From: a virus
Taxonomy: Duplodnaviria > Caudoviricetes
DNA: 38,180 bases
Direction: 5' to 3' (one strand)
IMG/VR virus record: IMGVR_UViG_3300024999_000025
Location: 1-38,180 of that record
The notes below the pieces were generated by a model. That model was given only the letters and a program-made list of their open reading frames with translations, made no database searches and was not told the DNA's origin. Numbering within the stretch: the first letter of the stretch is position 1; every line of letters starts with the position of its first letter. The position numbers were made by a program, and so were the translations under genes. Positions 1-38,180 of the stretch are shown here, piece by piece.

Positions 1-127
1 CAGGAAGTCTTTTTAACCTCCTGCCCATGGTGAGTGCAGTTATATTTCTGCTATTTTTTCTTTCAGTGTTTCTATGCTCATTAGGTGAGCTGATTTAATG
101 CCAATCTCTTTTGCTTTCTTGACTAAA
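1..127. repeat. Terminal direct repeat, left copy (circular assembly overlap)
   Basis: caggaagtct...cttgactaaa identical to 38054-38180. Confidence 0.97.
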
Positions 128-240
128 TCGGCTTTTTCGTCTGTAGTTTCGTCTAATGTAACAAACCCTTCACGCTCAAATATATTGAACGTGTTAGGGT
201 CTGTAACTTCGACTATGTGACCGTTTTTCTCGAATTTCAT
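40..240 (-). CDS. Small capsid-associated protein with C-terminal HeH/Rho-N-like helical motif
   Basis: Directly after MCP; LVKKAKEIGIKSAHLMSIETLKEKI resembles the short helix-extension-helix tails common at this position. Confidence 0.55.
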   Translation of the reverse strand: MKFEKNGHIVEVTDPNTFNIFEREGFVTLDETTDEKADLVKKAKEIGIKSAHLMSIETLKEKIAEI

Positions 241-251
241 AAGTCACCTTC

Positions 252-1082
252 CTATGCTATTTTATGAGCGTATAAAGCGTTCTTTTTCTGTTCAAGTACA
301 AAGCAATCATAAATTTGCCTACCTTCGATAAGGTGTCCTGAAATTCCAGGAGGGTCTTGGTGTACTTTGTATTCATCAAGCTTCTTAGGAGATACAGAAC
401 ACTTCGGATGTATCAATACAAACGCATGGTTAGCAGGGAAATAGGACGAAGGAACTTTAACCATCTTCACATTGTCCACTTCGCCTACTTGCCCGTTTAT
501 CAGCATTTTCTGCGAAATGTCGCTATATTTAACGAAAGTGCTGTCCTGCTTTATGAAATTGTAGTACGCAGGAGTACAGAAACATATTCTGCCCTCTACT
601 GGAACCTTGTCCTCGTCAAGTGCAGCTTGTGCGTTCAGTAACATTAAATAAGCATTTGAAGCTGTTACTGCTGTAGTTGCTGTATGGCTGTTTGCAATAG
701 CTGCAGCACTCCATGTTGCAAGTCTGTATGTGTCAATCTCAGGTATAATAACCTCATTTGTCTGTCTTGATAGGAATTTGCCAGATGATTTAATCATCAA
801 CTGCTCTGTGTTGTTGCCTTTGTCTATTGTAGTACTAAATGACCTATCTTTTGACAGAGTATAGTCTGCCTTAGTATCACCTAATTCTGTAGGTGTGCCG
901 TATCTGTTTGCACCTGTTCTTGTGTAGTTGTTCATCGTGGCATTGTCTATGCTGAATACTGAAATGGTTTTTACACCAGTCCAGTCATATTCAGTGTTTA
1001 GCCCAATGTTTTCTGTGAATGATTTTAGTACAAACCTTTCGTCTACCTTATTTGAATATTTGCTTGCTAAATTTATAGCCAT
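252..1082 (-). CDS. Major capsid protein
   Basis: 276 aa after scaffold; MAINLASKYSNKVDERF start and LDEDKVPVEGR / IEGRQIYDCFV motifs typical of Firmicutes phage MCPs; AAGGAG RBS. Confidence 0.9.
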   Translation of the reverse strand: MAINLASKYSNKVDERFVLKSFTENIGLNTEYDWTGVKTISVFSIDNATMNNYTRTGANRYGTPTELGDTKADYTLSKDRSFSTTIDKGNNTEQLMIKSSGKFLSRQTNEVIIPEIDTYRLATWSAAAIANSHTATTAVTASNAYLMLLNAQAALDEDKVPVEGRICFCTPAYYNFIKQDSTFVKYSDISQKMLINGQVGEVDNVKMVKVPSSYFPANHAFVLIHPKCSVSPKKLDEYKVHQDPPGISGHLIEGRQIYDCFVLEQKKNALYAHKIA

Positions 1083-1098
1083 AATTCATCTCTCCTTT

Positions 1099-1893
1099 TT
1101 AATCTTCGTCAAATCCATCCAAGAAATCATCGTGCGCAGTACTTCCACTTCCATGAGTAGATACACCGCCAATAGGTGCTTTCTTAGCGTTTTGCTCGTT
1201 TTGTTTTAGTATTTTAAGTTCTTCTTGCAGTTCTTGATTTTTCTGCATTGTGTATGCCGCTGTTAAATCAATACCAGAATTAACCTTTTCCCAAGTTTCA
1301 GGCTTTATCATTTCGGCTGTTACTCCGGAATAGTTTTCAGCAAATTTGGCATACATTTCAGTTTCTTTTTCTTTTTGTGTAAATGTTAATTCTTTTTCAG
1401 CTACAGCCTTTTCTTTTTTAGTCAACTCGTAATCCTTTTGAATCTGCTGTGGTGTTAAACCTTGTGATTCGGCTGCACGTTCGTAGTAAGTGCTGTAAAG
1501 AGCGTCTAATAATTCGTCATCGGACTGGTAGCCTAATAACTCACTGACCTCTTGCACTTTGCTGTACTTTGACAATGCAGGATTGGATTGAATTTCGTTG
1601 AATTTTTCCTGCAGCTTGTCATAGTTCATCCCCTTTTGACCTAGAGTGGTGAGTTCTTCTAGTGTGACTTCCTTTTCCTCATGGTTGTATTTCAATTTGT
1701 ATTTAGGGGATTCTGTTACCTCGTCGGCTGGTTTGGTATCCTCTGCCTTTTCGGTAGATTCTTTAGTTTCGGTAGTTTCTTCTGTATCCATATCATCATC
1801 TATAGTTTCGTGTGTTACATCTTCAAAACCGTCACTACCTTCGACTAATTCTGTTTCTTCGCTCAAATCTGGTTGTTTGAACATATCATTCAT
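1099..1893 (-). CDS. Capsid scaffolding protein
   Basis: Acidic N-terminus, KLKYNHEEKEV and QKGMNYDK motifs, C-terminal DDFLDGF; between portal and MCP; start moved to ATG 1893 after AAGGAG. Confidence 0.85.
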   Translation of the reverse strand: MNDMFKQPDLSEETELVEGSDGFEDVTHETIDDDMDTEETTETKESTEKAEDTKPADEVTESPKYKLKYNHEEKEVTLEELTTLGQKGMNYDKLQEKFNEIQSNPALSKYSKVQEVSELLGYQSDDELLDALYSTYYERAAESQGLTPQQIQKDYELTKKEKAVAEKELTFTQKEKETEMYAKFAENYSGVTAEMIKPETWEKVNSGIDLTAAYTMQKNQELQEELKILKQNEQNAKKAPIGGVSTHGSGSTAHDDFLDGFDED

Positions 1894-1948
1894 TTTTTTC
1901 TCCTTCTGCCTATGGTATGGCATGTTTTTTACAATAAAAAAACAGCTG

Positions 1949-3802
1949 TTACGCTGCTCCTACTGACATTGAATTTTTAATATCTTCTTGCATCAACTGC
2001 ATTATCGTTTTTTGTTGTTCTTCTTCTGTTGGTAAACTAAGTATTTTCTGGCGTATTTCTTCTGGTTGAGCTTCCAACCAATCAGCCATTTTTTCGAATT
2101 GTTTTTCTTGTATCTGGGCTTTTTGTTGTTGATTTTCTTGTGCTGCTTGGTCTTGGCTTTGTTTTTCTATTATTTGTTGTTGCTCAATTGTTTGTTGCTG
2201 TTCTATTTGCTTTTTAAGATTATCCTTTACCCTGTCGATTAGTTCCTCATTGCGGTAATTGCTCGGCAATGTTTCAAGGTAATCAATCATAGTAAACAAT
2301 GGGTCATTACGATTCAGCATGTTATCCAACATTTGCATCTGTGCAACTTCGCTGTAAAATGACGATGGACCAACATCACATTTGACAGTTAACCAAAGAT
2401 TTTTAAACACAGAGAAGTCATACATTATCTTTTGCCTAACTCCATCAATATTTACTATTATTGGTCTTACTCCGTAATTAGTCCCCATTAAGTCTAAGCA
2501 AATACGACCTATGTCCTCTATAAACTCGTATAGGTTTGACTTGGGATTTTCTACAGGGATTGAAGCTTGTCTTACTGTTTGGGCTATAGCCACGCCTGAT
2601 GCTTGCTCTGGGTTTATATTTCCTAGTGCTGCATCATTAATACCTAGCATTTCTTTGGTGTACTGTATAGCCATATCAATTACTTTAATTATTTCAGCAC
2701 TCATTGCCCCAGGTTGGAGTTGACCAACATAGTTCATTATATTTTCGCCCGGCAATGCTCCTTTAACACCGATACTTCCGGCTATCATGTTTGTGATTCC
2801 GGCTATCTTATCAGCATTATATATACGCTTTGGAAATGCTGCATTCATCAGGTGGTACATAACCATAGCAAACTGGCGATTAATATATATTTGATTAGGG
2901 ATAATGTCAGTACATAAAGCTCTACCATGATATTGATTCTCTTGTTTTTCCCAAGGGAAACCAGCTACAGGATAATTATCTAATTCCAAGTCAACATCTT
3001 TAAACATATAAGCTGTTTCAGTGCATTTTGTGGCAATAATTGCATCTTTGTCAGCATCATAAGTGTAAATTATCATGTAAAGCGATTTTCCAGTGTTACC
3101 TTCAGGCTGTATTTCTATCTGTGCCATTTCGCCAGCTTCATACTGATAGTTTGTATCGGATTGTATTTGGTCTGCTTCTGATTTATATTTTCTGTACCTC
3201 TTGGCTTCTCTTATAAGTGTTTTTGTCATTTCCCTTCCGGTTACAATTACATAAGGCTGAACATACTTATCTATTGTTGGATTGTTTGGATTGCCTAGAA
3301 ATACATTTGTACCGTTTAACAATTCAAAACATATCTCGCCTTTGGCACCGCCTAACATACCTCTATATGGCTTTTTGTTCATATCAAAGTATAAATGAGC
3401 GTAACAATCACCCATCTGCGCAGCTTTAAAGCATGCATCTCTTATGCGGTTATCCATCTTAAACTTTTCAAATAAGTTTTCTATCTCTCCATTTGCTATA
3501 TCTGCTGCTTTCTGTTGTTCTTGCATTTCAGGCGTTTGCTTGGTTTCATCATCTGCATACAAAAGAGGTTTAAGCTTAATAGCAAGCTTACTAGAGGTTA
3601 TCATTGCCACAAGGAATGTAATTGCCCTCTTGATGATGTTAAACACTGGTGTCGGCATACCATTTGATTCTACATTCTTCCATTGGTTGCCGTTATACAT
3701 TTCAATATTAAGGTTTACGCTGTCATTGTATGGCGGTTCTAGGCTTGCGTTGTACCGCCTGCCATCAAGCATTTTTTGCCATTCGTCTAAGTATTCTTTC
3801 AA
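1949..3802 (-). CDS. Portal protein (P22-like)
   Basis: 617 aa downstream of terL; YNGNQW, PVFNIIKR and SGVAIA motifs; Gln-rich coiled-coil C-terminus. Confidence 0.88.
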   Translation of the reverse strand: MKEYLDEWQKMLDGRRYNASLEPPYNDSVNLNIEMYNGNQWKNVESNGMPTPVFNIIKRAITFLVAMITSSKLAIKLKPLLYADDETKQTPEMQEQQKAADIANGEIENLFEKFKMDNRIRDACFKAAQMGDCYAHLYFDMNKKPYRGMLGGAKGEICFELLNGTNVFLGNPNNPTIDKYVQPYVIVTGREMTKTLIREAKRYRKYKSEADQIQSDTNYQYEAGEMAQIEIQPEGNTGKSLYMIIYTYDADKDAIIATKCTETAYMFKDVDLELDNYPVAGFPWEKQENQYHGRALCTDIIPNQIYINRQFAMVMYHLMNAAFPKRIYNADKIAGITNMIAGSIGVKGALPGENIMNYVGQLQPGAMSAEIIKVIDMAIQYTKEMLGINDAALGNINPEQASGVAIAQTVRQASIPVENPKSNLYEFIEDIGRICLDLMGTNYGVRPIIVNIDGVRQKIMYDFSVFKNLWLTVKCDVGPSSFYSEVAQMQMLDNMLNRNDPLFTMIDYLETLPSNYRNEELIDRVKDNLKKQIEQQQTIEQQQIIEKQSQDQAAQENQQQKAQIQEKQFEKMADWLEAQPEEIRQKILSLPTEEEQQKTIMQLMQEDIKNSMSVGAA

Positions 3803-3994
3803 TTAATCACACCCCCTATAATTGCATTTATCATTTTGCCATGCTCCGCAACCCTCTTGAGGGCATTCCATCATATTAAAAGTCACAATATAATTTTCAT
3901 TATTACCTTTTATAATTCCAGTATCTTCATTTACCAAATCGTTAATATATTGTTTTGCACATATTTCTGATTTTCGGTTATAAGGACATATCAA
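3803..3994 (-). CDS. Small Cys-rich hypothetical protein
   Basis: MICP...ECPQEGCGAW...C; translationally coupled to neighbours. Confidence 0.65.
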   Translation of the reverse strand: MICPYNRKSEICAKQYINDLVNEDTGIIKGNNENYIVTFNMMECPQEGCGAWQNDKCNYRGCD

Positions 3995-4203
3995 TTATTC
4001 GCCCTCCTTCCTATTGCCACATCATAATCATAGTTAAGTACGTTTTCCATGCCCTTGACGTGCTTTTTAAAAGCTTCTTCCTCTTCTTTGGTTAGTTTAG
4101 TCACTACATCAATTTTCTTTTGTCTATGCCCCATATAATAAGCTGTATAATGGGATATAAAAAGAAGCACCATTGCTGATGCTCCTATAAGTGCTTCTAT
4201 CAT
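3991..4203 (-). CDS. Small membrane-anchored hypothetical protein
   Basis: N-terminal hydrophobic helix, NVLNYD motif, GAGGTG RBS. Confidence 0.7.
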   Translation of the reverse strand: MIEALIGASAMVLLFISHYTAYYMGHRQKKIDVVTKLTKEEEEAFKKHVKGMENVLNYDYDVAIGRRANN

Positions 4204-4337
4204 TTATTTGTCACCTCTTTTATAATAGGTTTAAACTCAACTTCTTTTATTGTATATCCATTGTAAACCCATAACTTCATTCCATCAGTAATGTATTTAT
4301 TCCCTTGGAATATATAAATTTGCAAGTTCGTGTTCAT
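4200..4337 (-). CDS. Hypothetical protein, 45 aa
   Basis: ATG at 4337 behind AGGTGGTGAG; stop overlaps next start. Confidence 0.55.
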   Translation of the reverse strand: MNTNLQIYIFQGNKYITDGMKLWVYNGYTIKEVEFKPIIKEVTNK

Positions 4338-4341
4338 ATTC

Positions 4342-5952
4342 TCACCACCTAAATATTTCATTTGGTACATTTCTACCCATATCATCAAGCATTTTTTCAA
4401 ATTTACCTTCTTCGCTTTCGGGGTCAATTTCTTTTGGTATATCTGCTTTATAGTTTCTCATTATACAAAACCCTCTCAATGCGTCTGGTGCATGTGTTAT
4501 TTCGTGAGGCTGTGTATCTACATCGTTCGGGTTATCCTCGCATTGTTTTAATTGCGGTAAACATCTTATAAGGTTGGTACAATTATTAAATATTTTCAAC
4601 TTAGAAGTCTTTATTCTTTCTCCTGTTTGTTCATCTCTTGTTTCAGACACTTTTAGAAACTCTTTAACAGCTAACCAACCATCCTCCCTGTCATTACTTG
4701 ATGGATAACACTCCTCGCCGCACTCTCTAAATATATCCATTGCACTTCTGCCTGTTTCTTGTCGTCTATTATCTAAGTCAGGCGGTGCATACTTATGATA
4801 TATTTTATCCTTCCCATTGACTTCCTTTATTCTCTTGGCGGCTTCTGATATTATTAAATCGCTCTCATATAATTCTTTATATACATATACATTCTCTTGC
4901 ATGTCTATTGCAAACCATAGATTAGCCAACATATCAAGCCCATAGTCTTTAGATGTGTATCGGTTCCAGTGGTCAGGGATGGGGAATGGTTCAATTACAT
5001 GTATGTCTTTTCTGAACTCTTTAAAAAAGTGATTGCCATACATCCCCCATTGCCCTAGCGCATATACGTTAAACTCCTCTGGATTGTCTTGCTGCTGTTT
5101 AAGTAGTGTCTGACTGTATGTATCGTCTATAAACTTATTATCTAGGTATGTTGAGTGCATTATAAGCGTATTGACTTTATACCGTTCTACGTCCTTATTC
5201 AGTTTGTCGTCCCATATATTAATCTTTTCTGAAAAATCCGGTAATATAACATTCTTGTAATATGTGCAATCATCAAAATGTTGTTTGCCACATAGCATTA
5301 ATTGACCAGATTCTTTTCTGTCGAAGAATAATGGCTTCATGTAGCAAGTTTCATGCACTGGATTAAAACTGAATGATATTTGCATATACTTTTCAGTTCC
5401 GTTTTTGTTCTTGCCTTGATATCCTCTTAATCTTCTTTCAATCTCTCTTAGCGATGCAGGCTCAATCTGGTCTGCTTCTTCTAACCATGCCCCAGTTATA
5501 TCAAATATTGATTTAAGTTTGTCGGGATCATCAAGTCCCCAAAATATAAACTGGTTCCCTTTTGGCAGGTATGTTATTGATTCATGTCCTTTGCTAAGAT
5601 TAATCTTCCATTCGCCTTTTGCAAAGCTTTCTTTATACCTTGCTTTTATCCTAGATACTATTAGTGGTACTTGCGATTCACTTATTTGCTTTTGTTCTGC
5701 TCTACTGCAAAGGAATCTATGGCCATCTTCCTCAAATACTCTATCTATATGCTTATCGGCTATCTCGTAAGACTTACCAGAGCCAGATCCACCTATTAAA
5801 ACAGCGTACCGTCCTTTAAACTGACGATACGCCTCGTATATTTCGTTACGTTGTTTTGCTCTCTCCTTCGCCTCTGCCAGACATTTTTTAAAGTTGTATA
5901 GATATGTATTAATACTATCACCTCTATTGTTTAGGCTCACTTGGTTTTGCAT
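4342..5952 (-). CDS. terL: Terminase large subunit
   Basis: Walker A GGSGSGKS, Walker B WLEEA, SFNP, HSTYLDN, nuclease motifs DYG and HAPDALR; start uncertain (possibly ATT at 5913). Confidence 0.95.
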   Translation of the reverse strand: MQNQVSLNNRGDSINTYLYNFKKCLAEAKERAKQRNEIYEAYRQFKGRYAVLIGGSGSGKSYEIADKHIDRVFEEDGHRFLCSRAEQKQISESQVPLIVSRIKARYKESFAKGEWKINLSKGHESITYLPKGNQFIFWGLDDPDKLKSIFDITGAWLEEADQIEPASLREIERRLRGYQGKNKNGTEKYMQISFSFNPVHETCYMKPLFFDRKESGQLMLCGKQHFDDCTYYKNVILPDFSEKINIWDDKLNKDVERYKVNTLIMHSTYLDNKFIDDTYSQTLLKQQQDNPEEFNVYALGQWGMYGNHFFKEFRKDIHVIEPFPIPDHWNRYTSKDYGLDMLANLWFAIDMQENVYVYKELYESDLIISEAAKRIKEVNGKDKIYHKYAPPDLDNRRQETGRSAMDIFRECGEECYPSSNDREDGWLAVKEFLKVSETRDEQTGERIKTSKLKIFNNCTNLIRCLPQLKQCEDNPNDVDTQPHEITHAPDALRGFCIMRNYKADIPKEIDPESEEGKFEKMLDDMGRNVPNEIFRW

Positions 5953-6049
5953 AGCCTAATTTTACTAGCACTCCAAAACATTTTTGCACGGTAGACAATT
6001 TTATGTCGTATTTTTTAGCGCAATCTTTTGCTTTAATTATCTTATCCAT
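5924..6049 (-). CDS. 41-aa mini winged-HTH-like protein (not in ORF track)
   Basis: MDKIIKAKDCAKKYDIKLSTVQKCFGVLVKLGYAKPSEPKQ; AGGAG RBS. Confidence 0.55.
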   Translation of the reverse strand: MDKIIKAKDCAKKYDIKLSTVQKCFGVLVKLGYAKPSEPKQ

Positions 6050-6065
6050 CTTACTCACTCCTTAT

Positions 6066-6140
6066 AATAATCAGCCTACCCCATAGCCACGCTTATTTGG
6101 TGCTATGCCTTGTGCTGCCCACCATCCTCGGCTGTTTATT
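6066..6140 (-). ncRNA. Putative structured RNA (multi-stem hairpin)
   Basis: Outer stem AATAAACAGCC/GGCTGATTATT, inner stem CATAGC/GCTATG; GC-rich intergenic segment. Confidence 0.35.
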
Positions 6141-6143
6141 GCT

Positions 6144-6343
6144 TAATGTGGGTAAGGATTTGCACCTTACAAAATATAAGATAGGCGTGTTGCGACGCCT
6201 TGTTTTATTTGGTCGAGGGTAGTAGAATTAAACTACTACCGAGCAAGCCACTCCTGCTAGTGCTATCGTTACACCAACCCTCGATTTATACGCTTGCTCT
6301 CTCTTATATCTGATTATCGTCTACCTATTCCGCCACCACATTA
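6144..6343 (-). ncRNA. tRNA-like shell (Leu/Ser-type D- and T-arms) with a large insertion at the anticodon arm
   Basis: Acceptor TAATGTGG/CCACATTA, D-region TGGCGGAATAGGTAGACG, stem ATATAAGA/TCTTATAT, GCAA-loop hairpin AGGCGT/ACGCCT, T-arm GTAAGG-TGCAAAT-CCTTAC. Confidence 0.7.
6210..6284 (-). tRNA. Degenerate tRNA-His(GTG)-like gene nested inside the shell
   Basis: T-CGAGGGT/ACCCTCG-A-CCA; D-arm GTGT/GCAC; anticodon arm AGCAG-GAGTGGC-TTGCT; T-arm AGTAG-TTTAATT-CTACT; lacks U33, the D-loop GG and TTC. Confidence 0.7.
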
Positions 6344-6357
6344 TTGCTTATATAGGG

Positions 6358-6516
6358 TCATACTTTGGCATTATAATACTTGCTAAGCAATGTGCTTGAT
6401 GCATCGTAAAGTTTTTTATATTCTTCTCCGATAATCTTATAAAATTCTAACTCTTTTATTTTTTCTTGCAACATTATAACATATTCTTCTGTGTAAATTA
6501 TTGGTTCTTCGCTCAC
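6358..6516 (-). CDS. Micro-gene array member, coiled-coil, 52 aa
   Basis: GTG start supplied by junction repeat GAGGGGGAGTAAGAGTG. Confidence 0.65.
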   Translation of the reverse strand: MSEEPIIYTEEYVIMLQEKIKELEFYKIIGEEYKKLYDASSTLLSKYYNAKV

Positions 6517-6544
6517 TCTTACTCCCCCTCTATGCTTATAGGCC

Positions 6545-6763
6545 CTATTTAGCAATTAACTTTTTAGGGTTTTTGCTCTCTACAAATTTATAAAACGTAT
6601 TTACGTTATTAACAAACTTATTTAATATCATCATTTTGTGATTTTTAGGATAGTCATAATAATAAGGATAGTCCGACAGTAATATCCGTCTAAACTCTCC
6701 TTGGTTTATATTTACTTTGCCATGTTGCAGTATGCTTGCTTCGAATACGTCTACTACATCCAC
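6545..6763 (-). CDS. Micro-gene array member, 72 aa
   Basis: GTG start inside junction repeat. Confidence 0.7.
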   Translation of the reverse strand: MDVVDVFEASILQHGKVNINQGEFRRILLSDYPYYYDYPKNHKMMILNKFVNNVNTFYKFVESKNPKKLIAK

Positions 6764-6765
6764 TC

Positions 6766-6933
6766 TTACTCCCCCTCTATGCTTAAAGGCTTAGTTTGCT
6801 CTAATATTGCCTTTTGCAACTCTGCATCTAGCTTGTCGTAATTGTCTCTAGTCTGGTCGTTGTTTGTTACGCTACACACGTATGCTGCTTGTCTAACAGC
6901 TCTCTCTAGTTCAGATATCTTTGTCCCAGCCAT
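6766..6933 (-). CDS. Micro-gene array member, 55 aa
   Basis: MAGTKISELE...KPLSIEGE; start and stop both lie in repeat copies. Confidence 0.7.
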   Translation of the reverse strand: MAGTKISELERAVRQAAYVCSVTNNDQTRDNYDKLDAELQKAILEQTKPLSIEGE

Positions 6934-6962
6934 TCTTACTCCCCCCTCTATGCTTATAGGCT

Positions 6963-7103
6963 TTACTTGCAAGATAGCCGTTTTATTTCTTTTGCTCTGC
7001 GTATGTATTCGGCATCACTTAATCCCATCACCCAAAACCTTGTTTTTTCTCCAGTTGATAAAGTAACCGTTACTTCTTCGTCGTATCTTTCGACTATATC
7101 CAT
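6963..7103 (-). CDS. Micro-gene array member, 46 aa (not in ORF track)
   Basis: MDIVERYDEEVTVTLSTGEKTRFWVMGLSDAEYIRRAKEIKRLSCK. Confidence 0.65.
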   Translation of the reverse strand: MDIVERYDEEVTVTLSTGEKTRFWVMGLSDAEYIRRAKEIKRLSCK

Positions 7104-7265
7104 TTACTTATCCCCCTCTATGCTTAATAAATTATATAGTTTTGCCATATCCTTGCTTATAGTTTGGACTAATGCAATCTGCTTGCCAGTCAACCCGCTG
7201 TGAAATAATTCTGTCATGTGCGAATCTATTGATGCAAAAAGCACTTCGATTTCTTCTTTATCCAT
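7104..7265 (-). CDS. Micro-gene array member, 53 aa (not in ORF track)
   Basis: MDKEEIEVLFASIDSH...LLSIEGDK; stop abuts next ATG. Confidence 0.65.
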   Translation of the reverse strand: MDKEEIEVLFASIDSHMTELFHSGLTGKQIALVQTISKDMAKLYNLLSIEGDK

Positions 7266-7437
7266 TTACTTCTCCCTCTATATACTCCCTATACTCTGCC
7301 ACTCTATGCTCTCTTATAGGTATACTCTTGCCTAGCTGCGTGAATATAAACCTAAAGGCGAAAGGTTTCTCGCCTTTGGCTACTATGTACGGTTCTGTGC
7401 GTAGTAGTTGTTTTAGTCTACCGTGGTACGGAAACAT
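7258..7437 (-). CDS. Micro-gene array member, 59 aa, with YH and PIREHR motifs
   Basis: GAGGTG RBS then MFPYHGRLKQ...SIPIREHRVAEYREYIEGEVNG. Confidence 0.65.
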   Translation of the reverse strand: MFPYHGRLKQLLRTEPYIVAKGEKPFAFRFIFTQLGKSIPIREHRVAEYREYIEGEVNG

Positions 7438-7600
7438 CGTTTTGCACCTCCACATTAATTTTGGCATGCAATCCGCAAAATACAAGGTAATTAGCCAAAG
7501 ACATATTGTTATCCTTGGCTTTTTGTGTGAGTTCTTTGTGTATTTTATTATCAACTAAAAAGCTTATTCCAGTTTGTGTTGTTTTTTGTTCGCGTGGCAT
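7418..7600 (-). CDS. Ribbon-helix-helix (Arc/CopG-like) regulator, cassette 1
   Basis: ISFLVD strand then HKELTQKAKDNNMSLANYL; paralog of 8764-8928. Confidence 0.75.
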   Translation of the reverse strand: MPREQKTTQTGISFLVDNKIHKELTQKAKDNNMSLANYLVFCGLHAKINVEVQNDVSVPR

Positions 7601-7616
7601 TTATTATCCCACCTTC

Positions 7617-7871
7617 TCAAGTATGATCATAGGCACTTTTTACTAGTTTTTCTATCGATTTTCCACCGCCACCCATTGGAGTTTCTTTATTAATATAAGT
7701 TCCTGCCATTGATAAGCCAAGATTTTCGCACCTTACTACATGCAAACATCCAAAATCTTTATTTTCGCATACTTTATACATTGCAGTTCGTTTGCCTTTT
7801 TTTATTATAAATAATTCTTCACGCTTAGGTAAGTTGTTTGTAATTTCGTCAAAGTTTTCAATCGTTATCAT
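7617..7871 (-). CDS. Hypothetical cargo protein, cassette 1
   Basis: First gene after promoter; GAGAGGGG RBS. Confidence 0.75.
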   Translation of the reverse strand: MITIENFDEITNNLPKREELFIIKKGKRTAMYKVCENKDFGCLHVVRCENLGLSMAGTYINKETPMGGGGKSIEKLVKSAYDHT

Positions 7872-7902
7872 ATTATTATCCCCTCTCGTATTTGATAATA
7901 CA

Positions 7903-7932
7903 AATATATCACTAGTACAGTACTAGTGTCAA
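7903..7932 (-). promoter_or_regulatory. sigmaA-type promoter with palindromic operator in the spacer
   Basis: TTGACA-18-TATATT; perfect IR CACTAGTAC-A-GTACTAGTG at 7910-7928. Confidence 0.8.
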
Positions 7933-7951
7933 TGGGGCAATCAAAAATATT

Positions 7952-8590
7952 TCACCGTTTTATTATTGCCTGTATCTCTGCATATGTTAACCTTTCGGCA
8001 TTTGCCAACTCGTCAGGCGTTGCTTTAGACTTAAACAGGTCTATGTCTACATCGTAGTTGTAATTAGTATTTGTGGTACCTCCAGAGAGCTTTACATTGT
8101 CCGTAAACATGCCTAAATGCTTGCCTAACTGTACCAGTGCGTTATCTTTGCAATACTGTTTAAATTTAAATGTACCGTTAGGTCCCATTGATACCTCCGA
8201 TATATTACGCGTATCTATTGTGTTGCTATCTTTTAAGTCAATAATAGTTTTATAATCCGTTATAGGATTGCCTAGCTCATCACGCCCTACGACTGTTTTC
8301 TCCGTCCTGTACGATAAGTAGTTACTTATATCATCAAATGCTATGTGTGACAGCTCGTCGACTACCTTTTGTACTGTTAACATGTTCTTTTGCTTCAGTT
8401 CTTCGGTCAATTCTTCGATCCTTGCTGATACCTTGCTATCGTTAAACAATCTGCTTGCATTTTCGTCTATTGTCTTATTCATCATCTTATTGCAATTATA
8501 TGCGTCTTTATACGCCTCACGCTGGCTCATCCCGGCAAATAAGTTTTGAGCGTATCTCTCTTGTTTAATTGTCAACCCCTTGTTTGCCAT
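7952..8590 (-). CDS. terS: Terminase small subunit
   Basis: LTIKQERY...EAYKDAY N-terminal HTH, ELSHIAF, KDNALVQLGKHLGMF motifs. Confidence 0.9.
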   Translation of the reverse strand: MANKGLTIKQERYAQNLFAGMSQREAYKDAYNCNKMMNKTIDENASRLFNDSKVSARIEELTEELKQKNMLTVQKVVDELSHIAFDDISNYLSYRTEKTVVGRDELGNPITDYKTIIDLKDSNTIDTRNISEVSMGPNGTFKFKQYCKDNALVQLGKHLGMFTDNVKLSGGTTNTNYNYDVDIDLFKSKATPDELANAERLTYAEIQAIIKR

Positions 8591-8616
8591 TGTATTCACC
8601 TACCCATCTATATTAT

Positions 8617-8704
8617 TGGTGGGAATTACTCGGATTTGCACCGATAACAGCATTGTAATCATAGCTCTAGATACTCGATTACGCTGACCTATCTAAGGTT
8701 CCCA
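8617..8704 (-). ncRNA. tRNA-like element without a clear D-arm, immediately upstream of terS
   Basis: TGGGAA/TTCCCA-CCA ends; T-like arm TCGG-TGCAAAT-CCGA; central stem CAGC-GTAATC/GATTAC-AAT-GCTG. Confidence 0.5.
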
Positions 8705-8706
8705 TG

Positions 8707-8772
8707 TTTGCTCCCGACATTAATGTCGGTACCTGATTATATATATAACATAAAAAGAGCCTTTCAGCTCTC
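8707..8772. repeat. ~65-bp direct repeat, copy A (terminator, AT tract and GACAT palindrome)
   Basis: Aligns with 9773-9835; contains CCGACATTAATGTCGG and the GAGAGC-TGAAAG-GCTCTTTTT hairpin. Confidence 0.9.
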
Positions 8773-8928
8773 TTTGGCTTTTACCTCTATCTCTGCATTT
8801 AGACTTACAAATCTTATATACTCACTTATGCTCATGCCTTGTTGCTTTGCTTTACGCTCTATATTGTCATGCTCTTGTTGTGTGCATCTTATTGTGATGC
8901 TTGATTGACCATTTTTAGAGGATGGCAT
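8764..8928 (-). CDS. Ribbon-helix-helix regulator, cassette 2 (not in ORF track)
   Basis: MPSSKNGQSSITIRCTQQEHDNIERKAKQQGMSISEYIRFVSLNAEIEVKAKES; TAATG coupling. Confidence 0.8.
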   Translation of the reverse strand: MPSSKNGQSSITIRCTQQEHDNIERKAKQQGMSISEYIRFVSLNAEIEVKAKES

Positions 8929-9299
8929 TATTTATCCCCCTTCAATACACTATGTTTAATTTTGTCTAAACAATATGCTTTATCTTCTAAACATTCGTTA
9001 TTATTGTTATCCCATTTTTCACACTTTTCACAGATGTTTTCTCTGCAAAATAAATTACATGATTCATAAAATTCATTTTCACCAACTGGTTCATCTCTAT
9101 CTAAGCATTGGTATTCCCTAGATGCAAATTTATTTACTAAGTCCTGACATGATATGTGGCTTTTCCATTGCCAAATGTCATTACCATCAACGTAAAAAGC
9201 ATTATTATAAGTCTCGCCTTTTATTATTAATTTGCCACAATAACTGCAAATATGTTCTTTTATTGCTTTCGGTTTACTTTCCTTCAAAGAGGTGACCAT
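8928..9299 (-). CDS. Cys-rich putative Zn-binding cargo protein, cassette 2
   Basis: KAIKEHICSYCG...IKGETY...SHISC plus a C-terminal Cys cluster. Confidence 0.75.
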   Translation of the reverse strand: MVTSLKESKPKAIKEHICSYCGKLIIKGETYNNAFYVDGNDIWQWKSHISCQDLVNKFASREYQCLDRDEPVGENEFYESCNLFCRENICEKCEKWDNNNNECLEDKAYCLDKIKHSVLKGDK

Positions 9300-9469
9300 T
9301 AAATCACCCCCAATTCTACTATTCTGCCATACTTTAGTCCTAAAGTCATTACTGATGCTACTGCTGAATAGTCTTTATTATCCTTTGCTGATGGCATTAT
9401 ACTCCTTAATACGTTCAATGTTTCTTCGTCTGTGGTATAAGCAATACCATTCATTTCAAATTTCATCAT
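9299..9469 (-). CDS. Hypothetical cargo protein, 56 aa, cassette 2 (not in ORF track)
   Basis: MMKFEMNGIAYTTDEETLNVLRSI...; GAGAGGGG RBS; TAATG overlap. Confidence 0.7.
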   Translation of the reverse strand: MMKFEMNGIAYTTDEETLNVLRSIMPSAKDNKDYSAVASVMTLGLKYGRIVELGVI

Positions 9470-9505
9470 TTTTATTATCCCCTCTCAACTTGTTATCTTA
9501 ATACT

Positions 9506-9534
9506 ATTGTACTGCAATATACAGTACATGTCAA
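9506..9534 (-). promoter_or_regulatory. sigmaA-type promoter with palindromic operator
   Basis: TTGACA-17-TACAAT; IR TGTACTG-N7-CAGTACA at 9508-9528. Confidence 0.85.
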
Positions 9535-9553
9535 GGGGTATTTTAAAATTTAT

Positions 9554-9757
9554 TTAATTTCTTGATATACTTGCGTTTGCCCACATTACTGCGGTTTCTA
9601 GCTCTGTCATAGCTACTGCTTTTTCCCTGCTCTCCGGGCATAACGCATCAATTAAATTTGCTAATTCTTTTGCCTTATCTCTTAATGCTGTATACTTTTC
9701 TGGTTGCCCCTCTTTGGGCGAATGATATTTAAAGTTGTTTTCAATTTGATTATTCAT
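9554..9757 (-). CDS. Acb2/Tad1-like helical-hairpin protein (putative immune-signal sponge)
   Basis: FKYHSP...Q..Y..LR..A..LA...CPESREKAVAMTELETAVMWANASI pattern; AAGGAG RBS. Confidence 0.7.
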   Translation of the reverse strand: MNNQIENNFKYHSPKEGQPEKYTALRDKAKELANLIDALCPESREKAVAMTELETAVMWANASISRN

Positions 9758-9772
9758 ATTTATCTCCTTGTA

Positions 9773-9835
9773 TTTGCTAGGGACATTGATGTCCTTACCT
9801 GATTATATATAACAAAAAAGAGCCTTTCAGCTCTC
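9773..9835. repeat. ~65-bp direct repeat, copy B
   Basis: GGACATTGATGTCC palindrome plus the same terminator as copy A. Confidence 0.9.
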
Positions 9836-9994
9836 GTTGTAATACTTGAACAATTCTCTTATCTGTTCCCTTATCCATTCTATTCTACTTTTATATTTAT
9901 AGTGTTTTAATATCTTGTCAAACTCTTTTTCAAACTCTTGTTTTTCCTCTATCGTATCGTGATCTATTCTTATCTCTGTATATATACGAGGCAT
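9827..9994 (-). CDS. Ribbon-helix-helix (CopG/NikR-like) regulator, cassette 3 (not in ORF track)
   Basis: MPRIYTEIRIDHDTIEEKQEFEKEFDKILKHYKYKSRIEWIREQIRELFKYYNES; TAATG coupling. Confidence 0.65.
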   Translation of the reverse strand: MPRIYTEIRIDHDTIEEKQEFEKEFDKILKHYKYKSRIEWIREQIRELFKYYNES

Positions 9995-10293
9995 TATATC
10001 ACCTCTTGTAATTTATTCTCTGCATCTTCTTTCGATGTGTACAAAAAGTTATCTGCCCATATAAACCATCTGTACTCCATGTAACCATATTTGTTTTTAA
10101 ATTCAAAATCTACCCTAAACCTCTCGTATCCTTTATGGTTCGAATATTCGACTTTATTAACAGTAGCTTTCTGTATATATGGTTTTTCATTGTTGGTTAT
10201 ATTAGCACTTTTTGGAAACTCTATGAAATAAACGCTATCGCCAACATTTGTATATAGCTCTATCATTTTATTTTTTATTATTTTATTGCTCAT
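9994..10293 (-). CDS. Hypothetical cargo protein, cassette 3
   Basis: VGDSVY...LYTSKEDAE pattern common in small phage proteins. Confidence 0.75.
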   Translation of the reverse strand: MSNKIIKNKMIELYTNVGDSVYFIEFPKSANITNNEKPYIQKATVNKVEYSNHKGYERFRVDFEFKNKYGYMEYRWFIWADNFLYTSKEDAENKLQEVI

Positions 10294-10621
10294 AGCATTT
10301 CACATCCCTTCTAGGTCTGCCACCCTTTTTACCGTTTGCCCTGGCTGCTGCTGTCTTTGCCTCTGTCTTTGCACTGCCTCCCATTTTGCCTATCTCGCTT
10401 GCTGTTAGCTCCATTGTTGCTTCAACCGCCTCTTTAAATAGAGGTTCGTACGGCATTATTATTTCAGTGTGCGTTGATAATCTTCTTTCGACTTTTACCG
10501 TGTTTACTAGCTCTCCTGCTGTCTTACCTGCTTCCATACGTTCTTTCCAATCTGCTCCACATTGTATGTTTTCCTCGCGAATTACTGTTAGGTCTTTATA
10601 TTGTCTTGTGCTTGTTATCAT
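10283..10621 (-). CDS. Cargo protein with basic C-terminal KGGRPR motif (putative DNA binding), cassette 3
   Basis: IGKMGGSAKTEAKTAAARANGKKGGRPRR. Confidence 0.75.
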   Translation of the reverse strand: MITSTRQYKDLTVIREENIQCGADWKERMEAGKTAGELVNTVKVERRLSTHTEIIMPYEPLFKEAVEATMELTASEIGKMGGSAKTEAKTAAARANGKKGGRPRRDVKCYEQ

Positions 10622-10633
10622 AATTATCACCCC

Positions 10634-10828
10634 CTAATATGACATTGCTTGTCGCATTGCGTCTTTGTGATAATCATGCTCTATATTGTCTAAGTCGTTT
10701 TGTGATACTGTAAGCCCTACTCCGTACATGTCATTTATCATTTCTGTTTGTTTTGCTGCTGCTTTGCTGTTTGTTTTGCTTATATTTTGCATTGCCTCCT
10801 CTTTTGTTGTATAAACTATTTTAGCCAT
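10634..10828 (-). CDS. Hypothetical cargo protein, cassette 3
   Basis: GGAGG RBS; first gene after promoter. Confidence 0.75.
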   Translation of the reverse strand: MAKIVYTTKEEAMQNISKTNSKAAAKQTEMINDMYGVGLTVSQNDLDNIEHDYHKDAMRQAMSY

Positions 10829-10875
10829 ATCATACCTCCACTGTGCGGAGCCTTATATCTCCCGTCCACAATCTT

Positions 10876-10905
10876 AGTATAAACCCAAGTACTTGGGTAT
10901 GTCAA
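10876..10905 (-). promoter_or_regulatory. sigmaA-type promoter with palindromic operator
   Basis: TTGACA-18-TATACT; perfect 16-bp palindrome ACCCAAGTACTTGGGT at 10883-10898. Confidence 0.85.
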
Positions 10906-10956
10906 CTGTTATTTTAAATTATTTTTGGATTATTTTTACTTGCCTATATATGCATA

Positions 10957-11094
10957 CTATTCTCGATCCGGCTTTACATCTGCAAACAATATGTCTATTT
11001 GCTCCTGTTCTAATACAAATACTACAACAGGTCCATTTTTACGTACGTATGTTACTTTTAGATCATTACTCTTATCTAATTTAATAATAATCAC
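10957..11094 (-). CDS. Small hypothetical protein, start uncertain (GTG or ATT)
   Basis: GAGGGTG SD followed by ATT codons; IKLDKSNDLKVTYVRKNGPVVVFVLEQ... Confidence 0.4.
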   Translation of the reverse strand: MIIIKLDKSNDLKVTYVRKNGPVVVFVLEQEQIDILFADVKPDRE

Positions 11095-11109
11095 CCTCTA
11101 AAATAAATA

Positions 11110-11180
11110 ATGCCTAGAGAGGGATTCGAACCCTCGTTGTTTCCTTACTGGGAGTTGCTCCTCCATACGCTACTAGGCAT
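11110..11180 (-). pseudogene. Degenerate tRNA-like element
   Basis: ATGCCTAG/CTAGGCAT outer stem; canonical T-arm GAGGG-TTCGAAT-CCCTC; D and anticodon arms not canonical; no CCA. Confidence 0.65.
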
Positions 11181-11354
11181 ATTTACTTAACATATCCGGT
11201 CCCGCCCTACCGTTTACGATATGTACTTACCCTCTGGCACCATATCCAGCACACAACAAAAATAGCCCCGGGGGATTGGGACTATAAATAACAAAACCCG
11301 TAATCGCTATGCAAAAACAGGATTCTTTTTCTACTCATGGTAGACAAGCATTAA

Positions 11355-11389
11355 AAAAGCCTAATACTTTTACTAGTACTAGGCTTTTT
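11355..11389. terminator. Intrinsic terminator, possibly bidirectional
   Basis: AAAAAGCCTA-ATACT...AGTAC-TAGGCTTTTT. Confidence 0.65.
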
Positions 11390-11550
11390 GTATAGTATGC
11401 ATCACCGATTTTTTTAAGGCTCGGTGTAACCGTTTTGTTTTTATTGCACAGTTGGGGATGCACCCTTTTCGATGCACCCGACTTGCGCAATTTTACTGCT
11501 AAACGAGTATAAAAAATTAACTACCGTTTTAAACTTTAAAGACAATATCA

Positions 11551-12018
11551 TTATTGCATATATAAAGTGCCATTTAGTGCCATGTTTGTTTTAGTGTTTT
11601 GTTTTATCTTTTTTATTGCATCATTGTGTACCCTAAAACACTCTCTCCTACTATAGTGCATCTTAGCAGGGATCCAATCCCACCTCATGCGGTCAAAATA
11701 CCTCAATTCTAGCACTCTTTTCTCGTCCCTTTCTAATACCATCCACGCACTGTCTACTTCCTCTTTTACGTCCATATACTCGTTTATCTGGTCAATTATA
11801 TGCAATGTATGCTCGCCGTATCTATCTATTAACTGTATTGTTGCTGTCAAGGTTGGGTTACTTATGTCCCCACCCTTTGGCATGTCTGACAGGTGTTGAG
11901 CCTGTAACATATCTCTAGTCTCATCCTTGTAACTGTTTATATCGTTTAGGTCTTTATTTAGCCTTTGTATCTCTTGCGGTATATCTGGGTATAAAATCAA
12001 CTTTTGTTCTATAGTCAT
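11551..12018 (-). CDS. ArpU/RinA-family late transcriptional regulator
   Basis: LSDMPKGG, VLELRY, W..I...MHYSRR.CFR.H..AI sigma-region-4-like C-terminus; last early gene. Confidence 0.85.
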   Translation of the reverse strand: MTIEQKLILYPDIPQEIQRLNKDLNDINSYKDETRDMLQAQHLSDMPKGGDISNPTLTATIQLIDRYGEHTLHIIDQINEYMDVKEEVDSAWMVLERDEKRVLELRYFDRMRWDWIPAKMHYSRRECFRVHNDAIKKIKQNTKTNMALNGTLYMQ

Positions 12019-12043
12019 ATTCAACCCCCAATTTTACTTTTGT

Positions 12044-12649
12044 TTATACTGCCATCACATGAAATGTTTCACAGAACTTGTCCTTGCCATCATTGACCAT
12101 CTTTGTTTTGTGTATATCGCATAAAGGTATTTGCTTGCCATCTTTCATGCTGTAGGCTTTTCCTGCTTCACTACACACACAACACTTTTGTTTCTTTATG
12201 CACATTCTAATAATTGCTTCTATATCGCTATTACCTGTTGTAGGGTTCTCTGATAGTGGTACATCATGTTCAAAGCAAAATTCTATAAGCCAATTAATGA
12301 AATCCCCCGCTACTTCTGCTTTACAATCCGATAAGCTGAATATTTCTATTTCTCTCACTCCGCAATATGCAAGCTTCATTGTTTGTTTTTGGCTTTCTGT
12401 ATCTTCTCCTGAGTACTCTGCAATGTCTTTTATGATTGCATATATCTTCTTTCTTTGGTCTGGTGTGATCTGATTCATTATTTCAATTTGCTTCGGTAAA
12501 TCGGTCAATATTTCGATTGTCAAAGGCATTTTCATAAATCCATTAATATTTTTTAAAAAGTCTTCCGAATCCTTATCATCTATAGTAAATACTATCTTTA
12601 AGCAGTTTTTTTGTCTTCTAAATGTGTCTATAACGCAAGGTATACGCAT
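12044..12649 (-). CDS. DUF968 / putative HNHc-nuclease-like protein
   Basis: ITPDQRKKIYAIIKDIA, FSLSDC, FINWLIEFCFEHDVPL, CCVC...LCDIH; the HNH segment looks shortened. Confidence 0.7.
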   Translation of the reverse strand: MRIPCVIDTFRRQKNCLKIVFTIDDKDSEDFLKNINGFMKMPLTIEILTDLPKQIEIMNQITPDQRKKIYAIIKDIAEYSGEDTESQKQTMKLAYCGVREIEIFSLSDCKAEVAGDFINWLIEFCFEHDVPLSENPTTGNSDIEAIIRMCIKKQKCCVCSEAGKAYSMKDGKQIPLCDIHKTKMVNDGKDKFCETFHVMAV

Positions 12650-12653
12650 ACTC

Positions 12654-12827
12654 TTAGCCCTCCTGCTTATCTATATAGCTCTGATATCCAGCCAGCCACA
12701 TCTTTGCATTGCTTACAGCATCTTTTTCTCCGTCTACTAATGATTTTATTAAGTCTACTGTATCAGTCAAGCAGTCCAACGCTCTCTTGTTTAGTTCTTG
12801 TGCTTTTTCTAGCTCTGTTTTATCCAT
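12654..12827 (-). CDS. Hypothetical protein, 57 aa (not in ORF track)
   Basis: GGAGG RBS; MDKTELEKAQELNKRALDCL...; fills an operon gap. Confidence 0.65.
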   Translation of the reverse strand: MDKTELEKAQELNKRALDCLTDTVDLIKSLVDGEKDAVSNAKMWLAGYQSYIDKQEG

Positions 12828-12830
12828 TGT

Positions 12831-13103
12831 TTAGCCCTCCAATACTTGTTTTATTGCCGTCCACAGTGCATCGCATAATTCTTTTTCTACGTAATAAACG
12901 CAACTTGCATCTTTGTACATTTCTATTTGCCAGCCATCCCCGATTAGTTCGATCCCGAATATTTTGTCTTCTAATATCTCTATCATCCTGCCTATATTAA
13001 AGCATTCAGCTCTGCTAAATATCGAATCTGTATCATCCTCTAATTTTCTGCGTTGCTCTTTTGTTACTTCGCTAAATTGATCCCATGTAATACACTGTTT
13101 CAT
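12831..13103 (-). CDS. Hypothetical phage protein
   Basis: MKQCIT...NIGRMIEIL...ELCDALW pattern; RBS present. Confidence 0.75.
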   Translation of the reverse strand: MKQCITWDQFSEVTKEQRRKLEDDTDSIFSRAECFNIGRMIEILEDKIFGIELIGDGWQIEMYKDASCVYYVEKELCDALWTAIKQVLEG

Positions 13104-13117
13104 GTTATCTATCCCCC

Positions 13118-13606
13118 TTATATAATCTGCTGTTTATCCTTCAAATACATATCTGAGTAAGTTACCCCTACCGCTATTGCTGACCATACATCTTTACTTA
13201 CTCCGTAAAACCATCCGGGATTCTTTTTTACTCCAACTTCTCCGAATCTATCTATTAACGCCTGTCTTATGTTGCCATCTTTGGCTTTCATGCTTTGGCA
13301 TAGATTTATCTTTTCATCCTTGCGATATATCATTGTTTTTGTTACTTCTCCTTTTGACCAATGGCTAACTATTTCCCAAAATCTACCTATCCAAAACACT
13401 GTATCAAATACTTCCTTGCCTACTGCCATGCCATAACTAGCTACCATCTCTATTGCGAAATATTTAAAATCTTTATTATAAAGAGCTCCAACTATAATTG
13501 CTTCTAAATGTTGGTTTAATACTTTTTTAAATTCTATAGGCTTCAAGTTTTCATCCAGTATTACATATGCCGACTCTGTACATCCCGGGTCTATTGCTAA
13601 TATCAT
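13118..13606 (-). CDS. RuvC-like Holliday junction resolvase
   Basis: ILAIDPG...IEM...DVWSAIAV RNase H-fold motifs. Confidence 0.8.
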   Translation of the reverse strand: MILAIDPGCTESAYVILDENLKPIEFKKVLNQHLEAIIVGALYNKDFKYFAIEMVASYGMAVGKEVFDTVFWIGRFWEIVSHWSKGEVTKTMIYRKDEKINLCQSMKAKDGNIRQALIDRFGEVGVKKNPGWFYGVSKDVWSAIAVGVTYSDMYLKDKQQII

Positions 13607-13878
13607 GCTGACACCTCACCATCTAAATAATTTCTTCCGAATATTTTTACAAATTGATCTTTACTGTATAATTTTTCAAATATCTGTTGAAACTCTCTAT
13701 GTAGACTATCCATTAAATCTTTGTTAAAATGTACTCCATCATTACTCATGTTGTGATGATAGGCGCAAAGGTAAACGTATAGCTTGTATTTTTCTGACCA
13801 TTTGCGATTTGCGCCACCGAACACATGGTGCTTATGGAGATTTAATGTTGTGCTACATACATAACATTCTTTTTCCAT
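13603..13878 (-). CDS. Zn-binding HNH-like protein
   Basis: CYVC...LHKHHVFGG.NR..SE...LCAYHH. Confidence 0.7.
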   Translation of the reverse strand: MEKECYVCSTTLNLHKHHVFGGANRKWSEKYKLYVYLCAYHHNMSNDGVHFNKDLMDSLHREFQQIFEKLYSKDQFVKIFGRNYLDGEVSA

Positions 13879-13889
13879 ATTGCACCTCA

Positions 13890-14198
13890 TTATTGATTAT
13901 CCTCCGTCCCTAGCGCAAACATTATCCTACAAAATGCATGTCCTAAGTGATCGTCTTGCGTATCTCCTGCCATATAAGCATATAAATGTATTAAAGCGTG
14001 GTTAATATGGTCTTGTCGGTTTATCTTCTTCCAATTCCACTCACCGTATTTATTAGCACCTTCGCTTAAAATTTTAGTTAGCTCAAATATTGCGTCTGTA
14101 TCTATTAAGTCAAATCTATAATTTACTGCACTTTGTTTTCCACCAGACTTATTAGTTATTATTGGTGCGTCCTTCCCTACTCCCATAACTATGCTCAT
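13890..14198 (-). CDS. DUF5664 / dATP-dGTP diphosphohydrolase-domain protein
   Basis: FDLID...GANKYGEWNW...HAL.HL...DHLGHA; start moved to ATG 14198. Confidence 0.75.
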   Translation of the reverse strand: MSIVMGVGKDAPIITNKSGGKQSAVNYRFDLIDTDAIFELTKILSEGANKYGEWNWKKINRQDHINHALIHLYAYMAGDTQDDHLGHAFCRIMFALGTEDNQ

Positions 14199-14199
14199 T

Positions 14200-14643
14200 C
14201 TATTTCTCCCCCTTTGTATCTTTATATTTTGGGCACGTAGCAGGACAATATTTATCGTGCTTATTACATTTACTATATTGTGCAATTTCATAACAAACAT
14301 CTTTAATCTTCTCTGCTTCCTGCTTATGCATTGCTAGTTCAGCATCTTTTTCGGCTATTATTTTTAAACATATTGCTTCTTGTCTTGCTATCTCTTCATC
14401 CTTTTGATGTATAAGTGTATTTAAGCTCTCTATTGTCTGCTGTTGGGTTACTATTTCCTCCATTCGGCATATCAACGCTTTACGTAATCCTGCGATCTCT
14501 TTATCCTTTTGCTGTATAAGTGTAGTAAGTTCTGTTTCTGCTTCGTTATATTCTCGCCTCAATATACTTGCTTGGGTAGAAGTCAACATTCCTTTTTTGC
14601 CTAAATGATTTATATTTTCTCTTAGCTTATCCATTATCTCCAT
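14200..14643 (-). CDS. Coiled-coil hypothetical protein with Cys-rich C-terminus
   Basis: Internal repeats TLIQQKDKEIA / TLIHQKDEEIA / IIAEKDAELA. Confidence 0.7.
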   Translation of the reverse strand: MEIMDKLRENINHLGKKGMLTSTQASILRREYNEAETELTTLIQQKDKEIAGLRKALICRMEEIVTQQQTIESLNTLIHQKDEEIARQEAICLKIIAEKDAELAMHKQEAEKIKDVCYEIAQYSKCNKHDKYCPATCPKYKDTKGEK

Positions 14644-14833
14644 TACTGTTTACCTCCAAATTTTCGCCACACATAGGGCAGTATTTTATTGGCATACTTA
14701 CATCAATATCAGAGCATTGCGGTGGCGAATATACCCAAATTTCTTTAGTCTTTACATGTACATGGATATGGACTTCTTCAGTGTCATGGTCCCAATATGT
14801 AATCCCCTTGCACCATTTACAACTCATCTCCAA
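14627..14833 (-). CDS. Small Zn-ribbon protein
   Basis: CKWC...IKYCPMCG. Confidence 0.75.
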   Translation of the reverse strand: MEMSCKWCKGITYWDHDTEEVHIHVHVKTKEIWVYSPPQCSDIDVSMPIKYCPMCGENLEVNSNGDNG

Positions 14834-14841
14834 TACCTCCC

Positions 14842-15057
14842 CTAATAAATATCATTACCGTTTGTTATTTCTTCCCATTGTTGCTCTATAAAGTCCCTCA
14901 CCATATTAGGTCTTATTTCGCCTCTTATTTGTCTCATTATGTCTTCAATTTTATGCGATAAAAATCCAACTAGCTCAAATGCATTAAATCCATTACATTC
15001 GCCTTTCATTTTTAACCCATTTTCAGTTTCAGTTATTTCTAATATGTATTTTTTCAT
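14842..15057 (-). CDS. Hypothetical protein
   Basis: GGGGGA RBS; MKKYILEITE...GFNAFELVG. Confidence 0.7.
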   Translation of the reverse strand: MKKYILEITETENGLKMKGECNGFNAFELVGFLSHKIEDIMRQIRGEIRPNMVRDFIEQQWEEITNGNDIY

Positions 15058-15299
15058 GCTAATTCCCCCTGTGCTTTTCTTCTTGCCCATGCCTTTTTAA
15101 CTCTCTCACTTGCCTTATCGTGGGCTACATATGTGTCTATATACACTGGCTTTTTGTATGGTGTTGTTTTATATTTCGCTAGTTCCTCCGGCGTCATCTG
15201 ATATGTTTTTCCTGTTAAATCAACATTAGATTCGCAATGTGTGTTTAGTCCCGGGGAGCATATGTTGTTTACTAGGTTAAATCTATGTAGTCTAGCCAT
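15054..15299 (-). CDS. Hypothetical protein
   Basis: TYQMTPEELAKY motif; GAGG RBS. Confidence 0.7.
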   Translation of the reverse strand: MARLHRFNLVNNICSPGLNTHCESNVDLTGKTYQMTPEELAKYKTTPYKKPVYIDTYVAHDKASERVKKAWARRKAQGELA

Positions 15300-15427
15300 T
15301 ACCTCACCTCACTCTTAGTAAATTTCTCGCAGGATTCAAGCCCCGGTACTCTATATCCCAATAACTTGCATACTCTATCTACCCAATGTCGGCAGTTTTG
15401 GCATCTTTCAGGATTTATTGTCCACAT
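15299..15427 (-). CDS. 42-aa Cys-rich peptide (not in ORF track)
   Basis: MWTINPERCQNCRHW...C...CEKF; TAATG coupling to the next gene. Confidence 0.5.
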   Translation of the reverse strand: MWTINPERCQNCRHWVDRVCKLLGYRVPGLESCEKFTKSEVR

Positions 15428-16131
15428 GGCTTGTTTATCCTTTCGAATGAGCTTACGAATACATTAGGGTTAGCGTCCCAACAGTCAGCGTTTCCGCCTA
15501 TGTATACATATCCTTTTGGTGCATAAATTGAATCCCAGAATGCCTTAAATTTTGGTATTAGGTTTTCATACTTTTCATAAGCATCGCATACGCCTTCATT
15601 GATAACGTCAGAACCTCTTATATCCTGTAACCGTTCCACTCTGACATCAGTGACTTTCAGCCATATCCTTGCCGCTTCCTTTGGCATGTAGACTGATGGT
15701 TTCCATGTAGGGCAATCTTTTCCGCTAAATCCATCAGCATCTGGAAAATGATTAAATGGCGTTGGGTTGTATCCGTCTGCTCGATAATAATAGTTTTCCG
15801 TTCCTTCAATGACTTGGTCATTAATGTCTAGTTTCGATAATTTACACCACGTTTCCCTAACATAGAGCATATCCCCAACTTGGTAAGGAGATTTAAAATA
15901 TATAGCATCAATCATTTCCTTGCCTTCGTATGTAAAAACATCACTATCTTTGTAAAATCCTGCAAACAATCCTAATTTGTTATTAAGTCCATTTACTAAT
16001 TTATAATATTTATCTCTGTCGTAAAACTTTGGAGTATTTCCATGTGATTTTATAATCATTCTTTTCATGCTTTTCCTGCCGTCAATCACAGCCTTAACTT
16101 CTTCTGTTGTTAATCGTAAACCTTTCTCCAT
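15415..16131 (-). CDS. ASCH/PUA-like phage protein
   Basis: GRKSMKRM, GD.LYVRETW, WKPS.YMPKEAARIWL...VRVERLQDI, W..NP motifs. Confidence 0.7.
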   Translation of the reverse strand: MEKGLRLTTEEVKAVIDGRKSMKRMIIKSHGNTPKFYDRDKYYKLVNGLNNKLGLFAGFYKDSDVFTYEGKEMIDAIYFKSPYQVGDMLYVRETWCKLSKLDINDQVIEGTENYYYRADGYNPTPFNHFPDADGFSGKDCPTWKPSVYMPKEAARIWLKVTDVRVERLQDIRGSDVINEGVCDAYEKYENLIPKFKAFWDSIYAPKGYVYIGGNADCWDANPNVFVSSFERINKPCGQ

Positions 16132-16172
16132 ATCCTCACCCCTCCGCTTTCTTCATGTTCTTGTAAAATCCG

Positions 16173-16703
16173 CTAATATGCCTCTGCCATTTCGCCAGCT
16201 TCTAGTTGTGCATATACTGTGCTTCTTAGCTTGTCTATATCTCGCCTAAATTCAGTAGGTAGTAGTTGTCGATTGATTAATACTTCTCTGTGTTCGTTGT
16301 ACATTCGTTCAAATTCTGGTCTTACAAAGCTTGCATTACCCATTAACAACTCTCTGCCTCCAACTGATTTTACAAGGTCGTATACGTCTGGATGGTCTTT
16401 CTTAAGTCTTTGGTAATCATCCGATGTGCTGTATAGGTTTACATATTGTCTAAATATCCCCCACGCTTCCATTCCTGACTTCTTGTGCCCTTGTACGAGC
16501 TCTAAACAATTACTTCTGATCTCCGCTATTGTTGGGTAAAACTTTGATGTTAGCATTATTTTTTGTACTGCCTTGTTTATAATGCTGTAGTCTATGTCTT
16601 TAAGTAGCTCATACCATATGGCTATTTGCTCTTTTGGCATTGTCTTAACTCTGTAATTAGTGTCTAGTATTGCTAATACTGTAAGTAATTCATTATCCTT
16701 CAA
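16173..16703 (-). CDS. Replicative helicase loader/inhibitor (SPP1 G39P-like)
   Basis: IWYELLKD.DY...AV...SKFYPTIAEIR; follows the initiator; TTG start after GGAGG. Confidence 0.8.
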   Translation of the reverse strand: MKDNELLTVLAILDTNYRVKTMPKEQIAIWYELLKDIDYSIINKAVQKIMLTSKFYPTIAEIRSNCLELVQGHKKSGMEAWGIFRQYVNLYSTSDDYQRLKKDHPDVYDLVKSVGGRELLMGNASFVRPEFERMYNEHREVLINRQLLPTEFRRDIDKLRSTVYAQLEAGEMAEAY

Positions 16704-17397
16704 TTCCTTGAGCCCTCCTTTCGGATAACCACTCCTGCATTGTGTCAATATTCTGATCTCTAACTGTCTTTTGTGGCTGATATGTTTGCTTAGGCTTGTC
16801 TGTCCCTTCCCAAGTCCTTACCGCTGCTTCCCAATCTTTCATTGGATTTTTACCGACCTTCCAGCCATTAGACGTATAATAATTAACCCATTTATCTGCA
16901 TCTACTGCATTTTTTCTTTCTAAGCAGTAATTTTTTACTTCTTCGATAGTTGGAGGTACAAATTTTTTAGTATTTTCTTTTTTATATTTTTCTTGTTTGT
17001 TTGTATTGTTTGTATTGTTTGTTTTAGTATGTGGAAGCAATACGTCAACTTCCTTGTCAACCTCTATGTCAACTTCTTTATCAACTTCCTTGTCAACCTC
17101 TATGTCCGAAATATCATATGCAAAGTAATTAATTTTATATTTTGCTGCTATGGTTAACTTACCTTGTATAAAATCTATTCTCTTCCTTTGCTTCAGTTTA
17201 TTACGAGCCTGATTAATACTTTCTCTAGATAAACCTGTAAGTGATTGAAAAGTTGAATTAGGCACAGAAAACCATTTAGTCCAATTAGACATATTATTTA
17301 TTTGATAAAGAGCAAATAAAGTAACTATTTCTGATGTGGAAAGGTTGTTTAACAAAGCCCAATTCCTAAACTCATTCAATTCTTGTATGTAGTTCAA
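16693..17397 (-). CDS. Replication initiator protein
   Basis: N-terminal wHTH (TGLSRESINQARNKL), internal repeats, C-terminal PPTIEEV..YC...NGWKVGKNPMKDW.AAVRTWE. Confidence 0.85.
   Translation of the reverse strand: MNYIQELNEFRNWALLNNLSTSEIVTLFALYQINNMSNWTKWFSVPNSTFQSLTGLSRESINQARNKLKQRKRIDFIQGKLTIAAKYKINYFAYDISDIEVDKEVDKEVDIEVDKEVDVLLPHTKTNNTNNTNKQEKYKKENTKKFVPPTIEEVKNYCLERKNAVDADKWVNYYTSNGWKVGKNPMKDWEAAVRTWEGTDKPKQTYQPQKTVRDQNIDTMQEWLSERRAQGIEG
17043..17106. repeat. Five 12-bp tandem iteron-like repeats (putative origin)
   Basis: TGTCAAC(T/C)TC(C/T)(T/A) x5 inside the initiator gene, next to an AT-rich tract with 9-bp repeats. Confidence 0.75.
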
Positions 17398-17450
17398 TCT
17401 AGTTCACCTCGCTTTTGTCTGCCATATAGTTACCTCACATCATTTGTTAT

Positions 17451-17547
17451 TGGTTGGGCGGGTAGGATTTTAACCTACATGGTACTAGGCTTTTGTTGTA
17501 CCAGACTAATGCCAAAGAGCCTGCGTATGCTTTCCGCCACCGCCCAA
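17451..17547 (-). ncRNA. Class II (Leu/Ser-like) tRNA-like element with aberrant anticodon loop
   Basis: TGGGCGG/CCGCCCA-A-CCA; D-arm GCG/CGC; AGGCT/AGTCT stem with 10-nt loop; variable arm GGTAC/GTACC; T-arm GTAGG-TTAAAAT-CCTAC. Confidence 0.7.
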
Positions 17548-17551
17548 AATG

Positions 17552-17737
17552 TTATTTGCCTAGTGCTTCTTTAACTTTAGTTCTTACTAAGTCTGTTTCT
17601 ATGCTGTCTAATATTTCCCACGCCATTTCCAAAGCCTCTTTATATTTGTCACGTTCAGCCTGTAGTTGTTTGATTAAATTAAGCAAATCGACAATATCAT
17701 CATCGTCACAAATTTTGTCCGGTATTGAAAAACTCAT
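17552..17737 (-). CDS. Hypothetical coiled-coil protein
   Basis: GGGAGG RBS; LQAERDKYKEALE. Confidence 0.7.
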   Translation of the reverse strand: MSFSIPDKICDDDDIVDLLNLIKQLQAERDKYKEALEMAWEILDSIETDLVRTKVKEALGK

Positions 17738-17821
17738 TTTATTTACCTCCCATGCATATTTGTTATTTGTTTGGATATACTAATACTGGTAATCTATGCT
17801 CATTTTTATGCTGTAAAAAAA

Positions 17822-17983
17822 TTACTTGTGCGTATCAAATCCGCATCTTTTGCAATATCCTGCTTGCTCCATGTCATAAGGATAATAACCGCCTTTAGGC
17901 ATATGACTGTATATCTCAAAATCATGTCCTTTATGCCTACAAACAAAGTTGTTTATAAACCAGTTAATTAATTTCTTTAACAT
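17822..17983 (-). CDS. Small Zn-finger-like prophage protein, 53 aa (not in ORF track)
   Basis: MLKKLINWF...CRHKGHD...CKRCG; GGGGGA RBS. Confidence 0.65.
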   Translation of the reverse strand: MLKKLINWFINNFVCRHKGHDFEIYSHMPKGGYYPYDMEQAGYCKRCGFDTHK

Positions 17984-18092
17984 ATCTATTCCCCCTACTC
18001 TTGATACTTATCTCTTAATGCTTTCACCCAAGGTACATGCTACTGTTACACCACCGCCTGATATGTTTATTTAATCTCTATATTTGTTCATT

Positions 18093-18269
18093 TTATTTTT
18101 CTCCGTCAAATATTCTTACTTTTTCTTCAATGCTTTTTACTACTTCTTTATGCTCACTTTTTATTTCAACCCTTATGGATTTATTATTTTTAATTAAAAA
18201 ATAAAATCTTAATAAAAATTCAATTTCTTCATGACTTAATTTTATTGGTCTTAACTCAATTTCTGGCAC
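18093..18269 (-). CDS. Hypothetical protein
   Basis: GTG after GGAGG; the start in the ORF track is probably too far upstream. Confidence 0.5.
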   Translation of the reverse strand: MPEIELRPIKLSHEEIEFLLRFYFLIKNNKSIRVEIKSEHKEVVKSIEEKVRIFDGEK

Positions 18270-18345
18270 TTGTTTATCTTCCTCCAAGCTTGACATATTG
18301 CATGCTTCATATGGCTTATTTGGGTATATGTAATATCCATCATCA

Positions 18346-18525
18346 TTACCCCCATGCACATTGGTCATATGCTTTACGCTGTGGCTTCTGTTTTGCCACC
18401 CATTCCTCACGAAACTTGTATTTGATATTTATTATGCTTGCTATACCTAAACACAAAATTATGCCTATAAATAGCCCTGCTGTGGATAGTGCTAGTATGA
18501 TTAGATATCTTATACACTCATCCAT
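18346..18525 (-). CDS. Small membrane protein, 59 aa (not in ORF track)
   Basis: GGAGG RBS; MDECIRYLIILALSTAGLFIGIILCLGIASII... Confidence 0.65.
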   Translation of the reverse strand: MDECIRYLIILALSTAGLFIGIILCLGIASIINIKYKFREEWVAKQKPQRKAYDQCAWG

Positions 18526-18742
18526 TTGTGTTGTCCTCCAACTCTTGCTTACCTAGCTTTATTAACATTTCGCCTAGATCGATTGCAGATTGAGGACTAA
18601 ACGAAGCGTATCCATCGTCAATTTCTAAAACTATATCTCTAACGTTATCAAAGAAAATTTGGCAATCAGCTCCACCAGCAGATATAAATTTCACTTTTTT
18701 AATTGGATTTAATCTTGCCCTATATGTAATATCAAATTTCAT
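18518..18742 (-). CDS. Hypothetical protein
   Basis: GGAGG RBS; ATGA overlap. Confidence 0.7.
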   Translation of the reverse strand: MKFDITYRARLNPIKKVKFISAGGADCQIFFDNVRDIVLEIDDGYASFSPQSAIDLGEMLIKLGKQELEDNTNG

Positions 18743-18975
18743 CCCTTTACCCTCCACTCGTCTGCTATATCATCCATCATTGTTAATATTCTTTCTGACA
18801 ACGGTGTAATCTCATAAGTTGATTTACCGTTTGTATCTGTATACTTGATTTGGTACGATCTGCCATATATCTTGCTTGCTTCGGCGTCTATATCTGCTAC
18901 TAATGTTTTACCTTTGTCTAAAGCTTGTATTATTTCGCTCTTTGTAAGTGGTTTAGATGTTATCCACATATCCAT
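18739..18975 (-). CDS. Hypothetical protein
   Basis: AAGGGG RBS before MDMWITSK. Confidence 0.65.
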   Translation of the reverse strand: MDMWITSKPLTKSEIIQALDKGKTLVADIDAEASKIYGRSYQIKYTDTNGKSTYEITPLSERILTMMDDIADEWRVKG

Positions 18976-19046
18976 TCCCCTTCTCTCGATTGATACGTGA
19001 GTTCTGATTCCCACGCTCAATCCCTTATTTGTATTTTGTAGGAGGC

Positions 19047-19202
19047 TTAAAAAGTTAATTGGTCTGCACTCTCGTTACACTTTTCTTCCCATGCTTTTAC
19101 GTAGTCTGGCGTTTTATTGTCTGTTAATAGTTGTAATTCTAGGTCCATGTCTTGGCGGTCTTGCTCTCTTATGCCTAAGATATAATTAGCTTGTTGTTCC
19201 AT
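19047..19202 (-). CDS. 51-aa protein ending in QLTF (not in ORF track)
   Basis: TAATG coupling to the upstream gene; GAGGTG RBS. Confidence 0.6.
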   Translation of the reverse strand: MEQQANYILGIREQDRQDMDLELQLLTDNKTPDYVKAWEEKCNESADQLTF

Positions 19203-19999
19203 TACGCCACCTCGTTTTTCATTGCCTTGGTAAACTCATCTTCTTCTGGTTCGATTACTTCTGCTTCAACTATTTCCCCTGTTGATTTATCTACGTTCTT
19301 TTTATTTTTTACTGCATCTATTAGTATTTGTATTGCTTTTACTATTACAGGGTCTTGCTTGTCGCATTTATTCATGTACCATTCAATCCATCCCATATCA
19401 GTTTTATATAGTTCTCCTAGTGTCTTGCCTTTGTTTTTGCCGAATGTTATTTTAAAATTACTTGCATCTTCAAGGCTCATGTTTTCTATCTTTTCGCTTT
19501 GGTCAACCTTGCCCATGTCTTCGATGTCCTGAGTAAATATTTCCGAAAGGCTTGCAACTGTTAGGCTTGCATCTACTTGACTCCTTTTCTTTGCCATCTT
19601 CAAACAAGTATTTGCAATTGTGTATACATCAACTTTCTCGGAAGCGTATTTCTTTTCCATACTGTTGCAATGTCCTAAACCTTCAGTTATTGTCTGACCA
19701 TTTTTGGATAGTTTGCACTTTACTGTAAAGGCGAAGAAGCCTTTTTCGTAATCCTGTATTTTTTCGATGATGTCATATTCCGATGTCAATCCAAGAAGCA
19801 TTAATATTTTCTCTGCTCCGGGCTTTAATAGTGTTGGTTTATTGCCACACCCGGGAACCTTGCCGTAATCGTGACCATCTTTTAATGTGCTTTGTACTAT
19901 TGTTTGAAACTGTAGTATTTTTGATATAGTCGATTGAACCTGATTTAAATTGACATTCTCTATAATTGATAAACTGTTAGTTGTTTGTAATTCTTCCAT
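19202..19999 (-). CDS. Putative single-strand annealing/recombination protein with C-terminal FGK(N)KGK domain
   Basis: DYG.VPG...KPTLLKPGAEK, NT.LKMAKKR..VDA, FTQDIED; early-operon position. Confidence 0.65.
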   Translation of the reverse strand: MEELQTTNSLSIIENVNLNQVQSTISKILQFQTIVQSTLKDGHDYGKVPGCGNKPTLLKPGAEKILMLLGLTSEYDIIEKIQDYEKGFFAFTVKCKLSKNGQTITEGLGHCNSMEKKYASEKVDVYTIANTCLKMAKKRSQVDASLTVASLSEIFTQDIEDMGKVDQSEKIENMSLEDASNFKITFGKNKGKTLGELYKTDMGWIEWYMNKCDKQDPVIVKAIQILIDAVKNKKNVDKSTGEIVEAEVIEPEEDEFTKAMKNEVA

Positions 20000-20059
20000 T
20001 TGCATTCCCTCCATTAATGTGCTAATATGCACATATCAATATTTTTCTTTGTGCCTCTG

Positions 20060-20233
20060 TCAGGAGGCTTTTTCCTTTTCTATCTGCTCAAGTAACTCCT
20101 GTTCAATTTTGTATAACTTATAAATGTATGTGCCTTGCGTTAGTCTTGTACATGCTCCTGTGAGGTCTTCTAGTAGCTTCTTTTGTTTTACTATCAACAT
20201 TCTATATTCTTCCAACTGCTGGTGTAGCGTCAT
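20060..20233 (-). CDS. Hypothetical protein, 57 aa (not in ORF track)
   Basis: AAGGAGG RBS; ATGA overlap. Confidence 0.65.
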   Translation of the reverse strand: MTLHQQLEEYRMLIVKQKKLLEDLTGACTRLTQGTYIYKLYKIEQELLEQIEKEKAS

Positions 20234-20370
20234 GTCTTAGCCTCCTTTTCAGCTTCTTCCTTCGCTATAATCCTTAGTGCTACTTGATAAGCTATCTTTG
20301 CATATTCAGGTATTCGTGACGTGTCATTGTGGTTGATTATTATTAATGTTCGTTCTTGCTTTTTTGCCAT
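20230..20370 (-). CDS. Hypothetical protein, 46 aa, first gene after cro (not in ORF track)
   Basis: AAGGAAGTG RBS; MAKKQERTLIIINHND... Confidence 0.6.
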   Translation of the reverse strand: MAKKQERTLIIINHNDTSRIPEYAKIAYQVALRIIAKEEAEKEAKT

Positions 20371-20397
20371 CCGTATCACTTCCTTTCCATTTTTTAG

Positions 20398-20426
20398 TTG
20401 ACCGTTGTCATAAAAGCTGATATAAT
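20398..20426 (+). promoter_or_regulatory. Near-consensus promoter antisense to cro
   Basis: TTGACC-17-TATAAT with extended -10 (TG-A-TATAAT). Confidence 0.7.
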
Positions 20427-20501
20427 GTGTAGGTTATTGCTGCTTGATAAATGAATACGTTTGTATGTAGCCCCTACTTTGTGTAGGGGATGATGCTTAA
20501 T

Positions 20502-20714
20502 TTAGGATACGTTTTCAATTTGTGGACTTCGTTGCCAAAAAAAATCAGTTATTTTAACTCCAAGTATTTTTGCTATAGAACAAGCTCTCTCGTAAGATAA
20601 AGTACGTTTGCCATTTTCGATATTACAATAGTGAGGCTTTGATATTCCAATTTTATTTGCTATAAAGTCCTGAGAAAGTTTTTTTTCTTCTCTTAACTGC
20701 TTTAATGATTTCAT
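20502..20714 (-). CDS. cro: Cro-like XRE HTH regulator
   Basis: LKQLREEKKLSQ..IA..IGIS..HY.NIENGKR; AGGAGG RBS; divergent from cI. Confidence 0.85.
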   Translation of the reverse strand: MKSLKQLREEKKLSQDFIANKIGISKPHYCNIENGKRTLSYERACSIAKILGVKITDFFWQRSPQIENVS

Positions 20715-20730
20715 ATTAGCACCTCCTTTT

Positions 20731-20869
20731 GTTTTCATTTCGGCAACCTTACAACGACATTATATGTTATCATTTTGAAAACGTCAAGATTTTTTATTAG
20801 GACTACAGTCCTATTTTTATAAATCATTATTTCAAATTGACAACATTGTAGAAGTTTGCAAATAGAAAC
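20731..20869. promoter_or_regulatory. Lysis/lysogeny switch: lytic promoter and 17-bp operators
   Basis: Minus-strand TTGACG-17-TATAAT (20759-20787); related quasi-palindromes GTTTTCATTTCGGCAAC at 20731, GTTATCATTTTGAAAAC at 20766, TATTTCAAATTGACAAC at 20828, weaker site at 20853. Confidence 0.7.
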
Positions 20870-20886
20870 TATATTATGGTTATGAG

Positions 20887-21261
20887 GTGAAAAAGTTGAC
20901 ATTTGGAGAACGATTAAAGATTTTACGAACCGAAAAAGGAATATCTCAAACGGAACTAGGAAAGAACTTTAATTTAGGCAAAACTGCTATATCTTTATAT
21001 GAAACAAATAAAAGAGACCCCGATAAAGAAACTCTTTGGAAATTAGCAGATTTATTCGATGTTTCCGTTGATTATATTCTCGGGCGTAGTGATATTCGCA
21101 AGCGAGACGAAGAAATGAAAATAATAAAAGATGAAGAAATACCAGAAGACCTGCGTAAATTGGAGGTAGAAGAAATAGCGATGTCAAAGAAAATAAAAGG
21201 ACTTCCTAAAGAGCAAAAAGATGCAATACTTAGGTTAATAGAGAGTTTAGAGAAGGAGTAA
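20887..21261 (+). CDS. cI: CI-like XRE repressor (no S24 peptidase domain)
   Basis: FGERLKILR...ISLYE...P...LADLFDVSVDYILGRS. Confidence 0.88.
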   Translation: MKKLTFGERLKILRTEKGISQTELGKNFNLGKTAISLYETNKRDPDKETLWKLADLFDVSVDYILGRSDIRKRDEEMKIIKDEEIPEDLRKLEVEEIAMSKKIKGLPKEQKDAILRLIESLEKE

Positions 21262-21299
21262 AGCATATTTAATCGGGAAATAAATATAAGAGGTGTAGT

Positions 21300-21761
21300 A
21301 TGGATGATAAAGATTGGATTTTTTACAAATGGCCTAATTGGTTAAGATGGATAAGTGCATTACCATTAAGTATAATAGCTTCTGTTGTTTTCACGCTTTT
21401 AGCAAGCCTTTTAATTAACTATTATGGATATAACGCTGACAGCGGAATGGCAAAAACATTAATACAATATGCTAGTATTGCTGGATTTTTATACATAATT
21501 TTTACTTGTGTCCCTAGTTTTAAAGAAATTATAACAGGAATATTTAGCATATTAATATCTATTTTAGCTGCAGTAGAACTTGTATTTTATTTTAGAGAAG
21601 GCATTTGGTTTAATTGGGATTGCTTTATAATATTTTTGGTTTTCATAGGCTGTATGTATTTTGGGATTATGTTGTTTATAGATCATGGTAGAATTAAAAC
21701 TATTGAGGAATCAAATCAGCGATTAATTGAAAAATCAGAAAATGAAGATATAGGATTATGA
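21300..21761 (+). CDS. Four-TM membrane protein (lysogen-expressed moron)
   Basis: Four hydrophobic segments; same strand and directly downstream of cI. Confidence 0.8.
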   Translation: MDDKDWIFYKWPNWLRWISALPLSIIASVVFTLLASLLINYYGYNADSGMAKTLIQYASIAGFLYIIFTCVPSFKEIITGIFSILISILAAVELVFYFREGIWFNWDCFIIFLVFIGCMYFGIMLFIDHGRIKTIEESNQRLIEKSENEDIGL

Positions 21762-22000
21762 AAAAGCTATTTATGATCCTATGCCTATCCTTTATGCTAG
21801 TAGGTTGTAGCACAATCCCAACCAACCATATTGTTGACACCAACCAAAAGGTTTATGTCGGTAGCTCTCATTCAAACAAATATCATAAGCCAGAATGTGT
21901 ATGGGCTGAAAGAATAAGCCCTGAGAATGAAGTATGGTTTAGTAGTAAAGAAGATGCAGAGACAAAGGGATATGTGCCTTGTAAAGTGTGCAAACCGTAA
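21758..22000 (+). CDS. Lipoprotein with Ada-like metal-binding domain
   Basis: Lipobox LVGC; YVGS..SNKYH.PEC...F.S.EDA...GY.PCKVC.P. Confidence 0.85.
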   Translation: MKKLFMILCLSFMLVGCSTIPTNHIVDTNQKVYVGSSHSNKYHKPECVWAERISPENEVWFSSKEDAETKGYVPCKVCKP

Positions 22001-22040
22001 ACATATTTATCGGGAAATAATGTGTGAGGTGTGGGGGATA

Positions 22041-22274
22041 ATGGTCTGGAATAAAATTTTAGATAATATATGTATAACATTATTTTTCATAACAATTTTT
22101 GTTGGTTTTATTAATTTAACAATGTTTTTAGCCAAAATATATGATGTAATATTCAATTATGAACTACACGGAATTTATTATGTTATTATGCAAATTCTTG
22201 GATTGTTTGCCCTTATTAGAGTTGGCAATATTTTAGAAAGAAAAGCTATGGGTGTTGATGGTGAAAATAATTAA
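22041..22274 (+). CDS. Two-TM membrane protein
   Basis: ATG 22041 after GGGGGA; two hydrophobic helices. Confidence 0.7.
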   Translation: MVWNKILDNICITLFFITIFVGFINLTMFLAKIYDVIFNYELHGIYYVIMQILGLFALIRVGNILERKAMGVDGENN

Positions 22275-22329
22275 AGCACTAATATACATAATATATGAAC
22301 TCCCTAAACGATGGAGAATGATTATATAT

Positions 22330-22351
22330 AAGAGGAGATAAACTCCTCTTA
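22330..22351. terminator. Hairpin terminator between convergent genes
   Basis: AAGAGGAG-ATAAA-CTCCTCTT. Confidence 0.7.
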
Positions 22352-22459
22352 TTATGTGACTTCGTAATCAAGATTTATATATTTAACTCCTTTAATTATT
22401 ACGTAAAATATGTATTTATCCCCCATATGAACATAGACAACTTTCATAATGACCCCCCC

Positions 22460-22657
22460 CTATGGACTAAATTTGTATAGTTCTGAAATAGGACAATTTA
22501 ATGCCCTTGCAATGTAATGGATTTTATCCAAGCTTGGTGTTCTTTTGCCAGCTTCAATCAACGAAATGTGCGACTTACTTATACCAGATAATACTGATAG
22601 CTCCGCTGGTGATAAATTTTTTTCTATCCTTTTTTCTTTGATGAAAAATGTTATCAT
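22460..22657 (-). CDS. XRE-family HTH protein divergent from the integrase
   Basis: IKEKRIEKNLS..ELS.LSGISKSHIS.IE.GKR.PSL. Confidence 0.85.
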   Translation of the reverse strand: MITFFIKEKRIEKNLSPAELSVLSGISKSHISLIEAGKRTPSLDKIHYIARALNCPISELYKFSP

Positions 22658-22892
22658 AAAGTCACCTTTTGAATTAAGACATTACTTTTAGTATATCCGC
22701 ATTCAAAGGTCAAACCCAGTAAACATATGGTATTGTTGTAAGTTGTTATAATATATTATGTGATTTATTATATAGATGGATTGTTGACAATAGTCAACTC
22801 GTAGTAAGTCGTATGATTTTTGATGTAAACAACTTTGAATTTGCAATTTACATCGTTTTTTCGACAGTTTGCAACAATAGGAGGACTAGGAA

Positions 22893-24473
22893 TTGAGTGT
22901 AGCAGGCGTGTATTGCCGTCAATCAATTGAGAAACGTGACAGCCTTTCAATTGACGCACAGGCAGAAAAGTGTATACAGTATTGTAATTATAAAGGCTTA
23001 GGATATGAGGTCTACAAAGACGCTGGATATTCGGGTAAGGATATACGCCGCCCTGACTTTGAACGTCTGTTGGATGATGTAAAAGATGGGAAGATTAAAA
23101 CTATAATAACATATAGGCTTGATAGAATATCCCGAAATATAGCCGATTTTGGAAGCCTTATTACTCTGTTCGAGAAACATGGAGTGGACTTTATATCTGT
23201 TAGCGAGAATTTCGACACGTCTACGCCGATGGGCAGGGCTATGGTTATGATCGTAATGGTATTCGCTCAACTTGAGCGTGAAACTATTGCGGAGCGTATA
23301 AAGGACAATTGCTATTATAGGGCTAAATTAGGTAGATGGACAGGAGGTCCCGTTCCGTTTGGTTATGAATCTTCAAAGATAACGGAATCCGGAAAAGAGA
23401 AATCAGTATTAGTTGTGGACTCTGACGAATCAATAATAATAAATAAAATATTCGATATGTACCTGAATAGTAAAAGCGTAAGAAAAGTTGTTGCTGACCT
23501 CAACGGTTCCGGCATAAAAACTAAAAAAGGATCCAATTGGACACAAAAGACTTTATCATGCGTGTTAAGGAATGTTCTATACGCCACAAATACGCCAGAT
23601 GTGTACAATTATTTTACTGATACAGGCATTAATATAGTCAATGATATAACGGATTTTGATGGTTCTCTCGGTTGCATGTTTTATGGACGAACAAAAGGAG
23701 CTGGAGAGAAACAAGACAAATATCACATTATAGTTGGTGAACATAAGGGTATTATATCGGGCGAAAAGTGGATTGAAGCACAAACGATAATGAGTAAGAA
23801 TAAAGCGGTAGCTCCACGAACTGGCAAAGGTACATCTATATTAAGCGGTTTAATTAAATGCGGTATATGCGGATATGGCATGTTAGTAACTCAATCTCTT
23901 ATGTACAGCCGCAAACGTGCTGATAAATATCCAGCTGAAAATATTACTTATAGGTATTTTAAGTGCGGTGCAAAATTGCACCAAGGAACTTGTGTCTGTG
24001 ATAATACTGCAATGAGGGTAGATGAACTTGAGAAACGAGTATTAATTGGATTAAAGAAGGATATAAAAAAGTATATAAATAAAAATATTGTACCAATAGA
24101 TAAGACTAGCAAATTTGCAGAAGAAAAACTGCGAATACAAAACAGCATATACAAGATAGATAAGGATATTAGCAACCTAATAGACAATTTATCTAAAAGT
24201 ACTAGCAGTATTTTAATTGCAAAAGTTGAAGAGAAATTATTAGAATTAGAAAGCCAGAGGAATGTTCTGAATAAAGAAATAGATAAGTTAAGCATAAATA
24301 TTTCTATGTCAAAGAAATCTCAAGGCAATATTGAATATCTTATAAGCATAATGAATGACTTCGATAACATATTTTACAATTCAACATCTGAAGAACAGAA
24401 ACAAATATTAAGAATATTTATAAAACAGGTTATAGTCACCCGTGGCAGTATAACACTTGAAAGATACTTTTAG
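22893..24473 (+). CDS. int: Large serine recombinase (phage integrase)
   Basis: Catalytic YCRQS, D.GYSG..RP, RLDRISR, FAQLERE; recombinase domain; Zn ribbon LSGLIKCGICG...Y.C; coiled coil. Confidence 0.96.
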   Translation: MSVAGVYCRQSIEKRDSLSIDAQAEKCIQYCNYKGLGYEVYKDAGYSGKDIRRPDFERLLDDVKDGKIKTIITYRLDRISRNIADFGSLITLFEKHGVDFISVSENFDTSTPMGRAMVMIVMVFAQLERETIAERIKDNCYYRAKLGRWTGGPVPFGYESSKITESGKEKSVLVVDSDESIIINKIFDMYLNSKSVRKVVADLNGSGIKTKKGSNWTQKTLSCVLRNVLYATNTPDVYNYFTDTGINIVNDITDFDGSLGCMFYGRTKGAGEKQDKYHIIVGEHKGIISGEKWIEAQTIMSKNKAVAPRTGKGTSILSGLIKCGICGYGMLVTQSLMYSRKRADKYPAENITYRYFKCGAKLHQGTCVCDNTAMRVDELEKRVLIGLKKDIKKYINKNIVPIDKTSKFAEEKLRIQNSIYKIDKDISNLIDNLSKSTSSILIAKVEEKLLELESQRNVLNKEIDKLSINISMSKKSQGNIEYLISIMNDFDNIFYNSTSEEQKQILRIFIKQVIVTRGSITLERYF

Positions 24474-24474
24474 T

Positions 24475-24512
24475 ATTTTGATTACTAGTGCATCTGCAAT
24501 GGTTACCAAAAT
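24475..24512. other. Putative attP site
   Basis: ATTTTGATTACTAGTGCA-TC-TGCAATGGTTACCAAAAT: 18-bp arms with 14/18 symmetry around a 2-bp core, starting 2 bp after the int stop. Confidence 0.7.
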
Positions 24513-24602
24513 GCCTAAAGTTTTATTTTCCTTCCATTATAAATATGGGTTATTCATGTGACCGATATCTCAATAGGTATTATGGATTAAATAAAAAAAC
24601 AA

Positions 24603-24710
24603 TTAAACTCCTTTTTTATCTGAAAATATTTCTACTAATACTCCAATAAAACATATCCCTATGAATATTCCAACTATAATTCCCAATATGGTTCCTGATA
24701 TAAAGCCCAT
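24603..24710 (-). CDS. 35-aa single-TM peptide
   Basis: MGFISGTILGIIVGIFIGICFIGVLVEIFSDKKGV; AAAGGA RBS; own promoter. Confidence 0.65.
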   Translation of the reverse strand: MGFISGTILGIIVGIFIGICFIGVLVEIFSDKKGV

Positions 24711-24743
24711 ATGTGTAAATCCTTTCTTGGTTCTCTTTGTTTC

Positions 24744-24786
24744 AGTATATTTATTTAGTCCATACGTGTCAATACATGTCAATACA
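24744..24786 (-). promoter_or_regulatory. sigmaA promoter overlapped by 10-bp direct repeats
   Basis: TTGACA-17-TATACT; TGTCAATACA x2 at 24767-24786. Confidence 0.75.
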
Positions 24787-24846
24787 TATTTCAACTTATA
24801 TTAATAATAATATACAAGTATATTATTATTGGGAGATGAAAATAAT

Positions 24847-25020
24847 ATGTCTTATCGTGTACCATATGGGACTAAGGTTGATAAAGAATTACGTGATAAA
24901 TTATTAAAATTATCAGAAAAAACAAGAATACCTCAATCGAAGCTAGTCGATGAGGCATTAGAATTGTTATTTAGTCAAAAAAATTATGAAATATTATTAG
25001 GAAAGAAAGGGGAGGAATAA
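24847..25020 (+). CDS. Ribbon-helix-helix domain protein
   Basis: RVPYGTKVDKEL..KL..LS..TRIPQSKLVDEALELL. Confidence 0.85.
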   Translation: MSYRVPYGTKVDKELRDKLLKLSEKTRIPQSKLVDEALELLFSQKNYEILLGKKGEE

Positions 25021-25026
25021 TCTCCC

Positions 25027-25197
25027 CTATTTTTCATATGATGTATATACCCCAGCCCCCAGCAATAAGTAGCTTACAATATCTACGAATGTTCTAAATT
25101 CGTCATCGGGTATATTTATACCGAAATATTTTAGTGCGTTGTAAATCAATCCTGATAGAGCCATGATAAATAATGGGTTTTTTATTCTGTTTATCAT
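25027..25197 (-). CDS. Holin, 56 aa (not in ORF track)
   Basis: MINRIKNPLFIMALSGLIY...FVDIVSYLLLGAGVY; two TM; GGAGG RBS; directly after the endolysin. Confidence 0.75.
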   Translation of the reverse strand: MINRIKNPLFIMALSGLIYNALKYFGINIPDDEFRTFVDIVSYLLLGAGVYTSYEK

Positions 25198-25199
25198 TT

Positions 25200-25709
25200 T
25201 TATACCTCCAAATATTTAACTATTCCGTTATAAATTGCTTTCGCCAATGCTTGCCTATGTGTAGTTATGAACTTAGCATCATTGGCATTGTCATGGAAAG
25301 CTACTTCGATTATTACCGATGGAGCTTTAGTTTTTCTTACTTCAGCTAGCGTTATAGTTGGCTTTATTCCTCTATCCTTTGATGGAGTTAAATATTCCAA
25401 CTCATCGTAAATGCACTTAGCAATCTTCGCCCCTTTAGATGATAATAAGCAATACAATACTTCACACCCTCTTGCTTTACCATTGCAAGCATTTGAATGT
25501 ATCGCAATATGTAAGTCAACATTTTTATTGTTTGAATCTTGTATAACTTGGCTCAATGTCATAGTGCGATCATTCCTATATACTATGTATTTCTTTTTAA
25601 GCATTGGGATAAGATAGTCACACAGCTCATTCATGCGTGTTTCTTCTGTACCATAATTTCCAACGCCAATATTGTGTTCCTGTGTTGATGGGCTAACGTA
25701 TATTCTCAT
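25200..25709 (-). CDS. Endolysin, N-acetylmuramoyl-L-alanine amidase (Amidase_3), catalytic domain only
   Basis: IAIHSNA, RGCEV, DRGIK, LAEVR.T.AP.VIIEVAFHDN. Confidence 0.92.
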   Translation of the reverse strand: MRIYVSPSTQEHNIGVGNYGTEETRMNELCDYLIPMLKKKYIVYRNDRTMTLSQVIQDSNNKNVDLHIAIHSNACNGKARGCEVLYCLLSSKGAKIAKCIYDELEYLTPSKDRGIKPTITLAEVRKTKAPSVIIEVAFHDNANDAKFITTHRQALAKAIYNGIVKYLEV

Positions 25710-25721
25710 ATTTTCACCTTC

Positions 25722-25988
25722 TTATAATAATTTGCCCGCAAAAAAAGCAACTACTGCTGATATAGCTGCCGTCACTACTGATGCTGTGACTAAATCCCAA
25801 CGCTTTTGCGGTTGTTGCAGTAATTGTGTTATTTGTGCCTCTAGCCTTTCAAACTTTTCTGTTAATGTTTTAAGCTGTTCTTCAATTCTGACTAGCTTTA
25901 ATGAATCCTGACTATTGGCATCTTTTAGCTTCTCTACATCTTTTTCAAGCCTTTCAAATCGACTTATGATTAATGTTTCATCCATCAC
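25722..25988 (-). CDS. XhlA-like coiled-coil plus C-terminal TM lysis protein
   Basis: Coiled coil then P.KRWD and a hydrophobic tail; upstream of the endolysin. Confidence 0.7.
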   Translation of the reverse strand: MMDETLIISRFERLEKDVEKLKDANSQDSLKLVRIEEQLKTLTEKFERLEAQITQLLQQPQKRWDLVTASVVTAAISAVVAFFAGKLL

Positions 25989-26065
25989 ATATCCCTCCTT
26001 GGTCTTGGCTTTGGTGGTTTTGGTGGCTTTGGTGGCTTTGCTGGTTTCCCTCTTTTAAGAATCAT
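25985..26065 (-). CDS. 26-aa Pro/Lys-rich cationic peptide (not in ORF track)
   Basis: AAGGAGG RBS; MILKRGKPAKPPKPPKPPKPRPRRDM; GTGA overlap with the next gene. Confidence 0.65.
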   Translation of the reverse strand: MILKRGKPAKPPKPPKPPKPRPRRDM

Positions 26066-26078
26066 TTCTCATTCCTCC

Positions 26079-26303
26079 TTATTTTATGGTTTGTGTGACT
26101 GTCTGATCTGTTTGCTTAAGTTCTTGGTTCATTTGGTCATAACTATATGTATTAACAAAATAAAACCCACAAAGTACCATTATGCATACAGCCCAAACCG
26201 ATGATATTAATACAATGGTGTTTACTAGCCTTTTGTTTATCTCGTTATTTCGTTTGGATTCGTCACGCATAATCTCTATAATTTGCAATACTTTTTCTTC
26301 CAT
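26079..26303 (-). CDS. Single-TM protein at the head of the lysis cassette
   Basis: GGAGG RBS; central hydrophobic helix. Confidence 0.7.
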   Translation of the reverse strand: MEEKVLQIIEIMRDESKRNNEINKRLVNTIVLISSVWAVCIMVLCGFYFVNTYSYDQMNQELKQTDQTVTQTIK

Positions 26304-26444
26304 TTGCACCTCCGTGAGTTTTATTTTGTGGTATAAAAAAGCCCTGTTTTAGGCTAAAGTTTGGCTTAGTTTAGCTAAAAAAACAAGGCTTAAAATGGGG
26401 GTAATTTGCGGTTTTTATAGGGTAGTGCTTATGATTACACTACC

Positions 26445-29400
26445 TTATTTTGTGGGTACTAAACCCATCTTAACCAATATTTCATTTTTTGCAATTTTCT
26501 TTGATTTTTCTACGATGTTGCTAATATACTTTGCTTTTTGTTCATCGTTAGAGTTTTTATAATTTGGCGAAGAGATAATTGATGCAGTACCTAATAATCC
26601 TAATTTAGAGTCACCGTTAGTTATTAATTTACCTACTCGCTTTTGATAATTTACATATTCATCAGCGGTTAAGTTAACTCTTGGGTTTTTCTTGGTTTCG
26701 AGTATATATTTTGTAACTACTGGCGGTAACTGGTCTGTCATTTTAGAATCATTATAAAGTCTGATGATTTCCTTTTGTGTTTCATCCGGCTTATATGTTG
26801 TATTAAATCCCGGATTAAACATTACATTCCACACATTATTTTTGCCCTGGAACGCTTTCACATCATTACCGAATACATCTTGTTTAGCTGGTAGTGATTT
26901 GCTTGCATAAGGTAATCTTGCAATAGTTCTGTTCAAGGTTTGTTTCAAGGGATTAGGGTCATAAGTTTCCCTAACGTATGGGTCAACTAACTGTGATATC
27001 TGTTTGCCCACTGTTGGAGTAGCTTGAGTAGTAGAACCCAGTAAAGTTTTGGCTATGCTCACAGCAGGACTGTAACCACTCATTAATTTAGCGGGTCCTT
27101 GTAGTACCGTAGACTTAAATAACAAATTTACTGCACTTTCAGAACCTTCTAGTACAGCACTTTGACCGTCTTTTCTATTCTTCACAGCATTATATACATC
27201 TGCCCCTAATGCAATCGGAGCTGATGCCGGCAATGCCCAATCGTAAGTGATGTACTTATCACCTATTTTGAAAGCGTAATTCTGCTTGCCTAACGCTGTT
27301 TCTATACCCTCAATCTTACTGCTTTTATCTCTATTGCCAGTAATAAGTCCTTTTTCTGCCATCATATAGCCTACTACTGCCATCCCTGTGCCGGTTAAAC
27401 TTCTTGCAAGAGTATCAACAAAATATTTTTGGTTGAATGTTCCTTTCCCTTTTGTAGATACAACGTGATAAACAGACTTCAATGACCCGGCTGGTGAATA
27501 ATCAATAAATTTATCAAGTATGTTTGCAGGTGTTTTAGCAAAAGGCAAAACGAGATTAGCAAAAAGTTGAAAAACTGTATTATCCGATAGTTTTTTGCTT
27601 TTTATAAATATCTTAGACATTTCACTATCATTTTGGAATGTCCTTTCAAGTGCGTGCAGTCTTGCCATTTCTTCTATTTCTGGTGTTACTTGCGAAACAC
27701 CCTTGATTTTTTTTAGCTCGGCTATTCGGCTATTATAAGCCGCCTGATAAAAAGGTCTGTCACCAAGCTTTAACATATTTCCAACGACGGAATGGATTTT
27801 ATTAGCTCCTTTGTTTACGCTTCGTATAAATGGGTTAGGATTATTTTCATTGAATATCTTAACTTTGTTAGGTAGCTCAACTCCTGCACCAGTTGGGTTT
27901 GTATTAACTCCGGTTTTTATATCTAATGCCCATTCTTTTAATCCTTGTTTAGCTCCTTTTATGGCTTCTTTGCCTTTTAGTAAAGGTGCTAATATAGTTG
28001 TTCTTTCGCTTCCTCTGATCTTTGAAACTGTTTTATCAATCACTGCACCAGGAATATTCTTCACACCTTCAAGCGTATTGAGTAAAGTATTACCTAAAGG
28101 ATTTCTAACTAATGTAGTTTTAGGATTCAGCAACATAGATATTCTTTGAACTGCTTGAAACTTTTCAATTACAGTTGATGGTATTTTATCCGCTATTAAC
28201 TGCGATACGTTGCCATATGCCGACCTTTGTTGATAGCTTCCTTCAGGTAATGTTTTAGCTAGTTCCATATTTTTGATTATATATTTAACATCGTCTTTAG
28301 TTAGAGTTGGCAAACCTTTCTTTTCTTTTATCAAATCCCTTATTGCAGCATCATCATAAGCACCGAGATTGATTAATTCCATAACCTTATCAGTAGTTGA
28401 CTTTTGCCCTTTTTTGGGTATTTCTCTAAACATCTGTTTTAGTAATGATTCGCTTTTTTCTTTTACTAGCTGGTCAAATCTGCTTTGAATCTTTCGTGCT
28501 AGTAATAAAGCATCCCCAGCTTTTGCCCCTGTTGCTGTAGCAAGATGGTCAGTTAATTCTTTTAATGCTTGTTCCTTATCACCTTTTGAAGATTTAGCAA
28601 TATCAATTAATTTCTGGTCTAATCCCTTCATACCTGTTTGTACGCTTCTATTTAGTGTATTTTGTGAATAGGTAGGTATTATTCCCTTGTTAAAGTAATC
28701 ATCTAAAATTTGCGTAATTTCTGGATTGCTAGCGTACTTATCTTTAACTATCGTCTGTGCTTTTTGCCATACATCAGCATATTGTGATTTATTTTGTATA
28801 GCTTGACGTAAAAACTCAATAGGATTACGCTTAACTGCTAATGCTCGTTCAGGCAATGGTGATTCTTTAGCTGACTTGAAAAGTTCATCAACCATATCAC
28901 TAATGGGGTTTGTTTGCCTTTTGCCTTGTTCTTTTAGCGTACCAGATACTTTGATTGCTAATAGTTGTTCTGGTAATAGTTCTTCAGTAGCTTGTTTAGC
29001 AGCATCTTTTTGAGCCTTGTTTATAGCATCTTTAGCTTGTTTTGTTTCGTTATCTATCTTGTCAGAAAGTCTTGGATTAGATTTTTTGAGATTATCGTCA
29101 ACTTTATCAATTACTCTCTGTGCATCAGTCAAAGCCCCTTCAGCAGATTTCTTTTCCCACGCTGTATCAGTTCCTTTTAATGCTCTTGCTGTTTCTCTGG
29201 TCTTACTTGAGATAGTCTTTAACCAGTCCTGAAGCTTTGTAACATCACCAGTAATTTTTGCATCTTCTAAAAGTGCAGATGTAACAACTGCTCCCTCGTG
29301 TGCATCAATACCACCAGATAATGACTTTTGACCTTTTATCCGTTCCATTACTCCGTTGATATCATTACTTACGTTTTCAACTGCTTTGGATTGCCATTCT

Positions 29401-31133
29401 TTGCTTGATTCTGGTATGTAGTCAAATTCATTAGGGTTGAGTTTAGTTTTAATATCATCAGGTATCATTGTTGATCTAGCTATTGTATTAGTCTTAAACT
29501 GGCTTAATTTACGTTTTAATTCTGCAAATAGCTGTAAATCTATAGTCATGCCTTTAGATTGATTACTTACCATATCGTCATATATTCGTTGTAGTTCTGG
29601 TTGGGTGTCTGGCAGCTTGTAAGGTTCAGGCTTCACTATAGGCTGTTCTTTGGCTCTCAACTTTAACTCTGGATATATTGGCTTATTGTATGGCTGTAAT
29701 CCTTTTTGTACTGTAGTTGATGGAGTAAATTGACGATTAACATCTGGTATTTGCTTAATTTGTTCTGGATTAAATACAGCATAAGTCTTAGACCCATCTT
29801 TTTCAACAATCTTAAATCCATCATATCCCAATGATTTTAATCCACTTGCAATGTCATTAATTCCTTTTAATTGACCTAGCTTAGTCGGTTCTGTAATTCT
29901 AGGATAATCTCCTTCATAATTGAATGCTTCTTCGAACTGTCGTGGAGTTATTTTATTATTATTGTAATCCCATAATTTATCGTGGCTTAATTTAGCTTTT
30001 ATAACTCTAGGACTTCCAGTATTGCCGCGATATGTAGTTGAATAATTTTCTGCCGACTTTAATGAATCTGTAAAATAGAATCCTGGGCCGTACAAAGTAT
30101 TTGGTTTATTTTGAGCTTTATCAAATTCTTTGAAATCTTTATTGGTACCATGATAAACAATATCGTTTTCGCCAACGGGCTTATTTCTAACCGTACTAAC
30201 CTTATTAACTGTAGTTTCAACAGGCTTAAACTCTTGCGTGTAGCCTATTGGTTTGAGTTTGTATGCTCCTGTGGTTGGTTTTATTTGTTTAGGTGCTTGA
30301 GCAGAAACGTCACTTAAACCTTTGTAAATATCTTTGCCTATTACTTTATCAACCGACTTATTTAATGCGTTAGATGCACCCTTTTTAATCTTACCAGCAC
30401 CAGCTAATGCACCTCTTATTACTAAATTACCTGTTCCTCCATATAAAGGTGCTTCTATTGCTATCTTCTTTGCTAGTTCTTTACCTTCTAGCCCTTCGCT
30501 AGTTCCTTGAATTGCGGATATAGGAACCATGCTAGCAGTACCGCCTACAAATTTAGGTAATGCCCAATTTGCAGATTTAGCAACAACTTTATTTGTAATT
30601 TTAGGTGCTAATTTCGCTAATGCGTTTGCCGTTACTCTTGATGCTCCACTTTCTAATGCCGTTACTACGCTTTCACCGCCTGTTTGCCTGCCAGCTTGAA
30701 CAAATCCTAATATATCAGCTCCTAAGTTGGCTACAGGATTGCTTGTAGTAGGTAGGTTATCCAAGTCTGCACCATTACCCGAAAAGTTACCAGCCACTTG
30801 CGTTTGCCTGTCTGCGAATGATTCCATCTTTTCTTTGAATGGTCTATTCTTTAGGTATTCTTTATACTTTGCATCCGCTTCATCTCTTTTAATTTGGTCT
30901 TGAACCTGTGCATCCCAATTCTTAACGATTGGTTTTGCCGCTAATACTTTTGGTAATGTTACTTCTGGGGCTATTACGCTGTTTAAGTAGTTAGGTATAA
31001 CGTCTTTAACAGGTGTTTTGTCTACCATAGATTTAACAGGATTAGGATTAGAATATTTCTCATAAAGTGATTTAGGCTTAATAACAGGTGTAGCTTTTTC
31101 AGTTTTCTTTGAATATTTATCGTAAAGTGACAT
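26445..31133 (-). CDS. Large internal virion/ejection-type polyvalent protein with ADP-ribosyltransferase-like domain
   Basis: 1562 aa, last structural gene; aa ~326-460 VYHGT...F.EF...YGPGFYFT...A..Y...GYDG...YAVF.PEQIK; helical C-terminal body with PFAKTPANI. Confidence 0.8.
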   Translation of the reverse strand: MSLYDKYSKKTEKATPVIKPKSLYEKYSNPNPVKSMVDKTPVKDVIPNYLNSVIAPEVTLPKVLAAKPIVKNWDAQVQDQIKRDEADAKYKEYLKNRPFKEKMESFADRQTQVAGNFSGNGADLDNLPTTSNPVANLGADILGFVQAGRQTGGESVVTALESGASRVTANALAKLAPKITNKVVAKSANWALPKFVGGTASMVPISAIQGTSEGLEGKELAKKIAIEAPLYGGTGNLVIRGALAGAGKIKKGASNALNKSVDKVIGKDIYKGLSDVSAQAPKQIKPTTGAYKLKPIGYTQEFKPVETTVNKVSTVRNKPVGENDIVYHGTNKDFKEFDKAQNKPNTLYGPGFYFTDSLKSAENYSTTYRGNTGSPRVIKAKLSHDKLWDYNNNKITPRQFEEAFNYEGDYPRITEPTKLGQLKGINDIASGLKSLGYDGFKIVEKDGSKTYAVFNPEQIKQIPDVNRQFTPSTTVQKGLQPYNKPIYPELKLRAKEQPIVKPEPYKLPDTQPELQRIYDDMVSNQSKGMTIDLQLFAELKRKLSQFKTNTIARSTMIPDDIKTKLNPNEFDYIPESSKEWQSKAVENVSNDINGVMERIKGQKSLSGGIDAHEGAVVTSALLEDAKITGDVTKLQDWLKTISSKTRETARALKGTDTAWEKKSAEGALTDAQRVIDKVDDNLKKSNPRLSDKIDNETKQAKDAINKAQKDAAKQATEELLPEQLLAIKVSGTLKEQGKRQTNPISDMVDELFKSAKESPLPERALAVKRNPIEFLRQAIQNKSQYADVWQKAQTIVKDKYASNPEITQILDDYFNKGIIPTYSQNTLNRSVQTGMKGLDQKLIDIAKSSKGDKEQALKELTDHLATATGAKAGDALLLARKIQSRFDQLVKEKSESLLKQMFREIPKKGQKSTTDKVMELINLGAYDDAAIRDLIKEKKGLPTLTKDDVKYIIKNMELAKTLPEGSYQQRSAYGNVSQLIADKIPSTVIEKFQAVQRISMLLNPKTTLVRNPLGNTLLNTLEGVKNIPGAVIDKTVSKIRGSERTTILAPLLKGKEAIKGAKQGLKEWALDIKTGVNTNPTGAGVELPNKVKIFNENNPNPFIRSVNKGANKIHSVVGNMLKLGDRPFYQAAYNSRIAELKKIKGVSQVTPEIEEMARLHALERTFQNDSEMSKIFIKSKKLSDNTVFQLFANLVLPFAKTPANILDKFIDYSPAGSLKSVYHVVSTKGKGTFNQKYFVDTLARSLTGTGMAVVGYMMAEKGLITGNRDKSSKIEGIETALGKQNYAFKIGDKYITYDWALPASAPIALGADVYNAVKNRKDGQSAVLEGSESAVNLLFKSTVLQGPAKLMSGYSPAVSIAKTLLGSTTQATPTVGKQISQLVDPYVRETYDPNPLKQTLNRTIARLPYASKSLPAKQDVFGNDVKAFQGKNNVWNVMFNPGFNTTYKPDETQKEIIRLYNDSKMTDQLPPVVTKYILETKKNPRVNLTADEYVNYQKRVGKLITNGDSKLGLLGTASIISSPNYKNSNDEQKAKYISNIVEKSKKIAKNEILVKMGLVPTK

Positions 31134-31147
31134 ATTATCACCCCATT

Positions 31148-32725
31148 CTATTTATATGTATTTTCCATTAATTTTAATAGCTTTTCAGTATAATCACTAT
31201 TGCCGAACGTGTTCGCTATTGTCTGTCCTACTTGCGATATTGGCAACCCATAAGACTTTGCGTCACTTATCCATTTTTCAGGAGTTCTTCCTTCTCTTGA
31301 AACAAAATCATTATAAATTTCACTAGTTGTCTTATCTGAAAGAGTTCCAGTTATTCCGTATAAGCTTTTTACACTTGAAAGCGTACTGCTATTAGCACTA
31401 TTGGAATCCTTTAGCTGTTGCAAATATTGTCTTACTTTACCTTGGTCAATTCCAGTGTCAGTTTTAAAACTTCTGTTGATGTAGTCAATTATATTTGTTT
31501 TGCTTAATGCGTTTTTATTAGTCGTAGCACTTGAACTACTTGAACTCGAACTTGACTTTGCAGGAGCATAGTAAGGCTTATTGGCGTCATAATTGGATTT
31601 TATGCTTGCAAGGTTATAATCTGCAGTCTTTGAGCCTGCTGGAACGCCTAAGATGCTCGATATATTAGAATCAGCTATACCACGAATTTTCCATAAATCT
31701 AGTGCATTGTTCCATAAATCCTGTGCATATTTAATTTGTGCAGATTGTGTTTCTGATTCTGCTTTAGATTTTGCTACTCGCTCAGCTTCTTTAGATGCTT
31801 TTTCTTGCTCTAATTTCTGCTGTCTAGCCATTTGCAAATATGGTATCAATGGGTCGTTAGGATTTGCAGTCATTCGCCTATTTATTTCAGCCTGATAATC
31901 ATTATAATACGCCCCAACAGTGTCAATACTGTTTTTGAGTGCATCTTGATTCCTGTTGTAGTTGATTTCCTCTGCGTTTTGCTGTGATTCAATAAGCTTA
32001 TCCATTCTGTTAGCCTCTATGCCAGCATTTGCACTAGCTACGTCTGTTTCGTATGCATTGTTTAAATCGCTACGACTACGCTCTATGTCTGCGTAATTTT
32101 GTTTTTCTTGCCTATTGAGAGAGCCTATGTCACCTTGATACTGGTTGAAAGTGTTCATTGCACCTTGAGCAGCTAACCCTGACGAATTAAGCCCACGCTG
32201 TGCTAAATAATCGCTCCAGCTTCTTTGTGCATTATTCATGGTTACGTTTGACTGATTGCGGGCATCGTAAAATTTAGGCTGTATTGCTGATTTTTCTTTA
32301 TCCAAGTTAGATAATCCTGTCTGCCTAGCCTTGTCAAGGTTGGCAATAGTCTGGGTTTTCTGTGCTTCTGCCAATGCGTTTATCTGTGGAGTAGGGTCGT
32401 ATTGTGGTTGTGTAACAGGTTGCGTAGTAGGTTGATAAATTGGGTCCGTATAAGTTTGCTGTGGCGTTACTGACGTACCTACAGCCCCTGTGCTTGGAGT
32501 GCTTTGAGCATTAGATGTAGGCTTATTCATATTCGCTATTTTTTCATTTCTTGCTGTTGTTAAACCAGCAATATGACTTGTATTCTGTGCTGCTTGACCT
32601 GATGCAACTCTTGCTGCATCTCCTGCTTTTGCTGCATTTATCATGCCTGCATAATCATTTCTTTTTTGAGCTGCCGCATAATCTGATTTTGCCTTTGCTA
32701 ATGCAGCCGATTGTGTTGTTGCCAT
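31148..32725 (-). CDS. Internal virion/ejection (pilot-like) protein
   Basis: Ala/Gln/Asn-rich, LAQRGLNSSG motif, poly-Ser linker; between the tailspike and the large ejection gene. Confidence 0.65.
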   Translation of the reverse strand: MATTQSAALAKAKSDYAAAQKRNDYAGMINAAKAGDAARVASGQAAQNTSHIAGLTTARNEKIANMNKPTSNAQSTPSTGAVGTSVTPQQTYTDPIYQPTTQPVTQPQYDPTPQINALAEAQKTQTIANLDKARQTGLSNLDKEKSAIQPKFYDARNQSNVTMNNAQRSWSDYLAQRGLNSSGLAAQGAMNTFNQYQGDIGSLNRQEKQNYADIERSRSDLNNAYETDVASANAGIEANRMDKLIESQQNAEEINYNRNQDALKNSIDTVGAYYNDYQAEINRRMTANPNDPLIPYLQMARQQKLEQEKASKEAERVAKSKAESETQSAQIKYAQDLWNNALDLWKIRGIADSNISSILGVPAGSKTADYNLASIKSNYDANKPYYAPAKSSSSSSSSSATTNKNALSKTNIIDYINRSFKTDTGIDQGKVRQYLQQLKDSNSANSSTLSSVKSLYGITGTLSDKTTSEIYNDFVSREGRTPEKWISDAKSYGLPISQVGQTIANTFGNSDYTEKLLKLMENTYK

Positions 32726-32812
32726 GTAATGACCTCCTTATAAAAGAGTAGGGAGGCGGTCAAGCCTCCATTTTAATTCATTTGAATATTATTTTAAGTA
32801 TAATAATTTCTA

Positions 32813-34588
32813 CTACGAAATTGCTCCAAATGTTTTCCAAGTTCCAGATGTACCAGCTGCAGTACATACCCAACCAATATATTCTCCTGTTGCCGGGTCA
32901 TTGTTCCAAACTATATTCCCAACCTCCCAAACTCCAGTTGCAGGGATTGTGTTGCTATGCCACTTATTATATTTAGGTAAAGTAACAATATTAGTTTCAT
33001 GTCCCTTTTGTTCTAAAAACTTTATAATAGCCTGTTTAAATGTTCCTGCCGTATATGCATATACAATTATTTTTACATATTTTACTGCTGTTCCTTTTCT
33101 CATTGCACATGTCATATTTGCTCTGCTAATTGATGAATAGTAATAGCCAGCTCCATTCCATACTATAGTAGTTGATGAAAAGAAATTAGTTGTATCAGAC
33201 ATAATTTGTGTCTTGGTAGAATCGTATGTTATTATCTGAACACGAAACAAAGATTGGTCACTTTCAAATTCAAATCCTATATCATTTACAATGTCTATAT
33301 AATCTGATTCCCATAATGTTTTTGTTGCACCATTGGTTATATCATCTGCATTTTTTGTAAAATCTGATATATTAAAATTATTTGATTCTGATGTTACTTC
33401 AAATACTTTATTATAGCTGTGTAATATATCCGCCGTACAACCAAACATGTTATGATTTCCATTGTCGGTTATGGTAGGTGTAATAGATTGTCTTAAATAG
33501 GCACCTATGGACGAATACCAAGAACGCAATATTATATTTTCTGTTGTTCCTGATTCAAACGTAATTGTAACTGTCCCTTCAAATCTACAATCATACATTT
33601 GATTAAATGAACCATTATTAATAGAGATAGTACAATTTTCAAACATTGGCTTGTTAAAAGTATTATTATTATGAGGATAATTACCATCCATTATAAAAGT
33701 TGTTATTCTGCCACCGTTAAATATATTTTCGTTTATCCAACCAAATTCACTACCTTGCGAATCAAACTTTAATGTGTCAATTTTGCCCAAATTAAATCGT
33801 GAATATGAAATGCTAGTTTTGGTGGGAACATCTCCATCAGCCCAAAGCAAAAAATAGGTTGCTTTATTAATTGTTACATCACCATTTTTAACACCTTGCA
33901 CCCTAAGTGTTGCACTTGTAACATCATTTATATAATAGTTAGTTGTTTCGGTGCTTGCTGAATCATACCCAATAACTAATTCATCCGATACACTATTGCC
34001 AATAATTTTACCTTTAAAATCTAGAATTTTAATACCGAACAAACTAACAATTCCAGATATTTTACATGTTTTATTATTTGCTAGATATAATCCTCTGCCA
34101 CTTGAAATAGCATCTGCTACGGCTAACAATAAGTTTGCAGTATCATCAGTTATTCCATCCAAAATACAATAATCTTTTAGAGATATCATATTATCAGCCA
34201 AATGTGAACTAAATCTTTCCTTTATGTCAGTGCTTGCATCGCTTAATTTCAAATCAGTTATACTACCATCTGTTATATTAAGTGGTGATTTACTGTTTGC
34301 GTAATCCTCAGCATACTTCTTAGTGCATGCTTGCATATCTGTAGTAGGTGTTGGTACAACTGGGCTTGAGCTGAATGTTTTAACACCTGCCACCGTTTGA
34401 TTGCCAGTTAGCTTAACATTTGCAGCATCTAGTGTATCTATTTCCACCGTTAGAACGTCATTTATATAGTCTTTTATGTCTTTCCCTGCTTTATCATGTA
34501 GGACTTTTACCGCTGTTGCTTGCCCTGTTGTTCTATTTGCCAAAGTCTGTATATTATTTATGGTTGTAGCGTTTTTTGTAAGCGACAT
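32813..34588 (-). CDS. Tailspike / receptor-binding protein
   Basis: GNQTVAGVKTF fibre motif, DGITDDT beta-helix entry, Asn-rich repeats, C-terminal GWVCT.AGT.GTWKTFG. Confidence 0.8.
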   Translation of the reverse strand: MSLTKNATTINNIQTLANRTTGQATAVKVLHDKAGKDIKDYINDVLTVEIDTLDAANVKLTGNQTVAGVKTFSSSPVVPTPTTDMQACTKKYAEDYANSKSPLNITDGSITDLKLSDASTDIKERFSSHLADNMISLKDYCILDGITDDTANLLLAVADAISSGRGLYLANNKTCKISGIVSLFGIKILDFKGKIIGNSVSDELVIGYDSASTETTNYYINDVTSATLRVQGVKNGDVTINKATYFLLWADGDVPTKTSISYSRFNLGKIDTLKFDSQGSEFGWINENIFNGGRITTFIMDGNYPHNNNTFNKPMFENCTISINNGSFNQMYDCRFEGTVTITFESGTTENIILRSWYSSIGAYLRQSITPTITDNGNHNMFGCTADILHSYNKVFEVTSESNNFNISDFTKNADDITNGATKTLWESDYIDIVNDIGFEFESDQSLFRVQIITYDSTKTQIMSDTTNFFSSTTIVWNGAGYYYSSISRANMTCAMRKGTAVKYVKIIVYAYTAGTFKQAIIKFLEQKGHETNIVTLPKYNKWHSNTIPATGVWEVGNIVWNNDPATGEYIGWVCTAAGTSGTWKTFGAIS

Positions 34589-34590
34589 CT

Positions 34591-36378
34591 CTATACCTCC
34601 CCTTGTATTTCGGCTGAAACTAGAAAATCTAATATCGTGCTTGATTCGTCAATCTGTGCATTTTCTAACCTAAACTGAATATAACTGTAGTCATTGGATG
34701 AAAACTCCAACGGAAACGGCTGTGGGTTAGGGTTAGTTGAAAATGTGTAATCGTCAAAATCTATATCATCGAAATCTAGTAAATTATATTCAGCTTTTTT
34801 GCGTATCTGTTTAAACTCATTTATCTTGTTTGTCTTGAAGTAAACCGTTACTGATGCTCTTGTGTCTGGGAGTAGCCCAACATAAACCACATCACTCGTC
34901 TTTATAAGGTTTAATCCTCCAAACGAGTGAAATCCTGTGTCAATTTGCGCTGTGATTATTACTCCGTTATCGTCTAACCATTCCATACGCTCTATAGTGC
35001 CTTGTGAGCCATAATACACAGTACCATCAATATCTAAGAAACATGTACCGATTACGTTGTCAAACGTATACATAGTGTCGTTTCCGTAGTTCCAGATATA
35101 AACGGTAGAACCAACATTGCACCAGTATTCCTTCTCGCTCTGATAGTCAAATGTAATAGCTGTCGAAAGGTCAATAGCCGATAGTGATATTCTTATCCTG
35201 TCACTTATTACATCAGCATTTCGCTCATCTTCGACACTTGTAGTTGACCACAGCCACCATGCACTATTTTGGATAGATACAGGGTTGTTGTTGACTATCT
35301 GGCATCCGTTAAAGACTTCATTGCCAACTTTTTCATTTAGGTCTTTTACAGGATAATCCCATGTGCCATTAGCACTTACATACTCTGCATAGCTATAATG
35401 TGTTCTATCTTCCTTGAAAATTATCTGGTAGTTAGCATTATTTGTCTTAATGTCTGTTATAGCCGAATTATTTGTGCCTATGTTAGTAAAGTAGGTCACT
35501 GGGAAGTATGCGGCGTTAAGGGATGCACACCATGACCGTCTATTCTTTTGGTCTGGATTGCCCCATAAGAATATTGAGGTATCGTTACCAGGTCCGAATG
35601 TAGTTGCATACTTATTTTTCTTTACCAAATCAGCATGACCAGCAGTTACCTTAGTCCACTCAGGTATTACCATTGCACCATTTGAAGGAGCCCCAAAAGG
35701 GCTTGTTCCTGCTGCAAAATCAAATTCGCCAGTAGTTCTATTCACCGTATAATGTGTAAGTTCTGTTTTAGTAGCTCCATCAATTACTACTGAGGTTAAC
35801 GCTGAATCAATTGAAGTTTCGGAAATATAATACTTTGTAGCTACTCCATCGCCTTGAAATTCCTGCTTTTTTTTGCCTGTTAATAAGTTTATAGGTTCAT
35901 ACGCTGTGCCTCCTCCTGCTGGCGGTGTAGCAATAAATACAGTGGGTACATATGGAATGCTTTCCATTGTTCCGTAAGTTGTGCCATCGTAGTAATTAAA
36001 GTCCGTACCATTGAAAAATAATAATTTACTTTCAAAAAATAAGATGCTAGTTTTAGCATCTGTTAAAGTCCCTATTTCGGTATTAGTTTCAGCATCAAAG
36101 TCATATTCGTACACTTTACCGTTATTGCAGGATATAAGAATATGCTTGCTTCCTATGGTTCCTTCCCACATGCCTTGTACATCTTTTGTGTTTTCATAGT
36201 CTATAAATGTCTTATGTCCTTCTCGCTTTGCTGGTTTAAAGTCCTTTGTAATACGATAATTAACTTGCCTTAGTGCTTCGCCTAGTTTTAGCCCTGTTTG
36301 ACCTACTGCTTCGTTAATGCCCTTCCAAACGTCTATTCGTATTGGGTCTGGTGGTTTACTTGGTTTATACATTGCCAT
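34591..36378 (-). CDS. Tail nozzle / stabilisation protein (tubular protein B-like)
   Basis: 595 aa, beta-rich, follows the adaptor; EPINLLT, YFP and IIFKED motifs. Confidence 0.7.
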   Translation of the reverse strand: MAMYKPSKPPDPIRIDVWKGINEAVGQTGLKLGEALRQVNYRITKDFKPAKREGHKTFIDYENTKDVQGMWEGTIGSKHILISCNNGKVYEYDFDAETNTEIGTLTDAKTSILFFESKLLFFNGTDFNYYDGTTYGTMESIPYVPTVFIATPPAGGGTAYEPINLLTGKKKQEFQGDGVATKYYISETSIDSALTSVVIDGATKTELTHYTVNRTTGEFDFAAGTSPFGAPSNGAMVIPEWTKVTAGHADLVKKNKYATTFGPGNDTSIFLWGNPDQKNRRSWCASLNAAYFPVTYFTNIGTNNSAITDIKTNNANYQIIFKEDRTHYSYAEYVSANGTWDYPVKDLNEKVGNEVFNGCQIVNNNPVSIQNSAWWLWSTTSVEDERNADVISDRIRISLSAIDLSTAITFDYQSEKEYWCNVGSTVYIWNYGNDTMYTFDNVIGTCFLDIDGTVYYGSQGTIERMEWLDDNGVIITAQIDTGFHSFGGLNLIKTSDVVYVGLLPDTRASVTVYFKTNKINEFKQIRKKAEYNLLDFDDIDFDDYTFSTNPNPQPFPLEFSSNDYSYIQFRLENAQIDESSTILDFLVSAEIQGEV

Positions 36379-37340
36379 TAAGAATCACCCCTTAAACCGT
36401 ATACATCTATAATGCTTGTTTCTGATACAGGGTTATCTGACAAAGATTCTAGTTTCAATTCTGCATATTTACTTTCAAAAAATGGTACTAGCTCTTTTTT
36501 CTTGAATGGAGCTAGCCTTGCTGCAATGTAGTACACCACTGCTTGGGCTGTTATATCGTCAATTTCTAATACATCATCAATGCTTGTAAGTGTGACTGGC
36601 ACTGGCTTATATACTACTCTCACAGTACCTTCATAGTAGTAATTTACATATAAATCTTTGAATCCTTCCCATTTATATGTAGAACTCTTACTATACTGCC
36701 TATCTGGGTATTCTTCTGTTATTTGTGATATGCTTCTAAAGTTGCTCGGCATAGTAACTTTGTACCACGGAGTATAATCTGGGATATCAGCTAGTGCAAA
36801 AGGATATGAGAATAAGCACCTATTTACATGCTTATAATGTGTTGTGCCACTAAATTTCAACCTTATTGCATTATTAGCACTCACTGGAGTAATAACCCCT
36901 TTGAATGGCGTTAAATTGGTTATGCTTGCTGTTATTGTTGGCGTGTGTATTGTTGTCCATGTTCCGCTTTGATTTTCTTCTATTGTTACAACTGCGGTGT
37001 CTCGGTTAACTTCAAAATAATACGCTTTTGCTCCTACAACTCCAGATTCATTAGGGTAATACTGATTATATGTTATAACTCCATTTGAAACTGTAGGAAA
37101 GTCAACTATATTAAAATTGCTTATGTTACCTAATAAGTTTGGAGCTGGTTTATTTTCAAATTCAAATGTATTAAATAATCTTCCCACTTTGTACAATTCT
37201 TTCTGACAAAGGTCTGCTAGTGGAATAGATTTAGTCTGTAAATCTATGTAGTCAGCTTCTGGTATCTGTACGCCATCTTCCGTATATTGATTTAATAATG
37301 CTCTTACTTTACTAAAAATACTTCTAACTGATTCAGCCAT
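36378..37340 (-). CDS. Head-tail adaptor (tubular protein A-like)
   Basis: Helical termini, MPSNF, YKPVP..L...DD.LEID, VYYIAA; position before the nozzle. Confidence 0.65.
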   Translation of the reverse strand: MAESVRSIFSKVRALLNQYTEDGVQIPEADYIDLQTKSIPLADLCQKELYKVGRLFNTFEFENKPAPNLLGNISNFNIVDFPTVSNGVITYNQYYPNESGVVGAKAYYFEVNRDTAVVTIEENQSGTWTTIHTPTITASITNLTPFKGVITPVSANNAIRLKFSGTTHYKHVNRCLFSYPFALADIPDYTPWYKVTMPSNFRSISQITEEYPDRQYSKSSTYKWEGFKDLYVNYYYEGTVRVVYKPVPVTLTSIDDVLEIDDITAQAVVYYIAARLAPFKKKELVPFFESKYAELKLESLSDNPVSETSIIDVYGLRGDS

Positions 37341-37356
37341 GGTTCCACCACCTTAC

Positions 37357-37388
37357 AAAAATAGGGTAGGATTTTACTCCTACCCTTT
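37357..37388 (-). terminator. Intrinsic terminator
   Basis: AGGGTAGGA-GTAAAA-TCCTACCCT-ATTTTT after the 209-aa gene. Confidence 0.75.
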
Positions 37389-37392
37389 AATG

Positions 37393-38022
37393 TTACTTTC
37401 TGTAAATTACTACTGCATCTGCTGCGGCTATTCTTACAATAAATGTGGCACTTGTTGCCGCCGCTACTACTGCATTACCAGTAATTGTTACTCCGCTTGC
37501 TCCTGCCGTCAATGTAGCTGCGTGTGTGTCTGCCGCCGAGTTAACTATGGTAAATTCAAAGCATGAACCCACGCTGTAATTCGGCAATGCCGCTATAATC
37601 TGTGCTCCAGTTGCTGTTGTTAATGCCCGTCCAGCTGTTGGCGTTTGTGTAAATATTGATTTAGCTACAAGTTGTGCTGCCGTCAATGTTGCTGCTGCAT
37701 CCGCTACTGCCACAAGCCCCTTTATGCCATCTGCTGTTACTTCGGCTCTTGTTATTACATCTGCACCTGTTTCAGTTGCTGTATAAGTAATTGAGCGTGT
37801 TGCACCTATACCTATTACTGTAAATGCCGTAAACTGCACGTTCCATTCCTGCTCTTGCCCTGGGTGAACTGTTAAATTGGTAAGTTCCCCTACGTTTACA
37901 GTTACGTCACCTGCTCCGTTGTTTAAAATCTTCAATTTGTCCTGTGTTATTGTTAGTGTAGTAGTCGTTCCTGCCCCTACTACTGCGTTAATGGTTGCTG
38001 TTGTTACTACTGGATATGCCAT
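37393..38022 (-). CDS. Virion structural protein (capsid decoration/fibre-like)
   Basis: Ala/Thr/Val-rich beta protein just downstream of the MCP across the circular junction; GAGGAGG RBS. Confidence 0.6.
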   Translation of the reverse strand: MAYPVVTTATINAVVGAGTTTTLTITQDKLKILNNGAGDVTVNVGELTNLTVHPGQEQEWNVQFTAFTVIGIGATRSITYTATETGADVITRAEVTADGIKGLVAVADAAATLTAAQLVAKSIFTQTPTAGRALTTATGAQIIAALPNYSVGSCFEFTIVNSAADTHAATLTAGASGVTITGNAVVAAATSATFIVRIAAADAVVIYRK

Positions 38023-38038
38023 ATTGTATTACCTCCTC

Positions 38039-38081
38039 AAAATAAAATATGGGCAGGAAGTCTTTTTAACCTCCTGCCCAT
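38039..38081 (-). terminator. Intrinsic terminator after the capsid operon
   Basis: ATGGGCAGGAG-loop-TTCCTGCCCAT followed by ATTTTATTTT. Confidence 0.75.
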
Positions 38082-38180
38082 GGTGAGTGCAGTTATATTT
38101 CTGCTATTTTTTCTTTCAGTGTTTCTATGCTCATTAGGTGAGCTGATTTAATGCCAATCTCTTTTGCTTTCTTGACTAAA
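38054..38180. repeat. Terminal direct repeat, right copy
   Basis: Identical to 1-127. Confidence 0.97.

Follow-up and report, generated by a model that had tools for sequence, protein, structure and literature searches.

Why should a phage carry, between the genes for the two subunits of its terminase, what looks like one tRNA folded inside another, and which part of such an RNA is conserved? The window analysed here, the whole stretch of 38,180 nt, is a complete virus record with terminal repeats and a G+C content of 35.7%. It contains genes for a serine integrase, portal, capsid and terminase (PHROGs), and the virus is likely a temperate phage of Bacillota. Sequencing runs containing the window sequence were groundwater metagenomes, possibly its own source; the element DNA was spanned by single contigs with depths of 185 and 60 and zero differences. 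In run X5 (share 0.06) coverage was confined to the frame ends, and on other contigs of the same runs the frame ends enclosed 90 or 113 other bases.

A nested RNA between the terminase genes

The element is intergenic, follows a row of small open reading frames without PHROG match and is not overlapped by any reading frame of 50 or more amino acids (Table 1). An earlier note on this sequence had assigned it to the late region, which agrees with its place between terS and terL and with the late regions in which relatives were found. In the stretch from terS to the element (6514-7310) a stop/ribosome-binding junction of 15-30 nt is repeated ahead of each small reading frame, as in a cassette array. 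The element itself is flanked by a 10-nt direct repeat (6137-6146 and 6341-6350). The length of this repeat was the greatest among 23 framed members and exceeded that of all 506 mismatched pairs; flanking direct repeats were not found to be a family trait among these 23, and the repeat may mark the insertion of the window copy.

The earlier note described a His-like cloverleaf nested in a tRNA-like shell. This nested structure is real: the inner cloverleaf of 75 nt on the minus strand showed 22/22 pairs at canonical positions, including U-1:A73, and its encoded CCA end is internal. The fold of the whole element had a z-score of -4.27 (0/200 shuffles equal) and that of the inner unit one of -3.11 (1/200 shuffles equal). 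A plus-strand fold was rejected, being weaker and opposite to the gene direction. The shell had been described correctly in its 8-bp acceptor, Leu/Ser-type D arm and T arm, but it lacks a CCA end and its D stem has only 2 bp; the acceptor/T helix comprises 8+6 bp. Likewise the reported GCAA-capped hairpin is present, but it lies inside the ATATAAGA/TCTTATAT stem with a 6-nt loop that is free to vary among relatives, and corresponds to hairpin P2 of the core described below.

ARAGORN, which had been proposed as a check, missed the inner unit at default settings and at a relaxed threshold returned a tRNA-His 'possible pseudogene'. In Rfam, including RF00005 (cut-off 29 bits), neither the inner nor the outer unit gave a match at E≤10. 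The cargos of several relatives (L085, L180, L189, L163, L200 and L023 in our numbering) did pass the Rfam tRNA model. Moreover, the cloverleaf is not the lowest-energy fold of the element. An 8-bp helix formed by 6292-6299 with 6241-6248 (P3) competes with it, the nearest-neighbour energies being -48.6 kcal/mol for the cloverleaf and -52.4 kcal/mol with P3.

Two other tRNA-like RNAs were seen on the minus strand of the window. The one at 17451-17546, just upstream of a replication-initiator-like gene (16693-17397), has a Leu/Ser-type frame with an 8-bp acceptor, a CCA end and an irregular anticodon arm; ARAGORN reported it as tRNA-??? and the Rfam tRNA model gave 31.9 bits, and it is without the junction core. 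The other (11111-11178), downstream of a late regulator (11551-12024), has a canonical T arm and no normal D arm; it scored 20.2 bits, below the cut-off, with a fold z-score of -3.5.

Table 1. Parts of the element and the adjoining terminase genes
Feature	Position	Strand	Basis
Terminase small subunit, upstream, same direction	7952..8599	-	phrog_51, E 3.5e-29
Whole 200-nt RNA: frame, junction core and inner tRNA-shaped unit	6144..6343	-	fold; Listeria phage B025 homolog
Outer frame, acceptor-like stem, 5' strand (8 bp with 6144-6151)	6336..6343	-	pair counts
Outer Leu/Ser-type D arm; 5' anchor of the motif scans	6318..6333	-	
Conserved UAAUCAG linker, distal end of P1; retained in permuted forms without tRNA frame	6310..6316	-	
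Core helix P1, 5' strand (partner 6174-6181)	6302..6309	-	covariation
Junction GA (6300-6301) and leader (6292-6299), the latter the 5' strand of core helix P3	6292..6301	-	
Inner tRNA-shaped unit, state A (U-1 6284, C1 6283, CCA end 6210)	6210..6284	-	
Collapsed 'anticodon' loop AGUGG (6248-6252) and shared strand (6241-6248)	6241..6252	-	
Inner T arm, equivalent to core helix P4 (state A 5 bp, state B 8 bp); U56 is the counterpart of A19 in the D loop	6218..6240	-	
UAAAAC linker (6201-6207) and hairpin P2 (6183-6200), sequence-conserved heart of the core	6183..6207	-	
Core helix P1, 3' strand	6174..6181	-	
Outer T arm, 6-bp stem, UGCAAAU loop	6152..6170	-	
Outer frame, acceptor-like stem, 3' strand, no CCA after it	6144..6151	-	
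Terminase large subunit, downstream	4342..5952	-	phrog_3717, E 4.5e-47

A junction core found in many phages

BLAST yielded a single long homolog, in Listeria phage B025 (69.8%, E 3e-9). It has the same frame and flanking motifs around a different interior without a tRNA. Relatives were then sought by motif, and a tRNA-like frame was found to recur around different interiors, bearing out the suggestion of a shell with variable cargo. In the B025 locus (L001, 2252-2825) rli62-/rliG-like matches below cut-off were seen upstream of the element and an mcrA-motif match downstream. A search for loci based on terL returned no relatives. The 5'-side motif scan gave 75 viral matches and the 3'-side scan at least 120, with an estimated total of about 380 viral records. 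Among the matches listed, 117 distinct sequences were parsed into 88 linear, 13 permuted and 16 unassigned ones, some of the latter being chance matches. L243, L245, L248, L225, L090, L150, L178 and L193 were rejected as members, as they look like chance motif matches, and L247, which is identical to the window, was excluded from the counts.

The shared core consists of P1, GA, P3, an optional P4, UAAAAC and the hairpin P2, with UAAUCAG at the far end of P1. As judged from this sequence comparison, the conserved unit is the multi-helix junction P1-GA-P3-P4-UAAAAC-P2 and neither of the two tRNAs. The earlier reading missed this junction as the real unit, as well as its three circular permutations and the helix competing with the cloverleaf. 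Of the 75 matches to the 5' pattern, 37 carried the exact 3' motif and one had a long P2 loop; four proved to be frames around a small, unrelated insert; the others look like chance. Since these 37 carry it exactly, the 3' motif does not vary where the core occurs, a result that does not depend on the 3' pattern; in the other scan the P2 sequence was fixed by the search pattern, and no variant junction was found among the other 5'-pattern matches.

While the helices are free to vary, the junction bases and five P2 pairs are constant. P1 showed many pair types at each position, and in permuted forms double-sided changes affected 8/8 of its pairs. In nine forms opened at P3, 97.3% of cells were paired, 20/29 pairs had changed on both sides, and covariation reached 0.677, against 0.168 after shuffling and no more than 0.149 when the partners were slid. 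The UAAUCAG linker was unchanged in 9/9 of these, and AAUC was found in 60/62 distinct P1 combinations, although it was partly a selection criterion. A model built from the nine forms scored 128.9 bits in Pseudomonas phage D6 and within the window matched only the P2 region of the element; model R1 had its best match in the window at the UAAAAC/P2 region (22.3 bits, E 2.6e-4).

The core was found opened at three different helices: at P1 in the framed forms such as the window copy, at P3 and at P4. It occurs inside a Leu-type frame, inside a C4-like frame or without any tRNA frame. By motif rules, 85 linear members comprised 29 Leu-type, 9 Leu-variant, 24 C4-like and 23 other frames; L169, L174 and L179 were misparsed and left out of the linear P1 and frame counts. 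Some frames were also seen in other settings. Leu-type frames with short other interiors and no junction core were present in L002 (1503-1630), L026, L077, L034 and L075, and Leuconostoc phage Ln-9 is an example of a frame without the core. In L004 (1501-1830; also in L006 and L008) the outer T loop is split by an insert of ~90 nt, on either side of which the stem is preserved.

The carriers are phages of Bacillota and of Proteobacteria, temperate as well as jumbo ones, among them Listeria phage B025, E. coli phage Huey, Pseudomonas phage D6 and phages of Vibrio and Erwinia; one Clostridiaceae genome bin also carried the element, and one variant was covered to 80% in 117/5426 E. coli genomes. 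In phage Huey the element is located, unannotated, between a Q-like gene and a holin gene. The neighbours of other members were late regulators, terminase, portal, capsid, tail or lysis genes, or tRNA arrays, the last being the location of permuted forms. No gene family recurred more than three times among the 85 neighbour ORFs scanned (out of 100 listed, within about 0.6-3 kb), and most of them had no match. Rfam searches of 20 member loci matched tRNAs in cargos or neighbours and never the core, and the junction RNA was unannotated in the named carrier records examined. No description of it was found in the literature searched, a search that mostly excluded subscription journals; the portions of PMC5737381, PMC2864571 and PMC10690425 consulted contain no such motif, although an unnamed candidate in their alignments is possible. 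By these searches the junction RNA is uncatalogued (no Rfam match) and widespread in phages.

A tRNA-shaped unit interlocked with helix P3

Sixteen further members from targeted scans resemble the window copy in having a tRNA-like cargo that ends within about 8 nt of UAAAAC. These 17 were chosen by eye and their cargos share a mean pairwise identity of 56%. Longer-tailed tRNA cargos (L085, L180, L189, L241, L175, L023, L136, L123, L142 and L176) were not included, since in them P3 encloses the tRNA and the two do not compete. In the interlocked set the leader following P1-GA can pair with the 3' strand of the anticodon-like stem over at least 6 bp in 15/17 own pairs and in 21/272 mismatched pairs, and 0/100000 permutations were as good; this test treats own and mismatched pairs alike and sets the window leader 2 nt late (6 not 8 bp). 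The register of this leader helix is that of P3 in tRNA-free forms, the T arm taking the place of P4. Own pairs also outnumbered mismatched ones in the acceptor (6.5 vs 4.3), the anticodon-like stem (4.8 vs 2.4) and the T stem (3.8 vs 2.2), and 112/119 cells of the leader helix were paired, but own-pair counts for the cloverleaf, P1 and leader helix lean high because the registers were chosen for best pairing. The stems of the cloverleaf were assessed by anchored pair counts except for the D stem, for which a MAFFT alignment was used; it was 100% paired in 15 sequences, with double changes. The inner stems thus covary in the 17 members, as expected from the suggested selection on shape and not on decoding, and the homologues show compensatory changes in core, cloverleaf and leader helices.

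The strand 6241-6248 is the 3' strand either of the anticodon-like stem (state A) or of P3 (state B). Because one strand has two covarying partners, the cloverleaf and P3 are mutually exclusive, and the RNA is likely to flip between two shapes. Nearest-neighbour ensembles, in which tertiary contacts are ignored, favoured state B in 12/17 members and the helices of state A in 5/17. Leader pairing above chance was also seen in 55 members without a whole-tRNA cargo, amounting to 6.5 vs 5.7 bp with a near partner and 5.4 vs 4.4 bp with a far one (0/20000 permutations each; both partners in 38/55), the members being partly related. Alternatively, instead of switching reversibly, the third strand could assist folding or processing in one direction only.

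It had been stated that the stems of the inner unit were kept and its loop consensus lost. The former is true, while the apparent loss of the D-loop GG and of TTC reflects a compensated exchange: the window copy and L250 are the only members with U56 and also the only ones with A19, possibly from one event, and this pattern identifies a change from G19-C56 to A19-U56 in which the elbow is retained. The anticodon loop fared differently. In 10/17 members it consists of four bases (AUGG, ACGG, GUGG or GGGG), and a 7-nt loop with U33 occurs in 0/17. In the window copy position 33 is A and a G32-C38 pair closes a loop of 5 nt, and the GUG taken for a His anticodon belongs, in the light of its relatives, to a collapsed R-Y-G-G loop. 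Inspection by eye gave no consistent covariation between the RYGG loop and the CCA end that would indicate pairing.

Nor does the remainder of the inner unit agree with the claimed His identity. In bacteria this identity depends on G-1, C73 and the anticodon, and that of tRNA-Pro includes G72, A73 and G35-G37 (both from the parts of PMC9976931 consulted). With U-1, G72, A73 and U35 the window copy corresponds to neither set: there is no G-1 paired with C73, and G72 and A73 (C1-G72 in 12/17 members) are accompanied by U35, G36 and G37, even though the four-armed cloverleaf with a CCA end is complete. A pair between positions -1 and 73 is possible in 9/17 members, G-1:C73 in 4/17, and a CCA end is encoded in 6/17, none of which is among the four with G-1:C73. 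Some cargos may nevertheless be of His ancestry.

Neither of the two tRNA shapes is obligatory, because most linear members have no recognisable tRNA at P3 and about half of the 17 have no tRNA-type frame: by eye L089 and L239 have a canonical Leu-type frame, about six a variant of it, and in the others none was recognised. At a relaxed threshold ARAGORN called 14/88 linear cargos tRNA, at least one of them spuriously. A T-loop-like motif 12-15 nt before P3 was found by pattern in 12/13 P3-opened forms, and by eye in the 13th, and L233 has a whole tRNA shape on P3. This recurrence of a tRNA shape at P3 points more to display of an elbow than to release of a tRNA. In L231 (plus strand) the cargo after the core is a circularly permuted tRNA shape whose acceptor is capped by a short loop.

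Adaptor, ribozyme or passenger

Several known RNAs invite comparison. T5 RNA1 has a frame similar to that of the element, in which a Leu-type D arm and a T arm enclose an enlarged interior, and lies in a cluster of phage RNAs; like T5 RNA2 and T4 RNA C and D it is annotated as a stable tRNA-like RNA of unknown function. The junction motif and core model were absent from all nine annotated small RNAs of T4 and T5 (T4 RNA C and D and seven of T5), in which, unlike in the element, no inner cloverleaf or competing helix was visible. In bacterial YrlA-type Y RNAs a conserved part that binds protein is linked to a domain with the shape of a tRNA. The element would share this two-domain design, and the L231 cargo is likewise circularly permuted, but in the element the stem that bears the tRNA shape has no constant sequence. 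Rfam gave no match to this type, and no Ro60/Rsr gene was present among the scanned neighbours (about 0.6-3 kb). Allo-tRNAs and other irregular polycistronic tRNAs resemble the inner unit in their odd acceptor geometry, some being charged but non-decoding; they are however free-standing and have anticodon loops, whereas the unit studied here sits inside a larger junction (PMC5389517, in part).

We consider about evenly poised the proposal that the element is a stable two-domain adaptor RNA, processed by the host, in which the tRNA-shaped part gates the folding of the junction; an adaptor role late in infection, and not that of a decoding tRNA, is likely from the comparisons above. The RNA would be transcribed as part of the late transcript and cut out at its outer tRNA-like frame by tRNA-processing enzymes of the host. 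The local anticodon-like hairpin and the cloverleaf would fold first (state A), leaving the junction incomplete. With its leader unpaired and its elbow intact, the RNA would in this state be recognised by RNase P or a different tRNA-binding protein, which would thereby set the amount of RNA reaching state B. Invasion by the leader would then form P3 and complete the four-way junction (state B), which would bind a conserved partner in the host, a protein or the ribosome. Such a design would work like that of the two-domain bacterial Y RNAs without being one. The usual ruler of RNase P is 12 bp. The outer acceptor/T helix, at 14 bp, exceeds it, which counts against processing of the adaptor. Phage precedents exist in the C4 antisense RNA of P1/P7 and the CI RNA of P4, which are named as substrates of RNase P (PMC5499578, in part) and with which the 24 C4-like of the 85 linear members can be compared. 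The frame of the window copy is Leu-type, and the C4 models of Rfam matched neither the window nor the 20 member loci.

The adaptor has to be weighed against a catalytic RNA. Circular permutation is a trait of hammerhead and twister ribozymes, and the three permutations, together with an invariant junction and five fixed P2 pairs among freely varying helices, fit a self-cleaving ribozyme equally well. The junction would then be the active site of a new self-cleaving or otherwise catalytic class, the P3 switch delaying or licensing a cleavage that would help to cut tRNA arrays and the late transcript. The HDV fold is a nested double pseudoknot, in contrast to the three- or four-way junction of the element with its other conserved bases, and HDV-like, twister and hatchet readings of the junction were rejected because their consensus topology does not fit. 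The permuted forms in tRNA arrays do resemble theta (HDV-like) ribozymes, small structured RNAs adjoining the tRNAs of phage arrays (PMC10879173, in part). Yet neither the window nor the 20 member loci matched an Rfam ribozyme model (hammerhead, twister, pistol, hatchet, HDV-like), and the stabilising frame that usually wraps the core would be superfluous for a one-shot self-cleaver. In P3-opened forms, moreover, the tRNA-like domain stacked on P3 has no CCA, so a cut there would free no mature tRNA end, and on balance we regard catalysis as unlikely. Quite improbable, by analogy with GOLLD and ROOL, is a structural RNA self-assembling into oligomers, with the tRNA shapes as passengers and the third strand permitting strand exchange. 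There was no Rfam match to ROOL or to GOLLD (RF02032), and at 200 nt rather than several hundred the element is four to seven times smaller than GOLLD. An invariant loop containing a palindrome (CGCG) in the permuted forms would suit such assembly, but it is absent from framed forms including the window copy. GOLLD resembles the element as a phage or prophage RNA located near tRNAs and sometimes containing one, and it forms cages; it often exceeds 800 nt, however, and its tRNA lies in a linker and is not interlocked with a core helix (PMC12286853, in part).

The function proposed in the earlier note, a carrier releasing a His-like tRNA or a decoy for anticodon nucleases, synthetases or sensors of uncharged tRNA, now appears very improbable. 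It would account for the intact 22 pairs and CCA end of the cloverleaf, for the compensated elbow pair and for G-1:C73 in 4/17 relatives, and HisRS is able to charge irregular G-1 tRNAs that take no part in decoding (PMC5389517, in part). But a decoy of this kind or a His carrier is unlikely because P3 competes with the cloverleaf, the RYGG loop is collapsed and the window copy lacks G-1:C73; the conserved leader helix destroys the anticodon arm, CCA is internal where it occurs and missing from all four G-1:C73 members, and most members of the family have no tRNA cargo. That a decayed tRNA was inserted by chance into a decayed tRNA-Leu, without function, is hardly credible. The inner unit scores nothing on the Rfam tRNA model and the 10-nt direct repeat flanks the window copy, but compensatory covariation in core, cloverleaf and leader helices at about 56% identity speaks against it.

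A structured RNA that is widespread, keeps its junction invariant and occurs in several circular permutations is usually a ribozyme or an RNA that binds a ligand. Beyond the adaptor proper, we put forward a more far-reaching idea, tentatively and with less confidence: the family may constitute a new class of phage RNA, shared across phyla, in which the junction either acts as a catalyst or recognises a universal factor of the host. Captured tRNAs would serve as sensors, the junction being off while a host tRNA-handling enzyme holds the cloverleaf and turned on by strand invasion, a riboswitch that would sense by means of a tRNA mimic. In any case the family spans two phyla, and one of its subfamilies is coupled to a tRNA shape by helices that covary and exclude each other. 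Since its members measure about 110-200 nt and one is present in an E. coli phage that has been isolated, experiments on the family would cost little, and they could help with an old question, the purpose of the tRNA-like stable RNAs of phages.
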